From the human T2T-CHM13v2.0 reference genome, Homo sapiens: a DNA stretch of 64,000 bases. Shown piece by piece: positions 1 to 64,000 of the stretch (position 1 is the first letter of the stretch; the number at the start of each line of letters is the position of its first letter). A program made the translations under genes and the position numbers. The notes under the pieces are model-generated. The model did no database searches. It was given only the letters and a program-made list of their open reading frames with translations, and was not told the DNA's origin. Location of the stretch: the NCBI RefSeq assembly GCF_009914755.1, contig NC_060945.1; one strand, given 5' to 3'.

Positions 1-708
1 TTTTAATATATTTGAAGTATTCATATACATTTATTGAAATAGAGAGAAGACATTAATAAGATTTTTTTTTCCTCTTGGTACTAACCCCTGCTTTTTTTTT
101 CCCCAGAAAAACAAAGATATATTTCCTCCTGACTAAAGTAGCACCATGTTAAAGGATGTAGCAATCATTACAGATATTTCTAAAGAATTCTCCTATGTGG
201 ATGGAAAATAATTTAGAAATTTTCAAGGTTAGCTTTACAATTGAATACAATCTCTCTATAATGAGTGGTCCTTTCTTTCTTGACCATTACCACTCAGACA
301 GCTATGAATGAGGTAGTACCTTGGTTTTTGTTTAGCTTAAGTTTTGATTAAAATGCTTATGATTATGAAAAACAATTCCAAGATGAGTTTATACTTTCAT
401 GCCATTCCCAGTGGAATCTATTTACATATCTGACGAACACAGTACAAAGCTTCTACTCCAACCAGAGAATCACACTCATCCTCAAAAGATTGAAGAGTAG
501 ACCTCAACATGAAAAGCACGAAAAACATTAATAAACAATGTGCCGAACATGTGCCAGTGTTGGTAGAAATGAAGGCTGAATTTAATACAATTCCCCTGGA
601 GTTATCAAAGATAGGAGCCAATGTATGTTAAGATTTTCTAAGTTTTAGTGATGTTTGTAAACTTCAGGCAATATTGAAAAGATAATGTATTTTAAAAGTG
701 GCTATGGT

Positions 709-1260
<552 letters not shown>

Positions 1261-1289
1261 ATGCCTAACATGAATTCATGAACTGCCTG

Positions 1290-1292
<3 letters not shown>

Positions 1293-1338
<46 letters not shown>

Positions 1339-1347
1339 TGTGTGTGT
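1293..1347. repeat. (TG)n microsatellite
   Basis: Long perfect TG run followed by a degenerate tail. Confidence 0.97.
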
Positions 1348-1864
1348 CTATGTGTCTGGTGTGTACATGCATCTGCACCCACTTTAAAGATACTACCCAG
1401 GGTATTGATTTACCGGGAGCATGATCTGGGCTGAGCCAGTATAATTTCTTTTTTGGTTTGTGCATACCCAGATTTGATGTTTTTGGAGATTGTGTCTGAG
1501 CATTTTTCTGAAGCCACAGTGCATTAAAAGATTAAACATCCATGAAGCCCAAAAGAAATCTGGAGCAAATTACAAACAAAACACCTACTACCAGCTTCTT
1601 CCAGGAGCTACCCACAAATTACCCACAAATGCACTCTCCCTCAACTTTCATGGAGTTTGTTCCATTTTTAATACATTAGAGAGAAATTAAGTTAGGAGTA
1701 CAGGAAGAATAAGTTATGAACATCAAAAATAATCCTAGTGAGAATTTTAGCTTTGTAATGTTGATGTGTTAGGGATCTAGCTTCTTGTGCCTAAAAATAA
1801 TTGATATTTTCATATTTTGTACTTTCCATCCTGGGGAGCAATAGACATAAATGTAACAAATACA

Positions 1865-2100
1865 ATAATAACAGCTAATGTTTAGTAAGTGCTCTTAATT
1901 TTTTACATGGATGAATGCTTTTCATTCTGAAAGCAACCCTATGAGGTATATATTATTACTATTATCCCCTTTTTAAAGAAGGGACACATGAGGCCACACA
2001 TGGCTAATTAATTTGCCTAAGCCGCCATAGCTCATAAGTAGCAGAACTGGCCTCTGAATGTAGACAAATTGGATCCATGAGTGTGGGAACTATGCTATGC
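1865..2100 (-). mobile_element. MIR fragment
   Basis: 'caaccctatgaggtatatattattactattatccccttttt...gaggccac...ttgcctaag' matches the MIR core. Confidence 0.65.
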
Positions 2101-2178
2101 TCATTATTTTGAGTGGCTTATTGGAGAGTTTACTAAAACGGTCGTATAGAAAGACTAATGAGTGAAAGAAAGAAACAG

Positions 2179-2252
2179 TTATCAATATCAGAACTAAAAA
2201 GAGTTTATCAATATCAGAACTAAAAAGAGTTTACCAGTATCAGGAATAAAAG
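2179..2252. repeat. 26-bp tandem repeat, ~3 copies
   Basis: ttatcaatatcagaactaaaaagagt x2 plus a diverged third copy. Confidence 0.9.
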
Positions 2253-2554
2253 GAACTCACAAATACTGAAAGAGCATTAAGAAAATATTATTAACCACTT
2301 TACTTCAATAGACTTGACAACTACATAAAAACAATAAATTCTTCAAAAACAAACGTACCATGAAAAACAATGGAAGAAATTATTTAAATGCCTCTATGTA
2401 TTAATTAAATTGATTCTGTTGTTAAAACTTTTCCCATAAACTCCAGGTCTAGAGAGCTTCACTGGTAAATTCTTCCCAATACTCAGAGGAGGGAATTACA
2501 CCAATTTTAGAGATTATCTCTGATAACAAATAATGACGACAACAAAGACAATGA

Positions 2555-2866
<312 letters not shown>

Positions 2867-3914
2867 ACGTTTCTCAACTCTTGATGAGGACAGCATAACC
2901 TTGATATCAGCATAAAACAAGAACATTATAATATAGGGAAATTACAGATCAATTTCTCCAATGAACATAGATAAAAATATCTTAAGCACATTGCATCCAG
3001 CCACATTCAAAAATGGTAATATGTCAAGCAAGTATGTTTTAACATTTGAAAATTAGTTGTAATAATTCACTATGTTAACATAAAATTCACATGTTAACAT
3101 AACAAGGGAGAAAATTCAACACACACTTACGATTAAAAAATCTTTACAAACTAGAAATAAAAGGGAAGTGATGAACAGTATCTACAGAAAACTTTGTAGC
3201 CAGCATTAACCTTATCATCCCTTATTGAAAACTTTCCACCTGAGATTGGAGAAGAAAGATTGACAATTTCTAATATCACTTTTCATCAACATTATACTAG
3301 AGAGAAACTATATAAAGATTGAAAATGAAGTAATAGTTTTAATTGATTGCAGACTATTATTGTGTACCTGGAAAATCTAATTTCAAAACTATATTAGAAT
3401 TAATGAGTAAATTTAGTAAAGTATCAGAATGTAATAATAATATACAACATTTCCATTTCTATAAACCAACACTGTACAGAAAATGAAAGAGAATATTAAA
3501 TACATAGATGCAAATTTTAAAATGATGCCAAAGATTTCTACAATCAATGCTATACCATCTTATTTAAATAAACTTAAGAAGACCTAAATATATCTAGAAA
3601 TAGACCACATCCGTATATTTTATTGTAGATGCAAGACTCTGGAAAGTTGTCAATTATTACAAATCAATCTATAATTTTAATTCAATCCTAATCTAAACTT
3701 AATCAGCTGATTCTAAAATGTATATTAAATTGAAAAGATCAAATAATTGCCAAGAAACTCTGGAGAATTGATAACACCAATTATTAAGACCTGTTACAAA
3801 TCTATAGTAAATAAGATTTGTGATATTGGGGAAAATGTCAGCAAATAGACCAATCACACAGAATACAGAGTTCAAAAACAGAAGAATTATATGCACTTAT
3901 CTAATGTATGACAA

Positions 3915-4222
3915 TTTTTTATTTTTTTTTTTTTTTTGAGATGGAGTCTCACTCTGTCGCCCAGGCTGGAGTGCAGTGGTGCCATGTCGGCTCACTGCAA
4001 GCTCTGCCCCCCCGGGTTCACGCCATTCTCCTGCCTCAGCCTCCCGAGTAGCTGGGACTACAGGTGCCCGCCACCACGCCCGGCTAATTTTGTTTTGTAT
4101 TTTTAGTAGAGACGGGGTTTCACCGTGTTAGCCAGGATGGTCTCGATCTCCTGACCTCATGATCTGCCCGCCTCAGCCTCCCAAAGTGCTGGGATTACAG
4201 GCGTGAGTCACCGCGCCCGGCC
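3915..4222 (-). mobile_element. AluY, no clear TSD
   Basis: AluY diagnostics (gcaagctc, ttcacgccattctcc, gtgttagccaggatgg); flanks do not form a clean TSD. Confidence 0.93.
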
Positions 4223-4254
4223 TTGAATATTTTAAAGAAAGATTTTTTTTTTTT

Positions 4255-4340
4255 AAAGAACATACGACATCTCATATGTGGCTCACAAAGCCTAGAATAT
4301 TTACTAGTTGGTAAATACAGAAAATGTTTGCTTATCTCTG
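4255..4340 (+). mobile_element. MER58 (hAT-Charlie) terminal fragment
   Basis: 'atgtggctcacaaagcctagaatatttactagttgg...cagaaaatgtttgc' matches the MER58 3' end. Confidence 0.6.
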
Positions 4341-6508
4341 TCCTACAGTGTAAAGATCATTACTATTAAAATCAGAAAACTTTGGTTAGTATTCTAGACC
4401 TGTCACTGACTCGCCTAGCTTGACTATATGTGGCAGTGACTGGGAGGCACACTAAACCAGAACTAAGTGTATCCCCTATTCAACTTCCTCTTGATGGATC
4501 TCAAGTATTCCTGCAATCACTTTGACAACATTCTATGCCAGGTGAAGTGTGACGAAGATTAAGTGAGAGTGAAAAGACATGGCCCTCTTAACCAACTACA
4601 GTAAAAGTAACTTACTTTTGTGAATCTTTTAAAAACATGTGGTTATGTGAACCCACTTCATGGTCATGTGAACCCGCTGCTGACCCTCTCCCGGGGCGCT
4701 GGAAAGGACCTACTCAAATGAGCACCCCTGAAGTGTAAGTTTTATTTGCTTGCTGTTTCATGATCGACACACCCCACATGCATGCACATGCTTACATGTA
4801 CACACACACAAACTTATTGCACAGGTATAAACAGTCGTTTTTGTGCTTACCTTTTTTTGCTGTAATGAAATGTAGACTAGGAAGTTATTATCTATAATAA
4901 GTGAATAAAAGGCTATGGCCTTTAAATTAATTATTTTATTGAGTGATTCTTTACAATCAGTCTGTAATTTGAAGTTTATTTCTAGAGTGGAGAAGTGGAA
5001 TGAGAAAAGAAAAAAGGAAAATTTCCTAAAGTATCAGCTAGGCCCTGGGTTTCAATACAACACTAGCTGTGGAACTAACTGGCTGTGTGCCCAACAAAAC
5101 AGAATAGGTGACTTTTAATGGCCTGAAGCTCTCTTGGAAGTGGCCATTAAGAGCAGTCAGTTTGGCAAGTCCCATTTGCCTATGTTCCTAACACTCTTTG
5201 GAACCCAGCCCATCGGAACTCTGTAAAGTATGAACATGCTGTGGTTATAAAGAAATATGGCCAAAAGTGAATCAGCTCCACAAAGAGATTATTCTAAAAG
5301 CCCAGGAATGTCTTTTTCCCCTAATGAATAAGTCAGTGGAGCAGTTGATGTGAAAGTTAAGGTAAGGTAAGCCATTCAATAAAATATGTAGTTCAAGAGG
5401 CATGTATTTCAATGCTACTTCTGTCACTATCAGCTTGGGGAAAGTTGGGCGAGTCACTTAACCTTTCTAAGCTTCAGTTTCTTTATTTTATATTTGTTAT
5501 CACTAAGATCTTTCTGGCTATAAAATTCCATTTTTCATAATGTGGAATCTCTGTTAACTGTCTTTACTCATAAAGGAAAATCAAATATTGTTATTCTCTA
5601 CTTACAGTCCCTGTGTGCTGTTGAAAAGTGGAGTTTCAAGGTTAAAATAACAGGTGTCTCGCAGTTTTTTAACCATTGTGGTTAAATATGTAATTGGTAA
5701 AATGAAAATTAGTATCTATTTCACAATTCGTTGAAATAAAACGAAGAAAGTCAGTAAGCGTAGCTTAGTCTCTTCTGAAACCTTTTACTTTCTACATTCA
5801 CATCAGTCCTACAGGACGGGTACTGCCCTTGAGGAGGAAGCTAGCAGTTTGGGGGGTAAATTAAATTATTGGCTATGGTATTAGCAATGCAATTAAGTCA
5901 CTTCTTGTGATCTGCCTTTTATCAGTATTATATGAGATACTCCTACAACCCCACATGCATGTTGATTCGTGTGCCCTTTCAACTATTTCTCTACTTGATA
6001 GGAAAAACATAAAGGTAATTGATCAACCACTTAAAATCAAAATGAATATTCAGTTGTTAATTTTATTTTTTTTCTATTCAAGTCTTCAAAAGACATTAAG
6101 AAACATGCTCTATGGTTGGTACCAAATTTTGGAGAAATCTGTTAAAAATTCAAGAGAACAATATGAAACTTTACATTTAGCCTTTTTTCATTAACATAAA
6201 ATATGCTTGACTACAGTCAGTTCTGTTACAATTGACTTTTTAATGTGAATGGGAACTTACATATTAAATTAGTATAAAAATGTTGTTCTTGTCACAGTTT
6301 TATGAGTTGTTGATAATCACACATGAAGCAGAATCAGCTATTGATGTTATTTCAAGTTAAGTTAAAAGTGAGGATAGGTTAGTTCAGTATTATTTTGTGA
6401 TTTTTTTTTTCCTGCATATTCAGGAAAATGACCTTTCTCCTTATGTATAACAAATTGTTTTGGCAAGATTTAAGATATGATTGAAAATCTTAAAATGTGA
6501 ATGAATTT

Positions 6509-6551
6509 GGTCTTAGAGAATACCTCTGGGGGGTCTTAGAGAATACCTCTG
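6509..6551. repeat. Direct duplication of ggtcttagagaatacctctg (period 23)
   Basis: Exact 20-bp copies at 6509-6528 and 6532-6551. Confidence 0.95.
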
Positions 6552-7855
6552 ATTTTCAGTAAGTTAAGTTTATTACTGCTATTTTTTGATAAACTCTCAA
6601 TATAAACAAACGTCTATATGAAAAGAGAAAGCATCAAAATATGTTTTATATACTTCTAAGTCTTTGCAAATCTGTGTAATATTTTTAGCAAGAACAGTTT
6701 CTGTGTAGCATGAAAACATAGCATGATGGCTTCCCTGTGTTATTTCCCATTTTGTCAGGGGAGTCAAGTAACTGCCAAGACCACATTGGTGGGCTTATGA
6801 AGGGTGATATCCCATACTCCCCACCCATAGTGAGTCATTCAATGGTGAGGTTCCTGAAGGGTGGAAAGAGTCTCAGAGTTCTGAGGGAGGCCTCTTGAAA
6901 GCAAACATACTTTGAAAGTGCAAGTCTGTTGTCCTACAGACGATCCTAAATTTGCAAGGATTCAGTGACATGTGGTTAAGACATCTTGAACTCATTATTG
7001 GAAAACTTGAAAAAAATTAGGATGGTTTCTGCCACACACTATTTTTTAAAAAAAATATGATTAAATACATGATTGCTTGTGTTTGTATAGACTTTTGCTT
7101 TTAGTCATTTTTTAAGTAGTCTAAAAGAGAAAACGTGTATTCTATTTTACCATAGGAATGTAAAATTCCTAAGGGCTCTATACTCTATGAACTTTACATG
7201 CACTGAAATTCCATCTAGAGAAATGGCGTTTAGGGGAAACTGTCAAGTGCACAAATCCTTTGCCTTTTAGTTTTTTTCATTCTGTGTATTTCTGTGTGTG
7301 TGTAATTTCTGAGTGTGTAATTTCTCTGTGTGTGTAATTTCTGCTATAAATTAGAAAGTGTGATAGTCTATATTTTTCCCATGAGTTGTTACCCTTAAGC
7401 AATAGCAGGAGAGAAATGAATTTATTTTAATTTCAAGCCATTTTAAGGTTTACTTCTCCATAGCATGGGGAAAAATGTATTAATTACTTTGGAGGATTCA
7501 GATACTTAATAGAGCAAAGGTTCATTTTGATTAAAATATATGAGAACTGGGGTAAGAAGAATTGTTCTTTTCAAATGTACACTCGGCATTTACCAAGATA
7601 GCTCATATTATGAAACATAAAATAAATCCCAATAAATTACAAGCATTCAAGTACTTTTATGTATTTAAATGTAATATGAACATATGATGTTAAAAGAAAA
7701 TACATAATGTTCTCTAAACACAGTGGCATTAAATAGAATTCAGTAGCAGAGAAATACCTGAAAATTCCTCAAATATTTAAAAACTAAATTATGTACTTAA
7801 GACATCAAAAGAAAAATTGGAAAATGTTTAGAGTTGAATAAAAATGGAAATATAG

Positions 7856-8242
7856 TGTCTTAGTTTGCTTTGTGCTGCTGTAACAGAATACCTGAGGCCT
7901 AGGTAATTTATAATTAACAGAAATGTATTGGTTTACCATCATGAAGGCTAGGAAATCCAATGTCAAGTTGTGGGCATCTTACCAGGGCCTTTTTGCTGTG
8001 CCATGATGTGGCAGAAGACAAGAGGGTGAGAGAGAGAGAGAGAGAGAGAGCACGGAAGGGAGTCCAAACTTACCTTTTTTATAAAAAAAATCAACTCCCA
8101 TAATAATAAACCTACTCCTGCATGACAACATTAATTCATTTATGAGGAAAGTGACCTCAAGGACCAATCACCACTCAAAAATCACAATGGCAACCAAATT
8201 TTAGCATGAGTTTTGGAGGGAACAAACATCCAAACCATAGCA
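7856..8242 (-). mobile_element. MaLR solo LTR (MST/MLT1A family) containing a (GA)n run, inserted in old L1M
   Basis: Termini tgtcttagtttg...ccaaaccatagca; 5-bp TSD tatag/catag. Confidence 0.85.
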
Positions 8243-8333
8243 CATAGGATATCTGAATGTGGGCAAAACAACTAAAGCAGTATTTAGGGACATTTTTGCC
8301 CTAATATAAATATTTATATTATTACGTAACATA

Positions 8334-10224
<1,891 letters not shown>

Positions 10225-12120
10225 GATTATGTAGAAAACCCAAAGGAATCTATAAAAAGTCTACTAGAGCTAGAGTGATTTTAACAAGATTTCAATACAC
10301 AAATTCAAATGTCTTTCTATATATTAATGACAATCAACAATAAAATTTTAAAACATTATTAAAGTATAATGAAAATATCAACTGTTTAGGGAGAAATGTA
10401 ACAAGAATGGTGAAGGACCTATACACTAAAAAGCTTCAATATGTTGTTGAGATTAACTGAAGAAGGTCTAAATAGATTTTTTTTTCATGTCTCGGAAGAC
10501 TTAATATGTGAAGATACCAATTCTTCCCCAAATGATCAACAGGTGAAATGCAATCCCAATCAAAATCCCAGCAATTATTTTAAGGGGGAAATTGGCAATC
10601 TGATTCTAAAATTCATATGGAAAAAAACAATGGAGTTAGAATAACTAAAACAAGTCCGAAAAAGAAAAAGAAATGGAGGACTAATGCTACCTGATTTCAA
10701 GTCTTATCGTATAAATCTACATCAATAAAGGACAAGTTGGTATTGGGTTAAAGATAGATAAATACATCAGTGGAATAGAATATTGAATCCAGAATAAATC
10801 CACACATATATGGATAAAAATACCAGACAATTCAGTGGAGATGGTTTTGTTTTTACAACAAATGTTACTGGAACAAATTGATATATGTATTAGTCAGATA
10901 TGGCTGCCATAACAAAGAACCACAAACAGGTGGTTTAAATAATGGAAATAAATTTCCTCAGAATTCTGGAGTATGGAAGCCCAAGATCAAGTTGCTGGGA
11001 GGATTCGTTTCTTCTGAGTGTCTCTTTTTTTGATGACAGATGACTATCTTTTACCAATGTCTTCACTTGGTTTTCCCTCTGTGTGTGCCTAGGTCCTATT
11101 CTCCAATTCCTATAAGGAAACCAGTCATATTGGATTAGGGCCCACTCTAATGGCCCCATTTTACTTGCATTATCTCTTTAAAGACACTATCTCCAGATGT
11201 AGCCACACTCTGAAGTACTTGGAATTAGGATTTATGGTGCAAGAATCTGCGAGAGAGCACAATTCAGCCCATGACAATACCCATATGTAAACAAATCTGC
11301 ACACAAATCCTTGCATGCATATCTTTACAGCAGCATTATTCATAATTGCCAAAAACTGGAAAGGACCCAAATGCCCCTGAACTGGTGAATGGATAGACAG
11401 TATTTGTTGTAATCATACAATGGAATACTAGTCAGCCATAAGAAGCAATAAACTCATACACGCTGTGTTATGGCTGACCCTCGAAAACATTATGCCCAAT
11501 GAAAGAAGCCAGGCACAAGAGATCACATATTTTACGATTCCATTTACACTAAATGTCCATACAAACAAATTTATACAACAGAAACTAGATTATTGGTTGC
11601 CTGAGGCTGAGGGTTGGAGCGGTAATTAATTGTAAATACAGATGAGGAATATTATTGATATGAGAGATGAAAATGTTATAAAACTAATTTATGGTGATAG
11701 TTGCATCACTTGGTAACATTCCTAAAAATCATTGAAATGCCACCTTAAATGGGTGAATTTTATGCTATGTAAAAGATACCTCACTAAAATTGTTTAAAAT
11801 GCATCAATTCAAATTGGATCTTAGATCTAAAGGTAAAGCCTAATGCTATAAAACCTCTAAAAGAAAACAAAAACAGAGACTTTTGTGATCTTGGGTTAGG
11901 CATATATTTCTTGGATACAAAATCAAAGAGATGATTCAAAAAATGAATTTTGAAAAACTGAACTTCAAATAAAAATTAAAATCATCTGTCCTTTGCAGAA
12001 ACTCTTAAGACAATGAAAAGACAATCTATAGAATAGAAGAAAATATTTGCAAGGAATATATCTTATAAAGGACTGATTCCAGAAAATAAAGCACAGTTAA
12101 AATGTAATATTAAGAAAATT
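10225..12120 (+). mobile_element. Old L1M remnants, interrupted by an MLT1 LTR and an L1 3'-end piece
   Basis: Degenerate ORF2 motifs (gcaatcccaatcaaaatcccagc; tgattctaaaattcatatgg; tgtgatcttgggttaggc). Confidence 0.75.
10886..11276 (-). mobile_element. MLT1B/C MaLR solo LTR
   Basis: Termini tgtattagtc...cacaattcagcccatgaca; internal 'ccagtcatattggattagggcccac'. Confidence 0.85.
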
Positions 12121-12140
12121 ATCAGCCAGGGTGCTTGTAG

Positions 12141-12452
<312 letters not shown>

Positions 12453-13039
12453 TGTATGCTTTCTTATTTGTATCCTTTCTAATATTCTTTGGGTCTCTAG
12501 GGTTTTTAGAACATTTACAATTACTACCCCTAAGGTATTCTGTAACTATTCTTTTGAAGAAATGAATTAAAGACTAAATAAAAAATTGTTAATCTGTGCT
12601 TCCAAATTGGTTGTTGAGGTCTGAAGAAGCTAGCATCAGGGAGTGATAGTGGATCTAAGGATTCTTGGAGTTGTGGGAGGACTTTGCTAGAATCCTACAG
12701 GGAAGAATTTACGAGGATATTAGGACAGTTTAGCAAGTGCAGATAAATGCAATAAACATGGGGCCAAAATATGTATATACATCGGTCATGCTTGGTCGCT
12801 AAGTAGATAGCTGGCATCAAAAAGATGTCGCCTAAAGAAATGAGAGTTTCTGTTTTTCTTTCTCCTCTCCTTTCTTTTTCCCTCCTCTCTTCCTTCTTTC
12901 TTTATTCTTTTTTTCTTGAGTGAAATATCATTTTTCTTTGTTTTTCTTGAGTGAAATATACACTACTTAAAGCAAAATAGCACATTTTGTTACATGCTAG
13001 AAAAGCATAGGAGATTACATTTATTCTCAAAGAGTAATT

Positions 13040-13279
13040 ATTATTATTATTTTTTTTTTTTTTTGAGAAAGTCTCTCCGCCTCCCAGGTTCAAGGGATTC
13101 TCCCACCTCAGCCTCCCGAGTAGCTGGGATTACAGGCGCATGCCACGACACCAAGCCAATTTTTGTATTTTTAGAAGAAATGGTCACCGCGTTGGCCAGA
13201 CTGGTCTCGAACTCCTGACCTCAAGTGATCTGCCTGCCTCGGCCTCCCAAAGTGCTGGGATTACAGGCATGAGCCACTG
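13040..13279 (-). mobile_element. AluS with internal deletion
   Basis: Alu sequence lacking part of the right monomer next to the poly(T). Confidence 0.88.
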
Positions 13280-14083
13280 TAATTTATTTCTTTATTCAAC
13301 ATGTAAAACATTCTTTTAAATACATCTCATGGAAACATTTGAATTCCTCCAGTTACAGGTATATTTACTGCATCTCTACTCTCTTTTGATAGTACTCTGA
13401 AGTACTTGGAGTTAGGATTTATGGTGCAAGAATTTGCAAGAAACCACAATTCAGCCCATGACAATATCCAGATGTAAACAAATGAACTTCAATATGTACC
13501 TCAACATATGTCCATGCATCTATATTGCAAATCTTTTCATGCAGATCTATGAAAAGTCTACTAGAGCTATAATGGCCTTTAGTTATATCTGCATGCAAAT
13601 TTTTGCATTGAGATCTTCACAGCAGCATTATTCATAATTGTATTAAAAAGATTGCATTAGAAAGAATTGCGTTTTCTATTTATACAGTTGCTGATTTCTT
13701 ATTTCTTTGATAAACAGGAGTTGAATTTTATACAAATCATGGCTTTTTTTGTGTAAGATATTGAGGAAATCACTGTGAATTCAAAACGGTTCATGTTCTT
13801 AAGGAGCTGGATAGTTATTAGGTAGGCAGATACTTAGATAACTACCAGTAATAAAGATTTGCAGTAGCTAGTTATTGGAACACAGAAGAGAAAGTAGCTA
13901 ACTTTACCCTGGGTAGGTGATATAGTTTGGATATTGTCCCTGCCTGTCTCCTGTTGAATTATAATCCCCAGCACTAGAGGTGGGGCCTGGTGGAAGGTAT
14001 TTGGGTCTTGGGGGTGGAGCCCTCATGGCTTATTGCTATCTTCATGATAGTGAGTTCTGCTGAGATCTGGTCAGTTAAAAAGG

Positions 14084-14646
14084 TTCCATTTGACCCAGCA
14101 ATTCCATTACTGGGTATATACTCAAAGGATTATAAATCATTCTCTATAAAGACACATGCACACGTATGTTTATTGCAGCACTATTCACAATAGCAAAGAC
14201 TTGGAACCAACCCAAATGCTCATCAATGATGGACTGGATAAAGAAAATGTGGCACATATACACTATGGAATACTATGCAGCCATAAAAAAGAATGGGTTC
14301 ATGTCCTTTGCAGGGATATGGATGATGCTGGAAACCATCATCCTCAGTAAACTAACACAGGAACAGAAAACCAAACACCGCATGTTCTCACTCATAAGTG
14401 GGAGTTGAACCATAAGAACACATGGACATAGGGAGGGGAACATCACACACTGGAACCTGTTGGGGGGGTGTGGGGCAAGGGGAGAGAGAGCATTAGGACA
14501 AATAGCTGATGCATGTGGGGCTTGAAACCTAGATGACGGGTTGATAGGTGCAGCAAACCGCCATGGCCCATGTATACCTATGTAACAAACCTGCACATTC
14601 TGCACATGTATTCCAGAACTTAAAGTAAAAGGTAAAAAAAAAAGAA
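14084..14646 (+). mobile_element. L1PA7/8-like 3' end
   Basis: ORF2 C-terminus (MFIAALFTIAKTWNQPKC...), 3' UTR and A-rich tail. Confidence 0.93.
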
Positions 14647-15058
14647 CGTGACACCTTCCTCTCCATGACTGTCTTTCATGCTCCTGCTTTTGCCATGTGA
14701 TGTGCCTGCTCCCCTTTGCCTTTCACCATGATTTTAAGCTTCTTGAATCCCTCACCAGAAGCCGAGCAAATGTCAGTGCCATCCTTGTGCAACTTGCAGA
14801 ACCATGAGTCAATTAAATCTCTTTTCTTTATATATTACCCAGTCTCAGGTATTTTTCGTTGTTGTTTAATAAGGAAAGGATTTCACTAATTTTTGAAGCA
14901 AATAAGATTTGTGAGTTTCAAAGAAAAGGCTAACCTTCCTATATTAAATGTTTATGTCTAATGTTCCTCAATTGCAAATGCAAGTTTTGACCATTATGCA
15001 AAACAAAGTCCTGGAATTTACAACATTTTCTTGATGGTATTAACTCTTTTTTCTCTGG

Positions 15059-15144
15059 CATGCTATTGATAATAGATTAGATTCAAAAGATTGGCCGTAT
15101 TGTTCCCAGTGTCTGGCAGTATGGAATGGTTCAGGAGCTCTAAG
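15059..15144 (+). pseudogene. STXBP3: Isolated STXBP3 (Munc18c)-derived pseudo-exon with flanking intron sequence
   Basis: Translates HAIDNRLDSKDWPYCSQCLAVWNGSGAL(R/S); recalled STXBP3 is DAIDNRLDSKEWPYCSQCPAVWNGSGAVS. The 86-nt unit ends AG|gtaaaa. The upstream pyrimidine tract ends tctctgg rather than ...AG. No other STXBP3 exon was recognised in the window. Confidence 0.85.
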
Positions 15145-15272
15145 GTAAAACCTATAAGTGAAAAATCAATGAGATTTTCATTCTACAGATCAATAGTTTA
15201 AAATGGTACACAGGTACTCATATTTGGCAACTTTCTTCTTTATAGCAATGTAAGAATGCCTAGTAGAGTAGG

Positions 15273-15900
15273 GATTAGGAGAACTGGTCTTGCTTGGAAA
15301 GGTTTGAGGAGGAGAAAGTGGTTAAACAGAAAATTGAGTAATATTTTACTATATAAATGAGAGTTGAAGGAGGGCAACCAGGAGGAAAAAAAAGCATTAC
15401 GAAAAACAAGGGATGATAGAGAATGAGATGTTTCAGGGACAGTTAGTGACTCAATGTGAGGAGTGTGCAGGGTATTCGATGGAACAGTGGTGCTTAATGG
15501 AGCCCCCAAAGCAGACAGAAAATAGAACAGAAATGGCCCTGCATGCCATGCTAAAGGATTTGGAATTGATCTTGTATTCACTGGAGAGCCGCAGGAGAAG
15601 TATAATAAAGGGAACAAAAGTGGACTTCAGAATGTAGTCTGTGTGGCATGAGAAGATAAATTCAGAGCACTTTCAGAAAGAAAGCAGAAAACCCTATACT
15701 ACGGCTATTTTATTAATGCAGGGAAAAATTATGGTGTCCTGGCATAAGATAGCAGCAGTTGAGAATGAAGAGGAGGGGCTGGATTTGAGATATATTAAGA
15801 ACATTGAATCAATAGGTTGGAATGGTTGAGCAGTGGGGGATTGAGGAATTGGTGAAGAACGTAAATGAGTCAAGGATGACTCATGGATTCCTAATTTATA
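15273..15900 (-). mobile_element. L2 remnant, continuing from ~13790-13912 across the MSTB
   Basis: L2-like 'gccatgctaaaggatttggaattgatc', 'ggatttgagatatatt', 'gtcaaggatgactc'. Confidence 0.65.
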
Positions 15901-18760
15901 AAAAATAAATATAATGGAGACATATAAAATATAAACATTCATTTGGTTTGTGTCATTTTACTGAAGAATCCTTGTTTTTAGCATACTTTTTGTATCATAG
16001 ATATTCATTACCTTGATTGAAAATCGAAAGCAGAAGAAATACATAAAACATTCACAACAAAGTTGCAAGAAAATTGCTTTGAAGATACAGTTTCCTGTTA
16101 TGTTGATTACTTTGTCCTAGGCTAGTGTCCTTCTTTATCTAAATTCTGAAATATTAGCTATTTTTTATCTGACTTACATTATACATCGTATTATGATGCA
16201 TACATAAAACTTTAACTTTGGGAGTTTGAAATACACTGGACCATAAGTTACATGAGTTTCAGGGCTGTTTACCTCTATATTCCCAGCATTTAGCACAGGG
16301 TTTCACACATAGTAAACACTCATTCTTGTTAAATGAATGAATGAACAAATGAATGAATGAATGAAATAATTGTTCAAAAAATACCAATCAGCTGCTCAAT
16401 TTGTCCAGAATCATTAAATAGCAAATTTCTTTCTGATAATAATGGCAGAAATATTTCAGTTCAATTAGGTTGACAATCATATTTGAGTTTCTGGTACCAA
16501 TATACTACTCTCTGATACGCAATATAAATAATATCTGTAACCTAGTGTTCATTATCCATGAAGTATAAATAATCTTTTCAAAATTGTTTGGAAATGAACC
16601 AGTGGATATGCATTCAGAATTACTTTAGTTAAAACTCAAGACATATTAAATGTACATAGTACGTTCATGTCCTTCTTTATTTTGTCCTGTCCCCACTTTG
16701 GTTGTTGCCTGGCTGGTTCCCAAAGCAATTCCGAATTCCAGCATGCAGAATTTTATGTGAAACTTACCTAAGACAAAGGATGTTTTATTTTTTCAATGAC
16801 CACTTTCTTTCATGGCTTGGCACATAAAAGATGTAGACTTTCTCACTCTATTTCTGAATAATGGATTTTAAAACCATATTAGACATCTCCAACATAATAT
16901 AAACTGAGGGAGTACATGGTAGAGTATCTTAGGAATGTCCTGCCAGTAAACACAAGTAATTAATCAACCCACACATTTTTTTTTGTTAGCCTAATTTACT
17001 CCCATGAGATACAGCAGTAGTAAAATTCATTCATCCAACATTCTTTAATACTTGCCAGATAAGAAGGGCTACTTGCCCCCACTTCAGTGACAGGTTAATA
17101 GTTCTATTTTGGAAATGTTTGTCTAAATCCAAGAACTCAGGCTCAGTGCCATTTATTTATTTGGGAGATTGTTGGCAGGAAAGTACTATACCCTTACCTG
17201 GCAGGAGTAGTGCGGGTGAGGATTTTGCCTTCATTTTCATTTGTGCTTAATTCAATCTGATAGAAAATAGCTGCAGAGCACAAGTGAGAAGGAATATATA
17301 CAGAATTTTCAAGGAAGAAAAATAAAATTGGTGTTAAAATTAACTTCACTTCAACATCTAAAGTGAAGTCTCATTATCCTGTGTACCTCAAGGACATATT
17401 CTCCAAACTTCTCAGCTATTTCTGAGGGGCTCTCCACTTATATTTCAACTTCCTTCTTTGTAGCCCCAGATATAGGCTTACACCTCCTGGCTTGACTGCT
17501 TCTCTGATGCTATGAACTCTACATTCAAGTTTCAAGCCAATAGAGCTCCAAACATACAATTTCTCTGTATCACATTCACAATGTTCTCTAGGCTTAAAGG
17601 GAGAAGAGTGACCTCCACCCCTCCTGCACTGGAGTATATTTCTCTCTCTTAAGACAACCCTCAATCTACCTCCTATTTAGTGATGTTTCCACATTTACTG
17701 TGCATTTCAGGTAACAGCAGCCACAGGTGGTTACATCTATCCTTGCTTTGTACTGTCTAGCTCAACTACCACCACACCTAACTGTACCATGCCATTCTAC
17801 TCCAGTGGCCAGATGCCAGATGGGCACTAAGGTGTCTGGCACCATCCACAGACTGACCAGTATATGCCATAGCCTAGTGCAAGTGCAAGAGGCCAACTCA
17901 ATCAGTCTGCCTTTGAATGCTAGATCTGGACACCAGAAAATCTGGACACCAAAAATCAAGATGTCCACATAAGTCATACTTTCAGGCTGCCCTGATTATT
18001 TCTCAAGTACCTCATAGCTAAAATGTAAAAGGCCTAGCTATTTTTAAAAAAATTTTAAATAGCTCTGAACCCGAGAATGCTTTAAGTTCACAGTAATATA
18101 GATGAAAGCTAAAATGTCAAAGGTACAGCTATAATAACTTAAAAGACAAGTACCTTTGTGAATCAGAAATAATCTAGAAAGAGTTTTAGAAAATATATAA
18201 ATCTATGGTCATTCTTGGATCTGGCTGGAGAAGCAGGCAGAACCAGCTAAATGATAACATTGACTTTTTGATATGCCATTCTGCATACCGGTCTCACATT
18301 CAGGCTGGTAACAGGACGGGTGCAGTTGTTCCTGCCATCGCATCTCATATTCACATAGGACCGTATTAAGAATATAAAAAAACTAGAGGAGCACCTAGGT
18401 CTCCTTCGTAAGAAAATCTTTCTGGAATGCCTCCACGTAGACTTCCCTATATATCCTATTGGCCAGAATTTTGTTCTATATCCATTCTTTACCTGATCAC
18501 TGGGAAGGCAGAAGGAATTGCCATAACTGGAAGAAAAAAACAACCTGTGGAATAGAATGTTTGGGAAGAATCCAGCAAAAATGCCCACCATGATACATCT
18601 TTTGCTCATACATTATGTTAAAAATGCTGATGTCAAAATTAAACACACTCAGTCCTTCTTCAAATAGAAACAACTCAAAGTTTCATCCTTGGTCAAATTC
18701 AGTATTTTGCATGATGTGTAATCCTCATCACATCTCTGCTCAGTTTTTCATGTTCTATAT

Positions 18761-18976
18761 CAGAGGTCAGCAAAATATGGCCCTATAGCCAAATCTGGCC
18801 TGCTGCCTGTTTTTGTGTGGCCCACAAACTAATGTGTGTGTGTGTATGTGTGTTTACAATTGTTAATGTTTACATTTAAAACAAGAATAAATCATATTCT
18901 TTGTTTTTCCTTTTGTCCTGGAAATTCTAAAATATTTACCATATGGTCCTTTGCAGAAAATGTTTGCCAACTCCTG
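18761..18976 (+). mobile_element. MER58 (hAT-Charlie MITE)
   Basis: TIR-like ends cagaggtcagcaaa / tttgccaactcctg; internal gccaaatctggcctgctgcctgtttttgt. Confidence 0.8.
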
Positions 18977-19502
18977 TTCAATGGGACTTTGAATGAAAAG
19001 ACAAGTTTTCCACCCCAATATAACCAATATACAATGATACATCATTTTAAAAATGTAATTCTAAAAAGGGATTGTTGGGTGACACTCTTACATGAATTTT
19101 GTCCTAATATTGGTCTTTGTGAGGGTGGTGGCCAATGCTCCTTGGAATGTCCTGCCTATTCTTTTTTCCTAATGTGGCCTTACGTAAACTGAGGTCATGG
19201 AAGCATGAAATCCAAAATTTTCTAACAAGGCTTCCAAGGGTGGATCTTATTTGTTTCAGTAGAACAAAACTTGCTATTCTAATGGTCTCTCCACTTTTCC
19301 TTCTGCCTCTGAGCAAGATGAAGAAAAAAAGATGAAGCTGTTTTCCAGAGACCAGCACTTCATCCCTGAGAAAATGTCAAGATTATAGGCATGCTCTATA
19401 GAAGATAATGAGTTAATACCGGTAATTTGTTTACTCATATTTGAAACTCAGTTTCCCTATTTGAACAATGGAAATTATAATATCTTCTTCTCAAGTTTAT
19501 GT

Positions 19503-19621
19503 ATTTGATCCTTCATAAATATAGAAGAAATGTACCTGTTTTTTCTTGTTATCCTCTGTGATTTGCTTTTTCATAAATATAGGAGAAATGTCCCTATTTT
19601 TTCTTTAGTTATCCCCCATGA
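19503..19621. repeat. ~58-bp diverged tandem duplication
   Basis: ttcataaatatag(a/g)agaaatgt(a/c)cct...gttatcc occurs twice. Confidence 0.85.
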
Positions 19622-21663
19622 GAAGCTTGACAAACATCTGCACCACCCAGTGATCTATATTAAGGTAGTCTGATTCTAAAAATTCACAATTTGAGAAAAA
19701 TATTCCCTCCTTCCAATTTCTCTCTGTCCATATTCACTGAGTTGGTAGAAAACCTATTATTTTAAAGTATATCATCAGATTGAATTATTCTCAGTCACTT
19801 CTAAGACAAGTTTAATCTGCCATGGCTAGAAATGTCATCTTTGTTTCATTATTGTTACCTGAGAGTATTTATACATAAGGAAACAATAAGTACCTGAAAG
19901 ATATGTAATTTCGTTATAAGTACCTGAGAGGTATGAATAGCTAGATCACTAATACTTTTCAGTCATATAATTTTAGAATATTTTAAAAGGGCAAACACAT
20001 ATAGGGCACTTTCACATATGTTCCTTGAGTCTTGAAGGAGCTTTTACTGATATCTGTGGTATGTTTTTAAGTCATCTGCATGAATAGTTAGTACAGCAGC
20101 TTTAAGTCAGATAATTTCTTATAGTCAGAAAACAAAAAACAAACTTGCTGCAAACATAGGAATTTTAATGATAAGAGAAAAAAATATTTTTTAAAGCCTT
20201 TCTCTGACAAATCCAGGAAACATAATCTTCAAGTATCATGGATTTCTTTGAAAATATAATTATGGTAGAGCTTGTCATTTGCTGCTTTTCTAATAATTTC
20301 AACAAATTTATTTTCTATTTCATATAATTATAATTATCTCATTTTTAGTCTTGTTACAGAAATTAATTTACCTATTATATTTGATTTATATGAATTGTAC
20401 ATGGGAAGAAACCATCACAGAATCATAAAACTGGGGAGAGATGCTAATCTAATCCACAAAGTCTCCTATAATTTGAATGTGGTTGGACACTTCTAATTAA
20501 GCGTTGGATTGACATTCATTTTTCTCTGATTTCTATTTTCTATTTATTAATTATAATGACAATTTTCACCTTTGAAAAATGAATACTGTTAATCATATTT
20601 AGTAAAACTTCTAAAATAGAACAATGTTTGCTTTCTTGGAATTACTGCCACTTGTAACTTTTTTGTTGTATTAGACCTGTGGTAGATAATCTATTTAGGA
20701 TTTTTACACTACCATATGTGAAACTGATCTTCCTTATTTTGAAGAATGGCTAAATCAGGGGAGTATTTGATTGGGGTTCCCAGAAACCAACAAGATGTGG
20801 ATTCATATTCAAATGCTTCCAGGAGAATCAAGTAAGGAAGTTAAGAAAGAGAAAGAAAGGAAACAAAGGTGAGGGTTTTTTTTTTGTTTGTTTTGTTTCT
20901 TTGTTTTTGTCAAATTCCCATTCTCAGCCCAATTCCACCAAGAGCTCTGAGTGTAAGTCACAATGCGGAGTATGTTACTTACAAGAGCAAGGGAGCTAGC
21001 TTGCCTTCCAGGGCCAGTCGGCTATTGGCCAAGGGGCTGCCTAGGAAGAACTGAGCACAGGTAATCTTCCAGGCATTTCTGATCCTAATAGATCTAGTAG
21101 CCCAGGAGAAGTCCTCTGAAGAATGTGGCAGAAGCCGGCTGTTAGAGGCAAACCACACAGAAGCTGGTAAATGTATCTCAGGGGATGTGGGTGAAATACC
21201 AGTGGTGTCCAATGAAGGGATAAATTCCAGAAGAGAAGGCTACACATATTTTTAGATTGACCAGTTTAAAGCGTGCATTAAATCACAAGAATTAAATTTG
21301 GCCCAGGGCAAGTAAATTTGATCACTAATTATCTTGAGTCCACTTTCTGAAGTTAATCCTTAAGATTACATGTATTATCTCCGCATTTAGCCAAATCAAA
21401 TTTCCCCCAGCCCCAGAGTATATGTTAATAGAATTTTTCCAGGAAATACCAAACATAAAAGAGATGCCAAATTAAGAGTGTACAAAGCTATGGGTTTCAC
21501 ATGTGAAAAAGAGACTTTGAGAAATACTTTAAAAATATTGATTACCTTGGATTTTTTTTTCAGTTTGTACATTATTAGCTCAAATATCTTAGCAGTTGGT
21601 GAAGCATGGAATTTTTATGATGTCTTCCAGAAGGAACTAAATGTATTTAAGTACAGGCATTCT

Positions 21664-22105
21664 TTTTTTTATATATATACTTTAAGTTTTGGGATACATG
21701 TGCAGAACGTGCAGGTTTGTTACATAGGTATACACGTGCCACGGTGGTTTTCTGCACCCATCAACCCTTCATCTACATTAGGTATTTCTCCTAATGCTAT
21801 CCCTCCCCTAGCCCCCCACCCCCCAATAGGCCTCACTGTGTGATGTTCCCCTCCCTGTGTTCACATGTTCTCATTGTTCAACTCCCACTTATGAGTGAGA
21901 ACATGCAGTGTTTGGTTTTCTGTTCCTGTGTTATTTTGCTGAGAATGATGGTTTCCAGCTTCATCCATGTCCCTGCAAAGGACATGAACTCATTCTTTTT
22001 TATGGCTGCATAGTATCCCATGGTGTATATGTGCCACATTTTCTTTATCCAGTCCATCATTGATGGGCATTTGGGTTGGTTCCAAGTCTTTGCGATTGTG
22101 AATAG
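21664..22105 (-). mobile_element. L1PA7-like 3' end
   Basis: ORF2 C-terminus on the - strand (ORF 21878-22117); TSD aagtacaggcatt / aagcacagacatt. Confidence 0.93.
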
Positions 22106-23476
22106 AAGCACAGACATTTTTAAGGCCTCTAAAATTAGTAGAAGAAATATTTTTAAGAAAAAATTATGTAAGAGTGATTAAATGTCAATGTACTAAATAA
22201 ATATGGTTTCTGTTTTATAATCTATGATTGTGTTTTGAGGTGTTAACCACACAATTTTTTAAAAGTTGATGTTAATCAGCAAATATAAAATTTTGCCAGT
22301 ATTTAATATGTAATTTTGAATTGTTGTGTTAAATGCATTGATGTATGTAAAACACTTAGTGGAGTATTGACCAGAGTGTAGTCTCATTTCATATGATTGA
22401 GTTCTCCTTGCCTTCCTATTTTAATCACATTAGCATTATTAAATAATAGCTACTTTGTTTAGAGAATCTATTGGTATTCTTCAATTAAGAAAAGCTCTTC
22501 GCTCTGTAACTCTGCCTTAAATAATGTTCGGTATTATATGTACAATAATATATATTTTCTAAAGTCTTCTGATCTATAAAATAATGTCATCAATTAGGCA
22601 ATTATTTGATCATTTTTATCCAGAGTACTGTAATTCCTAAAATGAGCATATAACTGAAAGAGGATTTCTACAGAGAAAGAGTTGTTGTTTTCCTAAAACT
22701 TTGAGCTGATGTCCCTGAGCTGTCCTAGGGACATCTGATGTCCTAGCCACTACTCTGCCCCGATTCTGGCAGCTTCTGGGGGACTGGCTCCCATAACCCC
22801 CCTGCGCATCATCTTTTCTGCTGAGCCACGTCTTCTACCTGGCACCTGATCCGAGCCCCAAGGTAGTGATGCGACAGGAGCACTCAGGTTTCTGATGCTG
22901 GTTCTGTTTCTCTCTCATTTTTGTTTTGTCATTCCATTTTTTTACATCTTTTAGGATTACCTGGACTATTCCCTTTCAAATATTCTGGTAGGGCTAATTC
23001 TCTACTGACATATTTAGACACAAAAAATTGACTAATGTAGCTTCATTGGACCATTAGTTGTTGATTCTATCATGGGAATCCCACATGATACCCTGTGATC
23101 GGAGAAGGTGTGTTACCTCATAGGTGTGTTGACATCCTACTGACACTTTCCAAACTATTTCTTTTAGACCATAGAGATTTTAATTTTGATCTTCATTCTG
23201 CAACGTGAACTGATCCCTTAGAGCTAACTTTTGTCTAGAATAGAATCTCTAGTATCTTCCAAAATTCTTGAACTGTGGGACACTGAGTAGGGCTGATATA
23301 CTGAACCTTTCAGATGCCAGCAAAAGCAGTGGAATAGCCAAACTGAAGAGCTAGTGGGCTTGGCTAAGAGCAAAGACATCAGGTTCGTCAAAGGGCCTGA
23401 CATCTATTTTTTTTTTATCCTGTCTCAAAGCAGCTATATAAATATGAAAGGAGTGTGTGAGACAAAACAAAATTCT

Positions 23477-23768
<292 letters not shown>

Positions 23769-23827
23769 CTACTAGAAATAACTGATTTTATCTTTGTCAT
23801 CTAAAGAGAAAACAATACTCTTGGTTA

Positions 23828-24012
23828 GTTATAATATATATTTATATATTATACATAATATTTATATATCATATTTTTATATATTTATATATTATAAATA
23901 ATGTTTATATATTTATATATTATAAATAATATTTATATATATTTAATAAATAATGTTTATATATTTATATATTATAAATAATATTTATATATATCTATAT
24001 GTATATATTTAT
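23828..24012. repeat. AT-rich minisatellite / low-complexity tract
   Basis: Repeating ataaataat(g/a)tttatatat(ttatatatt) units. Confidence 0.92.
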
Positions 24013-24554
24013 ACTTTCAGTATGTGTTAGTCATGCCAAGGACAGTTGCTTCTGCTTAGTTGCATTCTTTAGCTGGATTCAATTGTAGGTTTAGTGGATG
24101 ATTTAAAATGAGCTCTAAAATAGCCCAGGGGTAGTACCAAATACACACTCAAAAGTTCCATTAATGCGTCAGATTAGGGAAGGCTTTGTAAAGCTTTCTG
24201 GAAGGTTTTAAAGCTCTGAATTATCATCTTTGTTTTAAATTATCTTGTCATGGTGCTTGGTTTACCTGTCATTTTTTTTTAACTAAAAGATATATATGAT
24301 ACAAATTTATCCCATATGTAAGTGTCAGTGTTTTGGGGATAACATTTAAAAGCAAGATCCATTAATAAAATCACCTTTGATTTTTGAACTGTATGTAGTT
24401 CTTTGTTCGTATGAGCAATTCACAGCTACAGTTTAGTAAAAACTTGGCTTGAGGATGTTCACTTCTGAAAAAATTACTTAAAATGTATGAAATGTTATCG
24501 CTGTAAGAACAGATGATTGGTTTCTTTAAAATTCCTAACATCAAACTGCCACAG

Positions 24555-24850
24555 CCAACAGAGGCCTAAGGCTTAAAGAGGCATGGCAAGTTAATGTAAT
24601 GTGGTTTCCTAGATGGAATTCTACAACAGAAAAAATACATTCGATAAAAACTAAAGGAATCGAAATAAAGCATGGGCTTTAGTTAATAATAATGTTTCAA
24701 TATTCATTCATTCATTGTAACAAATGTGCCATATTCATGCAAGATGTTAATATAAAAATTGTGTGTAACCATGCACATGAAAACTCTTTGTGCTATCTAT
24801 GTAATTTTCTGTAAAACTAAAACTGTTCAAAAATAACCATTTTATTTTAT
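24555..24850 (+). mobile_element. L1MC/MD 3' UTR fragment
   Basis: 'gctttagttaataataatgtttcaatatt...gtaacaaatgtgccat...gcaagatgttaata'. Confidence 0.7.
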
Positions 24851-25892
24851 TTTTTAAAAAATCTCACAACCTAAATCACTTTGAGATAGTCAGGTAATAA
24901 ATGCCATTTTTTTTATTTTTAAAAATTATGTAATGGAATTGAGCTCATTACAAAATGCTTTTCTACATTGTAGCTGCCTCTCTTAAGATTAAAGTTTTTG
25001 CCTGTGTTTTTTAGACACAAGAAAGGATATCATAAACCCTTTTTACATTAATGATCATCTCCTTTGAGCCTCCTTTTTTTGACACCATTCTCCTCTGCTA
25101 ATAGGAGTATTATTTTCTGGGGTATCTACCCATGATCTGAACCTTTCCTATTAGAAACTCCAGTGGAGATGATGGTTGCGGAAACGGCACAGTTCAATGA
25201 ACAAGATTTAAATCCTGTCTTGCTCAGAACTAGTGATGTACTCTTAGTTACATTAATATACCATCTCCATGAGGTTTTATAGTCTTCACCTCTACAATGA
25301 GGCCAATAGTAACTACAACCTCATAAACATATTGTGAAGATTAAATCACATAATAGGGTTTAGAAAACTGCGTGGATCATGACAATCACACAATAAAGAC
25401 TATTACTGTTTCTCCCATGTGGCAGTGTTTAGAACATCCTTGCAGTAATCCCTGCTAATTTTTTACTTTAGCATATTTTTGCTACAGAATTTACCAAGAA
25501 TTTATACTCTCACATTTGGAAAATTAAATTTTCATTAGCTGTCATAAAATCAGCTCAAACATTGGCAGGTGGGTTACACAAATAATAAAAGTAACAAGAG
25601 AAAAGAAATAATATTAAGAAGAAAAAAGAATAAAAGGAAGAAGGAGGAAGTAGGAAAGATGTAATAAGCTTTTAGAGTGATCATCATTTTGCATATAAAA
25701 GGGGACTGAATGCTTTACCTACATAAGCCTGTAGAATCTTCCCAACATGCATGTGAGCTAGGCATGATTAATAGACCATTTAAAGTTGAGAATAATATGA
25801 CTAAAACAGTTTCAATAACCTGTCCAAAGACCAAAGCTAATAGTTCATGGGACCAGAATTCAAACTCTACTATCCTCAACACAGAGCCACGG

Positions 25893-26260
25893 TCATATTG
25901 TTGGGCTCTGTGTCCATACCGAAAACTCATCTCCAATTGTAATCCCCACGTGTCGAGGGAGGGACCTGTTGGGAGGTGATTGGATTTTGGGGGCCATTTT
26001 CCCCATGCTGATCTTGTGATAGTGAGGGAGTTCTCATGAGATCTGCTGGTTTAAAAGTGGCAGTTTCCGCTGCCCTCTCTCTCTCTCTCCTGCTTCACCG
26101 TGTTAAGACATGCCTCGCTTCCCCCCTTGCCTTCCACCGTGATTGTAAGTTTCCTGAGGCCTCCCTAGCCATGAAGAACTGTGAATCAATTAAACTTTTT
26201 CTTTATAAATCTCCCAGTCTCAGGTATGTCTTTATAGCAGTGTGAAAATGGACTAATACA
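25893..26260 (+). mobile_element. MSTA/THE1D-type MaLR solo LTR
   Basis: Ends ...gactaataca; TSD cacgg/caagg; typical internal motifs. Confidence 0.9.
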
Positions 26261-29200
26261 CAAGGGCTGCCCTAACACCTTGACTCACTAAATATATCCA
26301 TCTTAGAGTCTTCTATGTAGGAATACTGTCTTCATTGTAGATACCAGGCCTACAATAATACCATGGATTTTGTTACTCTGCCAGTGGAAGCAGGATCTCC
26401 TCCCCACACCTACCTTAAAATGAAATACTCGTGACACTTATACATATCATGGTGGTCTGTAACTGGAGAGATTTTCTTATAGTCAAATGTGTTTTCTAAA
26501 CAGGTCAAACATTTAAGATACTAATATTGCCTCCCAAATTTTCAGCTCTTCACTGAATTTTAGCCTTGTAGTTCTTTCTCTTTCTGTTTTACATGAAGCA
26601 GGTTTGCTCTTTTATTTTCCTTTTTGCTACTGGATTTTTAAACAAAAGTCAGTAAAAGTTAACTGAGAATATTTTAACACTTTTTCTGGGAAGAGGTGCA
26701 GTCAGGCATAAGATTGTTAAAACATTTTGTAGCTTTGGCTTCACTCATTAAAATGTGTAGTATGAAGAATAAGCCTAGGGATTTTGTAATGAAATTATTT
26801 GATATATTCATGCTGTGTTTCATTATTCATAACAAAAAATATATCATCAGTGTGTCTTGAATTTTCTCTCTGATTCTCCACTTCTTTTTCCTTAAAGGAG
26901 AGAGAAGACCTCATTGCACAACCATTTCAGATGTGAATGTAGATATTAGAGTGGTACATCTGTTTCATGCATTAGGGAGCTTCTCTTGGGTCTATAAATA
27001 AGATCTCCACCGGTTCCATTAAATCCCAAAGTATGAATGGGCTTTTTTATGTCAAGTATGAACGAAATAGCATTTCCTTGGGTGTGGTAGGGAACACTGA
27101 TACACTCTTGGAGCTGAACATGCTAGCAGATTTCCTATCTATGCCATTGGCTCTGATTTTTCTCCCTTTGGAACAAGAGTTAGAAGCCAAGAGTTAGATT
27201 CTCTTTTCTTCCTGGAAATTCTCTTTATAACAGAATTGAAGTGGTTATTTGCAATTTATATGGAATACAAATGTGCATGTGTGTGTGTAAATATACGTTT
27301 TATTGGTAAAACAATCTGTTGGCTAAAAGAGTTTTAATGAGCTGTTGAAGTTGGGGATTAGTGCAAAATTCTTTTTAGGCATAGAAATCATAGAAGATAT
27401 TTTATTTTTCAAACATTTCTAAATGATTTTTTGGCTAAAAGATTTAAAAGGTCCCTGGAAAATAATTTTCAAAGTAGCATTAAACACATTAGAATGGGTT
27501 TGCAAATTCATTTCTCTATATTTCCTTCTCTGAATTTTTCTACATTTTGTTTCTTTATATTTTAATGGAGCTACATGATTTAAAAAGCAGAATTCAAAAT
27601 ATTTTGGTCTTGATTCATATTTTACTAGTTATAATGGTAAAATTTTCATTTTACTCCCTGAATAAATAAATAGTATCCAACTTAAAATATAAACTTGAAG
27701 ATTATCATTAGGATTTAGATAACATTGTCTGCATTGCGAACATAATAAGCATATTTCTATGAGAAAGTTCAGAACTAATGAGATCCACTAAAGATAAAGT
27801 CATATTTACTTTCTCCTCCTGTGACCACAAAAAGCAGATAATGCTTCCTAATGAATCCAAGCTATCTATTTCTTGTTATTGCTAGATTTATGTCTTAGCA
27901 ATGAGATGCATTGACTCCAGGATTCCAGGTCTCTGAGAAAGCTTTGGAAAGGGGCTTCTTGAGCTTATTGTTACTTCAAGCCACTGAATCTTACTCCCTC
28001 TTGTGGGCTCCTAGAGGTGCTAGAAAGAGTTATGCATGGTAGATATAGAAGGTATATAAATGATCATTACATTCCCAAAAGCTTCCTCTATTAAAAAAGA
28101 AAACATATTTTTCTTCCACAAAATAGGATATGTGCATTTCACACCCACCCTTCACTATTATTCAACTGATTATAACAAACCAGTATTTTACATAGAAAGT
28201 ATACTTGGCTTCACTGGTTGGAGGAATTTTTGTATGCTTTGGTCTTTCCAGGTCCTTAGTACAACTGGATCTTCAGAGGATCAAAGAAAAGCTCTCATTT
28301 AGTATCATTTCACCTTTGAAAGAACATTCTATTTTTCTTTATGGTAATTCAAATCAAATAATGTTTAATTGATGTGTTATATTTCAATTCCATAGTTATA
28401 TTATGTAAGGCTACGCAAATGTTGTTTTCACTGAATATTTGTGTTGTATTCTTTCTTATGTAATAGCTAATGTTTTCTTAACAAAATGACAAGTCCATAT
28501 ATAATAATGCCACTAAACACCTAAGGATTAAACAGCACTAGTAGTTAAAATAATGATGAATATTTGGCAGACAATAAGGGAAAAATGAAGCCACATTCTA
28601 GAAACAAATATATCTGTTTGTCATGGTGAATGCTATGAGTTTGTATTGAACTTTTCAGTGCCAAAACCAAAAGACAAATCTCTGTTCTTTAATTGAAACT
28701 GAGCTGTATTGAAGGCAATGATTAGTTAATGACCGGGTCCCCAGATGCAACTATCAATAGAGTATGAAGCAATTAAGAGAAATATCAGGATTTATAGAAA
28801 GTGTCAATATTCCATGAAATGTCACTCAATTGTATATTTCTGGGAGGTCAGACACTTAATTCCTTTCACATATGGTGCATTTTATCTGTGTTGAATTTTT
28901 AGTGCACCAGATACAAATGGAGTTAGCTTGCATTAACGTGGCTCCTTAAATATTATTACTCAGCATGACTACATGATAAAAACTAATCTTTCTTTTTACT
29001 AAGCATATGGGCTTTTTTCTATGGAAAGCAGCTGTGGCTAATTCAGTCACATCTAAGAGTAACTCCCACCTGTCAAAAGTATTTGAATCCATTTATTCTT
29101 CCATAATTAGAACATTCTATTGACTTTTTGCTATCTAAAGCAGGGCATAGTTCCGCTTTTATGAAACCTAAGTTATTAAAATTATAGTTTAATGTGTTAT

Positions 29201-32099
29201 CATTATAATTTTGTATCCACCAAATACAAGGAAAACAATTCGAGAAAAAATAAAATTATTTCATGAAAAGCAGTTACTACTTACTTTATACAAATACAAA
29301 CGTGTATTATGTTTGTGCAAGCATGTAAGTTTATGTTTGTCAATTAGCATGCAAATGAATTTCTTCAAAAATGATTTAAAAATTATTAAAATCCATAAGC
29401 ACTGCCTCCATTGAACCATGCAAAATGAGGGGCAGATGTGTATGGCACAAATCTAGGGCCAGACAAGTGGCTTCCATGAGGTACTTTCAGAATTTGGGAA
29501 GTTCAATGCAAATAGATTCACTTCCCATGAGCCAGTGCCTCTTACATACATCACTGGTCCAGGGTGGATGGTTGAAAAATTCTTTATCTTTACATCTGAA
29601 GACTTGGAGTCCCGTGTCCCAAGGTCAGGGGATAGTAGAAATTCAAATGCAAATATGCATATATAAAATCTATCTTTCTCACTTATACACTTCTCAGGCA
29701 GTTATTACCCTTTGGTGAGATTTCCCAGACTGTCCTCTCACAGCTCTGTATCTCTTTCTGCCCATGAGGTTTGGGGTGGGAGTGGAGAAGGAATGAGAAA
29801 GTAGAAAACTGATATGGGATTTTAGCAGCACGGTGGGGTAATGAGTGGATGTGTATTAAAATGTCCCTCTATAAGTGAACAAGCTTCAGGTCATTTCTGC
29901 CTGACTAATGAGAGCTCAATAGGATCTCCCACAATCTCACCCCCTATTGCTGCCTTGAGACAGTACCTTGTCCTTTGTGTAGGATAATGTGTGGGCAGCT
30001 TTACCATAATAGATGTCATTCAAAGGAGGGACAACCAAAAGCTGAATGCTGCCTGCGTTGCAGTCTTGGTTTAGTTTCCTAAACCCTTCACCAGAGGAAA
30101 ACAATAGTGTAAATGACTAACTTCCGTGACTAGCATAGAAGTATATTTAACAGATATGTGTTGGATGTATAGTTCATTCATATACTAATAACTGACAATA
30201 GTTCTCGAAGACCTAGAGTTTATTTATCATTATTGCAAGCCCTGTGGAGAATACAAATGAAATAAAGAACAAGCCAACAAGCCTTGATTATGGCTACAGA
30301 GTTTGACTTATACATATTGTGGCCCAGTACATTCATTTCAATCCTGAGTGTGTTTAAAAAAAAAAATCCCATGGCAATCCTACCTTTGCTTTTTTTTTTT
30401 TTTTTTGGAAAAAGAACAAACTACAACTAATAAATAGAGGAATGTCATTTCAAAAGAGTTATAATAAACCATTTCCTAATAAGATACATGAGTAATTTAT
30501 TATTTTCTTTATAAGCAAAAAGAAGTTTAAATAACTGAATTTTAATTTTAAAATAGTGCCTTATAAACTTTAAAATAACTAGTAATTTTCCTCCATTCCT
30601 TTACAATATACTACAAGATGTCTAAGTAATTCACATTCATAGACAAGTCACCACTGAAGAAGTGCTATCATATAGCAATTGAGGAGTGTTAGCTATATCT
30701 CACCATTAACAATGGGGACAGTCTGATTCTACTTTAATCTACAACACATACTTATTTTTTAAATCTACATCTTTGAAATTTTATGTCAAAACTACATGGA
30801 TGAACATGTATAGTTTTATACACTATAGGTTGTAGGGTTGACCAAATAATTCACAGCAAGAAAAATTGGTATTATTGAAAATAAGCTATTACTTATAATG
30901 TAAAAGCAAAAATTGCTGCAATCAATAAGTAACCACAATCAATTTAAGTTAACACGGAATGCACTGATAGCATATGATGTTTTTAAAATAGAGTAATTCC
31001 AACTATTCTTTCTACACAAAGCCTGTATGGCAGTCAGAAGTCTTAGAAGATTATGAAAATACTTAGGAACTCTTTGTAATGTATTAAATTTTGTTATGAC
31101 TACAAGAATTTAGTAACCTCTAAAAGGTGGTCCTAGATAGCTTTTAGTTGTGCATACAACCTATAGCCTATTGACCTGTTAATCATTTAACAATAAGGAT
31201 TTAGGACATTGGGAGGGCTTCTGACCCCACTACTATTCATGCCCTGAAAACAGCCTTATGGAGGTGGCAGGATAATAATTCATGAGTCAGTGAGTGTAAT
31301 TTATATGTTGGTATATGTCAGTCACAATACATTGAATTTTTTGTGACATTTTTCAGAGCAGTAACTATAAAAAAGTGAATTCTAAAGAAAACAAAAGAGT
31401 TGAAGGAAAACAAGATGTTTTATAGCTGGTGCTGGTGCAGAGCAAAACCCTCTCTGCTTGACGGTTAGCAACTGAAACACAGTTTTGATTGATACTTCTT
31501 TGGGCCATCTCTTTTATAAATGATAATGACAAACCATAACATAATTTTTAAAAAGAAAAGAGAGGAAAGGACATTTGGGCTTTCTTTCAGTAGTTAATCA
31601 TGGGAAAGCTAAGGAAGGAAGCCTTCCTGGGTGGAGGGAATGATGTAGTCCATTGCCCGCTCTCTCTGGGACACCCCTCTCTCTGGGACTAGCTGAGAAC
31701 AAGTAGGGACTAACTACTTTTGGCAAAACAACTGTCACAAGCCAGAAATGAAACAAAGGTCCCTACTTATAAGGAAACAGAAAGAGATGAGTGACCTAAG
31801 GCCTAAACTTCAAAGCAGTATCTTTGGAGTATTTTCTAAGGAAAATCAAGCAAGCTCTGAATAAAATGACTCATTTATTTCCTTCTCCTGTCTTTGGGAT
31901 TGTCAAACGTCAATATGTTGAAGTTATGCTTACTAAAATGCAAAAATGCTGGTATTTCATTAATTGAGGCAGAATGCTCATACTTGTTCCCCAACTGATG
32001 CTATCAAGAGAGAAGGGTCGATGAGCTACACTTTGAGAAGCATTCCTGCCTCTCTCTACCCTCCTTCTTTGGGAGATCACCTCCCTCATACTTCACAGG

Positions 32100-33330
32100 G
32101 AAAACTGAAGAAATCAGCGTAAAGTTGCCTGAACTTCTCACTCTATAAAAATATTCACATTTGCAGCCATCCATTCTTTCTAACTGTCAGATAGGGGCAA
32201 TGTGGCCTTTGTTCTGTTCCAGACTAATCTTCTCTCCTCTCTCCCACCCACTCTTATTTGCAGAGGGTCAACATGAATCTATACCCTTTCTTTCTCTCTC
32301 TCCCATTTGGTGGTTTTCCATCAGCTTTTAAACATCCATATCCTCCACCTCAACGTATCATCCCTTGATTATCCTCTGTTCATCCTTCAATCTCCCTCTA
32401 TCTCTCTGTTTTCAATTGTACATTTGGAAAACATTTACCTATGCTCATTGCCTCTATTACTTTCCCATTCATCAACTCCTTATCCGCCTTTTCCTGGCTT
32501 ATGCCAATGTATCCTCTAAAACTCCTCTAACAAGACCTGTTAGCTCCATGTCAGCACTGCTTTGGAAACTTTTTAGATCAAGCTTATTGAATTTCTTAAG
32601 TTTACCTCTCCCCTTTTCGTGACATATTGTTTTCTCTTTGTTTTCTTGGCATGTAAACAAACAAACAAACAAAATGGTTGTGCTTCTGTCTCTCTCAGAA
32701 GAGGCTTTCAGTTTTTTTGAGTCTCTTAGGCCAGTTGTCTTCCTGTTACACAATTATTCAACATCGAGTATCCTCTTAAACTTTTTTCACTGCTTGTTTT
32801 AAACCCTATTTCTATGTGGTCTCATTAATATAGTTATGTATATGCTAACAAGTCCCAAAGGTACATCCATTAGCTTGACTTGTTTTCTTAGTTCTAGACC
32901 TAGATGGCTACTTGTCATTCCTTACACATATATCTCACAGATACCTCAAACTTACTAAGTACAAAGTTACACTCATGATCTCTTTATAACTGTTAGTATT
33001 TGATATTTTGTTTCTTATTTTATGACCAGAAGATACCAGTTGTTCAGGCCAGAATTCTGAGAGTCATCATTTACTTCTCTATTAATATAATCCCCCCATA
33101 CAAATAATAAATGCCGTTAACCTACATCATAAATATGTTTTTAATTCACTTATTTGTCTCTTATCTCTACTCACACCCACCATTGCCATCTAGGCCAACT
33201 CCATTTATTGACAGGATGAATACAACTATATTTTCATAACTGTCTATCTTACATCAATTATTGTCACCTTTCAACTTATTTTCTCTATCTTTGACCAATG
33301 ACCTTACAAACGTGAAGTTTGTCATTCTCT
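32100..33330 (+). mobile_element. L2 remnant
   Basis: Pyrimidine-rich L2 ORF2-like sequence (tctcacagatacctcaaactta; ccagttgttcaggccagaa). Confidence 0.55.
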
Positions 33331-33760
33331 GGTTTTAAAAAGAAGTCATGAACTCAAGTGTGCCAAGATCCAGGCCAACACATGAGTGAGTTGAGGACTG
33401 TTGAACTTGAGATTTTATGGTATCCTCTCTAAAGGGGCAGACACTACTTAACTTTGGCTGATTGTTCCCCATAGAAATACATGGTCAGTGTTTCCTGGTC
33501 ATCTATTTTTTTTCAAGAGAAGAGGTACTTACATGTAAGTATTTGTTTAATATATCATTCCCTACTGTGCTCTCAGCACCATGAAAGCTGGGGCCTCAGC
33601 TATCTTTTTCACTGCCTGGCACATAACATGCATTCAGAAAATATTTTTTTTCAACAAGTAAATGCATGAGTCAAATCAAGAGAAGAACAGAGGAGAAAGT
33701 GAGTCATAATGCCTACAATGGCCAAAATATTGGCTAACATAGCTGAATAATTTTGAAATT

Positions 33761-33920
33761 TTTTATTTTTTTCAGAGACAAGGTATTGTTCTGTCCCTCA
33801 GGCTGGAGTGCAATGTCACAATCATATCTCACTACAACCTCGAACTCCGGGGCTCAAGCAATCCACCCACCTAAGTCTCTGAAATACATGGGGCTACAGG
33901 AGTGAGACACCGTGCCCAGC
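33761..33920 (-). mobile_element. Alu monomer (FRAM/FLAM-like)
   Basis: Single old Alu arm with poly(T). Confidence 0.8.
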
Positions 33921-34554
33921 TTTTATAGCCGAATCTCGAAAAGTGAATAGGATTTTCTCAGTTACACATTGTGAGGAAGTATATTTCAGGCTGGAAAAGA
34001 ACATGTGCAAATATACAGTTGTATGCAATCATATGATCTATTAAGGGAACTCTAAGACATTTGGTGCTGATAAGATACGGTCAAGGGATGGGGTAGCTGC
34101 AGATTGAAACAGTGAAGTCCCAGAGAGCTCAAGTGGACAGTTATGCCGTATCTCAGCATTTGAACTCCATCTGACGAGTTAGAGAGCCAAAGATTCACCT
34201 TTTAGAAAAATAGTTGTATCAACATTATGAAGAATGAATTCTAGGAGAAAGAGGCCAGAAGAAGGAATGCTGGTTAAGAAACTATTACAGTTACTCATGT
34301 AGAAAATGATAAAGGAATTAGTTGAAGAAACAGCATGGAGCTGGTGGAGGTGGATTTGAGAGACAATTAGGAGTAGAATCCAAAAGCTCTACAAGCCACC
34401 CCCTTAGCACAACGGCCACACTAGTTATTTGCTATTCTTAGATAAACATTGCATTTTGTTGCCTCTGTGTGTCTCCTCAAGCTACTCTCTACACCTGAAC
34501 TGGATTTGTGTTACCCAAGAAGGGTAATAAATATGACTTTATTTGTTCTTTAAG

Positions 34555-34732
34555 GTTTTGATTCTCAAAGTGTGGTTTCAGAACCAACAGCAATGACCTC
34601 ACCTGAGAGCTTATTAGAAATGCAGAATCTCAGGTCCCATCCAGACCCTAGTGAATCAGAAACTGCATATTGACAAAATCCTCAGGAGATTCATACCTAC
34701 ACTAGCCCACACTAGAATTTCACAAGCCCTGT
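34555..34732 (+). mobile_element. MER5A (hAT-Charlie MITE)
   Basis: 'ttctcaaagtgtgg...cacctgagagcttattagaaatgcagaatctcagg...tgaatcagaaactgcat'. Confidence 0.85.
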
Positions 34733-36357
34733 TTAAATCTCAGCTTAAACCTCACTTAATCCAAGAAACCCTTTTTGGTTTTCCTGATCTTTCTGATTCA
34801 TTAAAATAAATAAAGCTGACTAGTATTATGTTTAACAGTTTCTAGGTATCAGTTTCACTTATATCATGGTTATTTATACATGTGCCATTTGCCTTTTACT
34901 CCTTCCTAAATTATTAGCTCTAGGAGGCAGGAGCAGATCCCAATCCCATTGGTATTACCCATAGCTCCTATTCAAGACTTGACTTCTGATAGGCTTTCCC
35001 CAGAGATAGTGATGGTGACTTCTCTTGCTTCACTTGGCAGGCAAGTTGAGTCTCCAAGTCTTATGATAATGCATCATGCTGATTTCCTGACTTTCTTTGT
35101 CCATCCCTTGATAATGATCTCTTGGCTTTAGTAAAGCACTGTCCATGTTTAATTAATTAAATTCCTCTATTTGTATTTGGAAGTGTTAGAGATGCAAAAT
35201 TTATTCATTTAAAAAACACAAAGGATCTAGACAATCTTACAAGGGACTTCTTAGCAGTAGTCTTCAAAATGTAATATTTTGCTGAATTTTGGTAATATTG
35301 GCTTGAAAGAAATCTCTTTCAGAGCTCACCATACTGTCAGCATGACTGAAAGGAATTAATACATTTTTCTATCATAAAAGCACTGAATTTCCTGTGGCCA
35401 ATGTGATATAACCAGCACCCTTCTGAATTATTTTCCATTTGTTTTATGTTTAAAATTTAGAAGAAAATACAACGTGGTAGACTAGGCTAAATTTAACATA
35501 TAATCCTGTGAAAGTTTTCCTTTTTTGGATGGCATATTGAGTTAAGGTTTTTTAAAAAGTGAGTCCCTCAAAACATCATTCTCTCTTAAGCAGCAGCGTG
35601 TACTTTGAATGGTTTGGAACTAAGTGTTTTAGATTAAAAAAAAAAGTCTTTCTTAAATAACATGCAGCTAACAGCTGGAAAAAGGGTAGTGAAGCGGTAA
35701 ACTGTCCATTATGTTTAAAGAACAACTTGGCTAAAATCCTTCCTTCTCATTAAAATCACTGAGTGTGCCTTCAGAATTTATGTAACTGTACTTAGGGTTT
35801 CTGTTAAACCCATTTATTATTTTTTTTTTCATTTCTAATCTAGACTAAATAATTAATCCATGTCAATTTAGAATTCCTTACTACTTTTTAAAAGTGTATG
35901 TTAGCCTATTTTTAGTTTCCATGAGAATTAGTAATAATGAATTTTCAGAAAGTAAAAATAATGAGGCTTTCTGGAAGAAACCACTGGATGTTTTACAAGT
36001 TAGCAAGGTGTGCTTTCAGTTTAAAATCATTCCACTGTGTTTCTTGTGAGGTTTCTAAAAAATCAGATAGAACTTTAAATGACATTCAGAGTTGAGGAAA
36101 GAGGTGAGGAGAAAAGGAAGCAGCACCCATTATTATGGATTTGAGTAATTCATCGAGTGATTCAGATGTAGTAGTTCTATTACCATTTTCTTTGACATGG
36201 TCCAAAAGCAAAGGTCAAGGTCGCTACACTTGTGTCCTTTACCCAATGCCACAGTCAGTTTAGAAAACTGTGCTTTAACTTACAATGATAACATCAGAGT
36301 GGGCTTTAAATTCAGATCCACCTATAGGTTTAAGACTCATTAGATTTATCCTTGTCC

Positions 36358-36697
<340 letters not shown>

Positions 36698-36789
36698 TTA
36701 TAGTTGCTCTTTGAAGATAATGGATATTTTTTCTATGCCTTCTATTTTCTATATATCTTCTTGCCCCATTCCACTCTCTGCCTCCTTAG

Positions 36790-37086
36790 TTTTCTCTTTT
36801 TCTTTTTCTTTTTTCTTTTTTTTTTTTTTTTTTTTTTTTGCAGTGGCTTAATCTTGGCTCACTGCAGTCTCTGCCTTCGGGGCTCAAGTGCGTCTCCTGC
36901 TTCAGCCTCCTGAGTACCTGGGATTACAGGCCCCTGCCACCATGCCTGGCTAATTTTTGTAGTTTTAGTAGAGACGGGGTTTCACCATGTTGTCCAGACT
37001 GGTCTCGAACTCCTGACCTCAGGTGATCCACCTACCTCGGCCTCCTAAAATGCTGGGATTACAGGCATGAACCACCGCACCCAGCC
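36790..37086 (-). mobile_element. Alu, AluS, missing sequence next to the tail
   Basis: Reverse Alu with long T-rich tail joined directly to gcagtggc. Confidence 0.9.
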
Positions 37087-37159
37087 CTTTGTTTACTTTT
37101 ATCCATTTGTTTTATGTTTAAAATTTTATGAGAAAACAGCATTGTAGAATAGACACTTT

Positions 37160-38800
<1,641 letters not shown>

Positions 38801-41414
38801 ACATGCTGTAAGCTACCCCATCCTGGTCAAAACCATGGGGGTATAAATAGGTATGAAAATATATAGGTGATTCCATGCATTGTTTTTAAATAAGCACAGA
38901 TGTAACAAGGTAGAGAATTAAGAAAATAAATACAAATATATTACTGTATACTTAGTTGAAGATGATACAATATTTATTTTTATATGTTAGGAAAAGTCAA
39001 AGAAAGAGAATGGAAGTTCATTTGACTTTTGTTAAGCACAAAAATTATGCAAGATTGACACAGTAAAATAAAATTTGAACCTTAATGTATTCCTAGGATA
39101 TACTGCTGGAAGATTTATGATAGGATGACTCAACATTTCTACATACCTTCTTCAAAGGCATTACTGTTTATCAACAATTTTTAGCTTGGAATAATTACTA
39201 CTAAATTCCAAAAATCTAATAGTAGGTAAAATCTGACACTAAACTTACAGTTTATAGTAGAATTTGCTCTAATAAAAATATTATTCTTAACAGTTTTATT
39301 TCTGTAAATGTAGATGTTCTTTCAATAATGAAAAGTAGTATATTATAAAGTGAACTAAAATAACATAAACAAGTAATCAAATGCATGCAGTTGAAATGAT
39401 TCAAATCTTCACAATGGATAAAGTGCTCAGTGTTTCATTTGGAAATTTTGGGGTCAGGTTTAATAGTACTGCATAGGGAAAAAAGAGCTCAAGCCTTATT
39501 TATTTTAAGGACTTCTGAAATTGACTTTGAAAAACACATTGAAATTCACACGAAAAGGAGTATGTAGTAGTTTAATTACACTATTGCATGGCTTTAGAAA
39601 TTATATAGTAATTTTCCGTTTTAAACAGCTTTAAAGAATAAATTCGCTAAGCTACAAAATATTGGAATCACGTTAGTTAACAAAGGACATGTATGTTTAT
39701 GGAATACTAAATTAATATAAAAAAAAGAATTGACCTTACCTTTGTAAATTAAATTAGGAAAAATTAAAGTTTGAGTTATATACATTTTGATATGCTGTAG
39801 CCATTTCAGATGTATAAGTTATTACTTGTTAATTTATTTTTTCAGTTTCATTAATCACTTTTACACAAACTATATGCAATAAAATGTTAAAATTACTTGA
39901 TTTTTTTTAAATTTTAGACTCTGTAAGTTATCAGAGTTTAAAACCACTTAGCTACATTTTGATGTATTTATTGATATCTGGCTTAACTTTTGTTGCTGTT
40001 TTGATTTTAATATATTAAATGAAGCAACTTGCTTTCCCATGTTTTGCTTTGAGTTTATAAGGCTCATAGCTATGATGTGAGTAATTCAACAATTTTTGGC
40101 CTTACACATTCTTTTTACTGAAATGTCTTTCTTTAAGTCTCCAACCAGAGGGAAAATTAGGTAATTAAAGAATTTTTTCTTTTGTTTATAGTAGAGGAAT
40201 GTGTGGACAAAATAAATATTATTTCTCTTGTATCTTTTTCTTTGCTTTTTTAAATACAAATGTTTCATTCTTTGTAATATCCATTTCAGTGAAAATGGTT
40301 AGTCCTCACATTGTGATAATATTTTGTTTTGTTTGTAATCATTCTTTAGTTCTGGGGAAAATTCTAATTTCTGATGGAATGTTACTTATGGAATTGATTT
40401 TACAGTAGAATACATACCTTTTAAAGGTTTCCCCTGCCTTAATCACAAAGAAAGGAAACTTTACTTCTGATACTTATGCTAAAACTAAGAGTCATAAAAA
40501 TAAGATGACTTGATCAATTTTAAGAGTAAATGAGTGGTAGAAACAGAAGGAGGAGGGAGATAAAACATAGAACAAGCTTCATGCTAGTGCCTTAGAAATA
40601 TTAGCTAGTTAAATCCCCTGATATTCCTGTAAGATAGATTCTTCCCATCTTACAGGTGAAAAAACTGGATCTCAAATCCAAGTGGGATGACGATGACAAA
40701 TGTGCATTATTCCACAGATGTGAAATGTATAAAGATTTTCTTTTTAGTCTTACTTTTTATTATGGAAAATTTTATGTGTAAAGAAGCTTAAGAACCCATG
40801 GGAATACAGACAATAAATGTCAGTGCTGATAATTAATTGCTTGCATTGGCTCTACCCATCCTGATGTTACTCTAATTATCAGGATCCAGATTAGCACTGT
40901 CACTGTCGTGTATTAGACAAGGAGAGTTTTCTACATTAATGTCTGAAGGAAGCTTCATCTGTTCATAAGGTCCTGTATTCCTTTAACCTTCAAAGACAAA
41001 AATTCAGTCTCATTTTCTGCTTTGCTCTGGAGATCCAATCTTTCAATAGGTCCTTCTCCCCAGGTGTCTGTGGAAATCTCAGGAAGGACTTCCATTTGCC
41101 ACACAACCCTCTGCTCTCTTGCCCAGCTGTTTGCCTCCAAACAACTCTCCCTCTCTACTCCCGTTCATTACTTTTGGTCTGGAGACCAGCATTCTTAGAC
41201 TATCTCTGCTCCTTCTTCTATAACTATTTTATCCAAGCTACGGATGCAAGCCTTTGATGTCTCACAATGAATGCAAGGCCAGGCCATAAAATTAAATAAA
41301 ACTTTATTGCAACAGAGCAATTTAAAATCAATTGCTGAGCATGTTGCTTTTTGAGTTCAGAATCCCTGTAGGAATACACAACCCCCCTCCAGCTGGAGCT
41401 AACTTCTGCATTTT

Positions 41415-41658
41415 TAGAAAGATTGCCAAGTAAAACACAGAATGCCCATTTCCATTTGAATTTTATAGAAACACAGAATAGTTTTATAGTATAAAATGTA
41501 TCAAACTATCAGGATATATTTATAATAAAACCGGAACATACTTATACCAAAACACTAGGATATACACTAAACAAGAAATTTAAAAATGTGATGCTTATCT
41601 AAAATTCAAATTGCACTGGGCAGCCTGTATTTTTATTTGCTGAATGTGGCAACTCTAG
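41415..41658. mobile_element. MER53-like palindromic DNA element
   Basis: 'gattgccaagtaaaacacagaatgccc...ttgaatttt' and 'aaattcaaatt...gggcagcctgtatttt...ggcaactcta'. Confidence 0.7.
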
Positions 41659-43699
41659 TTTCCCTAACCATAGGAGAGCACTGGACTAAGTCTTCCCCTT
41701 CCAGGGTCTAGGCCTCTAATTTCTCCAATCTTTTATCTTTAGATCTATTACTTACAGCATCAATGTAGTTTTATTTTTTGTTTTTGTTTTATGTTTTGTT
41801 TTGTTTTTGTAAGCATATGTAAAATACATAACGTTTTTGGGGGGTAAACTAGCATCAAAAGAGCTAGATTCTGACTCTTGCTCTATTTGCAAGTCTTTGG
41901 ACATGAGGATGATCAAGGAACGCTTCTCAACTTCCTTTTATCCCTATTAGAATTCAGCTCAAACAGTAAGTCCTGCCTTGCATGGTGGCTGTGATAATTA
42001 GGTAAGAAATCAAGGGAGAAGGCATTCAGAAAGCATAAATTCTGACCCAACTATAGAGAAATACGTACAGCTTACATTGTCTTTTAGGTTATGTTTTACG
42101 TTGTGTTGTTTCATGGGAATGTCATGGGGGAGAATCTATAAACCGCAGCCAGATGGTAGAAGAGCATCCATCAAGGAGGGTAGACAACTTAGTCTTTGGT
42201 CTCCATTCTCTCTGGATGTCTTTCTGTGTCTACCTGTCAGCCTGGACCATGACATCTCTTCTAAATGGAATCTCAAATACTTCTGATTGGGGTTCCAAGC
42301 CATCTGCCCTCCTATGTTTCTGTCCAACACTGTTAACCTAATGTTTAATTATGTCTTCAGGCCCCTAGTCCTTAATCTTGGTATTTGGCATCACCTGATC
42401 TTAATTCCCAATCATTTTCGTGGTGGTTTTGTTTGTTTCTATTTCTGGATGCATGTGTGTGCTTGCTTTTCCTCTAGACTGTTTTCATATCATTTGAAAT
42501 CTAATGTCCGCCCTCACTCCCCCCATTCTCAGTGGTATTAAAAGAAGTACTGTGTCTCTTCTCTCCGATGTTTAAAAAGATCTTTCCAAATCATTTCACC
42601 AAATTTTGCTTTCTCTAAAGATTTTGAATGTTTATTATCCTTCTGAAATGTTGGCATATTCCTGAAGCTAACTGATACCAAATGTTATGTAAAATCTGTG
42701 AAGTTGCTCTTAGAAGGTGGTATTTATAAACTATATGTAAATGTGGAGTTTCAGCTCAGAGAGGGCTCAGTATACCTCTTTCCAATTCCATGGTTCCCAT
42801 GTGATGTGCTTTTGGATTTCAAGACAGTACTCCAAAGCTAACCATTCATTTGGGCCTAGAAATGTGTTTTCTGATAGTGTGGATGTTGTCAAAACAACTT
42901 GAGTAAAGCATTTGATTGAGTGCTGCTATGAGGACACCCCCAAGAAATTTAGCATTTATGTGATATTCCCCTTTTTCTTAGGAGAATAATATCTTCCAAG
43001 ACTTTTAATTCCCACTTCTACCTTCCAACGTAGTTATCAGGTGATAAAGGTATTTTTTGTTTATAGCATTGAGTGCTAACAAGATTCTTCAAATAATTTA
43101 ATTGAATGCCTTAAAATCTATGGATCTAATTTCTGTTTGTTGTTGTTGAATATGGATAAGCTTTCAAAGTGGAGCTAATTTTTTAGAAAAATAGTTCAAG
43201 TACTGAAGTATTGTGAGAAATGTTATTTCTTTGGCTGGACTGCCTCCCTGTTGCTGAATGGTTGGCGTACACGTCATGCTATCAAATCCTATCATTCTCC
43301 CATGCTAAAAAAAAAAAGTCAGACATCCAATAAAATAATTTGGCAAACCCGGCTTATGTATTCTGTGAAAATAAAATCAGTTTCTACAATCAATTATTTG
43401 AAAGGTCGCTTAAAAAAATTCTGTTTCCATTAATATTTTAAACTATTTCCTTTTAGTTGGGGGAAGAAAGGAGCAATGCCATTCTTTGTAGACTTAAGTA
43501 AATAAATGACATTTCAGTGTATAAGATTTAGAGTCATTCCTACCCAATTTAGTTTTCTTCTGTAAAGTTTATATGGCAATAAAATTTTCTCTATTTTTCT
43601 CATTCCATTTTTTTAAGTGGAATACAGTATTTTAAAAATTGAATAAATACATACAGAATTTCATATCAATATTTGTTGGCATAATTAGAAAAAGGAGAA

Positions 43700-43878
43700 A
43701 AAATTTGCCAAATAAAATATAGGTTGCCTAGTTAAATTTAAATTTTATATAAACAATACTTTTAAAAAATTATATCCCATGTAATATTTAGAACATAACT
43801 TACACTGAAAAATATCATTGTTTATCTGAAGTTCAAATTTCATTGGATATCCTGTATTTGCTAAATCTGTTAACAGTA
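43700..43878. mobile_element. MER53-like palindromic DNA element
   Basis: 'ttgccaaataaaatataggttgcctagttaaattt...tgtttatctgaagttcaaattt...cctgtatttgctaaatctg'. Confidence 0.7.
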
Positions 43879-44869
43879 GAAAGAAGATAAAGCAGATGGT
43901 GAAGTTAAAAAAAATTGAGGTATTATCAATGAAGTTTTGGACAGTACACTTGTAATTTAGACTAGAACTCTAATTTCATTAGCTGCAAAGTAAGGAAGAA
44001 GATACTTAATTCCTGCGTCTTCACAGAAGTTACTACATTCCATGGACAGGGCCAAGATTCTGCTTGAATTTTATAGATAAAAGAGATGCAGAGAGATTCA
44101 GAAACTTGCCTAAGCTAGCAAGTGGTACAGTTAAGATTACTCTTTCTGACTATAGTCAGTCTGTCTCCAAAGACGACTACACCCCACCTCTCTAAATGTT
44201 TCATCCCCAAGGAAAGGATTGGAAATACCAGACAGTTGTTCACTGGCAAAGTTCTTCATCTGACAAGTAATCATGATATCCCAATCTTGCAATGTTACTG
44301 TAAAGGATTGCTGAAAGATATGAATATATATCAAAACATAAATGAGAGTCACTTGACATTAACATTTGTTTTCTTTGTTAAGCATGTAAGTTTCTCTGAA
44401 TCACTGGGATCATGACAGGATTCAGAAAGCAGGACGTGGTATTAAGAAAATGAGAGGACAAGGAGATAATTTTGAATCTTTTATGGAGAAAGGCATTGAA
44501 TAATGTTAAAATAAAAGAAACAAGGAGAGAAATGCATCCTCGTATTAGTGTATGATCCATAGCCAAGCAAAACAAAATTTCAGGTATTTCATGAAAAGCT
44601 GTAGGGCTAGAGATCTTAAAATATTTTCAATGAGAGAGAAAGAGAATTTATGTTAATAGGTCTAATGTTACTAATTTTAGGTGTGCATATGAATATTAGT
44701 ATTGATGTTACTTATATTTACTGTTGTGTTGTAAATTTGTTATTTATTATGGCTCTCAAAGTTTTATCCCTAATTTTGTTTCCTAAGTCTTTTTTAGTCT
44801 CCTATAATAATAGTAGTAGTAGCTGTCATTACATGAGAGATTCTGTACAAGCACTTGACTTGCTAGCTC

Positions 44870-45070
44870 TTGGAAACTTAAAAACGTCTTTATTAGGAGT
44901 ATATTTGTGTGTGTGTTTAGTTTCCCTGTTTTAGTTATGGGTAAACTAAAGGCCAGTGAGTTTAGAAAAGCACTCAAGGTCACACAGCTAGTAAGAGAGT
45001 AGCCAAGTTGGAACCCAACAGCCCCCACTTTCCTTCTATGTTGTACTATTCTGCTTCTAGTCATGTCTTA
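44870..45070 (-). mobile_element. MIR fragment
   Basis: 'aaactaaaggccagtgag...ctcaaggtcacacagctagtaagagagtagcc'. Confidence 0.65.
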
Positions 45071-46300
45071 ACTCCATTAATTATTATGATTGATGAATAC
45101 CTGGGTTAAATTGTCAAATCAATGCTGAAAAATCTCAACTCTCACTCCTAGATTTAAAAGCAATTTTTTTTCGGTGCAATTTGAAACCCTTAGAGACTTT
45201 CTGGTTTTAGGGTTTTGTAGGTTTCTGTCTTACTTTTCTGAGTAATTATTTTAATGGCCTTTCTGATTTTAATTTTAATTTAATTTAACTTAATTTCACC
45301 ATGTTGCCTAAGGGGAACACTACTTCTGACTTGAAATTTTCTGGAAGTCCTGATACAACTTTGACTCTTGTCATTTTAAAGGAAAAAAATGGCAGCATAC
45401 TGAAACGGTAAATGGAAAGGCCATGTTTTTTGAGTGACACCATTAGAGTAAAAACTAGCCAGAGGCATCTGGTGGACAAGCATCTGAGCCACACAGGAGG
45501 GAAGTCCTGTCCATGAGATGCATTCACGTGAGTCCTGGATTCAACTGCTTAGCTTGGCTCCACCATGGGTTCTTCTCAAAAACCAACCTTACAAAGTTGT
45601 TGTAAAGGCTAACAAACATATTTATTTATAGAACAATATAAATGATAGGTACTTGATAAATGGTGGTTATTTTATTAGTATGCTTAAGTAATGGAGCTTA
45701 ATCCATTCAATCAATTTCTCTATTTTTCACAGAGATAAGGAAATGAGCTTTTTGACAGCTTTTCCCTGCTATTAGATTAGTTGACAAGATGGTGTTAATA
45801 CACCCATTCAACCACCGTGGCAGACACTGTAGTTCCCGGACAGTGAAATTTTTGTTGCACCAAATACGATTATTGTGGTTTTTGTTTACAATGCTATACA
45901 TGTTTGTTGTTTATTTTATTTAACTTTAGTAGAAATGAGTTGCTTTATTTAAAAAAAATGACTGCTAATTTGATCACTGAAATAAAATTAAATGGCAGTT
46001 CAAGATGCAGACTTCTAACCAAGCTCTAGTATTAAACAATGCTGCTACTTTCCAATTCTCACTACTCATCAGATGTGTTGTATATATCCAAGATTGCGGA
46101 ATTTGGGAAAAAATATTTTTTCATTTAAGATGTCAAGTGTATTTTTTGAGTAGATCATCGTGAACATTGAGAAGTTTTGGATCATTTGCCCATATATGTT
46201 AACTGAATAAATGTACTGGAAAAATCTCTCTCAGCATTTTAAACTATTGACTTGTTTGTTAATGCAAATTTAGAATATATCATGAGACATTCTATCCCAA

Positions 46301-46645
46301 GATCTGTTGAATTTTGTTGTATTATAGACCAGGGAATAAACAAAAAATCTACAAATCCAAAAAATAAGAGCATAGATGAGTATTTTCATAATATTTTTGA
46401 AAATCTCTGAGAAAGATGATTTATAAGAAAACATAATACTGGGTCATTTTGTCTCCCATCTTTATACAACTTGGTGAGTTGAGTGTCTGTTGAGTTTTGC
46501 TGTATAATAGACCAGGAAATAACCCAACAGTTCACTATAAAAGCTTAGATGGATATTTTCATAATATTTATGAAAATCTCTGAGAAAGATGAAAAGAAAA
46601 CACAAAACTGGGTCATTTTGCCTCTTGTCTTCATACGACTTTGTA
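46301..46645. repeat. ~180-bp diverged tandem duplication
   Basis: tctgttga.ttttg.tgtat.atagaccagg.aataa...tattttcataatattt.tgaaaatctctgagaaagatga...actgggtcattttg occurs at ~46303 and ~46486. Confidence 0.88.
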
Positions 46646-46694
46646 GGTGGTCATTAAAAATAATTCCATCCTAGTCCATATGAATGCTGTAATT

Positions 46695-46780
46695 TTGTTA
46701 AATATTACTAGAAATAATAGAGTTTAAAATATAATACTTGTTAAATATTACTAGAAATAATAGAGTTTAAAATGTCATAC
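46695..46780. repeat. 43-bp tandem duplication
   Basis: ttgttaaatattactagaaataatagagtttaaaat (36 bp exact) at 46695 and 46738. Confidence 0.95.
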
Positions 46781-46805
46781 TTAACATTCTAAAAAGAGAA
46801 AATTA

Positions 46806-46859
46806 TTAGGTTGGTGGAAAAGTAATTGTGGTTTTTGCCATTACTTTTGCACAACCTAA
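46806..46859. mobile_element. MADE1 (Hsmar1 mariner MITE), internally deleted
   Basis: ttaggttggtggaaaagtaattg...attacttttgcacaacctaa flanked by TA on both sides. Confidence 0.9.
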
Positions 46860-48021
46860 TAAGTTAGATTATCATTATTATGGAACATTATCTTATATTA
46901 TTTCCTTCAAAAATGTGTAGCTTTTCAAACGCCATTAGACATTAAACCCTTTTAACACATGAGTTGTTTGTATTTTGCTTTTCTAACAAGACATCTAGAA
47001 TATGCTACGTTTTCTACTTTAGCATTGTTTCAACTTTGAATAATTACTTTCTGATAGATTGAATGTAGGTTTATTGAGAGGAATTATCATTTTAAATTGT
47101 TTTGGATATTTTTTCCTTTACTACTCAGCAAATCAAAAACTATTGTCAATGCTCTAATTATGATTTATAGAGATTAATTCCCACTACCAAAGTGTTGATC
47201 ATGATTTTTTTTTTTTTACAGGTACTAAAGCAGGTGTTTTACCTAACATCTCTGTGTTGCCAGGTTTTGCAGCCACTGAAGTTATTGATCACTTTTCAAA
47301 AATGTCTCACTTTGCATATCGACTACCCTCCGTTGCTCCCTGCTAGTTTTTAAATCTGCACTTTGGGGCACTAGAAGTGACTGAAATATCAGTTAAGTCC
47401 TATTTGACAAATACGTATTTAGAGTAACCAATTCAATAGGGCCATAAAGAAACTACGGGGTTAGTGCTAGTTAATATTGAGACATCAGTTTTGGGAATTT
47501 TGCTGTTTATTGGTGGAAGCTACAACGAGATTTTGTGTAGTTTCTATTAAAACAATAAAATATTATCTGATTCATAATTCAGTTCAAAATACGCTTTAAT
47601 GTTTTGCTAGATGTGTTGGACACTCAGCTTCTATTTCCATGGGCTGAATAATTGATGTTTACATTTCCCAGACATCCATACAGTTAGGGTTCTAAAAGTA
47701 AGTTACATCTTCCACTTGGATTTGGAACATTTCCTCATTCCAGGTTCCAGACCGCTATATCAACAGACTCGTAGAATGTTACTGAACACACTGAACACAC
47801 TGTTTGGTGGTGAACAGATGGTGGCTAAGAAGTTGCTCATGGTTCCTGGGAGTCCTAACCAGGGCCTGATACGGCAAACCTTTCAATGATTTGTAAACTC
47901 CTAGTGTATCTTATCTCCTTAAAACACATAAACACGTAAAACTGTGTCTCCTTAAAACACAGCATGGTTTTGTTTTCACCACTGAGCCCAAAGTAATTAA
48001 AACGAACTGCTATCACATTCA

Positions 48022-48023
<2 letters not shown>

Positions 48024-48052
<29 letters not shown>

Positions 48053-48056
48053 CTGT
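48024..48056. repeat. (TG)n microsatellite
   Basis: Perfect TG run. Confidence 0.95.
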
Positions 48057-49698
48057 GATTTGCAAAATGATATAAATAGGTAGATAACATTGTTAAATAG
48101 ATAAAGCCTTAGAAGACGAGAGGATACAAATTAATATTTATTATACCTGTGTTCACTACAACAATCCAGTTTGTGTTTTGCACTGTAAATCCCAAAATGT
48201 GTTATATTATTTTTGTCAACTAGCGTTGCCAACACAAAGCCAATATAAGTTGATTTTACAAGAGTATACATATAATATTTAACAGCTGGGTTTGAAAATA
48301 ATTCAGGTTTTAAAGTTGGAAGTATCTTCGCTTTTAGTAGGTAAAGAAATAAAAATCTGAGAGGAAGGATTAGGTGATGTAATTTCTTCTGTTTGATACT
48401 TAAATTCCATAAGAGTCTATATTTGAGAAATATAAAAATATTGCTGAGTAGCACTTTTCTGGGACTTTGAGAAGTGTGGGAGACAGAATGCACTTTACGA
48501 ACATTTTTTATGCCTTGTAAAAATAGCACTACATATATATGTGTTTAACTCTACATAGCAATGAACTTACTTTCTCTCTGCTTTTTATATTCCTTTATGG
48601 TTTACTACCTTAGGCATTAAATCAAGAATTTAATATGTTGAGGGGAAAGGGTTGCATATCAAAAGTTTCTTTCTTCAAGCAAATATGTGGTGGATTCCCA
48701 CATGTCTACTGAAATAAAACTAGGGAATAATATGTATGTGTATTACAATATTCTTTTCAAGACTTTGGCAGGAGAATTATTTAAGTATGTCATTCTATCT
48801 TGAAAGCCAACTATGGGTTTATGAGGGGGAGGGGAATACATCTATACATTAATTCTTGCAAGGTTAAGAAGTTTTGGGTTTGAGTCTCGTAACACTAATT
48901 AAAATTTTGTGGTTTTCAACAAGTGATGCATTACATTTGATTTATTCTGCATTGAAGAAGAAAGAATATCATCTCTCATCTCATCTAATGTTTATCAATC
49001 GGGTTAGCCATTCTAACATAGATTTGATGTTTTTAAGCATCTTAATGCATAGTTAATTGCAATTGGCAAATAACCTATAAATGCATTGTGCAATGGGCCT
49101 GCTGGTATGGGATGAGGTCAGCGTAATGCATGGCGAGAGGCAGCTTAGCTTTGTGGCTAAACACAGGTGTTCTGCATATCTGGGCTCCAATATCTGGGTT
49201 CAACTCCTAACTCCATCGAATACTAACCCTTTGATTTTGGGCATGTCACACAATTTCAGCTTCAATTATTTTCTGTAAAATGAGTATTATAATTGTATCT
49301 ACTTTATTCAGTTAATGTGAGGATCGAATGGGTGATTCAAGATGTTGATGCATATTCTCTAAAAAAAGGAATTCTCCACTCTTAATTGATATCAAAGGTA
49401 CGAAAAAATAAATAATTCTGCCAGTGCATAACCTCATCTAAATGATAGCTGCCTGAAAAATACCAGATAGAATCCTAAAATATAAATTTAGGATTATATT
49501 TTAAATAATGTATACAGTATCTCTTTAAAATGCTGCTTCTGCTCGGGGGTAACTTTCCAGATGCTGATAGGCAAGGGGTCTGGCTGTGGGGCACAGGCAC
49601 TTCAGCCTCCTCCCACAGCCTCTGAATGATGAGGCGCAGACACACCCAGCAGCATGCAAATGCCTTGCCATCTCTATAATCCTGCCCTCCATGTGGGG

Positions 49699-50107
49699 CA
49701 TCTTATTCTGTTCTGGTTGTCATAGTAAAATGCCACAAGGTGGGTAGCCTACTAATGACAGGACTTTATTTCTCACCATCGTGAAGCCTGGGAAGTCCAA
49801 GGTCCAGGCACAAGCAGATTCAGTGTCCAGTGAGAGGGACTTTCTGATTTATAAATGGTGCCTTCTTGCTGTGTCCTCACAAGAATGAAGAGAAAAGTAG
49901 CATTCTTGCACCTCTTTTAAGGGCACTAATCTCATTGCAAATCACCTAATCACCTCCCAAAGACCCCACTCCTAATATGGTCACCTTCCAAAGACCCCAC
50001 TCCTAACACTGTCACCTTCCAAAGACCCCACTCCTAATATCATCACATTGGGGAATAGATTTGAACATTCGGATTTTCGAAGGAACACAAATATTTAGAC
50101 CATAGCA
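49699..50107 (-). mobile_element. MLT1A-type MaLR solo LTR with an internal 31-bp x3 tandem expansion (49950-50042)
   Basis: gggaagtccaagg...gcagattcagtgtc; aagggcactaatc; end atatttagaccatagca. Confidence 0.85.
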
Positions 50108-51739
50108 TGAGATGCCCATGTTAGATTTGTAGCCAGACTAAGGCAGCAGGGATGCTGGAAAAGGGATTTCAGTGGAATCTAGGAGCAAGGTCGGGCAGCC
50201 AGCAGTCTTGAATCACCACCCCGCCACATCCCTGTGGCCTTCCACTTCTACAAAGGAGGGCTCTAACCTGGGATTCAGCCAACAGGCTTGGAATCTCTCC
50301 CTCTGACCTCATATTTTGAGTTAAAGGAGGTCTTCAATGTGAATGCAGCCCTGTAGATGGGGCAGTCTTGTGCAGAAGATAATCCGAATACTGTTATGTG
50401 ATATGTCTGACCAGAGCCTCATTATTTACTCAGAAAAATGGTTATGCTATTTGATACGGAAGAAGTGATTGATAGTGTAGTTGCTTTCGGTAAATAGGAA
50501 GGCTGCAGGTTGATGATTTCTTAGATACCCATGAGACTGGGTTCACTTCTATAGACATAGGACACACCATTTTATTGTCTAAAGAGCAAAGAAGTCCTAT
50601 TATATTGCTGATTTGGCTCATCCTGATTCAGAGCCTAGATGAGGCTGTACCTCCTTGAACTATGTTCATATTTCAGGCATCTGGGTAGATCTTAGTGAAA
50701 AGGCAGTGGCACATTTTCTTCTCTGATGACAACCTCCCCTCTTTTCAGCTCTTCCACCCCACTACTCTTGGTGAACCTACTTTTACGTGCATCAAAATCT
50801 TTAGTCGTCCAACCACTCCTCCTCTCCAATTCATTCTATTTGGCCTCCTGATGCAAAACCACTGTATTAATAAAGTTGCTCTAAGCCCTTTAAACTAATT
50901 TCATGACTTATTCTTCTACTATAACTTTCTTAGGTGTTCTTCTTGCCTCTTGCACTTAAGAAGCAGAAAATCATTAAAGACTGTGGTAAAAGTACTGACG
51001 TGCTTAAATAAAACAGTTCCAGCCCACCTGGTTTATTACTGTTCAGAGTCAAGTAAACTTCTCATTGTTGAGGGACTATCTTCAGCAAAAATTTCAAGTT
51101 TTTTCTGCCCTAAGCAATCCTTCTATAGCATCTGGGTCTGCTCAGCAACTTACAACTTTCTACAAATAAGATTAACAACAACAGAGGACTCCTTTCACCT
51201 CACTTGAGAATTTATCTGTATCTTCTTTGTGTCTCAGGGAAAGTAATGTCTCTTCTCTTCTCTTTACTTATCCTCCTAACTTGCCCTCTCCTACCTGCAC
51301 CAGTCATTCTGATCTTCCACACTTCTTCACTTTCTTCTCTTGATAAAGTTCATGCCCAGAGATTCTGTTCTACCTGATTTTCAGTAAGTCCATTTGATTT
51401 GACTATTCCTTTTTCCTGGGTTTTACTCTTACCTTATACATTATCAATTTTCCTTTCCAAATCATTTTGCTCTTTCTTCAAGATATGTGTACAATGATAC
51501 TGCCCTATCTTCCTTGAAAATAAAACAGTATTTCCAGCCATTATTGAAAATACAACTTCCCAGACCAGTTCCTGAAGGTGCAGATGACAATGGGTCTAGA
51601 ATGAGGCCTAAAAATATGTATTTCTAACAAGCTCCCCCCAGATGCTTCTATCAGTCTTTTTCCTCCTTCTTACTACAGTTTGGACCTGCTATTTTCTTGA
51701 TGCTACATCTCCTCTCTAACTATTGTCATATTTGCCTGC

Positions 51740-53500
51740 TGTGCTAAAATTTCTTGAAAAAGAGGTCTATTCTTGCTATATTTAATTTACCTTTCCCTTA
51801 AACCTACTCCAGTCAGACTTTCAGCTCCATCATGACACTGAAACTCTTTCTGTCAATATCAGCTGTGATTTCCGTGTCAATAAATCCTACGGCCCTTATT
51901 CATTTCTTAGCTTTTTTGACATATCATACACATGTAGATGTTACTCCTTCTCATTGAATACACTTTCTCTTCTTGTCTTTCAGAGTGCCACCGTATTGGT
52001 TTTTCTACTATCCACTGTTTGCCATTCTTGATCTGCTTAGTGCTTTCTCTATGTCTTTTTGATGTTTTAACATTGCAGAGTCCCAAGACTGCCCCTAAAC
52101 CTTTTGTCATCTCTATCTCTACTCATTCCTTTTGTAATGTTATCAAGTTTTGCAATTTTAAATATTATCTGTACTATGATGACTGCTAAGCTTATATCTC
52201 TGAAACAGCCTACTCTCCTGATCTTTGAATTCGTTATCTAACTCCCTGCTTAACATCCATCCTGAGTGCTTAATAGACATTGCAAAGCTAACATGTTCGA
52301 AAAGTAACTTTATGTTATTACCCTTGGTGCTCCCTCAGTATTTCCTATTTCAATAAATGACTATCTTCTTTTTCTAGCTATTTAAGCAAAAACAAACAAA
52401 CAAACAAAAACAAAAAAAAACAAAAAACTGGGGGTCATTTTTGGCTTCTCTTTTTCTCATATTTCTCATAGAATCCATCAGTATATGATTTTGGCTCTAT
52501 CTTCAAAATACATCCATAATTCAACCAATTCTCATCACCTTCACTTATTGCTATTATCCTGGTGCAAGTCACCATTGGCTATCTTCTGAATTTTTGTACT
52601 AGTTTCTTAACTGGTCTACCTATGTCCTCTCTTGTCTCAGTAAAATGCATTGTCTTCTCAACAGAGCAACGGGGAGATCTTTAAAAGAGGTGCAAGAATC
52701 TCGCGTTATGGTCTGAATATGTGTGTTCCCTTAAAAATCTGTATTTTGAAATCTAATCCCTGATGTGTTGGTATTAGGAGTGGGGTCTTTGGAAGGTGAT
52801 TAGGTGATTTGTAATGACATTAGTGCCCTTAAAAGAGGCATAAGAATTTTACAAATCTTATCTTATATCTATATATTCTGTTCAGTATAGATCTGTTATA
52901 TATCTGAGATATATATGCCTGTGATTATATATGATATTATGGTATTATATATATATATCTCAGATCATCTCACTGTTCAAAACATGCCAATAGCCCCTAA
53001 TCTCAGTGTAAAAGCCACGTTCTTTACTACGGCCTCAAGATCCTGCATGACCCAGCTCCTCTTCACTTCTTTGATCTTACATCCTCTGACATTCCCCTCA
53101 CTTACTCTGCTGCAGCCACACTGGCTTTCTTCCTCATTACTTTTCTATCACACCAGACACACTGTTAGCCACAGGGCTTTTGCTGGTTTCCTCTGTCAGA
53201 TACAGTTTCTCTCCCCTCCTTGGAAATTTGGCTTAAAGGTAAGAGGCTGCTCTTGACACTCATTGAAACTTCCACCTGCCTTCCCCTTTTCTTTCTTTTC
53301 TACTTTTTGTACTCCATAGCACTTATTACCTTCCAATCTAATACCTATTTTACTTATGTACTTTGTTTCTTTTCTGGCATTTTGCACAAGAATCTCATCT
53401 CCATACAGCAGGGATTTTATATATTTTTCAAAGATGTAGACACAGTGTCTATAGTTGTACCTAGCACATAGCAGGTTTTTAATAAATTGTAGATGAATAA
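51740..53500 (+). mobile_element. L2a remnant including the 3' end, interrupted at ~52680-52850
   Basis: ctactccagtcagactttcagctccatc; ctgcagccacactggc; 3' end cctagcacatagcagg...aataaattgtagatgaat. Confidence 0.8.
52698..52847 (+). mobile_element. Partial MLT1A fragment that is an inverted copy of the 49905-50113 LTR segment
   Basis: 52772-52838 is the reverse complement of 49913-49977 with 3 mismatches by hand alignment. Confidence 0.85.
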
Positions 53501-56127
53501 ATATCTTGCCTTTTACTTGGTTTTATTGCTGTTTGGTTATGTGTATTTTTTTCTTTTGGACCATAAACAGTGGTACCTGTGTCTAAACTTTTATAATTTC
53601 AAACCTCCCTAAACTGTACCTGGCATTTAACTAGATGTTCAATAAGCACTAATCAAATGAATAGAATAAATTTGCCTGTGAAGCACCATTCTACAACCAA
53701 ATTCAAAACAGAATTTAGATTCTATTATTGTTAGTGTGATACTTCAAATAGTTATCTATATTGAGTAAGTAAAAATTTGGCAAACATATATTACTTTAAA
53801 ATGAACAGTACATTAAATTTCAGTTCACTTTATGTGATTACAAAATTGGGCAGGCACACTTTAGAAATACTACTATAAAATCATGCTTATAAGAGAAAGG
53901 AAATTTTACATCCAATATACTAAATATTTTTAAGCATTTTGAAATAAAATAATGTATGAAATATAACAAAGTAGTTTTTCCATATAATTTAAAATAGTAT
54001 ATAAAATATAAAAATAGAAAACATATCTACTATAATTGAACATTAATTTTATAGGTTTAAGATTTCTGTTGACATAAGAATTATATATATGTACACACAG
54101 ATATTCACACACATGTTGTTTCTTGATATATATCTTTATTTCTAGTTATAGTGATAAATAAAACAGGAGAAGGTAAACCTCTTGTCCAAAATCTTTGATG
54201 GAATTTTTTGTCCTCCTAGTAGAATCCCTATGTGACTGATTATTTTTTCCCATTTTTAAAATGAAATACTTAATTTAACTAATAAGTCTGTGTAGATAAA
54301 TGCTAAAGGACGAACGCTATTACAGCACATCTTTGATATAACTAAATGTTTCGTTTGGTAGACCTTAGAAGACTAACCTTTCATCTTCAAGAAAGTTAAT
54401 TTCAACAACAATTGTATCTCCTATTTAAAACTTCTCTTCCATAGCTTATTTTTTTGTTAGTGAGATATGTCTTTTTCAGAGGAAGAAACTGGATTTATTT
54501 TATCATTGTAACAAAATATTTCTCACTCATCCAACCCGGGAGTCTGGAAGAGTGGGAGTCTACCCAATTTACTTACACCTTTGTTCATAGCTGAAATTTA
54601 CATTGGGTGGTCTTATTAATGTTCAAGAGTAGTGGCAAGGCCAAATCATAAACACATTGTGCTTATGTAAAACATCAGAACGTAACAGTAGGGTTTCCTA
54701 ATGTCCTAACTGCCATGGTGTGTGTTATATGTCTATAATAAATAGGAGCTTACTGTAAGATGCAGAAGATATGTTATAAATCCCTACAATATAAGTTGTT
54801 AAATTACTTCAAGTTCTTGCCATAGTTTATAAGAATCTAATAAAATTTGGGTGGCCTGCATTTCGTACTATGGCCATGTGCTTATAAATGACCCATATAG
54901 ACATAGATGTATTGGGAGATCCTGATCAAAGTGTTAACAGTGTACTTGACATCTCATCCTATCATACTTTTTTCACGATATGGGAATTATTTCTCCACCA
55001 TCGCTTATTCTTTTTTGCATGTATGGACATCGTGTAAGACTCAAAGAGCAATCAGTTAGTACTATTAATCGCTACATGGCCACTGCACCTCTTTAGAGGC
55101 CCTTTCCTGCATGTATCTGCTAGGTGATTTTTTGATTTTCTCTCTGTATTTATGCTTCTTCTTACTCTGGCAAGGATTTAGTTATATCAAGATGAAACAT
55201 ATTGTAGGGTTAACAACACAGACGCAGGGGTTCAACAGCCAGGGTTTGAATCCCAAATAGCTCTTTCATTTGTTAAGTGCATAATCTCAGGAAGTACAGA
55301 ACAGAGCAGGTGGGAAAAGCACACTGAGAGAATGGGGAGAAAGTTTGGGTCACTGTATGGCTATGAAGATTGTACCCCACTTAGCTTTGGGAAGGCAGCA
55401 CTATGATAAATATAATGTGAATGGTAAACTGGGAGTTGAACTTGTACCACTTCTGCATCCCACAGTTTATGGACTTCATACTCACCAATTGGTTTAAAAA
55501 GTGTTTGGGGTCATTCCTTACACATGCTCATAGGGATAAGAAAGGGAAGCCTTGTAAAATGAGATGACTTGCAACAAGAATGTTAAAACAGAATACTTCC
55601 GTCGTGGAAAAATAGGAGAGGGACTATGTAAATTTAATCCATATTGTTAGTTGTTAAAATTGCCTTGTCTCCTAAGAATTAGAGAGAAAGAAAAGCTTCA
55701 AAGAACAGCTGTGATGTTGGAAGTTTTTGTGGAAAAAAAAAAATTGGTGTTCTCAAATAGCTCATGTCTTTCTGAAACTCTATATGAGATTTATGAAAAA
55801 GATAAAGCATAAATTGGAGTTAGGTGGATTGAAAATACACTAGGAATTTCTGCCAAGTAAAGCAGTAAGGAAATTTCATAACCCCTCATTGTTCTGGCTT
55901 CATTCCCTTTAAATATATCAAAAAAACAATAGATAGCCTTCACTTTCAGAAGAAACTAACTTAGAGATAGATTGCTTTATTTGTTTGGAATGGCGGTAGT
56001 TTTAGTGAGTTTAAATGTTCTTTAAAATTTTTATATAAATTATGCATATTAGAAAATATAATTTTTAAAAATTTTTGCTGCTGTTTTTACAATATTGGTG
56101 AAATAATCTTTTTTTTCCCTTCAAGGT

Positions 56128-56488
56128 TTTATTAGTCCATTTTCCCATTGCTGATAAAGACATAACTGAGACTGGACAATTTACAAAAGAAAGAGGTTTA
56201 ATGGACTCAGAGTTTCACATGGCTGGGGAGGCCTCACAATCATGGTGGAAGGTAAAAAGCACGTCTCACGTGGTGGCAGACAAGAGAAGAGAGAACTTGT
56301 GTAGGGAAACTCCTCTATATAAAACTGTCAGATCTTGCGAGACTTATTCACTATCACAAGAATAGCACGGGAAAGACCTGCCCTCATGATTTAAATACCT
56401 CCCACTGGGTTCCTCCCACAACATGTGGAAATTGTGGGAGCTACAATTCAAGATGAGATTTGGGTAGGGATACAGCCAAACCATATCA
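56128..56488 (-). mobile_element. THE1B/C MaLR solo LTR
   Basis: attagtccattttcccattgctgataaagacata...cagccaaaccatatca. Confidence 0.92.
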
Positions 56489-56569
56489 TAGGGGATGTCC
56501 CTCTCCTATTAACATTTTTTAAAATTAAGCCCTTAGTGAATCCACTATCCTGAAGTTCTTCCATCCTAC

Positions 56570-57030
56570 TGTTCTCAAAGCAGACACTAAAACTAAGGCT
56601 TAAATGCAAATGGTTTATTTTGGTCTGTGATTGGGAATTAAAGGAAAAAGGAGTGAAGGTAACCAGGAGGCACTCTGGAATTGAGTTGATGCCACTGTGA
56701 ACAACTGGGCTTGGATTCTACTGGGCACTTCTGAGATGCTCTTAAAAATGCACCTCAGAATTGTCTGCTCAACTTCACTGCAGGAAGGGAGGATTAGCTC
56801 TTGGGCTCCCCTTCTCCATTTAATAAATTTTGCCTCACCGGGCATTAGCTCCCTCATAAGCCCAAGTTGCACAAGGGCCAGAGGTAAAAGGCATACAATG
56901 CAGCTGAAGTGAAGTGCCACCACATAACACTTGTGCAAAACTGGTGGCTGTGGCAAAAATTAAAGAAAAGGTGATCCATGCAGATGTGAGCAGGGGACAA
57001 GAGTGTCTTACATAGCCTGCTATACTTGGA
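56570..57030. mobile_element. Old ERVL-class LTR remnant (LTR16/LTR33-like); a similar remnant lies at ~20770-21210
   Basis: 'aagcagacact...aaatgcaaatggtttattttgg' motif typical of this LTR group. Confidence 0.4.
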
Positions 57031-57219
57031 GAGAACAGAAAATGTATCATAATGCTCCAGCCATTTCATTTGAGTCTCATGCTGAACAAACCTGCTTCCT
57101 CAGCACAGTGAATGAACTCTCAGCTCTGCTATATTTGCTATTTTAATACTTGAGATATGCTTCTTCTATGGAAGATCCACATGTATTGACTCTCCCTCTA
57201 TAGGATGAACACTTACATA

Positions 57220-57792
57220 TTTTGACAGTTAATGATAGGTGTCAACTTGGCTGGATCAAGGAATGTCTAGAAACCTGGTACAGACTTCTTCTGGGGTCTG
57301 TCTGTGAGGGTGTTTTCCCGAGAAGATTTACATGTGAGTTTGAGTGGACTAAGCAGGAAGATCTGCCCTCAGTGTGGGCAGGCATCATCCAATCTACTGG
57401 GGATCCAAAGAGAACAAAAATAGAGAATAGGTGTATGTGTCAATCTATCTGCTACAACAAGAATACACTCTTTCTCTCCTGTCCTTGGACAAATCTGGGC
57501 TCCCCAGCCTTTGGACTTAAGATTTGAACTCCAAAACTTAAGACCAGTGTCCTCCCAGGTTCTCACACCTTTGGCCTCAGACCCTGAGTTACACCATCTG
57601 TTTTCCTGGTTCCAGGCCTTTGGACTTAGACTGAGTCAAGCTACTGGCATCTCAGGGTCTCCAGATTGCAGGTGACCTGTCATGGGACTTCTCAGCCTCT
57701 ATAATCACATAAACCAATCCCCTCATAATTCCTGTCTCATATATTTCTATCTAATCCTATTGATTCTGTCCCTCTGGAAAACCCTGACTGTA
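57220..57792 (+). mobile_element. MLT2 (ERVL) solo LTR
   Basis: ggtgtcaacttggctggat...gggcaggcatcatccaatc...tctggaaaaccctgact. Confidence 0.88.
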
Positions 57793-60047
57793 TCAGTGTT
57801 GATTTATAATTTTTTAAAATAGTCGCAGAAATTCATTTGGGAGAGTAATTTTTGATATCCTCTTAAAAAGTAGGGAACTGAGATCAAATAACTTGTCCAA
57901 AGTTCCTTTGTAACTTTGCCCTTAGTGTCAATATAGTCAGCCCTCCATATCTGCATATTCAACCAACACTGAAGTAGCTTTATTGAGTACAAATGTTCCT
58001 TTTACATTTTTTAAGCACTTGGAAGTTCTCTGAAAAAAATAAATAAATCTGCTAAAAACACAAATTTTTATTGGCTCAAAGTAAATTTTGGTTTTTTGAT
58101 TACATTTTACTAAAAAAAGATGCCAAAATATACTAATCCTGAAAGAAGATCTGATGAGAGAAAAATAACCAATAAACTTAAGTCTGCAGCCATTCTAAGG
58201 GCATTCTGCTACTTTTACTTCCAAGACAAGAATGATTTATCATTAAATATAGTTGAAACTTTATGGTCTTATTTGGCTGTTTACCTCACTCACAAAAATA
58301 ACTGCCCTATACATGACTGTATTTCATTGTCCTAATCTGGTTTCATGTTTTTTGTTGTTATTATTTAGTGTAAAAACTGAATGCTAACCCATGTTCATAT
58401 GTGCATTTTTAAAAGCTATACCTGTTGAAATGTTGGATATTTTCACTAGCTCTCTTTTAGTCATATTAGCCTGTAAAAGTTTATTGAAGACTATTCAATT
58501 ACTGTACATTGTTTCCTGCAAAAAAAAGTATTGAATTTTTTTCTGACCTCCCTTACTGAGAATAATGAAGACCTAGGAGAATAAGGTACTTATATTTCAA
58601 AGTCTCTTAAAGTTATTGCATTTATTTTCTTTCACAAAACAAAAGAAAGCAGGAAAGCAAAACCTAGTTTAAATGAGTTGTTTTAACTAACTACTTCTTG
58701 ACAGCTAAGAAAAATTTCTTCCCAGTTGCCTTCTTTCCAACGTACACCATCTAATTCTTTCATAGACAGTAAGAACACATGGAGAGTGGGGAAGAATGTA
58801 GCTTGCAGAATTTAGTGATTTAATTGGTGGCCTTCTCAAGGGGTGCTACTGGAATTTAGGCAGTTTCTACCAAAGTCACCCAAAACCGAACTTGAACTGG
58901 CTGCATGAAGTTTTCCTACATGTTTGTCATCAAGAGTTCAAGCCACTGCAGCACTTAGAGACCTGACCATTCTACTGAAGAAAAGAAATACTATAGTAAA
59001 CTCTAGTTGGTTGTGAAATGAATGTTTTCAATTGCTAGAAGCTAATGATAAAATTTTTCTAGTAATACATTGATTTTTACATTTACAGATTTCCATAGGA
59101 TTGACAAAGATGCCTCTTCATTTTTGAGAAAAGTCCCTTCATTGCAATATTTTATGAAAAGTTCTATGTGTAACTATTTGGTACAAAGTGTAAATTTAGG
59201 TCTTCTTAAAATGACTCTACCCTTAAATAATTTTGTTTTCAAGGGTCACGTCTCTTGGGTAATGACTAACGTTCTCCTAGTGATTAGTAATAACAATTAT
59301 GTAGAATGGTGATTCTTGGTGACTTTCTGTCCCACTGAATGAAACAACATATTTCAAAATCAAGACTCTGGGACATTTGGTTCTTCTAAGTCACATTTTT
59401 TCCCCAGTATATAAAGTCAAATTTTTATGTAATTTTATATAAATCACTTTTAAATAAAAAAAATTAATAAAATATCAACAAGAATAATTGCTTATTAGTG
59501 TCTTCTTGAAATCTCTAAATTACCATTTGAAAATTGTTTTTCAATGTTTTTGGCTATGTAATCATTAGAATAAAAACTACGTTTCTGTTTAATCATTTGG
59601 ACATCTGGACCAAGCATCTGGAAATTTTAGTCAATTGTTTTTTTTCCTTGATCCAATTTTTCTGCAGTTGTTTGGTGCAGTAAAGATATCACGAGTGGAA
59701 TACATCAAGTTTGCATTCTTATCACTTTCTCTACATCTGTTACTGACATGATTTTCAGCCAGCTTCTATGTAGGCAGAAGCCAGTTTCTGGGCCTATTTT
59801 GAAACCTTGAGTTAGTTATCGTGGTTAATAAAGAGATGCAAAAAGAAACTTGCTGGACACAGAAATAATAATAGACTTATAGTGCACTACTTTAGTACTA
59901 TGCTCCAGCCTCTATACGATGCAAGGTTGGTAATGTACTAAGAGCTGTTGGCTTTGAGATTCATTAGCTATTTAATATTGGAAAAATCACTTAAATTTTG
60001 TGAGACTTAGTTCCAAAATCTACAAAATATAAGGGTAACAGAGTACA

Positions 60048-60215
60048 TTCTTTTTTATTGTGGTTAAAAACACGAGATCTACTCTCAACACATGTTTGTG
60101 TGTGGTACAGTGTTGTGAACTATAAACACAATGTTGTGCAGTAGATCTGAAAAACTTTTTCATCTTGAGTACTGAAACCTTATACCCATTGAGTAGCAAC
60201 TCCTCATTTCCCACA
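60048..60215 (-). mobile_element. L1MA/MB 3' end fragment
   Basis: tattgtggttaaaaacacgagatctactctc...gaaaccttatacccattgagtagcaactcc. Confidence 0.8.
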
Positions 60216-60553
60216 GTTCATTTTTAAAGTCTCTTCTACGTCTGAATTTCATTTCTGAAAATTTCACATATATGTTTCAACCAACATTATAATCCAATAA
60301 TATTTACTTAGTTCATATATATATGTTCCTTAATTTGTTTTGAGCAATACTATATGATACTGTTCAAAACCAATTAAAGAACATGACTTTTCATAGCTAG
60401 AGATCTTAGATTTCTAACAGCTGATTCTTATTTGAGCAAACAGAAAAAGGTACAAATACAGAACTATATACTTCTTCTACTGACCAGGAGATGATGCAGC
60501 AAGCTCTTTCCCAGCCCAAAATGCATGCAGCTTATCACACTTAGCTGCCTGAA

Positions 60554-60720
60554 CTTTTTTTTTATGGAGATGGGATCTCACTTGTTGCTCAGGCTGTAGT
60601 GCAGCAGCTTTTCACAGATGTGATAACAGAGCATTGAAGCCTCAAACCCCTGGCCTCAAACAGTCCTCCCAACTCAGCCTATCAAGTTGCTAGGACTACA
60701 GGCACTCATTGTGCCTGGCT
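60554..60720 (-). mobile_element. FAM (fossil Alu monomer)
   Basis: 7SL-like internal segment 'gcttttcacagatgtgataacagagcattgaagcctcaaac'. Confidence 0.75.
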
Positions 60721-61456
60721 AAGTGTCTGAACATTTTGTCTACAAGAATATTTTTTGCATACAAGACTGGGGCAGAAAATTACCATTCCACTTCTATTTA
60801 TTTATGGTAGGATAAAAAGCACAAAATTAAAAGTTTAGGAAACACATTGCAATAATAGATTTTCTACACAGGTAAGAAATTTCATTAAAGTACAATTTAA
60901 AATATGTGAATAGATCAAAATAATAAACTTATGTTGAAATCAACCAGAACACCTTCAGATACTTGACATTATTTTTTTAATAATTAGAGGAAGGCACAAA
61001 CACACTCTCTGTTTTTCTTTCTTTTTACATACAAATACACACACATACACACACACAATTGGAGCACAGCTAAGTGTCCATTAGTGCTCATTTTCTACTT
61101 TTATTTTCCTCTGTAAATTTCCTCTGCTATCTCAGGATTCTTTAATTTAGCAAAGTGATGTCTTTGGAGCAACACTCAAGTGCTCCTCCATTTAAATTTG
61201 AATTCTGACTCAGCCATGTCCTAACTATGTGACCACTATAAAAGTCATTTTGTCTCTCTGTAAAATGTGGATGGTGATGACTAGGTTGTTACAAAGGTAA
61301 ATGAGTTAGTAAATATTTAGTGCTTAGAACAGTGTCTAGCCTTCAGGAAGTGCTCAACAAATGTTAGTGTTTTTTAGTATGATGTTAGACACCCCTCAGT
61401 AGGACAGGACAAATTTTGGAAGAGGAAGGTAAAAGAATGCTCCGTTATAATGAGTA

Positions 61457-62200
61457 CCGTAAAAGTCCCCTCTTATCCACAGTTTCACTTTCTAAGATTT
61501 CAGTTATTGGCGGTCAACCACGATCCTAAGTTATTAAACAGATAATTTCAGAAATAAACTATTTCTAAGTTTCAATTGTGTGCTATTCTGCGGAGCATTA
61601 GGGAAACTCATACTATTCTGCTTCTTCCCAGCCTTCTTGCCTGGGATGTGAATCATCCTTTTGTCCAGCGCTTCAGCACTGTAGACACTACCCACCCCTT
61701 AGTCACTTAGTAACTATCTAGGTTCCACTAGCTGCAATCCATGGTGATATCACAGAGTTTATGTTCGAGTAGCCCTTATTTGACTTAATCATGGCCCCAA
61801 AACACAAAGGTAGTAATTCTGGCAATTTGTATATGCCAAAGACAAGCTGTAAAATTTCTCCTTTAAGCAAAAAGGTGAAAGTTCTTAACTTAGTAAGGAA
61901 GAAAAAAACATTGTATGCTGAACTTGCTAGACCTACTGCAAAGACAAATCTAACCGCAAGATGGTGAAGAAGGAAAAAGAAATTTGTGCCAGTTTTGGTG
62001 TTGCACATCAAACTAGAACAATTACAGCCACAATGCATGACAAAGGCTTAGTTAAGATAGAAAAAGGATTAAATTTTTAGTTGGAAGGCATGAACTGATA
62101 CTTGTGCAAATTGATGGGAATTGGGTTCAGTACTATCCATGCTTTCAGGCATCCACTGGAGCTTTGGATCATATCCTTGGTGAATAAGCGGGGACTACTG
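61457..62200 (+). mobile_element. MER44/Tigger7-derived element (MER44C-like)
   Basis: TIRs agtcccctcttatcc / ataagcggggactactg; TA on both flanks. Confidence 0.85.
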
Positions 62201-62778
62201 TAATGAGGATAGACAGCTCTACTAGGTGGCAAACTTTGGATGTTTTCAGTTACCCTCATATTTTATACATTTGGAAAATGAGGTCCAGAGAATTTAAGCA
62301 ACTTTCTGTTATTAAATGCTTAATTAATCCCAAATTCTAAAACACACATTTTAAAATATAAAAGTCATAATATAATAATTCAGCACTTAAGTCTTCAAAT
62401 ATTGTGAGGAATGCTAATGGTTGAAACCAGAACCCTCTAGGAGTTGAGATTGAGGTTACTTTAAAGTTTCAGGCTCTGTCTCAATGGTTTGCCTCATGCA
62501 AGTGGGTCCAGTGTACAGAATTACATTAAAAAGACTCCAATTTTTGAAAAGAAGATGATAAACTAATGTAAGTTTTCTGTCCACATATTGCAAATAGAAG
62601 CAAGAAAGAAAAAGAGGCTAGGCAGAAAAACCAAGAGAGGTCATCAATTTTGTGAGCTTAGCTATGACTTAGTGACTTAGTTCACAAAGTGAAAGTACTG
62701 AAAAAAAAAAAAGCCTTCAGAAGCGAGACCAACATTGTCATCTAGTCCTATACCTTGATACTGAATCTTATTATAATA

Positions 62779-63090
62779 CAGTTGACCATTGAACAACATG
62801 GGGTTGACCTACACAAGTTCACTTACACATGGATTTATTTTTCAATAAAAGTTATATGTGTGCCTGCTTCTTCTGCCTCCCCTTCCACCTCCTCCACCTC
62901 TTCTGCCTCTACCTTCCGAGACAGCAAGACAAACCCTTCTTCTCTCTCCTCCTCCTCAGCCTATTCAATGTGAAGACAAGATGAAGACCTTTATGAGGAT
63001 CCACTTCCATTTAATAAATGGAATGACTTAAGACTTTTATCTTCTTTATGATTTTTCTAATAGCATTTGCTTTTCTATAGCCTACTTTAG
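62779..63090 (+). mobile_element. Tigger2a-like 5' portion
   Basis: TA|cagttgaccattgaacaacatgggg...ccttccacctcctccacctcttctgcctct...gagacagcaagac. Confidence 0.85.
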
Positions 63091-64000
63091 CCTATCTTGC
63101 CTTAACTCTTTGAGACTACGTAGTCTTTTGGTGCTGCTTCCCTCTGTAACACATCATTTCTTGTGCTCCTTTTGAGCCAGATTTTGGATTCATTTGCAAA
63201 TCACCTAGCATGGCTGAACTAAAAGGATGCTATTATTTTCTGAATCTACATGAGCTGCCAGATCTACTGCTCACAAATAAAGTACTATGGGCTCTCTGTT
63301 CAGAACTGATTTGCTCAGGTAGATCAGACGATTAACCCAGTTCCATTAACCATTACAAGGGTGGATCTCCTCGGATATGTGGATACAGAAAAGAAGCCTT
63401 CCATGCTGGGGGGGCAATTTGTAGTGGTGGGTCATCAGAGGAGCAGGAATTCCTAAATAAATATACCGTATATCTTCTCTTCTAGCCACTGAACAGCACT
63501 GAGAGAATAAATGGCCCAGCCCTGACTTTTGGGTTCCCATAGCAATGTGTTTATGTTCTTACTTTGGTCATAGCACTAACCATAACATATTATGCTCATG
63601 TATTTATCACACTGTCATCCCAAGCAATTTGTGAACTCCTCGACACCAAGGATTGAGTCCTATTTATTCTTGTACTCCTGGCAGATCTCACAGTGTTTTT
63701 TACATAGTAGATCCTCAAAATGTGATGTTGACCTAATTTTCCATGGTGAGTCATTGAATCAATTATAACACTCAGTGAACTGTTTAGATGGAAAAGAACT
63801 TCCATGTGATGTAAGGGGTCAAATGTAGGTAGGGAAGCTGCAGATTATTTATAGTATCACATTTGATGCAGCTTAGAACAGAAATCATGACTTTTCACTT
63901 TATCCTCAGAGTCACTTTGCTGAGAAGGCATAAAGTGGCCAGGATTGATAGTTTTACAACATGATAATCAGCCAGGGTTTACAAGGCACTCTGCACAACT

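What the first reader, a model, noticed from the sequence alone, without database searches (positions are those of the whole stretch)
14855..15235. Orphan STXBP3 exon with its intronic flanks captured inside an MSTB LTR
Seen: 15059-15144 encodes HAIDNRLDSKDWPYCSQCLAVWNGSGAL, bounded by a pyrimidine tract with a dead acceptor (tctctgg) and an intact donor (AG|gtaaaa). About 200 bp upstream and 90 bp downstream are non-repeat sequence. The block interrupts an MSTB LTR between 'ctcaggtattt' and 'ctttatagcaatg', and the LTR's GTAGG TSD is present at both outer ends (13913-13917, 15268-15272). Knowledge: the peptide matches the C-terminal region of STXBP3/Munc18c as I recall it (4 differences in 28 residues). 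Inference: this is neither a processed pseudogene (intron flanks are kept) nor a large segmental duplication (only one exon). It is a small genomic fragment moved after MSTB insertion. The left junction read on the - strand is ttATTAAAcaacaacgaaaaa, a possible poly(A) signal with a decayed tail. That would fit an antisense orphan L1 3'-transduction, the mechanism invoked for dispersed CFTR exon 9 copies. Double-strand-break capture is the alternative. A TSD for the insert cannot be resolved by eye.
Basis: partly seen in the sequence, partly recalled or inferred. Interest (0 to 1): 0.88.

Follow-up and report, generated by a model that had tools for sequence, protein, structure and literature searches.

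The report
Old STXBP3 exon fragment patching an LTR
A 374-base copy of one STXBP3 exon with its two intron edges sits on chromosome 21 inside an old retroviral-type repeat, with junctions that look like the patched repair of a broken chromosome rather than an L1-driven jump; it is a tidy but ordinary genomic fossil.

Summary
Window 14864-15237 is 89% identical (333 of 375 columns) to chr1:108833368-108833736, its only other match in this genome. That chr1 site is one exon of STXBP3/Munc18c (residues 484-511) with 195 bp of upstream and 93 bp of downstream intron.

The copy splits a MaLR-type LTR that carries its own GTAGG duplication at 13913-17 and 15268-72. In 26 of 29 other LTR copies the sequence runs unbroken through the split point. 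The insertion is therefore flush: no deletion, and at most 2 nt duplicated. There are 4-9 nt of filler on the left and no poly(A).

- There is no target-site duplication and no tail.
- The ATTAAA reads ATTACA in the parent and lies 0-5 nt from the end of homology.
- No L1 was found within 20 kb on the required side of the parent exon.
- An L1 fragment of similar divergence in the same LTR still keeps a 10-A tail.

The best reading is a templated patch captured at a double-strand break by end joining, like a class 2 templated sequence insertion. I date it roughly 25-50 Myr. It is a new member of a known kind, of low interest.

The parts
13913..13917 (.). Left copy of the LTR's own 5-bp target-site duplication (GTAGG)
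   Evidence: Sequence read. Homology to other LTR copies starts at 13918 in 9 of 18 alignments and within 2 nt of it in 16 of 18.
13918..14081 (+). MaLR-type (MST-like) solo LTR, first piece
   Evidence: Matches other genomic copies at 68-81% identity, up to window 14080-14084. The subfamily was not tested.
14086..14643 (+). L1 3'-end fragment inserted in the LTR, ending in a 10-A run (14634-14643). It serves as an internal control for an L1-made insertion.
   Evidence: The 39 scored copies other than itself match at 90-92% identity, out of 10468 first-look candidates. Tail and flanks were read. Other LTR copies read ...TTTAAAAG... at this point, an L1-endonuclease-type site.
14644..14854 (+). 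LTR, second piece, ending ...CAGGTATTT
   Evidence: The 39 scored copies other than itself match at 78-84% identity, out of 4635 candidates. Their matches end at query 209-216, which is window 14849-14856.
14855..14863 (.). Junction filler TTCGTTGTT. It matches neither the LTR nor, clearly, chr1. Under a gap-tolerant alignment only 14855-14858 (TTCG) is filler.
   Evidence: BLAST homology to chr1 starts at 14864. The lenient local alignment starts at 14859 with a 2-nt gap.
14864..15058 (+). Copy of the STXBP3 intron upstream of the exon, with the acceptor AG mutated to GG
   Evidence: 171 of 189 aligned bases are identical to chr1, K2P 0.102.
15059..15144 (+). Copy of the STXBP3 exon coding residues 484-511 (mouse Munc18c numbering)
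   Evidence: 80 of 86 bases are identical to chr1:108833559-108833644. PDB 3puk_A is the only real match.
15145..15237 (+). Copy of the STXBP3 intron downstream of the exon, with the donor GT kept
   Evidence: 83 of 92 aligned bases are identical, K2P 0.108. Homology ends at 15237, after which chr1 continues TCAAG and the window continues CTTTATAG.
15238..15267 (+). LTR, last 30 nt
   Evidence: In 26 of 29 other copies this sequence follows directly after the bases that end the second piece. Short-query BLAST starts at 15236-15239 in 21 of 23 alignments.
15268..15272 (.). Right copy of the LTR's 5-bp target-site duplication (GTAGG)
   Evidence: Read. The flanks of other copies diverge right after the LTR end.

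Best explanation
A double-strand break inside an already resident MaLR-type solo LTR on chr21 was repaired by end joining. The repair incorporated a 374-bp patch copied from STXBP3 on chr1: one exon with 195 bp and 93 bp of its introns. The donor locus stayed intact.

The patch was joined flush, with 4-9 nt of filler at the left junction and 0-2 nt of overlap at the right. The L1 endonuclease was not involved. This is the pattern described for class 2 templated sequence insertions.

The tools here cannot tell whether the patch was a DNA fragment or a cDNA made from unspliced STXBP3 RNA. The copy has since decayed neutrally (dead acceptor, 4 amino-acid changes) and has no sign of function.

- Shown: the origin, the limits, the order of events and the junction anatomy.
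- Inferred: the break, the end-joining route and the age of roughly 25-50 Myr.
For: (1) Origin. There is one colinear match in the whole genome, chr1:108833368-108833736, at 89% identity. That site is an STXBP3 exon: it is 27/28 identical to Munc18c residues 484-511, and the next exon, 7 kb on, matches residues 511-568 at E=2e-25 against 9e-9 for STXBP1. Sec1-family exons lie on both sides on the same strand.

(2) Flush insertion. 26 of 29 other LTR copies run unbroken through the split point; 2 lack 4 nt there and 1 is cut by another insertion. So the target lost nothing and duplicated at most the 2 nt TT at 15236-15237. No direct repeat links the two junctions and there are no terminal inverted repeats.

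(3) No tail. Only 4-9 nt lie between the LTR and the chr1 homology, and they read TTCG(TTGTT).

(4) Control. An L1 3' fragment 214 bp away in the same LTR has comparable divergence (90-92% to its best relatives; the STXBP3 copy is about 5% per lineage). It still shows a 10-A tail and a TTTAAAAG-type target.

(5) No L1 beside the parent exon on the side a - strand transduction needs. None of 150 ORFs (of 158 of 45 aa or more) in chr1:108833737-108853736 hit a reverse-transcriptase, endonuclease or L1 ORF1 family. Four 2-kb L1 3' probes hit only chr1:108825305-108825434, 8 kb on the other side.

(6) Published criteria (PMC5110952, parts 1-2 of the text read). Class 2 insertions lack a TSD, a cryptic poly(A) signal and a tail. 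They show non-templated bases or microhomology, leave the donor intact, come mostly from transcribed DNA, and measured 73-414 bp in the experimental system. Capture of genomic DNA at breaks in mouse zygotes is reported in PMC4516963 (abstract read).
Against: - No empty allele or other primate genome could be examined, so the pre-insertion state is inferred from other LTR copies, not seen.
- The junctions carry no clear microhomology and no deletion, so nothing positively marks end joining. The case rests largely on the absence of L1 marks.
- The event is old (K2P about 0.10), and a short tail could have shrunk.
- The left junction is T-rich on the + strand, next to the LTR's own TTT, and an ATTAAA lies just inside the copy. 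This is what a decayed antisense poly(A) end could look like.
- A source L1 at the parent could have been deleted since, or could lie more than 20 kb away.
- The Pfam test missed 8 of the 158 ORFs and cannot see short or very decayed L1 pieces.
- The DNA probes covered only the last 2 kb of L1.
Confidence: 0.65

Rival explanations
1. This is an L1-driven insertion by target-primed reverse transcription of a - strand RNA that covered the STXBP3 exon. It would be either an orphan 3' transduction from an antisense L1 in the STXBP3 intron or an antisense transcript mobilised in trans (class 1 templated insertion). Its tail and duplication would have eroded since.
For: On the - strand the copy ends ...ATTAAACAACAACGAAAA, directly followed by the LTR's AAATACC. 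This gives a 5-A run and a poly(A)-signal-like hexamer at 14865-14870. The + strand flank ends in TTT, which could prime on A-rich RNA. Orphan transductions and trans-mobilised genomic pieces with exons are documented: Rozmahel 1997 and Ejima & Yang 2003 were seen only as cited references in PMC12533184.
Against: - There is no target-site duplication. The LTR is continuous across the insert in comparison with 26 of 29 copies, and no junction-spanning direct repeat was found.
- At most 2 untemplated A's remain, while the neighbouring L1 of similar divergence keeps 10.
- The hexamer is ATTACA in the parent, and chr1 homology stops 0-5 nt beyond it, not 10-30 nt.
- The target reads ATTT/CT, a poor match to the 5'-TTTT/A-3' preference quoted in PMC5110952.
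- No L1 lies within 20 kb on the needed side of the parent exon in human.
Confidence: 0.13
2. This is a replication-based template switch (FoSTeS/MMBIR type). A stalled or broken fork in the LTR would have copied 374 bp from chr1 and switched back, without a free fragment being captured.
For: The donor is intact, and the copy is a short, colinear, non-excised stretch. The junction filler GTTGTTGTT resembles the adjacent copied sequence and could be a short slipped synthesis. PMC5110952 (part 2) names template switching and break-induced repair as possibilities that remain open for such insertions.
Against: Neither junction shows the microhomology that such switches normally use (0-2 nt on the right, none clear on the left). 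The donor is on another chromosome. No further rearrangement accompanies the insert: a comparison of the whole window with 30 kb of chr1 found only this unique block plus common repeats.
Confidence: 0.12
3. This is the remnant of a larger chr1-to-chr21 segmental duplication later trimmed by deletions, or an assembly artefact.
For: None beyond the bare presence of chr1 sequence on chr21.
Against: The LTR continues exactly on both sides of the block, so the inserted piece was never larger at this site. No other chr1 homology apart from common repeats lies in the 64-kb window against 30 kb around the parent. At 89% identity with 33 substitutions and 9 gap columns, it is an old real copy, not a mis-join of reads.
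Confidence: 0.02

Closest known systems
Class 2 templated sequence insertions (TSI/TSIP; Onozawa & Aplan, PMC5110952)
   Same: It is a short (374 bp) copy of a distant, transcribed, non-repeat locus, and the donor is intact. It has no target-site duplication, no poly(A) tract and a few unassignable bases at one junction. The length lies within the 73-414 bp seen experimentally.
   Different: This one is fixed in the reference and old (about 10% diverged), not a polymorphism or a cell-line event. It has no visible microhomology or micro-deletion. RNA origin is untested.
Orphan L1 3' transductions and trans-mobilised genomic fragments (CFTR exon 9 copies, Rozmahel 1997; Ejima & Yang 2003; both only seen as citations in PMC12533184)
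   Same: An exon with pieces of both introns has been moved to another chromosome without the rest of the gene.
   Different: The defining L1 marks were tested here and not found: target-site duplication, A-tail, a signal 10-30 nt before the tail, a TTTT/A target, and a source L1 next to the parent.
Endonuclease-independent L1 insertion and capture of DNA or cDNA at breaks in zygotes (Morrish 2002 as described in PMC5110952; Ono 2015, PMC4516963 abstract)
   Same: The insertion sits at a break without a TSD or tail. Germline or early-embryo timing is required for fixation.
   Different: The inserted sequence is not a retroelement. It keeps introns, so nothing shows reverse transcription.
Nuclear mitochondrial DNA insertions (NUMTs) as break fillers (recalled; mentioned as TSIP donors in PMC5110952)
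   Same: A non-mobile DNA piece is used as filler at a break and then decays neutrally.
   Different: The donor is nuclear, from chr1.

Membership tests
L1-mediated insertion (orphan 3' transduction / class 1 TSIP) | Target-site duplication of at least 5 bp flanking the insert | tested here: not met
   The LTR is continuous across the insert when compared with 26 of 29 other copies. At most TT (2 nt) could be duplicated. No junction-spanning direct repeat was found.
L1-mediated insertion (orphan 3' transduction / class 1 TSIP) | Untemplated poly(A) tract at the 3' end of the inserted strand | tested here: not met
   The - strand reads CGAA|AAATACC, and AAATACC is LTR, so at most 2 extra A's are present. 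The right end (+ strand) reads CTTTCTT, which is templated by chr1.
L1-mediated insertion (orphan 3' transduction / class 1 TSIP) | Polyadenylation signal 10-30 nt upstream of the tail, present in the parent | tested here: not met
   ATTAAA (14870-14865, - strand) is ATTACA in chr1, and homology ends 0-5 nt after it. Which of the two is ancestral cannot be told without an outgroup.
L1-mediated insertion (orphan 3' transduction / class 1 TSIP) | Insertion at a 5'-TTTT/A-3' type endonuclease site | tested here: inconclusive
   The target on the primed strand is ATTT/CT. The T-run is present but the purine side is absent.
L1-mediated insertion (orphan 3' transduction / class 1 TSIP) | Source L1 directly upstream (in transcript sense) of the transduced segment at the parent locus | tested here: not met
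   None of 150 ORFs (of 158) in the 20 kb on that side hit an L1 protein family. L1 3' probes hit only chr1:108825305-108825434 on the other side. Only the human genome was examined.
Class 2 templated sequence insertion (break repair patch) | No TSD, no poly(A) tract, no usable cryptic poly(A) signal | tested here: met
   as described in the L1 rows.
Class 2 templated sequence insertion (break repair patch) | End-joining marks at the junctions: non-templated bases, microhomology or micro-deletion | tested here: inconclusive
   There are 4-9 nt of unassignable filler on the left and 0-2 nt of overlap on the right. There is no deletion. After about 10% divergence the filler cannot be proved untemplated.
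Class 2 templated sequence insertion (break repair patch) | Donor copied, not excised; donor from a distant, mostly transcribed locus | tested here: met
   The chr1 exon and introns are intact and lie inside a Sec1-family gene.
Class 2 templated sequence insertion (break repair patch) | RNA/cDNA intermediate (proposed for the class) | not testable with these tools
   The piece keeps introns, so splicing cannot serve as evidence of reverse transcription.
Processed pseudogene | Introns removed, several exons joined, poly(A) tail | tested here: not met
   A single exon has 195 and 93 bp of intron on its two sides.
STXBP3 (Munc18c) exon | Best match to STXBP3 rather than another Sec1/Munc18 gene, with intron flanks matching too | tested here: met
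   For the peptide, only 3puk_A matches. The parent exon is 27/28 identical to Munc18c. The next parent exon scores E=2e-25 to STXBP3, against 9e-9 for STXBP1 and 3e-5 for STXBP2. The introns are 90% identical.
MaLR (MST-type) solo LTR as host element | Homology along its length to many dispersed copies, defined ends, 5-bp flanking duplication | tested here: met
   There were 4635 first-look candidates, and the 39 scored apart from itself match at 78-84%. The ends lie at 13918 and 15267. GTAGG is present on both sides. The subfamily MSTB is not testable here, as there is no repeat library.

The most novel reading that the evidence does not exclude
The block is a tens-of-millions-of-years-old fossil of RNA-templated break repair in the primate germline. 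A cDNA made from unspliced STXBP3 pre-mRNA would have been used as a patch without the L1 endonuclease. It would have carried a whole exon with a working donor site to a new chromosome. That would be an L1-endonuclease-independent route for exon shuffling, and one that could be counted genome-wide by looking for flush non-repeat inserts inside dated repeats.
Probability: 0.2. Interest if true: 0.45.

Novelty: new member of a known kind. Interest (0 to 1): 0.25.

Why it matters
The host LTR supplies the pre-insertion sequence, so both junctions of an old, non-repeat insertion can be read to the base. That is seldom possible for fixed events. The case shows that an exon with its introns can be moved between chromosomes without the marks of L1. 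It also suggests a simple genome-wide screen: unique-sequence blocks that interrupt repeats flush. Such a screen could measure how often break-repair patches, as opposed to L1-driven copies, have added DNA to primate genomes.

For practice, the copy is 89% identical to an STXBP3 exon, and its longest exact run is 31 nt. It could cross-hybridise with probes, but it should not mislead read mapping. No function is indicated: the acceptor is dead, the copy has no annotated exon (hub table), and it has no Rfam match.

Tried and rejected
I replaced it with stop-to-stop ORFs of 45 aa or more. Eight of the 158 ORFs were left out to fit the 150 limit; all eight were L035 + strand ORFs.
- L1 probes taken from 11 loci were first used whole. 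Seven of them carried non-L1 flanks with Alu-like repeats and gave many irrelevant hits. Only the four probes with L1 homology over about 1.7-2 kb (L046, L043, L038, L045) were kept.
- A regular-expression count of unbroken LTR junctions gave 20 of 29. The pattern was poorly made, so I discarded it in favour of reading the 29 printed junctions.
- An Rfam scan of 13800-15400 found nothing at E<=1.
- A literature search for STXBP3 + pseudogene + chromosome 21 gave one paper, which was irrelevant. I found no printed description of this copy with that one search. That is not proof that none exists.
- A 19-nt similarity (14 of 19) between LTR 14831-14849 and the exon copy at 15098-15116 was considered as a possible pairing site for a template switch. 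I set it aside as a likely chance match, because it lies in the middle of the insert and not at a junction.
- I considered a transposon-type capture and rejected it, since there are no terminal inverted repeats.
- No other primate genome is available in these tools, so the empty-site test and the dating by presence or absence could not be run.

Full report
**What is there**

The + strand ORF at 15044-15148 contains HAIDNRLDSKDWPYCSQCLAVWNGSGAL. Searched against all PDB chains, it matches a single sequence at E<=10. That sequence is 3puk_A, syntaxin-binding protein 3 (mouse Munc18c), residues 484-511, E=6.2e-12, 23 of 28 identical.

A DNA search of the window's own assembly with 14855-15235 found two places only: the window itself and chr1:108833368-108833734 on the + strand, at 89% identity, E=9.7e-131. 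A local BLAST fixes the colinear block at window 14864-15237 against chr1:108833368-108833736, with 333 of 375 columns identical and 7 gap columns.

**The parent**

The chr1 block holds an intact exon...CCTTAG|GAT...GTAAG|GTAAAT. Its translation is 27 of 28 identical to Munc18c 484-511, E=9e-15. Seven kilobases further on the same strand, an ORF matches Munc18c 511-568 at E=2e-25, against 9e-9 for STXBP1 and 3e-5 for STXBP2. Pfam Sec1 exon matches lie on both sides, at chr1:108812596-108812742 and 108840731-108840889, both on the + strand.

The parent is therefore STXBP3, and the copied exon is the one directly before the exon coding residues about 512-565. The copy carries 195 bp of the upstream intron, the 86-bp exon and 93 bp of the downstream intron. 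It is not a processed pseudogene.

**The host**

The block interrupts a repeat with 4635 first-look candidates in the genome; the 39 scored copies other than the window's own are 78-84% identical.

- Homology to other copies starts at 13918 in 9 of 18 alignments, and within 2 nt of it in 16 of 18.
- Homology stops at 15267, where the flanks of other copies diverge.

By its ends and its 5-bp duplication this is a MaLR-type solo LTR. That family assignment is from recall, and the subfamily name MSTB could not be tested.

The LTR is in three pieces: 13918-14081, about 14644-14854, and 15238-15267. The first gap is filled by an L1 3' fragment (14086-14643). The second is filled by the STXBP3 block.

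**The junctions**

I read the same point in 29 other LTR copies. In 26 of them the last 30 nt follow directly after the bases that end the second piece. Two lack 4 nt there, and one is cut by another insertion. The target therefore lost nothing.

- **Right junction.** chr1 homology runs to 15237 (...GGCAACTTTCTT), after which chr1 continues TCAAG and the window continues with the LTR. The two T's at 15236-15237 could belong to either, because short-query alignments to other LTR copies start at 15236 or 15237 in 15 of 23 cases. The overlap or duplication is thus 0-2 nt.
- **Left junction.** The LTR ends at 14854 (...CAGGTATTT) and BLAST homology to chr1 begins at 14864. A gap-tolerant alignment moves the start to 14859 at the price of a 2-nt gap. 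This leaves 4 to 9 nt (TTCG or TTCGTTGTT) that match neither partner.

A repeat search over 14825-15270 found no direct repeat linking the two junctions and no inverted repeats at the ends of the insert.

**Testing the L1 reading**

The published marks of L1-made templated insertions are a duplication of at least 5 bp, a tail of 10-40 A, a signal 10-20 nt (the abstract says 10-30 nt) before the tail, and a 5'-TTTT/A-3' target (PMC5110952, parts 1-2 read). Here:

- The duplication is 0-2 nt.
- On the - strand the junction reads CGAA followed by AAATACC, which is LTR, so at most two A's are untemplated.
- The hexamer ATTAAA (14870-14865, - strand) reads ATTACA in the present chr1 sequence, and chr1 homology ends 0-5 nt beyond it.
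- The target reads ATTT/CT.
- The model also needs a - strand L1 at higher chr1 coordinates than the exon. In chr1:108833737-108853736, 150 of the 158 stop-to-stop ORFs of 45 aa or more were scanned against Pfam. None hit a reverse transcriptase, an endonuclease or L1 ORF1. The only real hit was the Sec1 exon.
- Four 2-kb L1 3' probes taken from other loci hit the 30 kb around the exon only at chr1:108825305-108825434 (- strand). That is 8 kb on the other side, from where read-through would run away from the exon.

**An internal control**

The L1 fragment 214 bp away in the same LTR is 90-92% identical to its 39 best-scoring relatives. That suggests about 4-5% decay of its own, close to the roughly 5% per lineage of the STXBP3 copy. 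It still ends in ten A's (14634-14643). It also sits where other LTR copies read TTTAAAAG, with AAAAG-like bases on both sides. L1 marks of about this age are thus still legible at this very site. This is one control only, and its relatives were selected for high identity.

**Age**

- Introns: 254 of 281 aligned bases identical, K2P 0.103 +/- 0.020.
- Exon: 6 differences in 86 bases.
- All 4 amino-acid differences lie on the chr21 side, since chr1 agrees with mouse at those positions.
- Only 2 of the 33 substitutions are in a CpG context.

Halving the intron distance gives about 0.05 per lineage. With neutral rates of about 1-2.2e-9 per site per year (recalled, not computed here), this is roughly 25-50 Myr, with a wide error. 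The LTR is older, since its best pairwise identity is 84%.

**Mechanism**

The anatomy meets the published description of class 2 templated sequence insertions. The features are a flush insert, a few unassignable bases at one junction, no tail, an intact donor inside a gene, and a length of 374 bp. Class 2 insertions are read as patches used in end-joining repair of a double-strand break in the germline or early embryo, and experimental ones measured 73-414 bp (PMC5110952). Capture of genomic DNA, retroelement DNA and cDNA at breaks in mouse zygotes is reported in PMC4516963 (abstract read).

I give this reading 0.65. An L1-driven event with eroded marks keeps 0.13. A replication-based template switch keeps 0.12; it is weakened by the lack of junction microhomology and by the interchromosomal donor. 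A trimmed larger duplication or an artefact gets 0.02. The rest is unassigned. Whether the patch was DNA or cDNA from unspliced RNA cannot be told, because a piece with introns carries no mark of reverse transcription.

**What speaks against my reading**

The case against L1 is largely negative evidence in a single genome:

- No empty allele was seen.
- No outgroup polarises ATTAAA against ATTACA.
- The T-rich left junction is what a shrunken antisense tail would look like.
- A source L1 could have been lost or could lie beyond 20 kb.
- The junctions show no positive end-joining signature such as clear microhomology or a deletion.

**Function and novelty**

The acceptor AG is GG in the copy and the donor is kept. 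The hub's gene table lists no exon here. Rfam finds nothing. The piece looks like neutral DNA.

One literature search for STXBP3 with pseudogene and chromosome 21 gave a single irrelevant paper, so I saw no earlier description of this copy. The kind of event is known. I rate it a new member of a known kind and of low interest. It is a clean teaching example, and it points to a feasible genome-wide count of such patches.

Noticed in passing
window 14086-14643 (+), flanks 14070-14085 and 14644-14650: An L1 3'-end fragment sits inside the same LTR. It has a 10-A tail and a target that reads TTTAAAAG in other LTR copies, and it is 90-92% identical to its best relatives. I used it as a control, but its subfamily and exact duplication were not worked out.
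   Followed up: partly
window 14831-14849 and 15098-15116: A 19-nt stretch of the LTR just left of the junction matches 14 of 19 bases of a stretch in the middle of the copied exon. This is probably chance. I did not test it as a possible pairing site.
   Followed up: no
window 14865-14870 versus L002 1502-1507 (chr1:108833369-108833374): The copy reads TTTAAT (ATTAAA on the - strand) where the parent reads TGTAAT (ATTACA). Which one is ancestral cannot be decided without another species.
   Followed up: partly
L033 1569-1698 (chr1:108825305-108825434, - strand): This is the only L1-like stretch found within 30 kb around the parent exon. It is weak (69-78% identity over 52-134 nt) and lies on the side from which read-through would run away from the exon.
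   Followed up: partly
window 13088-13280 and L002 1-176, 3235-3367: Alu-like repeats (named from recall) are shared between the window and the chr1 locus at 75-83% identity. They are unrelated to the STXBP3 block.
   Followed up: no
window 14855-14867: The left junction holds a small GTT GTT GTT run that has no counterpart in chr1 (which reads TTGGTGT). It could be slipped synthesis during repair or a later microsatellite-type expansion.
   Followed up: no
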